Positions 1 through 64,000 of a stretch of DNA of 64,000 bases are shown here, one piece after another. The DNA comes from the human T2T-CHM13v2.0 reference genome, Homo sapiens: NCBI GenBank assembly GCA_009914755.4, contig CP068257.2, positions 17,120,001 to 17,184,000 of the forward strand, given 5' to 3'. The notes under the pieces were generated by a model. That model saw nothing but the letters and a program-made list of their open reading frames with translations, had not been told where the DNA came from and made no database searches. The translations under genes and the position numbers were made by a program. Positions within the stretch are counted from its first letter, which is position 1. Every line of letters starts with the position of its first letter.

Positions 1-1284
1 CTTTACCTCCTGTTTTTGCCTAATTAGCATTTTAGTGAGCTGTCTAACTGGTTAGATGTGAGCTAAGTTGCAAGTGCCGTGTTTAAAAGTGGATGCGGTC
101 ACCTTCCCAGCTAGGCTTAAGGATTCTTAGTCGGCCTATGAAAGCCAGCTAGTCCTGTCTCTCATAACCTCATGTGACTAGGCACAGTGAAAAAGCAGTC
201 GAAGCTTCATTTGCACAAAGTTATTGAAGACATTATATAAAATTACCTTTAAGCTATATGTATCAATATATATGAAATATAAATGAATTTTGTGTTTAGA
301 CTTGGGTTTCATTCTTAAGATATCTCATCCTGTATATGTAAATCTTCCCAAATTCCAAACATTTCTGGTCCCAAACATTTCAAATAAGGAATATTCAACC
401 CATATGATAGGAGTGCAAAAAGAGAAAAGGATTTGAAAATGAAGAGGGTTAAATGCAAATGTTACTCAGAATAAAATAGATGATATTTTTAGCATTAGCA
501 ATCTTACATCCTAGCTTCAATATCATTTATAATTTTCAGACTAACAAAGTATCATCACGTTTTTCTCACTGTTAAATAAATGAAATATCTTGTATTATTT
601 AAAATATATAGCACTAGTTTTTTTATTTTATTATCCGTGTGTGTGTGTATTTGACCACAGAATGTGTAAGATTATAGTTCTTAGAAATAAAAGTCAAGAC
701 AAGTTATTAAAATAATTAAATATAATATGCAAACTTAAATGTAATTTTATGTAGACCTTTTCTTATTCTGAGACTGCTAAATTTCAGCTATGTGCAATTT
801 TACAATAACTCCCGGAAGACCATATCTTATTACGGACATCATTATGTTGAAAGTGATACAAATTTAGAACCCCAAATGAAAAAATTAAAAAAAAAATGTT
901 TATTAGCCTTACTCACTTAGGCTTTCTTGTAGAGGAAATAAGAAATGCTAAAGATTTTGCATAGCAAAGTTGAAGTCTGTTATAACAGTAGGAGAGAAGT
1001 AATATACAAATTCACTTGTTGATATTTTTGAAAGAAAATTCTAAAAGTGTCCTCTTTCAAAATATCAGTACTTTAGAAATGAGGTTCTTTTGTTAAGGTA
1101 ACAAAATTGCCCTGGTTATATTAATTGTGAAATGACTATCTAAAGATTGCAAATAATAATTCAATTGAAAACTTAATTATCAAAAAAAGTTAAATAACAA
1201 AAGTAAACTCCTCAACATCATCTCTCTCTTAAAACCAGTGACTCTTCTTATATTTCTACTCTCAAATTAAAAATGTCATCAACA

Positions 1285-1580
1285 GGCTTAGTGGCTCATG
1301 CCTGTAATCTCAGCACTGTGGGAGGCCCAAGAAGGAAGATCACTTAAGGCCAGAGTTTGAGATCAGCATGGGTAACTCAGTGAGATCCCAGCGCTACAAA
1401 TTTTTTTTTAAATTAGCTGAGTATGGTGTCACTTGCCTGTAGTCCTAGCTATTCTGGAGGCTGAGGTGGGAGGATTGCTTGAGCCCAGAAATTCAAGGCT
1501 GCAGTGAGTAATAATCCCAACACTGCACTCCAGCCTAGGTGACAGAGCAAGACTCTGTCTCAAAAAATAATATAATAAAA
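1285..1580 (+). mobile_element. Alu element (older AluJ/S-like) with A-rich tail
   Basis: Begins ggcttagtggctcatgcctgtaatc, contains middle A-rich linker, right monomer and tail caaaaaataatataataaaa; flanked by direct repeat AAAATGTCATC (about 1270-1280 and just after the tail). Confidence 0.9.
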
Positions 1581-1842
1581 TATGTCATCCCCTCAGGCAC
1601 TCCAGGCAGAAATATATTATTGTAAATTATTTTTTATTTCAACCATTTCATCCAAAGCAGTAATGAAATCCAGCCTATTTAAAATCCCAAGCATTTCTAG
1701 ACTATTTGTTTTTCTCATCTTTCCTATCACCAATGCCTGAATTTAAATTCCCCTTATGTCTTGTCAAGACTGTTAAAATTTTTTTCACCTAGTTTCCTTA
1801 ACTTCAGTATAAATTTCCTCTCACATTTAATTTACTGCATAC

Positions 1843-4222
1843 TGTCTTAGTTCATTTTGTGCTGCTATAACAGAATACCTGAGACTGGGTAATTTATAAC
1901 AGAAATGTATTGGCTGACAGCTCTGGAGCCTGGGAAGTCCTACATCAAGCGACTGGCACCTTGTGAGGTTTTCTTGTTGTGTCATCTCATGGTGGAGGGT
2001 GGAAGGGCACACAGAGGGCCAAACTTGCCTTTTTATAATGACACCAATCCTACCCATGAGGGCAGGTGGAACCCTCATGACCTCATCATCACTCAAAACT
2101 CCCACCTTGTAATACTGTTATAATAGCAATTAAATTTTAACAAGAGTTTCTGATGGGACAAATATTCAAGCCATATCATTCTGCCCTGGCTCACAAAAAC
2201 TAATGTTCTTCTCACATACAAAAATACATTCATTCCATTTCTATAGCCCCAAGTGTTCCAGTATCAACTCAAAATTTCAATGTCTGGAGTCTCATCTAAA
2301 TTATATATGGGTGAGACCCAAGGGTTGATTCATCCTGAGGCAAGTTTCTTTTTAGCTATGAGTTTGTGAAATTAATCAAGTTATGTGCTTCCAAAACACG
2401 ATGGTAGAACAGGCATAAATAGACATTTCCATTCCAAAAGGGAGAAATAAGAAAGAAAAAAGGAAAAACAGGTCCCAAGCAAGTGCAAAACCCAACAAAG
2501 TAAACAATACTAAACCCTAAATCTTGAGAATACCCTTTTTAGACTATATCCTGCTTTAGGGACACATTGAGGTGGTGCTGGGTCCCTTAAGGACCCAGGC
2601 GGTTCTGCCCCTATGGGTTTGCAGGTATTAGCTCATACAACAGCTCCCACAGGTTAGAGTCTTATATCTGCATCTCTCCCAGGCTGACGTTGCATGCTGG
2701 TAGCTCTACAGTTCCAGGGTCTTAGGGGTGGCTGTGCTCCCATGGCTGTAATAGGTGCAGCCCTAGTGGGGACTCTGTAGCAGCTCTGCCCCTGACACAA
2801 ATCTCTGCCTGAACCTCCACACTGTCCACAGCATCCTTTGAAATCTAGGTAGAGAAAGCCATGCTCTCACAACTTTTGCATTTTTTTGCACCTGGAGAAT
2901 TAGCACCCTGTGGATGCTGCCACGGTTTACAGATTGAACTTTCTAGAGCAGCAGTTATAGCCACACCTGAGTCTGCTGGAGTCATATCTTGGGCAGCTGA
3001 GGGTTGCATCAGAACACACAGAATGCTGGAAACAAACATTGAGGCAGCCCTGTGTAGCCCTCATGGTCCTGAGGACACCCTAGGCCTCTCTTTTGATATA
3101 TTTCCTTCCCTCAGGCCTTGGCACTATGGGTCTGTGATGGGAGTTGTGACACAAGTAATCTCGAGAGTGCCTTTGTGGTCATTCTCCCATTGTTCTGGTA
3201 ATCTTCTCTGGCTTTGTTCTTTTTATACTAATTTTCTTATCAAATGTTCCCTTCACCACACTCATTTTCCTGTCCTGGAAAATGCTCTTTCATTTTCCAC
3301 GAAATGGCCAGGTTGAGAATTCTCCAAATCTCTAAACTCTGTTCCCATTTTAATTATCAGTGATGATTTTAAATGATGTCTCCGTTTTCACGTTTTACTG
3401 TATGCTGTTAAAAGAAGCCACATAGCACCTTGAATGCTTTGCTGCTTAGACATTTCTTCTGCCAGATATCCTAGTTCATCACTTAAATTCTGCCTTTCAT
3501 AAAGCCTTTGGGCGTAGACATTATTCCGCAAGATTCTTTCTCCCCTTACAACAGGGTTGGCCTTTTCTACAGTTTACAATACCTAATTCATTTCTTCCAT
3601 CTAAGATGTCATCAGGGTGGCCTTTACCGTCCATATTTTTAACAACATTCTGATTATGACAATGTAGATAATCTCTAAGAAGTACCAGACTTTCCTTACA
3701 ATGGAACGTCCTCTTCTGAGCCCTCACTAGGTTTGTCCTTAATGCTCCTTTAATAGTAATTTAGGTTTTTGTAGCTTGCTCTTCCAAATTCTTCCAGCCT
3801 CAACCCACTACCCAGTTCCAAAACCACTTGCAAGTATTCAGGTATTTGTTACAGCAACACCCTTTGTCCAGTAGTAATTTTCTGTCTCAATCCATTTCAT
3901 GATGCTGTAACAGAATACTGCAGACTGGGCAATTCACAACAAACAGAAATGTATTGGCTCGCAGTTCTGGAGGTTAGGAAGTACGAGATCGAGGTTCAGG
4001 CATCTCAGAAGGGTCTTCTTTTGGTGCCATCCTATGAAAGAAGGTGGAAGGGCAAAGAGAGGGCCAACTTTGTCCTTTATAATGGCACCAGTCCCACCTT
4101 TGAGGACAGAACTCTCGTGGTTTAATCACTTTTTAAGTATCTCATTTTCTGATAATGTTACAATGGCAATGAAATTTTGACATAGGTTTTGGAAGTGACA
4201 AACATTCAAACAACAGCCTAAA
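1843..4222 (-). mobile_element. Complete ERVL-MaLR element (MLT1/MST-type) LTR-int-LTR, antisense
   Basis: Two homologous LTRs (1843-2178 and 3883-4222), both starting tgtct(c/t)a..ttcat..gctg(c)taacagaatac.. and ending ..caa(g/c)ccatatca / ..caacagccta (reverse complement of the MaLR TGATATGGTTTGG start); 1.7 kb internal region carries MaLR-int antisense motifs (acccagttccaaaaccacttgcaagtattcaggtat). Confidence 0.75.
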
Positions 4223-4369
4223 CTATAGTTAGAAGTATTTCTCTAATACACCCTGACCATACTGATATGGGAGGAGGGCAGAGAAGTGCTGGGAGGAGAA
4301 GAGTGGGTCCCTGATGAGCGCTCTACCCTCCAGCCTGTGCCCATGGACCTAGGTGAGGACAGGCACTCC

Positions 4370-4790
4370 TGCCTTCATGGCCAAATGTTGCATTTCCCAA
4401 ACCACCCTGGCCCGCCATGCCCCCATCCTGTGCCTATAAAAACCCCAAGATCCTAGCAGGCCGACTGGACATCGAGAGGAACACGTCAGCGGAAGAAGAC
4501 ACAAGTGGCTGGATGTTGAGGGGAGCATGCCGCTGTAAGAGCACACCGATAGAGCTGGCAGGCGGCAGGCCATCAACCGGTGGAATGACGCGGAGTTTGG
4601 CCAGGGAGGTTGGAGGAGAGCCCGGGCCTCTGAGCGGCAGGACTCCACGGGAAAACCATCTTCCTTCTGGCTCCCCCACCTGCTGAGAACTACTTCCACT
4701 CACACTGAGCAGCCCGACTCCAAGGGAAAACCATCTCTCTTCTGGCTCCCCCATCTCCTGAGAGCTACTTCCACTCTAAAACTTGCACAC
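4370..4790 (+). mobile_element. Solo retroviral-type LTR (unclassified family) with TATA box (cctataaaaacccc) and moderately CpG-containing R/U5-like region
   Basis: TATA-like ctataaaaacccc followed by GC-richer segment and degraded polyA-signal region (ccactctaaaacttgc); same architecture and shared motifs as the LTR at 14300-14700 (ataaaaaccc ... gctcccc..ctgagagct..ccactcaataaaact). Confidence 0.45.
4641..4776. repeat. Tandem duplication, 2 copies of about 61 bp (period about 75 bp) inside the LTR-like element
   Basis: gactccacgggaaaaccatcttccttctggctcccccacctgctgagaactacttccactc at 4641-4701 repeated as gactccaagggaaaaccatctctcttctggctcccccatctcctgagagctacttccactc at 4716-4776. Confidence 0.8.
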
Positions 4791-6738
4791 ATTCTCCAAG
4801 CCCATGTGTGATCTGATTCTTCTGGTATACCAAGGCAAGAAACCCGGGGATACAGAAATCCCTCTGTCCTTGTGATAAGGAAGGAGGGCTAACTGAGCTA
4901 ACACAAGCCACCTATGGATGGCTAAACTAAAAGAGCACCCTGTAACACACGCCCACTGGGGCTTCTGGAGCTGTAAACATTCACACCTAGACACTGCCGT
5001 GGGGTCGGAGCCCCACAGCCTGCCCATCCACATGCTCTCCTCAGAGGTTTGAGCAGGGAAGAAACGAGCCACATCCCCATCACACACCCTGCGAGGGGGA
5101 CAAGGGAACCTTTCCGGTTTCAATACCACTTCATTACCTAACACCTTCGCCTGAATCTCTGTGGTGTACAGTACATCAAGCAGAGCCAATGACTGTGACA
5201 GTGTTTTACGCGGCCTTCCTCTATCTGTTCCCAACTATGACCATTTCCTGGCATTCACCAAATAATCTAGAAGATGTCTGCACACACCATCCCTGTGCTC
5301 ACATTATTGTTTTTATTGACCCCATAGTAACTCTCCTAGAAAAGTCCCACCTCTTGCTTAAGTGTTAATTGGGTGCTATTTTCTCTTTTGGGCATTACCC
5401 TTGCCCTCTTCCCTTCATCCCTTCCAAGGAGCATGCTCCTTCCTGGACACTGCTATTCTGTATGCCCACCAATCCCTCACTCTCCCTAAGGCCTTCGCAA
5501 TTGTTGTTGCTTCTTTGATTTTCAGTCTAGGTATCATTTCTTCAGGGGAGATTTCCCAGATGACCCTTTTATTCACTCTTATGGTATGCCTCACTTCTCC
5601 TTTTTAGCACTTAGAAAAATTTCAAGTAAGTATTTTTGAGTGCATTTAAAAAGTTTTCTCAGTGTTTTCTAATCTCCCTAAGAATTGAACTATTATTTCA
5701 TTCACTGTTATAAAGTCAATGTTGAGAAATTCATGTGTGTGTAAAGATAGTATCTTTAGACAAGTTAAAATGTGCTTCCAAATTTGCTTTATATTAGTAC
5801 ATAATTTCTCACACTTCCCTTTTTCTATTCCTCTAGACTTATTTACTTGCTTCAGGATAGTTTGGGTAAGAATTCAAAAAGAAATAAGTGCTTAGTCAAT
5901 CTTGAATACATACATTAATTTTTTTTTTCTTTTGGTCTGTGTCGTCATCAACAACAAAAATAATCCTTAAAGTCAGGTTTTTTTTTTTATGGCAGAAAAG
6001 TAGTATGTTTTAGTAAAAATTATTTTAGCTCTCATCAGAAAAAGGCCTGAAAGACAGAGTCATAAAATTTTACTGTAAGCCATAACATAAAAATAGTATA
6101 GGGCTGCTTCAGGCGCATAGAAAGAATTGCAAAATCTTGCCCTTCCTGCTTAGGATAAGTGACAAGGACACAAGAGAAGAAGATAAAAGGGGAGATACAC
6201 AACCGTGTCTTACTCTAGCCCAACAATAAGTAAAAACTCAAAGGTATAGGTGTGCTAGAAACTGCTATATTTGCAAGAAGAAACATAAGGAAATCAGAAC
6301 TGGTAACCAGATTCCCTAAGAGTAGACCACACCTCTTGAAAAATATGGCCCAGAAGCAATACAACAGGGTTAGAGAACAGGTGATTTGAAACAGTAGCCT
6401 GGAGCAGCAGGTCTGACTCAACCAAATCTAGGATCTGGAAGTTCCCACATATCATGATCAGGAGACCTGGAGGTACAGACAACACTGAAGACAGTGAAAT
6501 TTTGGACAATTAGCCACATCCCCAAATGAGGACAGGCAGCTACTGAACCTCAGCAGTCTGCCTCAGCAGGCAAGAAATGGATTCAACAGACCACTCAAAG
6601 TCAAAGCCAGATAGATAGCAGGTCATGAGTCCCCATCAATTTCTTGTAGGAAACAAATTGTGTAAGTTTCTATTTCTCATTTCCCAGTATGTGAGATCAC
6701 CTTTTGGAAAATAAGTGGGGAAATATAAGACATATTAA

Positions 6739-6778
6739 ATATGGAATATTTATCAGAAATATGGAATATTTATCAGAA
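6739..6778. repeat. Perfect 20-bp tandem duplication (atatggaatatttatcagaa x2)
   Basis: Direct reading of sequence at 6739-6758 and 6759-6778. Confidence 0.9.
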
Positions 6779-6794
6779 AGGACCTAAGTCACTT

Positions 6795-7182
6795 GTATTC
6801 ATCTTCTAAGGATGCCATAACAGAATACCTTAGACTGAGTAACTTAGACAAATGTATTGCCTCACAGTTCTGGAGGTTGGAAGTCCAAGGTCAAGGTGAT
6901 GGCAAGGCTGGATTCTAGGTGAGGGCTTCCTTCCTGACTTGCAGGTGGCCACCTTCTCACTGTGTCCTCACTTGGTCTTTCTCTGTGTATGTGCTCCTGA
7001 TGTCTGTTTTATATTTTTATTTTTCTGATAAGGACACTAGTCCTATTGGATGAGGGTCCACCCCTTATGACCTCATTTAAACTTGATTAATTCCTTAAAG
7101 TCCCTATTTCCAAAAACAGTCACATTGTGGGTTAGGACTTCAACCTATGAATTTTGGGAAGGATACAACTTAGTTCATAACA
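6795..7182 (-). mobile_element. Solo MaLR LTR (MLT1-type), antisense
   Basis: catcttctaaggatgccataacagaataccttagactgagtaactt...ggttaggacttcaacctatgaattttgggaaggatacaacttagttcataaca, matching reverse-complement MLT1/MST LTR layout. Confidence 0.7.
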
Positions 7183-8544
7183 ATCCTAAAAGGATATAAT
7201 CTGAACTAAAAGAGCTGAAGAAATCATCACATAGTAGTTACTCATGAGAAATATTAGTTATAGAACATACCGCAATCACATTTTGAAGTATTTAATAAAA
7301 ACGGATGCTAGAATTGCAACCCTGGAAAAGCTGTGTGGCTTATAAATGAATCCACAAGTGCATAAATTTATATGTATGTAGTCTTTTTAAATAAATAAAC
7401 ATCATGTATAAAAGGCAAAAGATCAAAAACAGCCTAAATACTCATCTATGGGATTTAATTTAAATCAATTATTGGGCCTTCATACATTATTGGAATTTTT
7501 ATATGCTCAGTGAAATGATAAGCTTTGACTTCACGTATTGAAATAGATATATCAATCTGTAATATTGCTATCATATTTTGTCTAGATTGACAAAGCACAT
7601 GCCTATCTTCTTTATTAATATGTTAATTTGTGACAATATATAAATTATAAATGATGAAATGATATATAACAGGCTTAACAAAGGGTTACAGGTGTCATCT
7701 CTGTGGCAATATTGTGATGGGCTCAAGATCACTGCTAAGAGAAGTAGTTAACTGCAGAATTAAATAGCCTGGCTCAGTAGTCACACCAGAGGTATCTTTG
7801 GCAAGTTATTTAATCTTAGGTTTTATAAGCCTCACTTTTTTCATCTATAAATGGGTCTAATAATTGTATCTATCTTACAGGATCATTGGTAGACCTAAAT
7901 GTTAATACAAGTAAAACACTTAGGAATGTGTGGGATATTGTGTGCACTTAATAAATGTCACATATTGTATCCTTTTATTATTTTTATTCCTATTATTATT
8001 AGATACAGTCCCAAATAATTTTATTTCTGGTTTTACAAAAGACATGTGGTGCTTTTCAATCACTGAAATCAATAAAGCCGATACATATACAAAAATTTTC
8101 AAAAAAAATTAGGTAATCACAATTTTTCTCTCTGCAATTTTACTAACATTATTTAGAAATGATGCTATTAAAGGGCATTACTTCTACTCATATAGACACA
8201 TGCATAGCCAATTATTTCATCTCTTTACTCTTCATCTTTAAGCTTGCCCACTGACTGTCCTAACTGTAACAGACTTAAACAACAATTATTTGCATGTGCC
8301 AATAGCAGCTAGGGGCTAAGGAGTAGATAAGAGAGTCATTGCTTATGTGACCGAAGGAGACAAATAATACGTGGATGAGGCTTTTTAATTTTTGCCCTTG
8401 AGAGAGTAATGTTCTCCTATCTTAAAAGGAAATCGATACCTGATATTAGATGCACATAAACTAATGATCAATACATCATGACAGTAGATTTGTGAATTCT
8501 CATCTAAGTCAACTAAACAAAGAAACCTATTTTATATTGTGCTA

Positions 8545-8945
8545 TGTTTTGAATTTGTTCCCCAAAGTTCCTGTGTTATAAATTGGTACCCAGTGCAGCA
8601 GTGCTGAGAGATGGAACTTTTAGGAGGCAATGAGTTTTGAGGGCTCTGCTCTCTTAAATGGGTTAATCCATTCATGGATTACTGGGTACTGAGGGAGTGG
8701 GTTAGTTATCATGAAAATGGGTAAGCAAGTTTGGCCATCTCTTGTGAGCTGTTCTTGCCATGTAATTAATGCCTTACACCACCAAGGGACTCTGCAGAGT
8801 CACCATTCGCAAGAAGGTTCTCATCAGATACAACCCCTCGATCATGGACTTCCCAGCATCCAGAACTGTAAGAAATGTATTTATTTTCTTTATAAGTTAC
8901 TCAGCCATGAGTATTCAGTTATACCAATAGAAAACAAATTAACAC
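8545..8945 (+). mobile_element. Solo MaLR LTR (MLT1-type), sense
   Basis: tgttttgaatttgttccccaaagttc...ggacttcccagcatccagaactgtaagaaatgtatttattttctttataagttactcagccatgagtattcagttata.., the characteristic MLT1 3' end (cttggacttcccagcctccagaactgtgagaaataaatgt..taagccacccagtctatggtatt). Confidence 0.7.
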
Positions 8946-9540
8946 ATAGTAGTTTTCAATTAGATATAATTAATATAAAAAGAATACCAAAATCCATAAG
9001 GCAATCAGTGTGTAAACCCCACTCATTCTGATTTCTTCATTATGCATTCCTTCACTTAGATTTAAGTTGGAGGAATTTTAAGTGTTGTAAACATTACCAT
9101 TTTAATAACATGATATATAAACCTAGAAGGTAATACATTAACATATTTTACAGTAGTTTATGACTTTGTAAAGAAAAAACAAATAGAATGAACCTGCCAT
9201 TCATAATCTGTAGTTTTATTTCGAGAGCTGGGAATTCATGGGAAGTTTGTAACTGCAATTTGATCACCTCCCCTTTGAACCTATCTCAGTCATGAGTACC
9301 ATAATGTGCACTTCTTTACTTCAGCAGAAGCTGCTTAGAGACAAATTACTTTGGTGCTAGATTAAATGCACCTCAGCAGCTAGACTGGATGGCATTTCAC
9401 TCCCATGCAGAATCCTTGCAAGCTGCACTCTGACCTTCTGGATGACATCTTCTGCCTGACAGTCATTATTTTCTACCTCCAGCTCACTAGGACACCTAAG
9501 TGGAGCAGTCATTAGAGTTCCACAGGCAGCATAAATGGCC

Positions 9541-9556
9541 ATATATATATATATGT
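9541..9556. repeat. (AT)n microsatellite, short
   Basis: atatatatatatatat. Confidence 0.7.
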
Positions 9557-10019
9557 TTCTGTGGTCAGAAATTGGAGGGGAGGAGATGAAAGGAAAAAAA
9601 GGGCTCCGAAGTTGCTTTTATTCATGACTGCACCTCTCCCTCACTGACTCTGAAGCTCACTGTTGTTGATTTCCCTGTGATCCTTGATTTCCTTGTGATA
9701 TTTCAAACCATTCCAGTCTCTAGATTGAAGGTTTATGTTGGCCTTGTTGTGGTACTATCCGATAGAATTTTGGATGATGTTTCTGTCCTACAATTCTGAA
9801 AATTGCCATTAAACAAAGGTTATAATGTAGTTAAATAAGGCATGTAGGAATAAAGCAAAATCAAGTCTGGAGGATGATACAACTCTTCTGCATGGTTAAG
9901 TATGTTGTAACAATGATTCTAGAGGGAGAGATCAGTGTCGAGTGGGTATTGATATAATGGTAAGTAACCCATTTCTCCAAATCTCTTGACACTGTTCACT
10001 CCTGCTTTCTTGTGCCTTA

Positions 10020-10100
10020 TCTACTCTCCTCCCACTTCACCTCCTCTCTTAAAATTCTCTCCTCTTCCTCCCCTTCCCTTCATTATATTCTTAATGTTTA
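10020..10100. repeat. Polypyrimidine (CT-rich) low-complexity tract
   Basis: ctactctcctcccacttcacctcctctcttaaaattctctcctcttcctccccttcccttc. Confidence 0.6.
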
Positions 10101-12929
10101 TTTTCATTTTTTTTTCCTGGTGAAGACATTTAACAAATCAAGAATGGATTCCAAGAATGCTGAAAGCTTCCTAGTTTTTTCCTATATGAAAATTATGCTT
10201 CATTCTTTCAATAAAAACATGCCAGAAAATGTAAATTATTCTGTAACTGCATTTTTTGTCTAGTTCTCTGGATTTCACCATCACATTCCATAGATGGCTA
10301 TTGTCTTTTATTTGCAAGGGAATATACTACTTGTTAGAGAAATAAGTAAATATTAGCTTAGATTTCTGCACTGGAAGTATGCAGAGCTTTGCTCTGGGGA
10401 TGAAATAAAATATGAAGTATGTAATTGGGAATATGTTGGCATAAAATGAGGGACTAATAAATGGTACCAAATATTGAATAAAGTGACAGTTTCATCAGCA
10501 GTATCAATGTTCAAGGCATGTAAAGAAATTAGAAGGCTTACAAAGAAAGTCTATCTCTCTTTTCCCAGGTGTGTGTAACAAAAGTTCTTGAATAAACCTG
10601 GATTTTGCTGATCTGGAGTTCAAGCAAGTTCATGCACATCTGCTAAGTTAATGGGGCAGTTGCATTATCTTGCTGTCACGTTTATTTAATGCTGAAACCC
10701 ACTGATGGTAAATTATACCATAAAATTTTAAATTATATTTTACAATATAGAAATGTGCATAAATAAAACACACTGTGTAAAAAAAAAATAATCTACACAC
10801 TGAGAGACAGACTCATACTCAAGCAATTCTCTGCTCCTGCTCCTAGTAACTATCAAATTCAGCAACTCAACCTTTTGTTATCACAATATCTTTAATAGAA
10901 TTGCTTCAGATTAAGTTTTTTTGTGTATTTTCTTTGAATAATATATTCTAGCTGCCTGTTGGGAAATATCAGAAACTAAATTAAACTATACATCTTCTCC
11001 ATATTCTTTTCTCCAGACTATATGCAAATATATTTATTTTTTATTTTCTGCATAATATTACAACTTTTAATTTTGTTAGATAAGCAAATTTTGGCTCCTA
11101 TTCTCATGTTCTTTCTACCAGCTGCCGTCCATTTTCCATCATTTATGCCATTATTTTACATTTAAAAGTAATTAATACCTATTTTCCATGTTAATTTTAA
11201 ATCTTTGTGCTTTGTGAGATAGTGTTTGAGAATAAAATAAAAATCATCATTTAACTTATTAGGATTGTGAAAATGCAATTCCTTTCTGAAGCCATAGAGT
11301 CCTGAAAGTTCTTTCTACTTTCTCATTCTATATATTGGCAGTTACAAAATATCTCAGTTAGTTAGCTTTATATTTGTCATTTCTTAAATGAATTTTTGTT
11401 TTCCTAAGAATTTTTCCTGGCACTTGCTTTGTTTCCCACACCCTCTTTCTCTATCTGCTAAAGTCAAACATAAAGTTCTTCTAGTGCTCTACTACTAAGA
11501 GTAATCCTCACCTTTCCAGCATTAGATATTGACAGTGATGGGCATTACCAGCTTTGATGCAAAGCAGCTTTGCCTGAGATGGTAGATGTGACACTATGGG
11601 ACAGATATTGCATCCTCTACAAGACTACGGGAAGTTTTGCAATAATGTTAAAAGACTTTAGTAGCTACATTCATTCTTCTAGCAGACAGGGAGGCTTTTG
11701 GCAGGAAATGATGCCATAACTACTGCTTTGGATAGGGGCGATATCATCAAAGATAACTTAAAAAGTAAAGGAAGATATTGTGGGTTTTATTTGAACACTG
11801 AGCAAACTAGTTCATGGAGTGCACGTAAGTTATACCTTCGAATTTCAAAAAACTATTAAGGTATTATTTTAAGATGATAAGATCTTTGAAAAAGCAGGTC
11901 GTAATAAACCCAGAGAAATGTTTGGTGTGTGACAGCCTGTGTCAACATAATTTTGCCCAAGTCTCTGAAACATTAGAAAAATATAGAAGCAGTAAATATC
12001 TATTCTAATGGCTTCAAGACATTTTCCCCCCTCTTCTCTGCAATGGCCTCTAATTCAAATTAATGGACCCCCAATGCTCCTGCCTCTGAGAAAAGCTCAT
12101 TGAAACATAAGTAAGTGTGTCTCTTACTCCATGATCCAACCGAGGCTAATGAGAGAATATCATATCACACTTGATTAATTTGAAAGTGGGCACTGGCCAA
12201 ATTACCTGAGTCAGAGTTCTTGCCTGAGGTTTTTCAAATGCTACCCTAGAAGAAAAGCAATTTCTTTATGGTGACGAAAGTTATGAGTCATAAAAACACT
12301 GGCATGTTCACTGGTTATGTTTCCTGCTATTTAGAGAAAACAGCTTTAAAGTGAAAGACAGTAAAGCCAGCATATTGAAAGAAAAATAAATTAGTACCAA
12401 GAGAGTTCTGATTGCATTTTTGTCCCTGGTCCAGTTGTTCATAAATTCGTTCCATCTCTGCCATCTGTATTTTGGTTGTTACATTTTCATTGAATTCTCT
12501 GAAGAAATGTTCTTCATTTTTCTCCCCAAATTAGTTTGAGTTAGGTTTATGTCAGTTGGCATTTAAGAATCTTAAGTAATTTGAAAAAGTTGAATGCCCG
12601 TTTATACTCACTAATGACTCTTTATTGAATTTTCTCAGAGTAAAGTTGACAAGTATTGCCATAGCAGGTGAAGTTCACTTCAGATTAAACACAATGTCTT
12701 TGACTGTGCCAAGAATATAATTTTATGTTTTGTCAACTATTAGGTAATAAGTAATTCCGGGATTCTGAGGTTGGCTTACTCATCAGTAATATTTATAATA
12801 TTAGAAATTTACTTCTAAAGAGAAAATTCACCACTTCCGTAATTTTATAGACCTTGATTTTTACATGGAATTTGATGTGTTTTTTATGTTTTATGCTAGT
12901 ATTTATTTAAAATAAATATTTAAATAACT

Positions 12930-12988
12930 TAAATAAATATGTTATCACTATATTATACAACGTAAATAAATATGTTATCACTATATTA
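12930..12988. repeat. Tandem duplication, 26-bp core taaataaatatgttatcactatatta x2 (period 33 bp)
   Basis: Copies at 12930-12955 and 12963-12988 in an AT-rich context. Confidence 0.8.
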
Positions 12989-13229
12989 ATGTTTTAAGGT
13001 GTGTATATGACTTTAATGACTGAATTTTTATCCATGAAATGCAGGCATTAAAAAATGGCATTTAGAACAGAGAAATGTGAGTTGCTCCTTATTGGCTATT
13101 TCACTTTCTGAAGTTTCAGTTACTTTGTGTTAACCCTAGTTCAAAAATATTAAACAGAAAATTCCAGGACTAAACAATGTATAAAATTTTAAATTGCTGC
13201 TGTTACAAGTAGTGTGATGAAGTCTTGTA

Positions 13230-13680
13230 TTTTCCTGTTCTGTCTTGCTGGGGAGGCGAGTCATTCCTATGTCCAGCATGTCCACACTGTTTATGCTACC
13301 CACCCATTATTCTCTTGGAAGCCATCTTGGTGATCAGATCAACTGATATGCCAGTGCTTGTGTTCAAGTCACCCTTATTTTACTTACTAATGCCCCTAAA
13401 CACAAGAGTAGTGAGGCCAGCATCTGGATATGTCAAAGAGAAGCCCTAAAGTGCTTTCTTTAAGTGAAAAGGTGGAAGTTCTTAACTTAATAAGAAAAGA
13501 AAAAAATTGTATGCAGAGGTTGCTAGCACCTGTGGTAAGAACAAATCTTTTATCCCTGAAACTGTGAAGAAGGAAAAATAAATGAGTGCATAGTATATAT
13601 ATGGTTCAGTACTATCCTTAGTTTCAGGCATCCACTGGAGGTCTTGGAACATATATAAATAAGGGGACACTACTATCTAT
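13230..13680 (+). mobile_element. Tigger1 (pogo-like DNA transposon) fragment, internally deleted: transposase N-terminal CENP-B-like region joined to the 3' terminal region
   Basis: Translation ...KVLSLSEKVEVLNLIRKEKKLYAEVASTCGKNKSFIPETVKKEK matches the Tigger1 transposase N-terminus; segment ends gtttcaggcatccactggaggtcttggaacatat..aaggggacactact, the conserved Tigger subterminal motif; 5' TIR not present (5'-truncated). Confidence 0.65.
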
Positions 13681-14299
13681 GTATGTACTGGTGTGCACAC
13701 ACAGTCAGCAATTGTTTTAAGGGTTGTTTACTTTAAATTGCAATAATAATCTGTTGTAATAACGTTACATGATCCACTAAATCATGTTACACAGAAATTA
13801 GCAAAAAACATTTTGAACTGCTTACTATATTAGTTTTTAATTATTATTCCAAAGATACAATATTTAAGATGACAGTTTTATTGAATAATGATAGAAATGC
13901 TAATGGCATTCCATAAAGTTTATATTAGAGCAGTATATTTTAATTTATTGATCTTTCTTATTTCTAGCAATCTACTCCCTCCCAATTCTTTTAATTTTAT
14001 ACATCAATCAAGATGACAAGATTGGTAGGCATATAGACAAAATATCTATAGGCACTTTCTAAGGTACTGGAAGTTATAGCACATCATGTGTTAACAAAAA
14101 CAACTTTTTAAAAACTCTTCTATAGCTTCACATATAATCGCAAGGCATGTGAACTTTAAGAAATCTTATGATGTGATGATAGTGACAGGAGGCACACAAA
14201 TTCCTAGGCATATAGGGACAGGCCCCCAGTGAAACCCAACTTTCAAGGCAAAAACAGTGGAAAACCTAAAAACCAAGCTACAAGTCTAGAAAAAAATCC

Positions 14300-14700
14300 A
14301 TGGACTGAACTGAGAACCTCTCTTCCCATTTGGTGCATTTTCCTCTGATTGATCCCCTCCCTTCACCGATTTTACATATACCTACCCTTCCCTAATTGAT
14401 TTTCTACATTGCCATGCCCATCTTTGAGTGGTACATTTTTTTAGCCATTTTTGCTTACTCACAAACCAATCACCATGCACTCCCCCATTCAGAGCCCATA
14501 AAAACCCTGGACTCAGCCACACTTAGGGGACTACCTGCCTTCAGGTGGAGGACCACCTGTCTTCAGCTAGGGTACTGCCACTTTAGCTCCCCTCTCTACT
14601 GAGAGCTGTTCTGTGGCTCAATAAAACTCTTTGCCTTGCTGACCCTCCAGTTGTCCACGTAAATTCATTCTTCTTGGATACAGGACAAAAACTCAGGACC
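14300..14700 (+). mobile_element. Solo retroviral-type LTR (same unclassified family as 4370-4790) with TATA-like cccataaaaaccc and AATAAA polyA signal
   Basis: gagcccataaaaaccctggactcagcc ... gctcccctctctactgagagctgttctgtggctcaataaaactctttgccttgctgaccc. Confidence 0.45.
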
Positions 14701-17700
14701 CACAGGTGTGAAAAGGGCTATAACACTATAACCCTCCCTCCTGCTCCTGGAGCAATGGGAGGCCTGAGCAGGGGCACTGCTGGCAGCAGAGGTCTCCAGC
14801 TGGTGAAGCAGCCCCCCAAAAATCCTCCATTACTGATGTTTCTTAAAAGAGATTATTTGTGATCCTGACACTCCAAAAATTACCCGGGTCTGTCCATATT
14901 TATTGATGCAATTTTATGCACAAATAACTTTCAGCCGTTTGGACTTAAAAAGTAAAACTAGGCTTTGTGAAAGCCTTGTTTCCATGGATAGAAAAATACT
15001 TAACTCCTATGGTTAGAATTGCCTTGAGCTACAAGTGTTAATTAATCATAATCAACAGTGTTTCAGTGATGATGTATCACCAGTTATTTCTAAAAATAAC
15101 AAAAAAATACACCAATAATATTTACCAGATGGGAACTAACTTTAATGATTGACTGGATTGGGGGTCCAAGCTCAAGAGCAATAAGTAGTATAGTCAGTCA
15201 TACATAACCATTTTGTTCAAACTTCCTGCTTACCCTTGCAATGATAATTTACCTAATATAATTATAAAAGTTGATGACTGATGGCTGTAATAAAAAATCA
15301 ATCTTTGAAGTAGAGAATAATGACAAAGTTTCCAAGTTCTGTGATGAAAGTACTTAGAAAGAATGTACAGTGACTCCATACATTCTGTTATCCATTAATA
15401 GCTCCTTGTTTTGACCTTAAACATGTCTCTCTTTGTCACATAACAATGCTGATGAAATCCACTTCATCACACAGACTCACAAACTTGGCCTTGTTCAACT
15501 TTTCCCTTTTCTTCTACTCAGACATTTATTCAGTTATCTAGGTTGGTTATTTTTAACTATGGAATGTTCTAAATCAGTTTTTCTTTCCTAGCTTATTATG
15601 ATTCCCTAATTTAAATTCCTCTTTGTCACCATTAGGAATATTGTAATAATCCCTTAACTTCCCTTCCAGATACCAGTATTTCTAGTCTTTGTTACCAATA
15701 ATTCCCATCTTTTTGGTCTCAGGACTCATTTATAATCTTATAAGCTATTAAAGACCTCAAAGAGCTTTTTAAATGTAGATTCCACCCACTGATATATGCT
15801 GCATTAGAGAGAATAACTAAGAAATATCTATTTATATTAATTTATCTTAAAATAGACATTAAAATTCCATTACATATAAACATGATATCATATTTTTATA
15901 AAATAACTATATGTTTAATACAAAACATGAGGAGAAGAGAGGTATTACTTAAACATTTTTACTTAGAGGAAAAATGGATTCTCATATATGCTTCTGTGTT
16001 CCACTTAAGGATATCATGTATGGCTCTACACAAATACCTAGTTTGAAAAGCTGTTTTTCCTTTTTAATATCCTTTTCAGATTACTGTCAATATTCTTCTT
16101 TGATATAACATCAAAACTCAATAAGTGGTAGTTTGCTAATAATTATTTGCAATGTGGAATTAGAAAGCAGATCAACAAACGTTTACCCTCTTACATTAGG
16201 ATCTGTTGATACATCTGTGCTTTGACTCTTACCTGCCTGTGAATTTGCTGCATTATACATGGGTATTTAGAAAATGCTGGTTCCCTGAGTTGTGTAGATA
16301 TCCCAAATATTGAAATGTTTCATTATACAATATCAAAATCAGGTTCATTTTTATTAAGTTCAATAACAATATGATCAGAAAAGTATTAAGTATGAGAAAT
16401 GTCATGTTCTTGGTGGTGAATACTAATTTTCCAATTTTTTTTACTTGAAAGCTCAAATGTTATTATTAGCAACAAATACTTTAAGTTGTTTACTTCAAAG
16501 TTACAGTATCACTTATTTTTGAGGAAGTGTTCTTCAGAATGGCCGTATTTGAACTATCATAGTTTGTCAGTCGTTCTTTCTAGTAAAGGGTATTTTATAA
16601 AAACAGTAAAGTGTCAGGAGTCCCCAAGATTACCCCTAAGTTTGTGATTTACAGAAATTAGCATATAGTCATATTCAATGCTAAGATGCATTCCAGCAAA
16701 AGGAAACAAAGCAAAGTCAGCCAAGGGGGAAGGCTCAAGAAGCAAAATCTGGAGGAGACCAGGCAAAAGCTGCCAGGATGTACTTAAGTCCTCCAGTAAT
16801 GAGCTGTGACATGTGGGAAGTGTTGTCTACCAGAAAAGCTCATTCAGTCTCAACACCCGAGGTTTTTATTGGGAGCTGGTTATGTAGGCAACTTCTGCCT
16901 AGCATGTATCAAAATTCCGGATGCCCAGAGTGAAATCAAGAGTACAGCATAAATCACATTGTTTGTACAAAGATTTGGGGAATGGTGGGAACATAGACTA
17001 AATTCAAGTTCCCAGATGGCATCCAAGGGCCAGCATTGCAAGCAGACCTTTCTAAGGAAAAGTAGTCAGATCTGCCGTATGTATTATTGCTTTCCTGCAC
17101 AAGCAGCTAATCCATCTTACAACTAAAAAGTTATATACAGGTGCTTTTTCTCAATACAACAGTGATATATTGGTCTGCACCCTGTACTTTACACATACTT
17201 CTCATTTTGTGACACGTGACATTCAAAGATGTGTACCCAAAGTTGAGATTAAATAAAATTAATAATTTATTTCTGCTGCTTTTAGGAACTTTTCAGGTAA
17301 AATGGCAGCTTTTGTTTCTGTTTTTTCCTACTAAGCATTTATAATGAGGAAGAATATAATGGCTACTCATATAATTTAGTGCAACCACTTTGATTCATGT
17401 TAAGGCACAAGCAGTTTTATTCATCATTGCTTTTGCAACATTACTGCAAATATTAACACAGTGAAAAAGGCAAGAAACATCTTACAGTAATTTTGACCTT
17501 GCAGATCCTTTGAAAGTTTTCAGATACTCACAAGTCTACAGTCCACAATTTGGGAACTGTTGTTCTACACTATAGGTACAATTATCTCTGTGAAATACTA
17601 ATCTGATATCTTTCCTTCCATTGTTTAACAAACATTATGACTCTAGTCTCTATGGAATAATAACCAGGCATTGTATTGAATTCTTAACAAATGCTGACTT

Positions 17701-17922
17701 TAACTGGCCCTTTCAAGATAAATTGTCCCCTATTTCTGCAAAGCCGTGCCTGCTAATCATTCCATAAGCATAGTGGTCTCTCTTCTTAGAATGGTATCCA
17801 CTATTTATAGATTCTTATTTATCAGTATTCACATTGATTTATTTAATGTTATCTCCATCTAGGCCCAATGGAAATGTAATCAAAATTATCCGTAAAGAAC
17901 TATTTCCCTAGCTTATTAATAG

Positions 17923-18180
<258 letters not shown>

Positions 18181-19594
18181 TATTTTGTTTTATTTCTTTA
18201 TTCCCCTATTTCCAAAGATAGCTTGGCACCCTTAAATTTCTCAAGATTTTCTCAAATGTAAGATGACAGAAATCACAACCATTATATTACCTTCTAAGCT
18301 TTACCTTCCTCTTGGTGGTCCCAAACTTCATGTGTAATGCCATGACCATTTAAGCAGTCATATAAATCAGACAACTGAAATCCACTTTACCCCACAATTC
18401 TTTGCAAATCTCCACCTGTTTGACCTTCTTACCATGTCTTTGATCTACCCACTTTTCTCTTTTCACCACCATTCTGTTCTATACATTGTCATAATCTCCC
18501 ATTTGAACTACTACAGTAACCTCTTAGTTCTTTCCAAACATCTCTCCTTGCCCTCACCTTCAAGCACTCCTTTGAAAGCTTATATCATAGAGATATATTT
18601 AAAATGAACAATATGTTCAAATTCACCTCATCCCCGTACCCACACCTTGCTTAAAACTTCAAAGTAGCTTACCATTGATCCTTAGTATAAATATAAAAAG
18701 CTTTCAATATAAATATAAAAGTCCTTAACATGAATATAAAGTTCTCTTGCTCTGATCACTGTCTACTTACAACAAGATTTTGTGTTCAGTTTTACCTTGC
18801 CCTCTGTATCCCATTGTCCCATTGGCTTGCCCAGGTTTTCGATTTGTTCCTCAATTACATCATGTTTCCTCCTACACAAAGCCTGAACATGTGCTGTCTA
18901 GAAATTATTTCTAATTTTATCCGCATCATTCTCCTATACATTGTTAAAAATATTCTTCATTTTGATCTCTGGTTAATAATAACTAACTCAAATATTTGAA
19001 TAATGCAATTTTCCCCTTCCCCGCTCTCACAATTTTTGGTAGCACTTCTTCAATGTGAGTTTTTTTACTTCACTTGTAAGATTTGTTGATTAATATCTAT
19101 TTTCCCAACTGAATTTTTATATCCATGAGTTCAAAGTGCTTGTCTGATTTTGCCTCCAGTGTTACCAAAAACTCATATTATAATACCTGTCTCACAGTAA
19201 GTGCTGAAAAATATTTGTCAAAATTATAAGTAATGATAAAGCTACAGTAAAGAAGACAATGTGTTATTGGTGGAAGAATAGACAAAAGTTTATTGGAACA
19301 AAATGGAGAATCCAAGAATAAACTCACATAAATTGAGTCAACTAATCTTAGAAAAAGAGAAGAGGTAAAATTGTCAGAAATGTTGGAATCAGAGTGACTC
19401 CATATTGAGTGAGGGCTAGGAAAATGAGGCTGAGACTCGCTGGGCTGCATTCCCAGAAACTTAGATATTTCTAGCCTCTAGATGTTTATGGTTCAGGGAG
19501 AAGATTGATAACGTTTACTAAACAGAGTGTCCAGATATCCCGATATCTTGAGAACAGAAGCATTCCTAATTTTGCTTTAGAGATAATAATATCA

Positions 19595-19987
<393 letters not shown>

Positions 19988-20529
19988 TTATTACAAACCC
20001 TTGTAGCAAAGCACATCTCCCCATGATCTTTTTTTGTTTGATATATAATCTAGTATTGTACTTAAGGTGGATGCGTTCCTCCTCTGACTTTGGGAATGCC
20101 CTACTCTGTCTATGGAGTAGCTGTACTTTCACGACTTGATGTTCTTAATAAACTTGCTTTTGCTTTGCACTGTGGACTCACCTGAATTCTTTCTTGCACG
20201 AGATACAAGAACCCTCTCTTGGGTTCTGGGTCAAGATGACTTTCCTGTAATCTTTCACCTTCCTCACAATCATGACGGAAGGTGAAAGGCACATCTTACA
20301 TGGCAGCAGGCAAGAAACAGAATTAAAACCAAGCAAAACTTCAACACATATTAGCAACAGTGCATCAAAATGAAACTTTCTTAAAGTTCATTTACTGTTA
20401 CGTAGCATGCAATTATACAATATTTCCTATGTATCCAAAATGTCACTGGCTTCTGCTCCCACTGGATTGATTAAATATATTTAACATATATATAAAATAT
20501 GTATAGTTTACATACATATAAATATATAG

Positions 20530-20955
20530 TAGATGCTTGAAGAACACAGGTTTGAATTGCACAGGTACCATTATGTGTGATTTTTTTTCTCTGCCATCCC
20601 TGAGTCACCAAGATAAATCCTTCCTTTTCCTCCTCCTCTTCAGACTAATCACAATGAGGATGAATACCTTTAGGGTGATTCCCTTTAATTTAGTGAACAG
20701 TAAGTATATTTTCTCTTGCTTATGATTGTCTTAATAACATTTTCTTTTCTCTAGCTTACTTTATTATAAGAATACAGTATACAATACATATAACATATAA
20801 AATATTTGTTAATATGCTGTTTATAGTATAGGTTAGGCTTCTGGTCAATGATAGGCTATTAATAGTGAAGTTTGGGAGGACTTAAAAGTTACATGCATAT
20901 TTTTGATGGTGTGGAGGTCAGCATGTTCACCCATGTTGTTCAAGGGTCAACTACA
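20530..20955 (+). mobile_element. Tigger2/MER28-like non-autonomous DNA transposon (MITE-like) with terminal inverted repeats
   Basis: 5' end cttgaagaacacaggtttgaattgcacagg and 3' end cccatgttgttcaagggtcaactac are inverted copies (consensus cagttgacccttgaacaacacgggtttgaactgcgcggg / ..cccgcgttgttcaagggtcaactg); internal ttatgattgtcttaataacattttcttttctctagcttactttattataagaatacagtatacaatacatataacatataaaatatttgttaat matches the Tigger-family core. Confidence 0.65.
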
Positions 20956-23214
20956 AACCTGATAGCCCTTTGTGGATACTTGCTTCTACTTAGCCCATTG
21001 TATCATGTCCTTGTGGTGATTGTGCTCATTCATTATGAGAATTTCTTCAGCTTGAAGAACACCTGTTTCTGAATCTTCTCTGAGCTTTAGAAATATTAGC
21101 AAGGGAGGGAACTTAGATGGTTCTGTCCCTGATCTAACTTTCATTACGAAGTTCTGGATCAGAGAGTTCCTCTCTGGAGGATTACGCGTCACTTAACCGA
21201 TCATTGCTTCCGCAATCACAGACTCACCAAGGACAGTCATTATACTTCCTTCTGGAGTAATATCCCTTCTCCATTAAGATTCGACTTCTGCCCTGGAGAC
21301 TGAGGAACTAGTAATCCTGTCTCAAGATTGGGCGATTAACTTCAAATTGCTTTTCAACACTAGGTTGAAATAGTCTTCCCTGAGAACCTTCTCTTTATTT
21401 GCTCAGAGGTTGATAAGACATTCTAGCTGTTCCCTAATATATTTTCATAAAGCAAGCATAAGTGATATCAAATCATTATCTCAGGGTCACATACTGGTTA
21501 ATGTCCTCCATATCCTGTTAATTTAAGGTGAAAGTGAATTTTATGTCTGGAAACTGTTGTATGTCTTTGGTATCTTCCTTCTGCAGTGTGTCTGAATTGT
21601 AAGGTCAGAACTTAGGTCATTGAACTTGTTATATAAGGCCACCAAAGAATAGTAATTAAAAAAAACTAGCAGTTATCTTATTTGTAAAAGAAGACAGCTT
21701 GGTTGATGATATTTTTGTACCATTGACATCTAGAGTTTGAATATATGTGTTAAATTTGCTGCTACTGCAGCACTTGACCCTATTCACTAGGTGATGTCAA
21801 TTTTCTGATTCTAATACTATTGCTGACTTGAGGGGGAAGGTTGACTATTTCCATACAGTTTGACCTGTGATGATTTTAAATTGGAAACAGTGAGTAAGAC
21901 TAAAATCATGGGGGAATACTTTTTTTCTAATATTCTCTAGTAGTCATACGTAAATATAATAGTTCTAATGATTTAGTCAAAACCTAATTAATGTCAGTAA
22001 TGGAGAACAAATGTAACTAATAATGCAATCTTATAGACAGTATTATTTTAAGCTTCACTGTACATATGGATTTCTCTTTATGTGCCTATAGTCATATGTT
22101 TAAAAGCTTTATATTTATAAAAAAGTGATGACTTAATGTCAAGTTAAAACATAATATTTGAGCAATACTTCACTATTCCCATCTCATCAAACATGTACTT
22201 TTTCCTCTGGCTCTCCACATCCATTATGGCTCTCTTGACTTTTTTTCCTTTGTCAAATTCATTGTTATTATACTAATTATTATTATGACATAGCTTCCTT
22301 GATATGTTCTTGTCTGTTACCTCTCATCTAATTTGATCTATATATTTACCAAATTAATGCTTGGTACTTCTTAGTATTATAACCTTTATCAAGCCTCTTC
22401 ACCACTCAGCATAGATATATATGTACACATAAAAACACACATACAGTGGCTTTTCATTTCTTGTTAATTTCAAATTCTTCATACTCTTACTAACTCTCTG
22501 ATATAAACATTCCCTTCACATTCCTTATGTGATAAACACACACCCACTGTGATAAACGAGCAAAGTTTAAAGACCTCTTATCTTTGTTTTTCTGGTACAC
22601 AAACCTCTGTTTTAATTTATTACTTTGTCCTGGAATGCTTTTCCCTGAATTTTGAAGGGCAAATTCAATACAGGTATTACCTTGGGAAAGACCCCAAGAG
22701 CTATTGTTCCTTTTTGAGACATTCATAGAACTTTTAGTTCTATGCTTTAATGCCATTTATATTCTATTTTGTAATTTAATTATTATTTTGTGTATTAAAA
22801 TCATCTTTTTTACTTGATTACCATTGTAGAAAAGTTTTTATTTTCTTATAATTTTGTAGTACTGTGCACAGTCTTCTATAATAAATAAGACTTATTTGTT
22901 AAAAGTCCCTTGAACAATGAGTGAAATAATTCTCTTTAGTTAAAAGGCAGACTATATTTCTTTATATTGTAAGAAAATGGAATCCTCTTACAAAGAGAAT
23001 GTCTGAAGGAGGCCACTGATTTTTATTTCTTTGAGATATTATTTTACCCAAAATTTCAGTACAGTTTTGCCAACAGTAACTCTAAAAGCATCTTCTAATG
23101 TTGGTCTCTTTATTATCTCCAGTTCCAAAATGGTATCATTCTTTGATAAACACAGATTTTGAGAAACAAAACATTTGAATGTGGAGATGGAGAAAGACAG
23201 AGTGTTCAAGGAAT

Positions 23215-23586
23215 ATATATTAATCCGTTCTCACACTGCTAATGAAGACATACCCAAGACTGGGTAATATAAAGGAAAGAGGTTTAATTGACTCACAGTT
23301 CTGCATGGCTGTGGAGGCCTCAGGAAACTTACAATCATGGTGGAAGGGAAAGTAAACATGTCCTTCGTCAGAAGGTGGCAGGAGATAGAAGTGCCAAGCA
23401 AAAGGTAGAAAGTCCTTTATAAAACCATCAGATCTCGTGAGAACTCACTATCATGAGAACAACATGGGGGGAACCACCCCCATGATTCAACTACCACCCA
23501 TGGGGACCATCCCGTGACATGTGGGGATTATGGGAACCACAATTGAAGATGATAATTTGGTTAGGGACAAAGCCAAACCATATCAC
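23215..23586 (-). mobile_element. Solo MaLR LTR (THE1/MST-type), antisense
   Basis: attaatccgttctcacactgctaatgaagacatacccaagactgggtaatataaaggaaagaggtttaattgactcacagttctgcatggctg...ggttagggacaaagccaaaccatatca = reverse complement of the THE1-family LTR. Confidence 0.8.
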
Positions 23587-25250
23587 AATGTTCTTGGCTC
23601 AGTGAAGTATAAACCAAATTTATTTATTGTGATTTAGGATGTAGGGTTATATCCTAGGAAAAGAATACATAAACAATGTTTAATGTTTTATACAGTTGTC
23701 ATTGTTGGTATGAAAAAGAAACCTATCTTTTTTAAGTATTAAGGAGAGCAAGAAACTAATAATATTTTGCAGCTAGTAGCTCTGATTATCTGTGGAGACC
23801 TCAAAAATGGCAAAATGGCCTCTTAAAAAATTGATATTTATTAAGACTATATATTTGGTTGGTACAAAAGTCATTGTGATTTTTGCTAAACATCTGTTGT
23901 CACAGATCTCAAATTGCTTACTAGAAGTTATAAACAACATGAAATTATGCTATTTATTTATTATGCCAGGCTTCTCCAGAACACGCTAAGTAAAACTGGT
24001 ATAACTTTGATAATTTTAAGCTGGAATTTCTCAAATCTACTTAAGATTGCAATGATTCCTAAAACCATCTTTTTTTTTTCAAGAACAGTGCAGCCAGCCT
24101 CTGGGTTTATTTTATCAGATACAGATTCAGAATCAGCCTTCTTAGAGGCTGAATTGCCACATGCTACTGAATTAATTAAGACACTGACTTCAGTCTAAGA
24201 GCGTTGGATTCAGCGGAAGCACAAATGGCCCTGCGGCAGCTTTTCCCTGTGGCTATCATAGTTCTCCACTACGTTTCTATCTTTTGCATCGTATCAATAT
24301 TCCCATCCCTCTCAGAAGTGGATTAAAACTATCTCTTTGCAATAATGAAATTAAATCACCTAAGAAGTTTGCATCATTTTTGCTGAGAAGTGAAGGAGAA
24401 GCATTTGTTAGCACTAATCTGAAAGTTTCTAGTGATTTATTAACATTTTCTTTCTTTGAAAGTACGACTGAAAACTGAATGATAAATGATTTCTGAAGAT
24501 TGGAAATTCAGGCACAAGGCTTTTTCAGGGCTATTCCCAATAATACAAGGTAAAAAAAAAATCAAATTTCTTAACTTTTTAAAACCAATATCACATTTTC
24601 CAACATGATGCTACCATCTATTTTTTAAGACATCTTCCTACTCCAGGGCAGAAATATAATTGGAATAAATCTGCAAACATTCCAAGACTGCTGTATCAAG
24701 TCTGCAAGAATTCACCTCAAATTAGATAAAATACATGTAATTTGTGATGCCTCTGTTGCAAAAGCAAAAAGAAATATTCCGTGTCCCTAGGGTTGTCAAT
24801 TGTTACTGAATTTTGATTTATACAAATATAACCATAGCAGAACCACTTTGTCACCTAGTGGAAAATGGCTTTCCATGGTGTGAAATTCACTTAAATTTGG
24901 ATGCTTTTGTAACATCTAGCAATTATTGACTTTTCCAATTTTTGCAAGTGTATTTCTTTAAACACAAGTGGTCTTTTCTATCTTTCCTTGCCACTTAGAA
25001 TGGGAAAGGTGTTCAGCTTCAGATTTTCTGGTTATACTTTTTAAATATTTATTTTTTAATTGAAAAAGGAAATTTTATATAGTTATGATATATACATAAA
25101 TATGTATGTTTTGATACATGTTTATATTATGGATGGTGAAATCAAGCTAGTTAGCATATTTAGTACCTGACAACTATCATTTTATTTTTGTAATGAGAAC
25201 ATTTGAGATCTACTATGAGCAATCTTTAAATACACAATACATTGCTATTA

Positions 25251-25737
<487 letters not shown>

Positions 25738-27853
25738 TTATTATGCACTGTTTGTCTGATGATACTTAAACTGCATTTATCTACTGAGTAACAATTTCAT
25801 CAATAAACTGAAATGAAAAAGAAATTTAAAGCTGTGGCTGATAGTTCAGGAGTCATGACATTCCTTACTATCTTTATCACTGTGAATTTATCACTTTTAC
25901 TCATTAAAATTCTCTTAGACAAAGAAACACATATATATATGCATGCAAATCAAAGGAACTAAGTATGAAGAGCAAGGAAAAAACACTGCAGACTGGTTGG
26001 CTAGGCTTGAATTCTGGTAGCAGTCACATGCTTTTGGAAGACTTTGTAATTTTCATTATGTCTTAGTTACTTCATGTATCAAATGGAGAAGATAATAGTA
26101 CTTACCTGGTAGGGATGTGTAGAGAATTAAATATGTTAATGGATGTAAAGAGATTAGAATAGTTTATGGCACACAATAAGGGCATAATATGTGCTACCTA
26201 TTTCAATTTATATCACAGGGAATGAAACTCTAGAATATTTGGGTCTGCTCTCATTGACAGCACATTAGTCTAAATACCTGCAAGGCCGGTAACATGCTGA
26301 TAACTTTAATAATGTGTTTCTGTGAATCACAGAATATGCTGCATCGATTTGGCTGTAAGTTGTAATTCTCCTATTCTATCAAATTGTATACTTCACTGAG
26401 TGAACTCCTGTGTATTGGACCATGTATTAAATTGAGTGGGACAGGGTTAGGGGAAATATGTTTAACTTTCTTAACAAGTAAGTCACAAACCTGAAATCAT
26501 CCTTCACTTTATATTGTCTCTTTCCCCATATTAAAATTTTTACTAGATCTTATTGATTTTGCCTTCAAAATTTATTTTAAAATGTGTTTATTTCCATCTT
26601 TTTCTGAAGACCACATTATTTCTTGCTGGGAACAGATGTAAATATTTTCTCCATCTTAGAGTCTTCCTAAGTACAAACTGGATATCCATATTGCTGACAG
26701 AGTCATCTCTTTAATATCATAATCAAATCATTTTCTCTCCTTACATAGATGTATTCAGGAATTTCACATTGCTTTCCAAATAAACGTAAAAGCCTGTAAC
26801 ATTTCAAACAAAACCTTTATATTTTGGTCCTATAATTTTAGGCTTATCATCTGTCATGTTCCCAAATGTTTCCCCCTTTCTCTTAATGACCCATTCCTGG
26901 CTACTTTTTCTTCTACCTTCTTGTCCTTTGTGGATACTCTTAGCAGTAGCAGTAATAATTTTCATGTCTTACCTGTGGACACCATTATACTTGTACTTCG
27001 AGGCTCATATTTTTATTTTTAACCCTCTAGCTCAGAATGAGTTAGAGCTTTGATTTATATTTTTAAATCACTCTGCATATTAGTTCTTATTAGTTCTATT
27101 AGTTTCTATATTGTGAATGGGGGAAATTATTTACCAAAAAAAATCCATCATTCTTTTGAGGGCAAAGTTTGAATTTTGTCCTTAGAATCCCTAAGTTTAA
27201 CATAATCCATTGCACTAGGAGACAATCACTAAATGATTGTTGATCAAGGGACTCATTCAATTTTATATTATTAATACTTGATATCAGATTTAACCCCCTG
27301 TCTTATAGCTATCTGGGTTTTTCCTGAGTCAAGTGCCTAGGGTTTAAGAATATTAATTTTTCCACAGTCTTAACTTGCTGAGATTTTATGCTTTAAAATA
27401 CTTTCCCTAGATCAGTTTTCTATCTTAAGGTTTTAGAAATTGAATTTTCAGGTTTGAGCTGCTGTTCAGTTTCCCTCCTTCACGGATCTTGACCATTTCT
27501 TTTTTTTTCTAGGCTGAAATGTTTCTTCAGTCCTTAGGTTATAGCCATGAATGATTTCTTTGGGTAAGTACCCTATAGATACATCTAAGTGGTATTAATA
27601 AGAATTCAATATCCTAAGTTTGTGAGCACAAAAGTCATTGTTTAAAGCCTTTGAGAGGCTTTAATATTGAAAACATTGTAAAGCACAGAAGAACATACTG
27701 GAGAAATAAACATAATTATTAGAACTACATAGTTTTCTATGGGAAAAGAGTGACAACTTTGAATTTCTTATTTGTTATGCACTCCTAAGAATGACTTAAA
27801 TTTTTTTTGAATTGCTTACTAATTTTACTTTTGAATTAAAAATAGTTACTTTC

Positions 27854-29123
27854 ATTGTGGTTTTTATTTGCATTTCTCTGATGGCCAGTGATGATGAGCA
27901 TTTTTTCATGTGTTTTTTGGCTGCATAAATGTCTTCTTTTGAGAAGTGCCTGTTCATATCCTTCGCCCAATTGTTGATGGGGTTGTTTGTTTTTTTCTTG
28001 TAAATTTGTTTGAGTTCATTGTAGATTCTGGATATTAGCCCTTTGTCAGATGAGTAGGTTGCGAAAATTTTCTCCCATTTTGTAGGTTGCCTGTTCACTC
28101 TGATGATAGTTTCTTTTGCTGTGCAGAAGCTCTTTAGTTTAATTAGATCCCATTTGTCAATTTTGGCTTTTGTTGCCATTGCTTTTGGTGTTTTAGACAT
28201 GAAGTCCTTGCCCATGCCTATGTCCTGAATGGTATTGCCTAGGTTTTCTTCTAGGGTTTTTATGGTTTTAGGTCTAACATGTAAGTCTTTAATCCATCTT
28301 GAATTAATTTTTGTATAAGGTTTAAGGAAGGGATCCAGTTTCAGCTTTCTACATATGGCTAAACAGTTTTCCCAGCACCATTTGTTAAATAGGGAATCCT
28401 TTCCCCATTGCTTGTATCTCACACCAGTTAGAATGGTGATCATTAAAAAGCCAGGAAACAACAGGTGCTGGAGAGGATGTGGAGAAATAGGAACACTTTT
28501 ACACTGTTGGTGGGACTGTAAACTAGTTCAACCATTGTGGAAGTCAGTGTGGTGATTCCTCAGGGATCTAGAACTAGAAATACCATTTGACCCAGCCATC
28601 CCATTACTGGGTGTATACCCAAAGGATTATAAATCATGCTGCTATAAAGACACATGCACACATATGTTTATTGCGGCACTATTCACAATAGCAAAGACTT
28701 GGAACCAACCCAAATGTCTAACAACGATAGACTGGATTAAGAAAATGTAGCACATATACACCATGGAATACTATGCAGCCATAAAAAATGAAGAGTTCAT
28801 GTCCTTTTTAGGGACATGGATGAAACTGGAAACCATCATTCTCGCAAACTATCGCAAGGACTAAAAACCAAACACCGCATGTTCTCACTCATAGGTGGGA
28901 ACTGAACAATGAGAACACATGGACACAGGAAGGGGAACATCACACTCCAGGGACTGTTGTGGGGTGGGGGGAGTGGGGAGGGATAGCATTAGGGGATATA
29001 CCTAATGCTAAATGATGAGTTAATGGGTGCAGCACAGCAACATGGCACATGTATACATATGTACCAAACCTGCACATTGTGCACATGCATCCTAAAACTT
29101 AAAGTATGATAATAATAATAAAA
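27854..29123 (+). mobile_element. L1 (L1PA-type, young) 3' insertion with 5' inversion: antisense ORF2 segment 27854-28415 joined to sense ORF2 C-terminus + 3'UTR + A-rich tail 28416-29123
   Basis: 28416 onward: atctcacaccagttagaatggtgatcattaaaaagccaggaaacaacaggtgctggagaggatgtggagaaataggaacac...ctaaaacttaaagtatgataataataataaaa (sense L1 ORF2 end/3'UTR); 27854-28415 is the reverse complement of the immediately upstream ORF2 region (track ORFs 27796..28461(-) ...[34 protein letters not shown] and 28355..28555(+) ...[46 protein letters not shown] both L1 ORF2); about 7 bp (agatacc) missing at the inversion junction; flanking direct repeat AAAATAGTTACTTTC (27839-27853) / AAAAGTAGCTACTTTC (about 29120-29135). 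Confidence 0.9.
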
Positions 29124-29232
29124 GTAGCTACTTTCTGTGTTCAATTGCCTCAACAATTGAATATTTTTGTTGAATATTAAATTACAAGATGCTTTTCTTT
29201 TGTGTTTGGAATACAATATGTCTCAAATATAT

Positions 29233-29304
29233 CTCAAATGTATCCAAAATACCATTTGAGATATAATGAGATATATAAAATGGTATTTTAGATACATTTG
29301 AGAT
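29233..29304. repeat. Inverted repeat / potential hairpin: 25-bp arms (24/25 complementary) separated by about 20-nt AT-rich loop
   Basis: Left arm ctcaaatgtatccaaaataccattt (29233-29257); right arm aaatggtattttagatacatttgag (about 29278-29302) is its reverse complement with one mismatch. Confidence 0.7.
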
Positions 29305-30032
29305 ATATTATATTCTTTTAATATTTGATGATTTGGGGGCTAGAGCTTGGAAATGAAAATTACAATCTAAAATGTCCATTTTTACTTTCCTCCAATGCCA
29401 GTGGTCTTCATTAAGGTATAGGCAACTGACTGCTGGACTTTAATCAGATCATAAGTCCTTAGTAGTATGAGAGATGCATTGGGTACTTTAAAATTGGAGA
29501 ATACTTTTATTTTTTCCTTATTTGAGGAATTATTAATTATTGAGTAATTTTATCAATATTTGAGTATTTACTAACTCAATTACTCAAATATTTATTTTTC
29601 ACACAGAATGTGTTAAATCCTTTTGAAATCTTAGCAAAAATAAGCCTCGTCTCTTGAACGAGAAATTGATTTTCTCTACTAACAAATGGAACTTGAACCT
29701 CGATATGCGTGAGTTCAATTTTAAACTCCAAATCTATGATATTTGAGTAAGTGTTACGTTTGCCAAATTGTGTTCTTCCATCCCTAAAGCTATTAGTTCC
29801 AAGTCCTGCCAATAGGAAGATCAAAGAAATACAAAGAAAAAAATCAATATATGATTGAGCTTCTTCACCCCATCTTCATTAAGAGAATACATAGTATAAT
29901 TTAATTCTGCAGCATATATTTGAAAATGGACAACCAAAGGTGCTACTAAAATTGAGCATTGTCTGATTCTAACTCTTTTGGAAAGCGGTCTTTTTAACTT
30001 GGCCAAGTCTATAATGATGGTAAACACACTAA

Positions 30033-30059
30033 ACACACACACACACACACACACACACA
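30033..30059. repeat. (CA)n microsatellite, about 13 units
   Basis: cacacacacacacacacacacacaca. Confidence 0.9.
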
Positions 30060-30665
30060 GCTATATAAAACCTAGTGTTGTTAATAAGAATAAAATGAAC
30101 ACCAAGGAATTCCTCATCCAAATTAAGAGATCCCTTATGTTGATGTCAGTCCCTTTCTCTGATAATATATTCTTCCTCCTCACCAGGGTTAAACACTATC
30201 CTTCTTTTTCCTTTAATCATTCTGATTTTTTTCAGTTTTTCACTCATGCATTTTTTTCTGAGGCATTCATTGTTAGGTATGGCATGGCTTTAAATTTTGT
30301 GTAAGTTCAATCATACTTTATGTATTCTGTTATTTTCACCTTGTTGCTCTGTATAGTTTTATATAGTTCATTTTCAGTTCTGAATACTACTCTACTGTAT
30401 CAATATAGCCAAAATGTCTTCTCATTCTAGTCTTGATGGATATTGGGATATCCTCAGTATGTTACTAAGATAAACAATGGCACTATGAATTATATTGTGC
30501 TTTCAACAGAATACACATGCATAAATTTATCTCAACCAAATACTTATAAATGGAATTGCTCCACTTTACTAAGAGTTGTTAAAGTATTATTCCAAGAACA
30601 TTTCCTAGCCTACTCTTTACATAGCTGTGTATAAAAGCTCTCCTTGCTGTGCTTACTTGTGAATA

Positions 30666-30744
30666 TTAGGTTGGTGCAAAAGTAATTGTGGTTTTTGCTG
30701 TTATCTGCAATGGCAAAAAATGCATTACTTTTGCACCAACCTGA
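30666..30744. mobile_element. MADE1 (Hsmar1-derived mariner MITE), about 79-bp palindromic element; candidate mir-548-family hairpin
   Basis: ttaggttggtgcaaaagtaattgtggtttttgctgttatctgcaatggcaaaaaatgcattacttttgcaccaacctga matches MADE1 consensus TTAGGTTGGTGCAAAAGTAATTGCGGTTTTTGCCATT...AATGGCAAAAACCGCAATTACTTTTGCACCAACCTAA; 5' arm aaaagtaattgtggtttttgc is identical or near-identical to miR-548 5p-type mature sequences as I recall them. Confidence 0.85.
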
Positions 30745-30761
30745 AATTTAATATTGTAGAT

Positions 30762-31132
30762 TGATATGGTTTGGCTGCGTTCCCAGCCAAATCTCATCTT
30801 GAATTGTAGTTCCCATAATCCGCAAATGTAGTGGGAGGGACGCAGTGTGAGGTGATTGAATCATGAGGTCCGTTACTCCCATGCTGCTGTTCTGGTGATA
30901 GTGAGTTCTCAGGAGATCTGATGGTTTTATAGCAGGCTTTTCCCCCTTTTGCTCTGCACTTCTCTTTGTTGCTGCCATGTGAAGGACATGGTTGCTTCCT
31001 TTTCCACCATGATTGTAAGTTTCCTGAGGCCTCCCCCACCATGCTGAACTGTGAGTCAATTAAACCTGTTTCCTTTGTAAATTACACAGTCTCAAGTATG
31101 TCCTTATTAGCAGCATGAGAACAAATACCTAG
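30762..31132 (+). mobile_element. Solo MaLR LTR (THE1/MST-type), sense
   Basis: tgatatggtttggctgcgttcccagccaaatctcatcttgaattgtagttcccataatccgc...ccaccatgctgaactgtgagtcaattaaacctgtttcctttgtaaattacacagtctcaagtatgtccttattagcagcatgagaacaaatacc. Confidence 0.85.
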
Positions 31133-31404
31133 ATCTTTAAAACGTGTTGAATAACATAATAAAATTGTATCTCAGAATTTTAAAATGAATCTCTCAATTT
31201 AATTGAACAGAAATTCATTTTTATCACATCATTTTATGATTTAATACATGTATGATACTTTTAAAAATTTTATTTTTTAAAGCTGAGTTTTCTTTCTTAT
31301 TAATCATAGCAATACTTTACATATTCTTGGTGTAAGTACATTGTGATGTAGATCAAAAACATCTTCTCCTAATTTAATATTTTTAAAGTATTCCATTGTA
31401 AAGC

Positions 31405-31641
31405 TTTTTTTTTTTTTTTTGGAGACAGTCTCGCTCTGCCGCCAGGCTGGAATGCAGTGGCGCGATCTTCGCTCACTGCTAACTCCGCCTCCCGGGTTCA
31501 CGCTATTCTCCTCCCTCAGCCTCCCTAGAGACGGGGTTTCACCGTGTTAGCCAGGATGGTCTCGATCTCCTGATCTCGTGTTCTGCCCGCCTCAGCCTCC
31601 CAAAGTGCTGGGATTACAGGCACGAGCCACCGTGCCCGGCC
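31405..31641 (-). mobile_element. AluY-like element, antisense, with about 55-bp internal deletion
   Basis: tttttttttttttttggagacagtctcgctctgccgccaggctggaatgcagtggcgcgatcttcgctcactgc...cctcagcctccc|tagagacggggtttcaccgtgttagccaggatggtctcgatctcctgatctcgtg..ggcacgagccaccgtgcccggcc; the segment gagtagctgggactacaggcgcccgccaccacgcccggctaattttttgtattttt expected between cctccc and tagagacgg is absent. Confidence 0.9.
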
Positions 31642-32539
31642 TGTAATGAATTTTATTTAAAAAAAAATTGTAACTTTATGCTCAAATCAATTTTACTTTA
31701 AATTTTAATGGTACTATTGAAGCATTTGCCTAGGAAACATTTGTGCAATATGTAGATTTCTGTAATTATTTATTCACTTTTCCTTTATAATTTGCATTTT
31801 CAGAGTCACATTTAAGATATTATTTCCTACACTAAAGATTTGAAAATATTTTCTTGTGTTTTTAAAAAATGTTCTTAATGTGGTATTTTGCATTAGTGTA
31901 TTGAATATCCCTTTAATTGATTTTTGACTATGGTATAAAGTATGAATCGAAATTAATTTATTTCCATATTAGCCCATTTTCCCAAGACTAAGAAAAATCT
32001 GCCCTTTCACTACAAATATAAAATATTCCTGTGTTATTGATCAAGTACACGTATGTTTCTGGACTTCTTATTGTGTTCCATTAGTCTATTTATACTTATA
32101 TACAGTATATTACTGTGTAGTATACTATATAGTATACTATTTATATAGTATAAATACCATATATACTATTTATAGCTGCATATAGCTTTACAATGAGTTT
32201 TGATAACTGACATTGAAATAACTTACAAAGACTTATTGTCTTCTTTTTCTTCTTGAAGTATGTTTCAGATATAGCTTGTCAAAGGCACTTCCACATCAAT
32301 TTTAGAATTATCTTATTAAGAAACTCTCTCACACACAGACACACACACACACTGTCAGTATTAAGTTGAAATTCAGTTGAAATCTCACTGAGTCTACATG
32401 TCAGTTTGGAGAAAACTTTCATATAGTAATACAGTACATGAAGATGTATATCCTTCTATTTAATTACATCTTCTAAAGTAGAAAAATTTTATATGTTTTT
32501 CTAATTGTTTTTAAAATATTTCGTGATAAATTAATACCT

Positions 32540-34012
<1,473 letters not shown>

Positions 34013-36080
34013 ATTACATTTTTCTATTTTAATAATAGTTTTATTTTTCATCTGTGACAGGTACATATAAATGCAACAAATTTGCTTGTTAGATCTTATT
34101 ACTCAGACTCCTTTCCAGATTCCTAATTGTTTCTAATTATTTACTTATAGATTATTTTTAATTTTTATGTGAATGATTATAACATCTATGAAATATGTAT
34201 AAGTATCAGGTATTCCTTTTCACTCATTTCATAACTTTTTCATGTCTTGTGCTTGCAGTGGTATCCCAGAAAATGTTCCATAGATGTGAAAATGACAAAC
34301 ACACTTACATATATAGGCAGTATCAACAGAATTCCTGCAATATTTCACCATTAAATGTGATGTTTTTGTCATTATTGCTTTTGTTATTGTTGTTTTTTGT
34401 AGCCACAACTTATGATATTGACTGAATTCCTTTCTAATTCTAGTTTCTAAAAATTTTACCATAATTAAGATATTTTACTTTTACATGACTTTTTGGCATC
34501 TATTGAGGTAATCATTAGATTTTTCTCCATTAACTTATAAATATTATGAATCATACTACTTTTTTTAATGTACAAACCTTGCATTTCTGGAACTATCCCA
34601 TTTGGTCATAATATTATCTTTTGAAATACATTTTTAGATTTTATTAGCTAATATATTCAGAGGCATTAATTTTGTGGCATTAATTTTGATGAGTCTGTAC
34701 AAAGTGCTTTTAATTTTTTCTCAAGTTCTGTTTTTCTTGTATAGAGTTAAAAGTTATGCTAACATAAAATGAGTTGGAGAATTTTATTTCTTTTTTTTGG
34801 GGGGGGTTAATTTTGTGAATTTAGAGCTACTTAAGTCTTTAATGCTTAACAGAACTGCATGGTAAGATTATCTGGCTATGGAATTGTTCCTTATGGGTGA
34901 TTTGTGATTGCTGATACAAAGTATTTAATCTTATAAGATAATTAAGAGTTTTTATGTCGTCTTTGTTTAGAAAAAGTTGTGATTTTTACATACATAAACA
35001 ACAGTCAAATCTACTGACATAAACGTATTATTTCTTTTTATTTACCTTTTAAATATCTACACCATTTATAATTATGACATACATAAGCTCTCAGTATTTT
35101 CTATTTCTAATATTGTTTATTTATGTTGTCTTTTTAGTGTGATTTAAATCATTTTTAAAATGTTTTTTCATTTCTTTTTTGGTTTTCCAAGATCCAACTT
35201 TTGTTTCTTGATCTCTTCTACTGTATTTTTAATATCTTTTGTTTTAATTCTAGGGTATAACTTTAATATTTACATATTTATATTTATTCCAAAGATCATT
35301 TTATTGTTATTTGTCTAACTAGTACAGTGGATCTTTTGATCATTAATTTTTAGTTTTCCTTTCTTCCTACCATAAGTAATTAGGATTAAAAATGTACTTT
35401 ACTGTTATAAGTAGAGAAAGCTAGAAGCAAGTTCAATTGGATTTTTTAAATTTAGCCAAAAGCTGCTTCCTTATATATGTTTGGCCTAAAGATTTCTCCA
35501 TACATAGTGAACTGTAACTCAACCTAATGTATAAAAAGACTGTAACCTACTGTTGTGTCAGTCACAGAGTTTCAGGCAATCAAAGGTGGCCAACTGTTCT
35601 AACTGCCAAGCTGTAACCAATCCAGCTGTTTCTGCACCTCACTTCCATTTTCTGTGCATCACTTTCCTTTTTCTGTCCATAAATCAACCCTGCAGCAGGG
35701 TTGCAGCCTCTCTGAACCTGTTCTGGTTCAGGGGCTGCCCAATTTGTAAATCATATTTTGTTCAATTAAACTCTGCTAAATTAGTTTGTCTAAGGTTTTT
35801 CTTTTTACAGATTGGAGGAACAAGGTAGCAGAGGCCTGATAATAAAGGGCTTTGTGGTCATTAAAAATTCATAATTTACCCAAGATGGTGACAAGTCAGG
35901 AAAAGGTTCATCAGAGAAATTATATGAGCAGATCTGTGTTTTTGAAAGATCATTATGGTTTAATATTGAGAGAAGAATGAAGGATCTAAACTGGAAGTAA
36001 AAAATTCAATGTTTCAGAAGATAGTAACCTAGAATATTGAGCGTGTCTGGAAGGTGGAAAAAACTACATGTTGGACATTA

Positions 36081-36429
<349 letters not shown>

Positions 36430-36899
36430 TTAAAAAAAATGGACTATAATTTAGTGATTGGCTGGAAGTTGGTCTGAGAATGAGAAAAGAAAATTGCTAA
36501 CTCCCATAATCCTGACTGGACAACTATTTGTATTGCATTGTGAGGCCATGCACTGAAGGCATAGAAACACAGGAAAAATGTGAAAAATGTTGTGGTGAAA
36601 AGATGGTGCATCCTGTGTAGGAAGATGTTTGAGTTTTAGGTTACTGTAAATTATGGAAATGCAATAAGCATTTGGCAATGTTGGCAGAGAGGTAGGAAAG
36701 TAACCACTGGCTATACATTTAGATTCTAAAGTAATGAAAGTGGAAATCTTCAGAATAATAAGAAGAGATTAGCATTAAGCTCTGAGGGATATCAATGAAG
36801 GTAAGAGCTGAAGAAGAGAGTTTGCAGAGGGCAGTGAAATAGAGTTACTCAATACAAGATAAAGACCAGGACAGTGTGGAGCCATGAGAACAAAGGTAG

Positions 36900-39190
36900 T
36901 GATATGGTTTGGCTCTGTGTCCTCACACAAATCTCATCCTGTAGCTCCCATAATTCCCATGTGTTGTGGGAGAGACCAGTGGGAGATGATTGAATCATGA
37001 AGAGGAGTCTTTCCCATTCTGTTCTCATGATAGTGAATGGATTTTACGAGATCTTATGGTTTTAAAAACGGTAGTTTCCCTGCACAAGCTCTCTTTTTGC
37101 CTGCCACAATCCATTCAAGATATGACTTGCTCCTCCTTCCCTTCTGCCATGATTGTGAGGCTTCCCCAGCCACGTGGAGCTGGGAGTTCCCCATTAAACC
37201 CCTTTCCTTTGTAAATTGTCCAGTCTTGAGTATGTCTTTATTGGCAGTATGAAAATGAACTAATACAGTAAATTGGTACCAGTAGAATGGGGCACTATTG
37301 AAAAGATACCTGAAAATGTGGAAGTGACTTTGGAACTGAGTAACAGGCAGAGGCTGGAACAGTTTGGAGGGCTCAGAAGAAGACAGAAAAATGTGGGAAA
37401 GTTTGGGACTTCCTAGAGACTTGTAGAATGGCTTTGCCCAAAATGCTGATAGTGATACGGACAATAAAGTCCAGGATGAGGTGGTCTCAAATGAAGATGA
37501 GAAACGTGTTGGGAACTGGAGTAAAAGTGACTCTTGTGATGTTGTAGCAAAGAGACTGGCAGCATTTTGCCCCAGCCCTAAAGATTTGTGGAACTTTGAA
37601 CTTGAGAGAGATGATTTAGGGAATCTGGGGGAAGAAATTTCTAAGCAGCAAAGCATTCAAGAGGTGACTTGGGTGCTGCCAAAGGCATTCGGTTTTATAA
37701 GGGAAGCAGAACATAAAGTTCAGAAAATTGGCAACCTGACAATGCAATAGAAAGGAAAATTCTATTTTCTGAGAAGAAATTCAAGCTGGCTGCAGAGGAG
37801 CGGAATGTTAATCTCCAAGACAATGGGAAAAATGTCTCCAGGGCATGTCAGAGGTCTTCATGGCACCCCATCCTATCAAAGGTCTGGAGGCCTAGGAGGA
37901 AAAAGTGATTTCAGAGGCCAGGCCCTGGGTCCCCATGCTGTGTTCAGCCTAGGGACTTGGTGCTCTCCATCCCAGCTGCTCCAGCTGTGGCTGAAAGGGG
38001 CCAACCTAGAGCTCAGGCCATGGCTTCAGAGGGTGGAGGCCCCAAGCCTTGGCAGCTTCCACGTGGTGTTGAGCCTGCCAGTACACAGAAGTCAAGAATT
38101 GGGTTTGGGAACCTCTGCCTAGATTTCAGATGTATGGAAATGCCTGGATACCCAGGCAGAGGTTTGCTGCAGGGATGAGGCCCTCATGGAGAATCTCTGC
38201 TATGGCAGTGAGAAAGGGAAATGTGGGATTGGAGCCCCCACACAGAGTCCCTAATGGGGCACCACCTAGTGGATCTGTGAGAAGAGCGCCACCCTCCTCC
38301 AGACCACAGGATGATAGATCCACCGACAGCTTGCATCGTGCATGTGCCTGAAAAAGCCGCGGACATTCAATGCCAGCCCATGAAAGCAGCTTGAAGGGAG
38401 GCTGTACCCTGCAAAGCCACAGGGGCAGAGCTGCCCAAGACTATGGAAACCCACCTCTTGCATCAGCATGACCTGAATGTGAGACATGGAGTCAGAGGAG
38501 ATTACTTTGGAGCTTTAAAATTTGACTGCCCCACTGGATTTCAGACTTGCGTGGGGACTGTAGCCCCTTTGTTTTGGCCAATTTCTCCCATTTGGAATGG
38601 CTGTGTTTATCCAATGCCTGTACCTCCATTGTATCTAGGAAGTAACTAACTTGCTTTTGATTTTACAGGCTCATAGGTGGAAGCGGCTTGTCTTGTCTCA
38701 GATGAGACTTTGCACTTTTGAGTTAATGCTGAAATAAGTTGAGACTTTTGGGGACTGTTGGGAAGGCACAATTGGTTTTGAAATGTGAAGATATGAGATT
38801 TGGAAAGGGTTAGGAGCAGAATGATATGGTTTGGCTCTGTGTCCCCAACCAAATCTCATCTTGTAGCACCCATACTTCCCACATGCTGTGAGAGGGACCC
38901 AGTGGGAGATGATTGAATCATGGGGGCGGGTCTTTCCTGTGCTGCTCTCATGATAGTGAATGTGTCTCATGAATCCAGTGGTTTTTACAAAGGGGTTTTC
39001 TCTGCACAGGCTTTCTGTTTTTCCTGCCGCTATCCAAGTCAGATGCAACTTGCTCCTCCTTCCCTTCTGCCATGATTGTGAGGCTTCCCCAGCCATGTGG
39101 AACTGTGAGTTCTCCATTAAACCTCTTTCCTTTTTAAATTGCCCAGTCTCAGGTATGTCTTCATCAGCAGTGTGAAAACAGACTAATACA
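36900..39190 (+). mobile_element. Complete ERVL-MaLR element (THE1/MST-type): 5' LTR 36900-37267, internal 37268-38821, 3' LTR 38822-39190
   Basis: Both LTRs start tgatatggtttggctctgtgtcc and end ..gtatgtctt(t/c)at..gcagt(a/g)tgaaaa..actaataca; LTRs share private variants (ctcatc(c/t)tgtagc deletion relative to consensus) but are about 85% identical to each other, indicating an old insertion; internal region carries THE1/MST-int motifs (aaagatacctgaaaatgtggaagtgactttggaactgagtaacaggcagaggctggaacagtttggagggctcagaagaagacag...). Confidence 0.85.
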
Positions 39191-40468
39191 GGCATCTGTG
39201 TTTTCAGAAAGATAAAGTGGCAAATAGTATTAACTACTGCAATAATTTGAACAATATTCAGTATATAATGTTTATAAAACACAGTGACATTGGCATTCTA
39301 TTTGAATATTTTGAAAGTAATTTCAGTGGAATAAGTAAGAATCTTCATGGGAATTGGATAAGAAGTGAATAAAGCTAAGAAAATGGAAATAACTACTATG
39401 AGCATCATTTTCAAAGACGTAGGCTTTGAGGAAAATGGGAGACCCATGGCAATCGACGGAAGAGAGTTTGGTGGTAAGAGAGGGCAGTTTCAGAGATATT
39501 TGAAAATTTTTGAATACTCATGGAAATAAGTTTTAGAAATGGGAAATACTGAAGACACTGGAAAGGAGAAAAATAATGAATTGAGTCGCTTTTGAGATGG
39601 CAGTAGATCAGATATAGAAACTGAGTGGAGGAAAAACCTTGTACATGATGTAAGTTCATTCATCAGGTATTGGTTTTGTTTATGTGAAGAGAAGAGCATT
39701 TCTTCCCAGTTATTTAAGCCCTTTCTGGTGAAGGCAAAGTCATCTCCCAATAGTATTGAAGAAGTTTGAAAATTTTGAATCATACGGTGAGTGTAGAATA
39801 AAGAGTTATTGAGAACTAGAGAGTACTGATTGGAAAAAATACAGTAGGGTTGATAAGAAATACTGAGGGTCTGCTTGAAGTTGGTGACAATGAATTTAAT
39901 CTAAATGACTTAGTGTTTGTCTCTAGCACCACTCAACATCTTAAGTGTGTCCACAAAGATAAAAATAATTGGATTAATCCTGTATGAGAAAAATTATTCT
40001 ATTTGGAAGGACATGCTACCTATATTTAGAAAAATAAATATGGGATTTGTCAACGATAGGGATACATAGAAGGACGGTATGTATTGGGGGTGGAAAACTT
40101 GGATCTTGAGTACAATTAACCACATAAATTGTAAGAAATGATGTTATGGTCAGTCAGTTTCTATTAATTTGTCATTTAAAAAGTGGATCTGTTGAAGACA
40201 AGAAGCTTCATGTTGAGCTAAAGGTGTAGAAGTATAAAAGAAAATAGAAAATATTGCCATTGCAAACATTAAATCAAAGCATTGAAATTTAGTGAATTAG
40301 AACCATTTCTAAGTACATTAACATTAAATTCACTGGAGGTTTTAGACCAGCTTTGAATACTGAGTAATCTGGTTAGGCAAGTACCATAGTCTTCAATACA
40401 TACATGGGGATGCCAAAAAGATGAGTAGCCAGAAACAGAGAAGTTGTCAATATTAGTACACCAAATAG

Positions 40469-40758
<290 letters not shown>

Positions 40759-41338
40759 AGTTTACTTTTAAAAAATGGAGTGTGACACGAAATGGTGAAA
40801 TTTGGAAGCAACCGTTCAGAGTGAGGCAGATAACTTTGAGGTTGATGAGATATGGAAAAATGAACAACCTTTATTTTGATACTCTGGTAGGATTAGAAAG
40901 AACTGACGAAAAATAATACATATTTTAAAGAAGTTCATATTTATAAGAGATAACTGCTAAATATTTTACTGATATTAGGGAATGTATTAGTTATGATGTG
41001 AGAATTCCACAGGAAACAAACATAGATTTAGTAATGAGAGGAAGAGTAAATGTGTTCCGGATAGATCAACACAGAGCAAAGTTGAGATGTGAGTATGAGA
41101 GATGTATGAGGTACTGAGATGTTAAAGAAGACCAAACCAAGAGGTTCCAGGCAGAGTAAGAATGGAGATCCTGAGGTTATTCAGATAAGCATACTTGGTA
41201 TTACTACTTCCCACTATTAAATAGTTGAGGTAAGTGGGTTAATAGGACTGTTAGTGCCAGCCCCTAGGTGGCATAGGAGTACCTTGGAATAGAAAGGGTT
41301 GCTGTAGTTAAAGCTTTGGTTATATGGTGGCTGAATAA

Positions 41339-41783
<445 letters not shown>

Positions 41784-44700
41784 TAAAATTCCTGATTGTT
41801 CACTGATAACAGGTTACTAAAAAGTTAGTTTCATTCTATGATTGGTTTGATGGTTTGACTCTTTCCAGGGAGCAATGATTTTGTTGAACACTCTTTGTCA
41901 GGTAGCTGCAATTGAAATAAATGCTTTTTAGGCATGAAGGTAATTTGAAAAGGCAAAGACATAATTTGAATACACATGTTAGGTGATTAAGCATGATTTT
42001 CATTGATGCAGTTGGTGGTATGAGCAGGATAAATAAATAGCAGATATAATATTATAAGGCCAAGACTTCTATAGGGAGGAGGCAGTCTCCTAGAATAAGA
42101 AGGTGAGGAACAACTTCTGACAGCATATGACTTTAGCTTGTCATTGAAATATTTGAGAAATGGATAGAAAGAGTCCCAAAAGGCAGACCTTTCATAAAGG
42201 ACATAATATAAGGAAAGACATTTTAATATCAGATAAATATGTAATCACAAATCAAGTGTTCCTTTAAATTGCAAAATCTTCATCATTCTTTTACTTGTCA
42301 TTATATTAAGGACTTTAACTTTGAATTACTAACCCTAACTCATCCAAATATTCCTATATACACAGGTAAACTTATTTCATTCTATTTCAATATGCCTAAA
42401 AGTAAATATTCAAACAAGTGAGCCAAAAAAAGAACAGAAAAAAAAAAAAGCTTTGATAATGATAGTTGAGCATTTTTCAATATAGGATATTATGTGGTAT
42501 CTGGGGAAGAAAATAAATTGTTGAAGTTTATAACATGTATTCTTAGCTAGTGGGAAAAATAAAATATATTAATATGTAATTTGCCTCTGTTTCTACAATA
42601 TATTTTTGTGTCAAAAGGTTGCTTTTTCAAATTATAATTATTGTTTTACCAATGTCCAAAATTGCCCACAGAGTAAGATACATTTATTTACAAAGCCAAC
42701 TTCTACATGAGAAATTGGTATTTATTTGAGCAACCCAGTGCATTAAGTGGAAAAAGTGTGCTTAAAGCTGGAGACTGTTATATGTTATTTAATGGAACAA
42801 ACACAGAGAAGTTATTATCATAGCAATTTACTTCCTTCAGGGCTTAGTAATTTGAAAGAAGATAAATGCATTTAGTAGTAGTGAAGGGGCTTAGAGAATA
42901 ATGAAAAAAGATTATTAAAAGGTCAAAGAGCAACAATGTTAGAAACATTATAATGATGAAGTAAATGAAAGAGTGAACAAACATACATATTTATTATATA
43001 AAAATAAAACTTATTTTGAAGAATGTCAAGGTCATAAATTTTATAAGGACAGCTTTATTTCTCATAAATGGCTGCAGCCTGCAGGGTGGCCATTCAGACA
43101 GGCTGGAAAGCACAGCCTTGGCTGGAAGCCAGTAACAGACACTTTGAGGGAGGGGCAAAGAGAATAGTAATTTATACTGAGCAAGTTTGCCAAATATACT
43201 TATTCAATAAGCTACAGGAGGAATTGTGAATATTTATGAAAAGAGATCTCTGCCCATGTGCAGTTCAGCTTCATACTCCTTCATGGTTCCCATGTACAAA
43301 AAACGGTGGCATTGGCATGATCTGTGGGTAGAGGTGTTGGATGTTTTGATATCAAAAGGTGAAGCAGAGGACACAAAAACCCTTACTGTGCATTCTCTCT
43401 AGACTGGCCAGAACCACTCTGTGGTTGGTAGTCTCTTATTAGACAAAAATAGAGGGGTGTCAGGTGGTTGATTGACGTTAGTGGTAGAGTCTTTTGAAAG
43501 GCCTGGTTTTTGTCAAGCACATAGGGAGAAAAACCTACTCATGGTTAGCAAGGGAAGGGGTTTAATGAAGTATGACTGACACCCATCCTATTGTAGCCAA
43601 GAATTCAGTTTTCAGGGTTACTCTGGGTTCCTCTTTGCAATGAGATAATCTGTTCAGTCAGTTGGGAGGCTTGGAATTTAATTTTTAGTTTACATTCTAT
43701 GGTCAAATATGTGGACCCTTAGATTTTCAAGGTATGTCCTCATTTGAATGATGCACATTAATAGAACTGTGGGATATGATGAGGTTTCTCTTCAAATAAC
43801 CCAATCAATCTTTTATTCTTTAATTCATAGTCCCTCCCACCGTTTTCCCTTTTTCTCCTTTTTTTCCTTTTTGCCTTTGTTAGATGCCCAGGCACGCCAC
43901 AGTACCAGGCATTATCAGTACCAGCTCACGTTCCTTTCCTTATTTAGAAAGAAAACTAACTTTCTAGCTCATTACAGACATCCCTTCCCCTTTCCTCTCT
44001 GCTTTCATTTACGTGCCCAACTTATCTAAAAAAAATCAAATGTTTAGCCAACCAGAATTAGTTTAGATTGTATGACCTGACCCCAGCCAATGGGGAAAGG
44101 GTACAGGGGCAGGACTTGCATCAGGAATAAAGGCTCTCGTGCCCATTTCTTCAGGTATGCTGTCCTGGCAACTGGCCAAGGAGGCACCCCTCTGCGCAAA
44201 AGTAAAATTGCTTTGCTAAGAATCCTTTGTTCGAGTGTTCAGTTTCCTTAAGATTTTGAGCGTTATTCCTAACAGAACCATCAAAAGTACGTGGGAACTG
44301 AGGGCATTAATTTGGGAAAAGAACGAGAAGATAGGGAGGAGAACAGTCACACCATAGGAAAAAAAATATGATCCTAGGGAAGTGCTGAACTTGACATAGT
44401 GATGGTCATACTGTTTCTGGATCACTATAGATTCTCCTTGACCTGAAAAAGATCTTTTTAGAGGCTACTTTCTTGGTCCCATGTTTGATTTGATATAGTT
44501 TCAGCTCAACGCATGCTCCAAGAAAGAAGTCAAAAGCAAATATTTGAGAAAAAATAGCTATTTTTAATAAAATTTGAAGATAGCTATACCAATATCAATT
44601 GATTGAATACCAATAACATAGAATAATAACTAACATTGCAGATTAAAGTCAAACCTTTATACCCACAAAGAGGTGATTCACAGAATGCAAGTTAAGTTTC

Positions 44701-45189
44701 CTCAATAAAATTTCAAGCACATTGTCATAAACTTTAACAATACTTGAGATAAAGATGGAGTTTTAAAGACAGAGAAAGAGAGGGAAAACATGAATTATGT
44801 AAGTTTTGGAATAAAATTGGCATCAGACTTCTCAATAGCAGCTGGGAGGCAATGGAGCAATGGCTACTGCCATTATGAGGAGAAAATGTCCAACCTGAGT
44901 TTGATAAACAGTTAAAATATAACACCGTTGTGGAAGAGAAGATAAAGACATTTTCAAATGTGATGTTTAAAATAATTTTCTCCCAATGCACTCAAACTGA
45001 GAAAAATAGAAAAGGGTGTGTTTAACCAAAAGAAGGACCAAATTTAAAAAGAAAAAAGAACAAGATGGAGGACACAGGGTATCTCACACAGGAAGGGAAT
45101 GACAGAAAATCACAAAAGTAAAGAAAAATCCCAGGGTGGCAGTTATCAAGAAAGCAGTGACTTCTTGAGCTGGGAAATGGAGGGAACAA

Positions 45190-45663
45190 AACAGTGTATA
45201 TGCATATGTCTATAGTAGCACAACTCACAAATGCAAAGATTTGGAACCATCCTAAATGCCTATCAACTAATGAGTGGATAAAGAACATGTGGTAGACATA
45301 CACCATGGAATACTACTCAGCCATTAAAAGGAATGAAATGTCTTTTGCAACAACTTGAATGGAGCTGGGGGCCATTATTCTAATTGAAGTAACACAGGAG
45401 TGGAAAACCAAAACCCATAAGTTCTCACTTATACATGGGGACTAAGTTATGAGTACAGAAAGGCATGCAGAGTGATATAATGGACTTTCGAGTCTCAGAA
45501 TGGGGAGGGTGAGAGAGGTACTAGTAATAAAAAACTACACGGTGTGTACAAGGTATACCACTTGGGTGATGGGTGCACTGAAACCTCAGAATTCACCATT
45601 ATGTAATTCATCTATGTAACCAAAAACCACTTGTACCCCAAAAGCTATGGAAATTTTTTTAAA
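45190..45663 (+). mobile_element. Older L1 (L1PB/L1MA-like) 3' end with short A-tail
   Basis: caaagatttggaaccatcctaaatgcctatcaactaatgagtggataaagaacatgtggtagacatacaccatggaatactactcagccattaaaaggaatgaaatgtcttttgcaacaacttgaatggagctgg...ctcacttatacatgggg...; resembles the ORF2-end/3'UTR of older L1 subfamilies; 5' boundary uncertain. Confidence 0.6.
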
Positions 45664-46988
45664 GGCAGTATATATGAAAGAATTGGCTCCTGAAAAACTG
45701 TATTGAGATGCTTGAGGATACATGGTAAAATATTTATTTACAAAGATAAAGGCAATCAAGTAGATGAAAAACATGGGTCTACTATCAGTGCTAGGAAGAA
45801 AAGTTGTACGAAGAAATAATAAAATGACATGGCCAGGGCAATGGCCAAAGTTTCACACTTACAAAAATGACACCTTGTATTGGAGAAGCAAATCTCATGA
45901 TGTATAACCACTTCATCCATCTGTTTAGTTTATCTGTAATAATTTCCATAAATTTGTTCTTTGGGAGAAGTTCTTCCCCGACTTCAAAGTGAAAAGTTAA
46001 CGAATCCCAGAATTGTTCAGGTCATGGTAAAAATAATAATAATAATAATTCTTATAATTCCAAAATCCTTCCTCCACCTTGATTCTCTTGATTTCTGTGC
46101 AATCTACTTGTGGGTTTTAGATCATTCTAGCAACTTCTGACACACCAACTTTTACATTTTTGCATTAATTTTTGTCAGCTCACTATAACATTTCATGTTA
46201 ATATTATGCTGGTTTCTTAATAAGTATTTCCAACTTAACATCGTGCTACAAATATAAATGCAGGTTTTTAATTAAACAACAGTTTTTACTGTGATATCAC
46301 TACATTAAAGAGACCCCTTGCCCCACAGTTGCCTTCTGTTTTATATAAAAAAAATAGATATCTATGACATGACTGCTGGTTCTTCTATTCTTGCTATCCT
46401 CTGTTGCCTATACCTACCTTCCTTTGACCTGGAAATTGCCTTTCTTTCCATACAACATTATTTCTCCTACATACAAGTGTCCCACTCACACCTCCCAAAT
46501 ATAAAGACATGTGGCAATACCCTCCATCTTAAAACAATAAAAATAAAAGAAATTTTTCCTCAAACTACGTTCTTCTCCATCGACTGTCTTATTTCTTCTT
46601 TTCACTGAAAACTTCATAAAAATCGATGGTCTCCACTCCTCTCATTCTATCCTCTCACTATTAACCCACTAGAGTAAAGCCTTTATCTCCATCACTCATG
46701 AGAAATTGTCTTATCAATGCTTCAGATGTCTTTCACATTGCCAGGTTAAATTCTTTGTATCTTCGCTGATCTATAAGTAACTTATGACATAGTACATCTC
46801 TCTCTTCTTGCCTTGATCCTCCCGATATCACTGTTACTCAGATTTTCTACTAATACAATGGTCATTCTGTTCACTCTTTTGCTGGATTATTATCATCTGT
46901 CATAACACAATTTTTTAGAATGTCTCAGAGATTAGCTCTGAGCCCTTCCTCTCTTTATTTCACTTGTTAGGTGGTGATATCTAACAGT

Positions 46989-47026
46989 ACACACACACAT
47001 GCATGCACACACACACACACACACAA
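46989..47026. repeat. (CA)n-type microsatellite, interrupted
   Basis: acacacacatgcatgcacacacacacacacacacaca. Confidence 0.8.
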
Positions 47027-47655
47027 TCTCTTATAACTTCCCTCTTCTGAATATTGGACCTAAAAAATCCAACTGCGTACTTGAACGTCTATGATTATAT
47101 GAAAATTAACATGTCTAAAATAAAATTACCCTTCCCCCAGTAGCTCTTCCCATTTATGTCAATTTCAGTATCTGAAGAACATTTACTCTAAGTATTAAGG
47201 GGATCTTTTTATGCTCTCTTCTTAAGCATTTTCCAAATATGACGTAGTGACCCCGTCCTTCACTAATGCCACCCTGGGTCAACCTCCGAGCATCTCTCAA
47301 CTAAAAAAATTTAGTGGCCTCTTAACTGGTCTTTCTGCCATCCCCTTTAAGACAAAATGAATAGTAAATATATTAAATAAGTACATTACACACTTGGTTA
47401 CAACCCAATTGTTGCTACAGAAAAAGAAAAAGAAAAAATGAATAAAGAAAGTAAAAAGGATTGTGAATGCCAGATTGTGTATGGGCGTATTTTAGTAAAG
47501 TGGCAATAGAAAGTGGTCAAGATAGGCATTGACAAGAGAAAGAAGAGTCTTCCAGGCAGTAGCTAGTCCAAGCGGAATAGAGTAAATGAGGAGGAAATTA
47601 CTAGAGGAGAATGTCCAAGGTAAAAGAGGACTCCATTATTTACTGAATTCACTTG

Positions 47656-48040
47656 TGTGTTAGGCTGTTCTTACATTGCTATAAAGAATTACCTGAGACT
47701 GGGTAATTTATAAAGAAGAGAGGTTTAATTGGCTTATGGTTCTGCAAGTTCCACAGAGAGCATGGTGCTTCCATCTGCTCAGCTTCTAGGAAGACTTCAG
47801 GAAACTTACAATCATGGCAGAAAGCAAAAAAAAGAGCAGGTAGGTCACATGGAGAAAACAGGAGCAAGAGAATGGGGGTGTAGGTGCTACACCCTTCTAA
47901 ACCACCAGATTTCATTAGAACTCATTCACTATCACAAAAACAGCACGAAAGTGATAATGCTAAACCATTCATGAGAAATCTGACCCCATAATCCAAACAC
48001 CTCCCACCAGGCCCCACTTTCAACGTTGGGGATTATAATT
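47656..48040 (-). mobile_element. MaLR LTR (MST/THE1-type), antisense; terminal about 45 bp missing at the junction with the adjacent ERV fragment (the 3' LTR of a composite element ending at 51014)
   Basis: tgtgttaggctgttcttacattgctataaagaattacctgagactgggtaatttataaagaagagaggtttaattggcttatggttctgcaag...cacctcccaccaggccccactttcaacgttggggattataattacccc then unrelated sequence. Confidence 0.75.
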
Positions 48041-48640
48041 ACCCCTAGTGACCCACTAGCAAAATTTTTGCTTTCTGTTCCTGTGACATTACGTCCTGCT
48101 GGCCTAGAGGTCTTAGTTCCAGAGGGAGGAACTCTGCCACCAGGAGACACAACAACAATTCCATTAAACTGGAAGTTCAGATTACCACCTGGACACTTTG
48201 GTCTCCTTTTACTTTTACGTCAACAGGCTAGGAAGGGAGTAAAGTGTTGGCTGGGGTAAGTGACCTGGACTGTCAAGATAAAATCAATCTACTACTCCAC
48301 ATTGGAGGTAAGGAAGAGCATGCATGGAATAAAGGAGATCCATTAGGGCGTCTCTTAATATTACCATGCCCTGTGATTAAGGTCAATGGGAAACTACAAC
48401 AGCTCAATCCAGGGAGGACTACAAATGGCCCAGACCCTTCAGAAATGAAGGTTTGTGTGGCTCCACCGGGAAAAAACCCACGACCTGCCAAGGTGCTTGC
48501 TGAAGACAAAGGAAATACAGAATGAGTAGTAGAAGAAGGTAGTCACAAATATGAGCCATGACCATGTGACCAGCTGCAGAAACAAGGACTGTAATTGTCA
48601 TGAGTGTTTCCTCCTTTTTTGCTGTTAAAAACATGTTTGT
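48041..48640 (+). mobile_element. Endogenous retrovirus internal fragment carrying a degraded dUTPase domain (ERVL-like pol 3' region)
   Basis: Frameshifted ORFs 48026..48259 (..PAGLEVLVPEGGTLPPGDTTTIPLNWKFRLPPGHFGLLLLLRQQARKGVKCWLG) and 48244..48525 (..DLDCQDKINLLLHIGGKEEHAWNKGDPLGRLLILPCPVIKVNGKLQQ) together reproduce dUTPase motifs (AGxD-like; G-V-I/S-D-x-D-Y-x-G; RLxxLP) typical of retroviral dUTPases. Confidence 0.55.
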
Positions 48641-48905
48641 GCATGTATACACTTGTACTAAGAAAATATCTTTATTCTATTTCATTTTTTAATCATGTGA
48701 CATAATATTTATTGACTTCATATCGGCATTTAAGTATTCTTAACTTTATGTAATAGCATTTGGGTTGGGGATTGATGCATTTCCGATTGTACAAAAGATA
48801 CTCATATTATGTTAAGTGTAATTATGACCTTATTATTGTCTTTATTTGGAGATTATGTATAATCTCAGGAGATGTATATGGGTTCAAGTTGACCATGGGT
48901 GGACT

Positions 48906-49357
48906 TGTAATGGTTAATACTGAGTGTCAACTTGATTGGATTGAATAATACAAAGTATTGATCCTGGGTGTGTTTGTGAGGGTGTTGTCAAAGGAGATTA
49001 ACATTTGAGTCAGTGGGCTGGGAAAGGAAGACCCACTCTTAATCTGGGTTGGCATGATCTAATCATCTGTCAGCACGACCTGAATATAAAGCAGGCAGAA
49101 AAATGTGAAAAGGCTAGACTGGCTTAGCCTCCCAGCCTACATCTTTCTCCCATGCTGGATGCTTCCTGCCCTCAAACATCAGGCTCCATGTTTTTCAGCT
49201 TTGGGACTCACAGTGGCTTCCTTGCTCCTCAGTTTACAGACAGCCTATTGTGGGACCTTGTGATTGTGTGAGTTAATACTACTTAATAAACTCCCATATG
49301 TAGGTGTGTGTATATGTCTTATTAGTTCTATCCCTCTAGAGAACCCTGACTGATACA
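48906..49357 (+). mobile_element. ERVL-type LTR (MLT2-like)
   Basis: tgtaatggttaatactgagtgtcaacttgattggattgaa...gattaacatttgagtcagtgggctgggaaaggaagacccactcttaatctgggttggcatgatctaatcatctgtcag...cttagcctcccagcctacatctttctcccatgctggatgcttcctgccctcaaacatcaggctcc...tgtgggaccttgtgattgtgtgagttaatactacttaataaactccc...gaaccctgactgataca; classic ERVL LTR organisation as remembered. Confidence 0.5.
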
Positions 49358-50577
49358 CCTGCTCTAACAGGCTGTTGAATGCCCATGGCTTTTCCAGGTG
49401 CAGGGCATAAGCTGCCAGTGGATATACTATTATTGGGTCTACAAGGTGATGGCCCACTTCTCACAGCTCCATTAGGCAGTGTTCCGGTGAAGGCTCTGTG
49501 TGGGGACTTGAACCCTTCATTTTCCCTTGATACTACCCTAGAAGTTATCTGTGGGGGTTCTGTTTCTGAAGTAGGCTTCTGCCTGGACACCCAGGCTTTT
49601 CATACATCCTTGGAAATCTACGCAGAAGGTGCCAAGACTTATTCATTCTTACACTCTGTGCACTTGCAGGCTTAACAGTACATAGAAGACACCAAGGCTT
49701 ATGGCAGTTTGTACTTTCCTGAGCAGCAACATGAAGAGTATGTGGGAGGTTTTGAGCCAAGGCTGGAGCCGGAGTTGCCTAGACGTGGGGAACAGTATTT
49801 CAAGACTACACAGGGCAGCAAAGCCCTGGGCCTGGCCATGGAAACCATTGTTTCCTACTAGGCCTCAGGACTTGTCATGGAAGGGGCTGCCATGAAGTCT
49901 CTGAAATGCTTTCCAAGCATCCTCCTCATTGTCTTGGCTATCAGCACTTGGCTCCCTTTTTAGTCATGCATACTTCTCTAGCAAGTCGTTTCTTCACAGC
50001 CTGCCTGAATTCCTCTCCCCAGAAAGGTTTTTTTCTTCCTCTGCCACATGGCCAGGCTGCAAATTTTGAAAACTTTTGTTGTCTGCTTCCCTTTTAAATA
50101 TAGGTTCTAACTTTAAGTCATTCCTTTGTTCCTAAATCTGAGCATAGGTTGTTAGAAGCTGCCAGGCCACATTTTGAATGCTTTTCTGCTTAGAAATTTC
50201 CTCCACCAGGTACCCTAAATCATCCCCATGAAGTTCAAACTTCCAAAGATCCTCAGGGCATGAACAGAATGCATCCAGGGTTTTTACTAAGGTATAACAC
50301 ACATGACTTTTGCTCCAGCTCTCAATAAGTTATTTCTATCTGAGACCTCAGCAGCCTGGAATTCGGTCTCCGTATCACTATAAGTATTTTGATCACAACC
50401 ATTTAACCAGTCTCTAAGACATTTCTAACTTTTCCTCATCTTCCTGTCTTCTTCAAAGCTCTCCAAACTCTTTCAAACATAGCTCATTACCCAGTTCCAA
50501 AGCTGCTTCCACATTTTCAGATATCTTTATAGCAAAGGCTCGATCCTCAATACCAATTTTCTTTACTAGACTGCTCT
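49358..50577 (-). mobile_element. MaLR internal sequence (MST/MLT1-int), antisense
   Basis: Homologous to the internal region of the element at 2179-3882 (e.g. tgaatgcttttctgcttagaaatttcctccaccaggtaccc vs tgaatgctttgctgcttagacatttcttctgccagatatcc; cattacccagttccaaagctgcttccacattttcagatatc vs cactacccagttccaaaaccacttgcaagtattcaggtat). Confidence 0.65.
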
Positions 50578-51014
50578 TGTATTTCTATGAAGAAATATCT
50601 GAGAGAGGGTAATTTATAAAGAAAAGAGGTTTAATTGGCTCCCAGTACTGCAGGATTTACAGAAATAATGATACTGGCATCTGCCTGGCTTCTTGGGAGG
50701 TCTCAGGCAACTTACAATCACGGTAGAAGGTGAAGAGAGAGCAGGCATGCCACTTGGTGAAAGCAGGAGCGTGAGAGAGACAGTGGGTGCGGTGCAGGGC
50801 AGGGCTAGGGAGAAGTGCCACAAACACTTTTAAATCAGCAGATCTCATGATAACCCACTCAGTATTTTGAGAATAGCACCAGGGCGGTGGTGCTAAAACA
50901 TTCATGAGAAACTCACCCCCATGATCCAATCACTTCTACCAGGCCCCACCTCCAACACTGAGGATTATAATTCATCATGAGACCTTAGGTGGGGACAAAT
51001 ATACAAATTGTATC
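50578..51014 (-). mobile_element. MaLR LTR (MST-type), antisense (5' LTR of the composite antisense element 47656-51014)
   Basis: tgtatttctatgaagaaatatctgagagagggtaatttataaagaaaagaggtttaattggctcccagtactgcaggatttacag...caatcacttctaccaggccccacctccaacactgaggattataattcatcatgagaccttaggtggggacaaatatacaaattgtatca. Confidence 0.8.
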
Positions 51015-52002
51015 AATATGTTATGCCACAATTATCATATAATTATTTCCATGATTTATGCCACATTAAGATATTTGATTTTTACTCTGAGTGAAATGGG
51101 GAGACCTTGAAGAATTATGAGCATAGACTGGCCCATTTTAAATTTAGTTTCAAATCAGTCATTCTAGATGATCTGATGAGAATTGTCTAACAACATGGGA
51201 AAGCTAAATAAAGAAAGACGACTTGGGAGTGTGTTCACAGCAGTTCAAGATGACTAGTAACTCAAAAAAGGTGCCAACTGAGGAAGTGAGGAGGGGTTAG
51301 CCATTGGGTACATGTCCTGACATACTGGATACTGGACGTGAGAGAAATGATAGGTCAAGTTATGATTCCAAAGATCTTGCTCAGCAACTTGAAGAGTAAG
51401 CTGCTATCCATGGATAGTGGCAGGCTGCAGGTGAAGCAGGTTTATGAGGGGATATCAGAATTCAATTTTGGTTGTGTCTGAAATGTCTATCTGACATCTA
51501 AATTTGAGAAGACAGTTGGATATGTGAGTTTAAGATTTCTGTTACACATTCAAATTGAGGAGGCAGTTGGACATGTGGAAATCAAGAGAGAGTTCTGACT
51601 TAGAGAGATTAATTCAGTAGTCTTCAGCATATGGCCTGTATTCAAAATCATGAGGATGGAATACATTATCAAGGGAATAAGTATTAATTCAAAAGGAAAG
51701 AGAAAGTGGACCAAATAATTGAAGAGTACTGAAAAAGAATTGACAAAAATAAATGGGCAGGACTTGGGGAAGTGACAGAGAAATCAGCAGTAGAGGCTAA
51801 GAAGTGACCAGTGATCTTGGGAGAAAATCAAGACATTGTGGTACTCTACAAGCCTAGTGGAAAAAAAAATAGTAACAAAGAGAAGAGAGCAACGGAATGT
51901 GTTACTTAATCTTAACATATCAGGTAAAATATCTACTAAATGAATGTTTCAAAGATAGGTTACAAACGGAAGAATTGGAAACCGGATGCAAAAATAGATC
52001 GA

Positions 52003-52659
52003 TGTGGTTTAATCTCACCTCAAATTGTAATCCCCATGTGTCAAGGGAGGGACTTGTAATCTCCACATGTCAAGGGAAGGAGGGGATTGCATCATGTGGG
52101 CGGTTTCCCCCACGCTTTTCTTGTGATGGTGAGTGAGTTCTCATGAGATATGATGGTTTCATAAGTGTTTGACAGTTCCTTTTTCACATGCTTTCTCTCC
52201 TGCTGCCTTATGAAGAAGGTGCCTGCTTCCTTTTCTACCATGATTGTTAAGTTTCCTGAGGTCTCCCAGCCATGCAGAACTATCAGTCAATTAAAACTCT
52301 TTCCTTGATAAATTACCCAGTCTTGGCTATTTCTTTTTTCTTTCTTTCTTTTTTTCTAAGACAGAGTCTCTCTTTGCATTCCAGGCTGGAGTGCAGTCTG
52401 TCTCCCTGTCTCCCGAAATCAAGTGATTCTCCTGCCTCAGACTCCCAAGTACCTGGGATTACAGTTGTCCACTACCTGGCCTGGCCAATTTTTGTATTTT
52501 TATAGAGACAGAGTTTCACCATTTTGGTCAGGCTGGTCGCAAAGTCCTGACCTTAAGTGATCCACCCACCTTGGCCTCCCAGAGTGCTGGAATTACAGAC
52601 TTGAGCCTGTATTGGGCCTCGGGTATTTCTTAATAGCAGTGTGAAAATGTACTAATACA
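52003..52659 (+). mobile_element. MaLR LTR (MST/MLT1-type), sense, split by an Alu insertion (LTR parts 52003-52334 and 52608-52659); contains a 24-bp internal tandem repeat (gtaatc(c/t)cca(t/c)(g/a)tgtcaaggga(g/a)gg x2 near 52026-52080)
   Basis: gatgtggtttaatctcacctcaaattgtaatccccatgtgtcaagggagg...ccagccatgcagaactatcagtcaattaaaactctttccttgataaattacccagtcttggctatttct[Alu]...cgggtatttcttaatagcagtgtgaaaatgtactaataca. Confidence 0.7.
52335..52607 (-). mobile_element. Alu element (older, AluJ-like), antisense, inserted in a MaLR LTR
   Basis: tttttctttctttctttttttctaagacagagtctctctttgcattccaggctggagtgcagtctgtctccctgtctcccgaaatcaagtgattctcctgcctcagactcccaagtacctgggattacag...cctcccagagtgctggaattacagacttgagcc. 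Confidence 0.85.
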
Positions 52660-54799
52660 CAGATATTCCAAAGAGTTTTACTACAAAGAAAGCAAGGACT
52701 GGGGCAGTAGCTAGAAGAAGAAATAGAATCAGCAGAAGTGTTATTATTGTAGTTGGTATTCTATTCACTTTTAAAATTGAAGAAATAACAGTTTATTTGG
52801 ATGTTTATAGGAATAATTCAATAGACAGCAAAATTTATGATGTATGACAGAAAAAGAAGAGTTGCCAGGGAAGTGCCCTGAGCAAGTAAGAAGTAATAAG
52901 TTAGTACTTAAGTGGAAGGATGTACTTTGTGTAAGAGCAAGGAAATGTCATCTGCTACAGCAAGTGGGAAAAAAGAGTATGTGAAAGACACTGCTGATTA
53001 ATTTCAATTTTCTAGTAAAGCAGGAAACAAGTAGGAAGCAAGGTCATATGGTATGACTGTTAGAGGAAGGGCTGGGAGTCACTGGGAGGATAAATAGTCT
53101 GCCTCTTGCCTGGCAGTACCGAGAGCCCTCCAAAGCCCGAAGTGATCTGGTCCCTAATATCTCTCTAACATTGTGCTCTATGACTTGCCTTCTCAATATG
53201 TAGGCCTGGCTGTCTTGGTTCCTTAGCCATTTCTAGGAAATGCCAAGCACACTCCTGCCTTAAAAAATGTCAAACTTTTGCTCCTTCTGCCTAGTATACT
53301 TTCTCCTGATCTCCACATAGACTCTTCCTCACTTCATAAAGCCTCTGTTCAAATGCAAGTCTTTGCCTAAACAACCACCTTGTTATTCTGTATTCTCTTA
53401 TCCTACTTTATTTTTCTTTTAGCACATATCAATACTTGACTCATTTATTTGATTATTTATTGCCTGCCTTTTCCCGATAGAATTGTATTTCCATGACACT
53501 AATCTTAGGTCCTAGAAAATGACTGGTAGATAGTAGGTGGTCAATAATGAACTCTGTTGAATAGATGAATAAATGTATGAAACAGTGAATGAGTAAATGG
53601 TTACTAGGGAAAGAGAACAGAGAAAAGTGGGGTGTGTAGCAGAGCTAAATTTCTATATACTGTAATGGAAAGTGCACAATCGGTAGTATCTGAGTCACTT
53701 ATTTAAGAGACATGGTCTTTAAACAATTGAAGTTAAATCACAGTAGGAACAGATAAAGTATCAAAAATATTTGCCTTTGGGGAGGTGTTGGCATGAGAAA
53801 GGGCACATACTTATCTTTGGTTATAGCCTTTTAACATTGTTTGATTTTTTCAAACTTTGAGTTCATAACATTGATAAGCACTAAAAACATATTATTGTAA
53901 AAGGCCAGTTTGAATGCAATGATGCATTTTACAGCCATTTCTGCCATCTAAAGTTGTATGATCTAAGCTTTTTGCTGCCCCCACAGAAGCAACCATCTGA
54001 ACAAACTGAAGCTTGAACGCCCCATAGTTCAACAGAATTAATGGTAGATTCCTTTCAACTTTGCTCTCTTTTTCCATATTACAGTCACCTTCACTAGCAG
54101 GTTGCAAATAGTCATGCAATAATGTCTATTTTATTTCATTTCAAAGAGCTCTGTTTAATGCATTTGTTGTACTTTTGAATATGACTAAATCCCAATTCAT
54201 TCTTCCACAGGCAGGAGATGTGAAGGCAGATTGTCTGAATATCAAGATGCTGTCCTAAATTATATGAGGTATAGATGCATAGTGGCATGCAAATTATTTT
54301 ACATCTCTGTACTTTAGTTTCTTTCTTCATTGTTAAAATGAGAATATCTATACTTTAGGCCTCTGTGGGTGAAAGAAATTGAATATGTACAATATTTACA
54401 ATATTACCTGGTACATAGTACACAGTAAATACGAAACACATCATAGTAATTATTATTATTATAAATACTATTTCAAGCTGTATCCAAATGGCTAGATGCG
54501 CTTGCATTCTGCTCTTCAGATATATAATCAGTAAGACAATGATGAAAGTGGATGCAAGAACACCATGTATTCAGCAGACAGATTAGAGTTTAATCAAGAG
54601 TGTTTCTTAAGTTCATCATATAAAACAAAATGAAAATCTGTGGATTCTACTGAAAATGAAAACTGAATATTAAAATTATCTCTAAACTGAGTTTAAAATG
54701 TTAACTTTGAAAATAGTGAGCTGAAAATGCTAAGAAATCATCATTAAAAACTAAGGGCTTTTTTGTTTCATTTATTCGAATTCTTTCTACCTGCATTTG

Positions 54800-54885
54800 T
54801 GAGTGTGTGTATGTGTGTGCACGTGTGTGTATGTGTATGTTGTGCATGTGTGTATATATGTGTGTGTATGTGCAGTTGGAGCCAA
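54800..54885. repeat. Imperfect (TG)n / GT-rich microsatellite
   Basis: tgtgagtgtgtgtatgtgtgtgcacgtgtgtgtatgtgtatgttgtgcatgtgtgtatatatgtgtgtgtatgtgc. Confidence 0.8.
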
Positions 54886-55339
54886 GACAGGCAGATGTAT
54901 ATAAGAATTCCTGCCTTTCAAATTATCTGAATATCCATGCTTTTTCAGGGACTATTAACATACATCAGAAAATAATTCCTCTAAATAAAATATCCCTAGC
55001 ATAAATACTCGGCCAGCGCACAGCTGTATAAGGGCCCTGACATATCAGAGGTGGAGGAAGTCTATAGCATCTTCAGCTCTAGCCCTATACTCTCTATTTT
55101 ATACAGAGAAGCAAGAGATCTGGAAAAGGGGCAGAACCTACTCAGATCCTGATCTCTAGACCCATGGTTCAGAACTATTTTAACTGTGCCATACAGCTTC
55201 AAATAATCCAAAACGAAAAATGTAACAGACAAGAGAGCAATGAAATGTGTTACCTGATCTTAACATATCAGGTAAAATATCTACTAAATGGAGTAGCATG
55301 AAGATAGGTTACAAAGAGAGGAATGGAAACAGGATGCAA

Positions 55340-55409
55340 AAATAGATTGAATGGTTTGGCTCTGTGTCCCCACCCAAATCTCATCTCAAATTGTAATCTC
55401 CACGTGTCA
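55340..55409 (+). mobile_element. Short 5' fragment of a MaLR LTR (THE1/MST-type)
   Basis: attgaatggtttggctctgtgtccccacccaaatctcatctcaaattgtaatctccacgtgtca, then divergent sequence. Confidence 0.5.
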
Positions 55410-58400
55410 TTTATCCTTATGGTTGGTTATTGATTGAACTTTATCTCTGTGATCTTATTATGAACGATTTTGCTCTCTCTGGATGGCAGTAGTCTTAAAT
55501 AGACATATATTTTATGAAAAAAATGTTATTTTTTAACCTACTCCTTCATAAAGAAGTGGAGAAAATGCCACTATTTATAGGAAGATAAAGTAAGTGGACA
55601 TTTTATGAAGGCATACGTTTAAATTAGATGAACACATAAATCTGTTGCTGAAATTACCTGCAAATATACAGAAAATACTCCAGCTCAAGACAATACAACA
55701 CAAATCAGGTAGAAAATTACTTGCCTATAAATCTTAATCTACTGCAATTTTATTTTCCCTCATCTATTTGCCATGTGGCGCTCCTGAATTTTAGGTGCTA
55801 GGTCTATTACTTGGAAATAGGCTTGTCCTAATAAAACTGACGTTTCTAAAGGGCTGTTTTCATAGAATCATGCCCCCATTTCTGAGATCCCTAATTCAAC
55901 ACCTTTGACAGTCTCAATTCTTTGCAGGGTACAATACCAGGAACAAAGGGGAAAATACAAATAAAAGCGAAGAAGAAATGGGAGCAGGGATAAGCTCTTC
56001 AAGTTGTTTTAGTCCTCATAATTCAAAAAGTTATAAAGTTCTCTTACACCGAAACTAAATGTCTCAATTTTAACTCTACTTTTGGTCTTCTATCACTGAC
56101 AGGCAAACTCAGGCAGTCTTTTTTTTTTTTTTTAAGCAAAGCAAATTTTATTACACATAAAATTAATATATCAATATACAATAAGTTACACTGTTTTATC
56201 TTACTGTACATTAATTCAGGAGGCAATTTTTACTTTTTCTTTAATCCCACTTCTTAATCCCAGCAAAACTTTCTCAGGCAGTCTTTTAAATGATTTTTGG
56301 ATAAGTTCTCTCTACCTAAACTTTGATTAATTTTTTTAATTCAACCCCAGATTTTATCTCCAGTAATTGATTGATTATATGTTACACGCACTCAGTTTTC
56401 ATGGAAGTAGTGAAAATCCACCGGTGTTTTTAAGTTAAAGTTTTCATGTAAGAGCATAACATCGAATACCAATGAGCAATCTGAAAGCAGGATGGGATTT
56501 CTTATTCAACTCTTATGAAATTCACACTAGCCAATGAATTCTGTTCCATTTAATCACATCATTTCAATATTTCCTGTGGAAGGCAGCATTTCAGTCGAGC
56601 CAAATCGGGAGACTTCATCTTCATGAAGTACTTCATCTTTGAAAGAGGCTGCTTGTAGTCATGATTTTTCAAGCCTTTTAGGCATCTTTAAGCAGTATAC
56701 TTCAAGATCCCCAGGAACATGTGATATTAAAATAATTTTGTATATTAACATTTGAAACCAGTCAGAAAAAATAGCTTTGCTTTTTATTTAATTATAGATG
56801 CCACAAGCTAACATTTACTTTCATTATTATAGGAGAAATATGAATTGCTATGTAGAAAATGTCAATCGTGCAAAATATGGTATATCAGGCTTTATAAATA
56901 AATATTTCATAAACTAGTTTATGTAATATCAGGAATATTTAAAAACAAGGTTTTGTTTCAAATAAAATTGCATGTCACTGGGTTAAGCACAAGTAGTTTT
57001 CTTTAGTATAAGACTTACTTTCTTTAAAACACAGAAATGCTCCCTAAGTATTCACTAAGAAATACATTATGTGGTATAGCCCAAACTTATTTGACTATGG
57101 GACCTATATTTCTTGGAGCATCTTTCCAGAAGTGAATTCCAAGAAAAAAGATTTTAAAGCATAGTATGAATAAAAGCAGTAATAGCATACTTCATTAACT
57201 TTAATACTTGTAGATGTTTTATTTCCTGTCTTTCCTTCTCAAATAGGAGTACATCTTTTAGAAAAAAATGGGTAATTTGAAATATGTCTTTGTACATTAT
57301 CACAAAACATAATACCTGAAGATGGCAATTGTTAGTAGTAAAGCCTTTGTTTTTTCTGTTTTGTTTTTTCAGTTTAGCAGTGATATACTGAACTGATAGT
57401 AATGTTCAACTGCACACTAGTCATTTGCTTATAAATCCAAGATAGCTCTAAAATACTCACCAAAATATTTTCTGTTAACTGCTTGGTCAAAATTTTATCC
57501 TTGCAACTAATTTTTCTCCCACCTTCTTATTTGATAAAAAAAATTGCAATGTACTAGCAAGATTGGGTCAGTTAGAAAAATTCAAATATCTCTGTTACAT
57601 GGTTAAATTTTTTTTAAAGTCAGGCTACTTAATAATTTTCATCTCATAGGTATTTCTTTACCAGCCTGTCAATGTCATAAGAAAATAGTTATTTTCAGAC
57701 AATGAAAGTGTAAAGTGAGGAATTTTCACAAAAGTATTTATTAAAATGTGAGAAAGTATTCGAAGCTGTGAATAGGATATACCTTCAGGATGATTATTTT
57801 TGCAGGTCAAAATAAAATGGCAGTGGCAGATTTCTTGAAAAAGAAACAAATGCTGATGAGTTGAGGAAGTGAGAGGACAAACTAAAACCTACAATTTTTT
57901 TTAGAAATAGCTACTTTAAAGTTTTAAACGACTCACATAAAATGAATTCTATTAACCCATTTATATATGATATAATTTTGGAGTGCTTTATAAGTTCTCA
58001 CTGATTTTACCGCTGACACTAAGTAGTAAGCCTTTTTGTTGTTGTAGCTCCATCTTAGAATATCTCCATCCCAAGAATCTTTAAACAAATTGAATTTACA
58101 AAAGAAGTCAATTTTTGTTGTTGTTGAGGTGAAATCGTGTCATCAATATACATAGGTACCTTCTTTAATTTTTAGGAATGTTCATATATATGTAAGACAA
58201 CATTATTTCAGTTGGCTTAGAAAATAATTTTTTCTGGTGAATTTATATTTTTGTTATTTTGATCCTAAGTTTAAAAATATATTCAGATGACCAACAAATA
58301 CACCCAAATTGAAGATTTTAAAAATTGTTTTTCTTGTTTGTTTATGTGCTCATTAGTTTATGTTCTTTTAGAGGGACAGAAAAAAATGTTGTTCTTAACA

Positions 58401-60047
58401 CTTTCGAGATAATTAAAGGAGACAAAAAATATGTGGAATATTCATTTCAGCTATAGAACTAATACTGTTTTGGTTTTATATGAGCACTCACTGAGTCCTG
58501 TCCTCCAGACCTTAAAAATACCCTTGTGGTGTCAAACATTATAGAGGTTATAAACAGAAGTATTGATTTTTTAAATAATATTAAATCATTGAAAACTGAT
58601 GATAGAAAAATTGGAAGATTTTTGAGATTAAATAAACCAGGCTGCTAATATGTGGACCTGCTTCAAGCAAGCTTAGTAATTAATATTGCATCCTGTTCAA
58701 CTTTTTCAAGTTTCAGAATCAGAGGAGAACCAAATAATTTTCAACCGTTTTTATTGTTGCCGTTGTTTTGTTTTATTTAGTTTTGATTTTATTGGAGTAT
58801 AAATTGTTAACCCTACTTAGCAGTCTTCGGACTGGCTCAAATATTTTTCTCTCTTCTTTGGTTGTATATGCTCACTCTGCCTCCTTTGTTTATAGTTTTC
58901 ATATAATAGTTACATGTTCCTCTCCCCACTTAGGGCTACCAGAAATAATACAAATGAAGAGCCTCTCATCTCTTCAAAAATAGGAGATACAAAATCCCAT
59001 CAAGTTTCATATCTGTGTCTTCATATTAACCTCTTTGGTGGGTATAGACCATGGTTTGTTTGGCTTGTTATTTACACTAAATTCAAATGTAAAGCACAAC
59101 CTCATTCAAAACAGTAATGAAAGATGAAATAGATAGTACATAAATACCTGACTAATAAATATCAATAAATGAATGAATATATAGATGAAAGTTGTAGTAA
59201 GAAGCTTCCCAGAATATCTGATGGACTCTAAGCATCGTCTTCCCTTCTGCTTCACTTGCTACAAATGATTTGTGTTCCATCAGGGTACAATTTCCCAGGG
59301 AGCTTCTTAAATATGCAGACTCAAGGTCACACTATTTCTCTTCTACCCTAACTCCCTGCCTCCTCTGCCCCTGACACACACAAACAAAGATTTGAGAGGG
59401 TCTAGGAATTAGAACTTAATGCAGGTTGTTCATGAATTTTATACCAAACACTCTAATCACTGGAGTCAGAATAGTCAAGAAAAAGATATATATTTGAATG
59501 TGGTTTGCCACTTATTTTAAATCAGTCTCATGAATAGAACAAAAAATAAAATAAAAAAGTGTTTCCTTTTAAACACAAGCCATGGTTTTGAGTTAAATAA
59601 ATCTATTTTTCTCCCAAGAACATAAAGAACCATCTTGTCTCTATTTTGCTAATTGAAGGCCATGGATTTGAAGTCTCCTAATCACTTCTCAACTCTTCTT
59701 TTGCAAATTGTGTTTCCTGAAAATAGACTGGAATTGCGTATTCAAATGAAGGTAGTTTCATGGAGTATGATCCTGGGATTGATTCCTTTGGAATGAAAGG
59801 AAAGGAAGCAGGATTGGGAAAGAGAAAAGGTGGGCTGTGAAGAAAACTCAGCAAAGTCTTCAGCCAGCCCCTTGAGTACAGTGAAGCTTGCACATTGTGG
59901 CCAAGGGGCTGGGCCTTCACACTCCCACTATATCCATTCATCATTAAATATGGGCTGCCCCCAAAAAGGGAATCTGGCTTTAGGCCAGGCAACACTTTCC
60001 AGAGCTTTCTCACATTGGAGGCTGTCAGCTGCTAGCATCCCTAATAG

Positions 60048-60444
<397 letters not shown>

Positions 60445-60490
60445 AATTTTATATTTTCTTTAAATATGTCCCCCTATATCCCTTTCATTC

Positions 60491-62275
60491 TTTTTTTAAA
60501 AATTAATATTATGTTTTTATTATACTTTAAGTTCTGGGATACATGTGCAGAAAGTGCAGGTTTGTTACATAGGTATGCATGTGCCATGGTGGTTTGCCAC
60601 ACCCATCAACCCATCATCTAGCTTTTAAGCCCCACATGCATTAGGTATTTGTCCTAATGCTCTCCTTCCCCTTGTCCCTCACCCCTCAACAGATCCCGGT
60701 GTGTGATGTTCCCCTCCCTGTGTCCATGTGTTCTCATTGTTCAACTCCCACTTATGAGAGAGAACATGTGGTGTTTGGTTTTCTGTTCCTGTGTTAGTTT
60801 GCTGAGAATGATGGTTTGCAGCTTCATCCATGTCCCTGTAAAGGACATAATCTCATCCTTTTTATGGCTGCATAGTATTCCATGGTATACATGTGCCACA
60901 TTTTCTTTATCCAGTTTATCATTGATAAGCATTTGTGTTGGTTCCAAGTCTTTGCTATTGTGAATAGTGCTTCAATAAACATACATGTGCATGTGTCTTT
61001 ATAGTAGAATGATTTATATTCCTTTGTGTCTATACCCAGTAATGGGATTGCTGGGTCAAAAGGTATTTCCGGTTCTAGATCCTTGAGGAATAAACTTACT
61101 GTCTTCCACAATGGCTGAACTAATTTACACTCCCAACAGTGTAAAAGCATTCCTATTTCTCCACATCCTCTCCAACATCTGTTGTTTCCTGACTTTTTAA
61201 TGGTTGCCATTCTAACTGGCATGAGATGGTGTCTCATTGTGGTTTTGATTTGCATTTCTCAAATGACCAGTGATGATGAGCTTTTTTTTTATATATGTTT
61301 GTTGGCTGCATAAATGTCTTCTTTTGAGAACCATCTGTTCATATTCTTTGCCCACTTTTTGTTGGGGTTGTTTGTTTTTTCTTGTACATTTGTTTAAATT
61401 CCTTGTAGATTTCTGGATATTAGCCCTTCATCAGATGGATAGATTGCCAAAATTTTCTCCTATTCTGTAGGTTGCCTGTTCACTCTGATGATAGTTTCTT
61501 TTGCTGTGCAGATGCTCTTTACTTTAATTAGATCCCATTTGTCAATTTTGGCTTTTGTTGCAATTGCTTTTGCCATTTTTCATCAGGAAGTCTTTGCCCA
61601 TGGCTATGTCCTGAATGGTATTGCCTAGGTTTTCTTCTAGGGTTTTCATGGTCTTAGGTTTTACATTTAAATCTTTAATCCATCTTGAGTTAATTTTTGT
61701 ATAAGGTGTAAGGAAGGGGTCCAGTTTCAGTTTTCTGCATATGGCTAGCCAGATTTCCCAGTACCATTTATTAAATAGGGAACTCTTTCCCCATTGTTTA
61801 TTTTTGTCAGGTTTGTTGAAAATCAGATGTTTGTAAATGTGTGGTGTTATTTCTGAGGCCTCTGTTCTGTTCCATTGGTGTATATAACTGTTTTGGTACC
61901 AATGCCATGCTGTTTCAGTTACTGTAGCCTTGTGTTATAGTCTGAAGTTGGGTAGCATGATGTCTCCACCTTTTTCTTTTTGCTTAGGATTGTCGTGGCT
62001 ATACAGGCTCTTTTTTGGTTCCATATGAAATTTAAAGTAGTTTTTTCTAGTTTTGTGAAGAAAGTCATTAGTAGCTTGATGGGAGTAGCACTGAATCTAT
62101 AAATTACTTTGGGCAGTATGGCCATTTTCACAATATTGATTTTTCTATCCATGAGCATGGAATGTTTTTCCAGTTGTTTGTGTCCTCTCTTATTTACCAA
62201 TTGCTACAAAGAAAATAAAATACCTAGGGATACAACTTACAAAGGATGTGAAGGACCTCTTCAGGGAGGAGAACT
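60491..62275 (-). mobile_element. L1 (L1PA-type, intermediate age) 3' insertion, antisense, with 5' inversion: body 60491-62196 antisense (poly-T at left end), 79-bp segment 62197-62275 in sense orientation
   Basis: tttttttaaaaattaatattatgtttttattatactttaagttctgggatacatgtgcagaaagtgcaggtttgttacataggtat... (antisense L1 3'UTR/ORF2; track ORF 60824..61255(-) = ORF2 C-terminus ..[53 protein letters not shown]..); at about 62196/62197 antisense ..ccagttgtttgtgtcctctcttatttac switches to sense caattgctacaaagaaaataaaatacctagggatacaacttacaaaggatgtgaaggacctcttcagggaggagaactat, which is the L1 sequence lying immediately 5' of the body breakpoint (about 17 bp lost at junction); flanking direct repeat ATATCCCTTTCATTC (60476-60490) / ATATCCCCTTCATTG (62276-62290). 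Confidence 0.9.
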
Positions 62276-62648
62276 ATATCCCCTTCATTGTTTATGTGTA
62301 TTTTCTGGTCTATATATACTCATTTGAGGCCTTCTAATGACTTTCTCATATAGTGACTTAAACATATATACAGATAGAGAAATGTAGAATAACATGTACA
62401 TAAATATACATATATCAGTTCTCCACAGAGAAACCACTTGCCCTTGAGACAGGAATAGTAACAAATAGTTATTTGAATATGCAAACAGTTAGCACTAAAT
62501 TTATGTTTATTAGGGATTATTGTATTTATTTTTCATATACAGGGATCATAAAAATTGTTACTCAAGTGCATTTTGGTTTATTTCTTAAACGTTAAATATT
62601 TCTTAAATGTATGTGATGCAACAAAACATTAAGATATTGGTAATTGTG

Positions 62649-62686
62649 ATTGCTACTCAGCCTTTTGGCTAATATCAAGTGAAGAT
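62649..62686 (+). pseudogene. Possible U2 snRNA-like 5' fragment (about 37 nt)
   Basis: attgctactcagccttttggctaatatcaagtgaagat vs U2 5' end ATCGCTTCTCGGCCTTTTGGCTAAGATCAAGTGTAGTAT (about 32/37 identical); similarity is lost downstream. Confidence 0.3.
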
Positions 62687-64000
62687 ATTGGTAATGGTTG
62701 AAACAGAGTGTTGAGTATGTGGGATCACTGTAATATTTTATATATTTTGCATATGTTTGAAGATAATCTTAATAAAATGCTTAAAATATTTTATCTAAAA
62801 GAAAGTACATGTAAAATGACACCGCTGGCGATTTTTTTACTGTCATGGTATAACAAAAAAGATGATGGCAGAAGACAATTCGGTTCACATTAAAATAAAA
62901 TTTTTGCAACGTGTAAGTGAGAAAAAACCTGGTAAAATTTTGAGAGGAATAAGACACTGGAGTATTTATACTGAAGATTGAATGAACAATTAAAATATTC
63001 TAAAGTAGATTTATGAAGAAAGTTAAATATATAGAGACCATGAAAACATTAAAAGTTAATGTTACAAAGCAACAAGATACTGTCAAATTAAATTATAGGA
63101 ATCCTTTCTAATCCACTAAGAGATAAATATTTGAAAATATTCACATGTATCTACAGTCACATAACCAAATTTAAATTAGCTTGCGTCTTCTACTTTCTCA
63201 TTTTGGCCCACTGGTCCATGGTTATTACACACCAGCAGCATTAATTTTGCAGGTAAAATCTCTTAAATTTTCTTTTCAACTTTACTTTCCATTTCCAGGC
63301 CTGTACCCACAGAGACACATGACACAACACTCCTAGTGCTATAGGAACAATGAATACTAAATAGCTGCTATAAATACAGGCATCATAACATCAAATTTAG
63401 TGCCACGTGATTTCAGTTGGTTTTCATATTCTTATGCAACTCACCTCTCTATATATGGCTTCCAGTTTTTAATAAATCCATTGCTATATTTTATGTTTGC
63501 AAAGGGTTATTACAGGTTACCTAACACAGTAGACTGGACTGGAAGGTTAATAACGGATTTGCTTTGCAAAATGTCACACAAATTGATGCAATCAGACAAG
63601 ACAGGCCATGGTCCAAAAGTAATTCATTTATAAAGGTACTAATACTCTAATCAATTCTAATCCAAAAATATCTGAAAATGACATTTGTCCTGTAATCTTG
63701 TGAACATTATGTAGAGTGGAAAAGCCAGCATGGAATGAACAGAGAATTTGTTTAGCAAACACTGTAATCACTGGAGTTGGAATAGTCAAAGAAAAAGATA
63801 TATATTTGAGTGTGGTTTACCACTTATTTAAATCAATCTCATGAATGGAACAAAAAATAACACATTTTATGATGAATTTCTTATCTTAGGTATAGGGTTA
63901 GCTCTTCCAATAGAGGCTGATTATTTGTGAAATGTTTACATTTCCTAGGGAGAAGAGATAGATTTTCCAATAATTTTATGAACTATTCTGTGTAGTTGGG

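What the first reader, a model, noticed from the sequence alone, without database searches (positions are those of the whole stretch)
30666..30744. MADE1 mariner MITE forming a candidate mir-548-family precursor hairpin
The 79-bp element is an almost perfect palindrome (arms aggttggtgcaaaagtaattgtggtttttgc / gcaaaaaatgcattacttttgcaccaacct). MADE1 copies are the documented evolutionary source of the primate-specific mir-548 family. The 5' arm contains aaaagtaattgtggtttttgc, which matches the seed and body of miR-548 5p-type mature sequences (for example the miR-548d-5p/ay-5p type AAAAGUAAUUGUGGUUUUUGC(C)) as I remember them. Depending on the genomic locus this could be an annotated or an unannotated mir-548 member. 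It sits 17 bp upstream of a solo THE1/MST LTR.
Basis: partly seen in the sequence, partly recalled or inferred. Interest (0 to 1): 0.5.

Follow-up and report, generated by a model that had tools for sequence, protein, structure and literature searches.

The report
Ordinary MADE1 transposon relic hairpin
This is one decayed copy of MADE1, a tiny palindromic "jumping gene" relic found thousands of times in primate genomes; it can fold like a mir-548 microRNA precursor, but nothing sets it apart as a working microRNA gene, so it is ordinary.

Summary
Window 30666-30744 is a 79-bp palindrome whose + strand RNA folds at -42.5 kcal/mol (-44.9 with flanks; z about -9 to -10). Its 5' arm is 21/22 identical to hsa-miR-548d-5p.

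It is a MADE1 (Hsmar1-derived) MITE: 72/84 identical to the Rfam mir-548 consensus, with a TA on the 5' side. The 5' repeat is one mismatch from the SETMAR core site. The 3' repeat is damaged (1-bp deletion plus substitutions).

The microRNA-gene reading is not supported:
- It scores 69.3 bits (+) and 62.6 bits (-) against Rfam mir-548, below the curated cut-off of 90.
- Of 17 full-length MADE1 copies with the same 30-nt arm, taken from human contamination in metagenomes, 13 score higher.
- Its stem is long, its loop is only 6 nt, and it lacks the basal UG and downstream CNNC motifs.
- Its locus-specific strings appear in no paper and not in the stored part of a list of 2,469 novel human miRNA candidates.
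- No exon-like ORF or CpG island was found in the window.
- The 21-mer is multi-copy, so 5p reads could not be assigned to this locus.

Verdict: a known kind of repeat, most likely inert. Expression could not be tested.

The parts
30666..30744 (.). MADE1 element (79 bp; the consensus is 80 bp)
   Evidence: Full-length match to Rfam RF01061 mir-548 on both strands (69.3 and 62.6 bits, E 3e-14 and 2e-12). It is 72/84 identical to that model's consensus, flanks included.
30664..30665 (.). TA target-site dinucleotide on the 5' side; the expected 3' copy at 30745-30746 reads AA
   Evidence: Read directly from the sequence. The Rfam consensus carries UA on both flanks.
30666..30702 (+). 5' terminal inverted repeat, well preserved. 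The only change outside its tip is CpG to TpG at 30689; the tip (30699-30700) also differs from the consensus.
   Evidence: Alignment to the consensus. The exact 30-mer GGTTGGTGCAAAAGTAATTGTGGTTTTTGC is shared with 45 metagenome contigs.
30703..30708 (+). 6-nt terminal loop (AUCUGC), diverged from the consensus loop
   Evidence: Predicted structure.
30709..30744 (+). 3' terminal inverted repeat, damaged: CC to AT at 30720-30721, a 1-bp deletion after 30724, and A to G at 30743
   Evidence: Alignment. No match to the SETMAR core within 3 mismatches on this arm.
30678..30699 (+). miR-548d-5p-like 22-mer AAAAGUAAUUGUGGUUUUUGCU (21/22; the last base is U, not C)
30713..30734 (+). Predicted 3p partner GCAAAAAAUGCAUUACUUUUGC. 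This is the only locus-specific small RNA the + strand hairpin could give.
   Evidence: Position inferred from the pair table with a 2-nt overhang. The string is found in no paper.
30672..30696 (-). Exact 25/25 copy of hsa-miR-548aa / miR-548t-3p (AAAAACCACAAUUACUUUUGCACCA) in the 3' arm of the - strand hairpin
30673..30691 (+). SETMAR / Hsmar1 transposase core binding motif with 1 mismatch (GGTGCAAAAGTAATTGTGG)
   Evidence: The motif is taken from PMC8327481.
30762..31135 (+). Neighbouring LTR-like repeat (MaLR/THE1-MST type by recollection). It is context, not part of the element.
   Evidence: blastn finds copies at 23227-23585(-), 36900-37266(+), 38822-39180(+) and 52080-52323(+) at 69-79% identity. 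The flanks are unrelated.

Best explanation
This is a dead copy of MADE1, the 80-bp non-autonomous derivative of the mariner transposon Hsmar1.

Origin. Hsmar1 transposase binds the two terminal inverted repeats and moves such elements by cut-and-paste into a TA dinucleotide. This copy would have been placed that way while Hsmar1 was active, which began about 50 million years ago, and has drifted since (established knowledge plus inference). Both CpGs have decayed. The 3' repeat has lost a base and its transposase core site.

Why it looks like a miRNA precursor. The hairpin is an automatic consequence of the two inverted repeats, and the miR-548-like sequences are simply the repeat sequence. 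The locus has no promoter of its own. RNA would arise only by read-through transcription. The + strand transcript would fold better, because both CpG-to-TpG changes become G-U wobble pairs there and A-C mismatches on the other strand.

Most likely status. It is a neutral fossil, not a dedicated microRNA gene. At most, if a host transcript crosses it, Drosha and Dicer might release a trickle of small RNA whose 5p species is nearly indistinguishable from miR-548d-5p.
For: Identity as MADE1:
- Full-length hit to the mir-548/MADE1 covariance model on both strands, 86% identical to its consensus.
- 79 bp, built as two ~37-nt repeats around a 6-nt loop, the architecture described in PMC1784062.
- One repeat holds the SETMAR core 19-mer with 1 mismatch.
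- The same 30-nt arm occurs in 45 metagenome contigs that also carry Alu-like sequence, taken as human contamination.

Decay:
- 12 differences from the consensus. Both CpGs are now TpG, giving the wobble pairs U30689-G30722 and G30690-U30721.
- This explains the difference between -42.5 and -34.7 kcal/mol on the two strands.

Not special as a miRNA precursor:
- Below the Rfam gathering score.
- 13 of 17 full-length control MADE1 copies score higher, and only 3 of 17 reach 90 bits. 11 of 43 control sites fold at least as well.
- 40-bp uninterrupted stem with a 6-nt loop, no UG at -14, and no CNNC at +16 to +18.
- No CpG island, and no exon-like ORF of 90 aa or more, in the 64 kb.
- Locus-specific strings are absent from the literature and from the stored part of a table of 2,469 candidates.

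Background: 76 miRBase mir-548 loci (PMC8501715) against 2,679 MADE1 copies (PMC8327481).
Against: - Expression was not tested. No small-RNA, EST or ChIP data can be reached with these tools.
- The window could not be placed in the genome, so overlap with a miRBase entry is excluded only indirectly.
- The hairpin is stable, has an apical UGU, and has a lower stem of about 12-13 bp below the predicted cut. Other MADE1 copies of similar quality are annotated or listed as candidates (at least 28 hairpins with the same 20-mer in Friedlander's table).
- That table was cut when stored. By my estimate from its size, roughly two thirds of it was searched.
- Tellier & Chalmers state that about 500 Made1 copies are annotated as miRNA or miRNA-like.
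Confidence: 0.85

Rival explanations
1. An unannotated but genuinely expressed mir-548 paralogue. The element lies in a transcribed region, and Drosha and Dicer process the hairpin. On the + strand this would add to the miR-548d-5p/ay-5p pool; on the - strand, to the miR-548aa/t-3p pool.
For: - Stable hairpin in context on both strands.
- 21/22 match to miR-548d-5p and 25/25 match to miR-548aa.
- Apical UGU present.
- Many other MADE1 loci with the same 5p are listed as novel miRNA candidates with read support.
- MADE1 transcripts arise by read-through on either strand (PMC1784062).
Against: - Below the Rfam threshold, and below the median of control MADE1 copies.
- 6-nt loop, 40-bp stem, no basal UG, no CNNC.
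- No sign of a gene or promoter in the window.
- Locus-specific strings appear in no paper or searched table.
- The curators of MirGeneDB treat the whole mir-548 class as of questionable authenticity (bioRxiv 10.1101/2021.12.09.471935).
Confidence: 0.1
2. It is one of the 76 hsa-mir-548 hairpins already in miRBase.
For: - Same 5p sequence type as mir-548d-1, d-2, ay, ad and ae (the last three from memory).
- An AT-rich window full of repeats would fit an intronic or intergenic site like those in PMC8501715 Table S1.
Against: - 0 Rfam families reach their gathering score anywhere in the window.
- The 3' arm (CAAAAAAUGCAUUACUUUUG...) and the loop occur in no paper, while the 5p string occurs in 9.
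- From memory, the 3p arms of the miRBase hairpins with this 5p are all different.
- The prior is about 76 in 2,679.
Confidence: 0.02
3. It is a SETMAR (Metnase) docking site. The preserved 5' repeat binds the domesticated Hsmar1 transposase domain, which brings histone-methylase activity and modulates a nearby gene. This reading is compatible with any of the others.
For: - Core 19-mer with 1 mismatch at 30673-30691.
- SETMAR ChIP peaks coincide with ITRs and MADE1 copies (PMC6326780 and PMC8327481).
Against: - Only 11.3% of ITR motifs were bound, and affinity falls with mismatches. The best-bound class has 0 mismatches, and there are 3,104 one-mismatch sites in the genome.
- The second repeat is destroyed.
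- No gene is visible nearby.
Confidence: 0.08

Closest known systems
MADE1 (Hsmar1-derived miniature inverted-repeat transposable element; Tc1/mariner)
   Same: - Length 79 bp against 80 bp.
- Two ~37-nt terminal inverted repeats around a 6-nt centre.
- Repeat sequence matches, including the transposase/SETMAR core.
- TA on the 5' flank.
- Multi-copy in primate DNA.
   Different: Nothing categorical. It is a worn copy: about 86% identical to the consensus, a 1-bp deletion and 2 adjacent substitutions in the 3' repeat, a diverged loop, and a 3' TA that now reads AA.
hsa-mir-548d-1 / mir-548aa-1 (sense and antisense miRBase hairpins from one MADE1 in an ATAD2 intron) and mir-548d-2 / aa-2
   Same: The same preserved arm sequence. 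The + strand gives a 548d-5p-type 22-mer (21/22). The - strand gives the exact 548aa 25-mer. Hairpins form on both strands.
   Different: - The other arm differs. Here it is GCAAAAAAUGCAUUACUUUUGC; miR-548d-3p, from memory, is CAAAAACCACAGUUUCUUUUGC.
- No evidence of expression here.
- Below the Rfam family threshold.
- Host transcript unknown.
MADE1-derived 'novel miRNA candidates' of Friedlander et al. 2014 (e.g. hsa_can_13, hsa_can_163, hsa_can_172)
   Same: Unannotated MADE1 hairpins carrying aaaaguaauugugguuuuug in the 5' arm.
   Different: Those have pooled small-RNA read support. This locus was not found in the stored part of that table.

Membership tests
MADE1 MITE | About 80 bp: two ~37-bp terminal inverted repeats flanking ~6 bp (PMC1784062) | tested here: met
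   79 bp with 37-nt and 36-nt arms around a 6-nt loop.
MADE1 MITE | Repeat sequence is that of the Hsmar1 ITR, including the core GGTGCAAAAGTAATTGCGG | tested here: met
   The 5' arm has 1 mismatch. The 3' arm is recognisable but has more than 3 mismatches. Overall 72/84 identical to the Rfam consensus.
MADE1 MITE | TA target-site duplication on both flanks | tested here: inconclusive
   TA at 30664-30665. The 3' flank at 30745-30746 reads AA, one substitution away.
MADE1 MITE | Dispersed multi-copy family in primate genomes | tested here: met
   The same 30-nt arm occurs in 45 metagenome contigs; the 17 scanned with Rfam include contigs with Alu-like matches, so these are taken as human contamination. 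The window itself is Alu-rich.
mir-548 (Rfam RF01061) | Covariance-model score at or above the curated gathering score of 90 bits | tested here: not met
   69.3 bits (+) and 62.6 bits (-). 3 of 17 control MADE1 copies reach 90.
mir-548 (miRBase family) | Hairpin with a mature-type miR-548 sequence in a stem arm | tested here: met
   21/22 to miR-548d-5p on the + strand and 25/25 to miR-548aa/t-3p on the - strand.
mir-548 (miRBase family) | The locus is an entry in miRBase | not testable with these tools
   Indirect evidence only. The loop and 3' arm strings are in 0 papers, whereas the 5p string is in 9. The window could not be mapped to a chromosome.
mir-548 (miRBase family) | Cloned or sequenced ~22-nt RNAs that map to the hairpin | not testable with these tools
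   No read data are available. The 5p 21-mer is multi-copy (22 of 45 control contigs carry it), so only 3p or loop reads could be assigned to this locus.
Canonical Microprocessor substrate (bona fide miRNA in the MirGeneDB sense) | About 35-bp stem, a sizeable terminal loop, and single-stranded flanks | tested here: inconclusive
   The predicted stem has 40 pairs running into the flanks, with a 6-nt loop. The four apical pairs are G-U or A-U and could open to give a 14-nt loop. This rests on prediction only.
Canonical Microprocessor substrate (bona fide miRNA in the MirGeneDB sense) | Primary-sequence motifs: basal UG at -14, apical UGU, CNNC at +16 to +18 (Auyeung 2013, from memory) | tested here: not met
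   UA at -14/-13. UGU is present at +22 to +24. The only CNNC is at +3. One of the three motifs is present.
SETMAR-bound ITR | Core 19-mer with 0-3 mismatches | tested here: met
   1 mismatch at 30673-30691.
SETMAR-bound ITR | ChIP occupancy in cells | not testable with these tools
   Only 11.3% of motifs are occupied in the published data (PMC8327481).

The most novel reading that the evidence does not exclude
This MADE1 copy is transcribed within an unrecognised host transcript and is a real, unannotated source of miR-548d-5p/548aa-type small RNAs. Reads now credited to the annotated mir-548d, ay and aa loci would then come partly from here. It might also serve as a SETMAR-bound site.
Probability: 0.1. 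Interest if true: 0.15.

Novelty: already known. Interest (0 to 1): 0.06.

Why it matters
It matters little. MADE1 as the source of mir-548 has been documented since 2007. There are about 2,700 such hairpins in the human genome, and curators of stringent miRNA catalogues doubt that even the annotated mir-548 entries are bona fide miRNAs.

The useful lesson is practical. A MADE1 hairpin with a perfect mature-miRNA match is the default state of the repeat, not evidence of a gene. Because the 5p sequence is multi-copy, small-RNA reads of the miR-548d-5p type cannot be assigned to any single locus.

Tried and rejected
- Placing the window in the genome or finding a host gene. ORFs of 90 aa or more are all translations of L1, Alu or LTR sequence, and there is no CpG island. 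The comparison with the host-gene list of the 76 mir-548 loci could therefore not be made.
- Literature search for the locus-specific loop and 3' arm strings: 0 papers.
- Supplementary tables. The Friedlander 2014 candidate table is held only in part and has no match. PMC4330264 has no held supplements. The PMC4482582 supplements hold no sequences.
- Scan of bacterial and archaeal genome contigs for the locus-specific 41-mer, hoping for contaminating human contigs: 0 hits. None of the 45 metagenome contigs is this locus.
- Inverted segmental duplication. A half MADE1 at 23852-23887 also lies near a related LTR in the opposite orientation. I rejected the idea because nothing but the two repeats themselves aligns between the regions.
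- The other sub-threshold miRNA hits over the element (MIR2275, MIR6019, mir-2985, MIR397 and others) are generic long-hairpin matches, mostly to plant families, and were dismissed.

Full report
**What is in the sequence**

Window 30666-30744 reads TTAGGTTGGTGCAAAAGTAATTGTGGTTTTTGCTGTTATCTGCAATGGCAAAAAATGCATTACTTTTGCACCAACCTGA.

As RNA, the + strand 79-mer folds into a single hairpin of -42.5 kcal/mol (z -9.05; 0 of 200 shuffles as good). The - strand folds at -34.7 kcal/mol (z -8.0). With short flanks (30660-30750) the + strand reaches -44.9 kcal/mol. The hairpin persists when 281 nt are folded, on either strand.

The palindrome is less perfect than described. The outer ~20 bp pair perfectly, but the two 37-nt arms match at only 30 positions, with six mismatches and one internal single-base gap.

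**What it is**

The element matches the whole Rfam mir-548 model (RF01061, positions 1-84) on both strands, at 69.3 bits (E 3e-14) and 62.6 bits. It is 72/84 identical to that model's consensus.

Piriyapongsa and Jordan (PMC1784062) describe Made1 as 80 bp: two 37-bp terminal inverted repeats around 6 bp, derived from Hsmar1, and the source of hsa-mir-548. This element has that architecture.

Further points that fit MADE1:
- A TA lies on its 5' flank. The 3' flank reads AA, one substitution from the expected TA.
- The 5' repeat carries the SETMAR/Hsmar1 transposase core GGTGCAAAAGTAATTGCGG with one mismatch. This is the only match within 3 mismatches in the window (motif from PMC8327481).
- The 3' repeat has two adjacent substitutions and a 1-bp deletion, and no longer matches the core.

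Both CpGs of the consensus have become TpG on the + strand. In + strand RNA these form two adjacent wobble pairs, U30689-G30722 and G30690-U30721. On the - strand they are A-C mismatches. This accounts for the roughly 8-10 kcal/mol difference between the strands.

Divergence of about 10-14% fits a family that entered primates about 50 million years ago (abstract of PMC9062482). That age estimate is an inference.

**The microRNA matches**

- The 22-mer at 30678-30699 is 21/22 identical to hsa-miR-548d-5p, whose sequence I took from four papers.

This is expected. In miRBase, mir-548aa-1 and aa-2 lie on the strand opposite mir-548d-1 and d-2, within the same host genes (ATAD2 and PITPNC1; PMC8501715 Table S1). 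From memory, each pair is the sense and antisense reading of one MADE1. These matches therefore reflect the preserved repeat arm, not anything particular to this locus.

**Is it more miRNA-like than any other MADE1?**

No.

- At Rfam's curated thresholds the whole 64-kb window has no hit. The element is 21 bits short of the mir-548 gathering score.
- As a control I fetched every metagenome contig holding the same exact 30-nt arm, allowing CG or TG at the CpG. This gave 45 contigs. Alu-like matches in the contigs scanned show they are human contamination.
- Of the 43 usable sites, about 17 are full-length palindromes. The rest are single repeats. 11 of the 43 fold at least as well as this element.
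- The best-strand Rfam scores of the 17 full-length controls are 97.3, 94, 92.6, 89.2, 88, 85.9, 83, 80.7, 80.6, 78.2, 77.8, 76.3, 70.8, 64.4, 56.1, 50.4 and 47.3. At 69.3, the element ranks 14th of 18.
- A few controls are duplicates of one locus. That does not change the picture.

Structurally, the predicted + strand stem has 40 pairs running into the flanks and a terminal loop of only 6 nt. The predicted Drosha cut would lie 12-13 bp above the end of the element. Of the processing motifs I recall from Auyeung et al. 2013, the apical UGU is present, the basal UG is absent, and CNNC at +16 to +18 is absent. The hairpin is a possible substrate but an unremarkable one.

**Is it annotated or expressed?**

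I could not map the window to a chromosome.
- ORFs of 90 aa or more are all repeat translations.
- There is no CpG island.
- The window is about 35% G+C and full of Alu, L1 and LTR sequence.

No host gene could therefore be compared with the list of the 76 hsa-mir-548 loci.

Indirect tests were negative:
- The loop and 3' arm strings occur in no paper, while the shared 5p string occurs in nine.
- They do not occur in the stored part of Friedlander et al.'s table of 2,469 novel human candidates. By my estimate from its size, roughly two thirds of that table is held.
- That stored part does hold at least 28 other hairpins with the same 20-mer.

Priors are low. There are 76 miRBase loci against 2,679 MADE1 copies. 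Tellier and Chalmers say about 500 Made1 copies are annotated as miRNA or miRNA-like.

Patil, Halushka and Fromm treat the mir-548 class as repeat-derived entries of questionable authenticity. None is among the MirGeneDB miRNAs they searched.

The 5p 21-mer occurs in 22 of my 45 control contigs. Reads of that sequence cannot be assigned to one locus. Only the 3p species GCAAAAAAUGCAUUACUUUUGC, or a 5p ending in ...GCU, would be diagnostic.

**Surroundings**

- Seventeen bp downstream, at 30762-31135 (+), lies a 374-bp repeat. It has copies at 23227-23585(-), 36900-37266(+), 38822-39180(+) and 52080-52323(+) at 69-79% identity. From memory of the consensus it is a MaLR LTR of the THE1/MST type. 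No partner lies nearby, so 'solo' is reasonable.
- Its sense orientation points away from the MADE1, so it would not drive transcription through the hairpin. That is an inference.
- A half MADE1 at 23852-23887 also sits near a related LTR in the opposite orientation. Nothing else aligns between the two regions, so this is coincidence and not a duplication.

**Verdict**

The identification as MADE1 and the miR-548 sequence match are right. The suggestion that this is a noteworthy mir-548 candidate is not supported.

The best explanation is a neutral, decayed MADE1 copy whose hairpin and miRNA-like sequence are inherited properties of the repeat (confidence 0.85). Two minor possibilities remain open and untested: low-level processing if the locus is transcribed (about 0.1), and SETMAR binding (about 0.08). 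The thing is already known in kind, and interest is low.

Noticed in passing
window 29226-29309: A second strong hairpin 1.4 kb upstream. It is a single-copy, AT-rich 84-bp palindrome whose two halves are 86% complementary. RNA of 29200-29335(-) folds at -45.6 kcal/mol, z -10.2. It gives only a sub-threshold hit to a plant family (MIR477, 32 bits). There is no other copy in the window or in the control contigs, and no paper holds its arm sequences.
   Followed up: partly
The same arm matches annotated mature miRNAs on both strands.
   Followed up: yes
window 23852-23887: Half MADE1/Hsmar1 terminal repeat (89% identical to the 5' arm) with no second arm. It lies 266 bp from an inverted copy of the same LTR family that neighbours the main element. 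The flanks are unrelated, so this is not a duplication.
   Followed up: yes
window 36900-39180: Two same-orientation LTR copies (36900-37266 and 38822-39180) start 1.9 kb apart. This looks like a full-length MaLR (THE1/MST-like) element with its internal region.
   Followed up: no
window 30024-30059: (AC)n microsatellite, about 17.5 copies.
   Followed up: no
window 31100-31900 and 40300-41000: The 500-bp windows with the most CpGs outside 4200-4900 (CpG observed/expected 0.65-0.89). The second stretch, and the far end of the first, overlap Alu-like matches (sub-threshold Metazoa_SRP and mir-1268 hits), which would suggest comparatively young Alu copies. The CpG-rich start of the first stretch (about 31100-31500) has no Alu-like match and was not inspected.
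   Followed up: no
window 4200-4900: The most G+C-rich stretch of the window (0.56-0.58, CpG observed/expected about 0.38). It has overlapping ORFs on the - strand whose translations contain an internal repeat (GEPEERWFS / GEPEGRWFS), which hints at a tandem repeat or an LTR. It is not a CpG island.
   Followed up: no
window 60260-60311, 36234-36285, 40589-40640 and others: Sub-threshold hits to the mir-1268 and mir-3135 models, all inside Alu elements. This is the same situation as mir-548 and MADE1: repeat-derived miRNA families that match every copy of the repeat.
   Followed up: no
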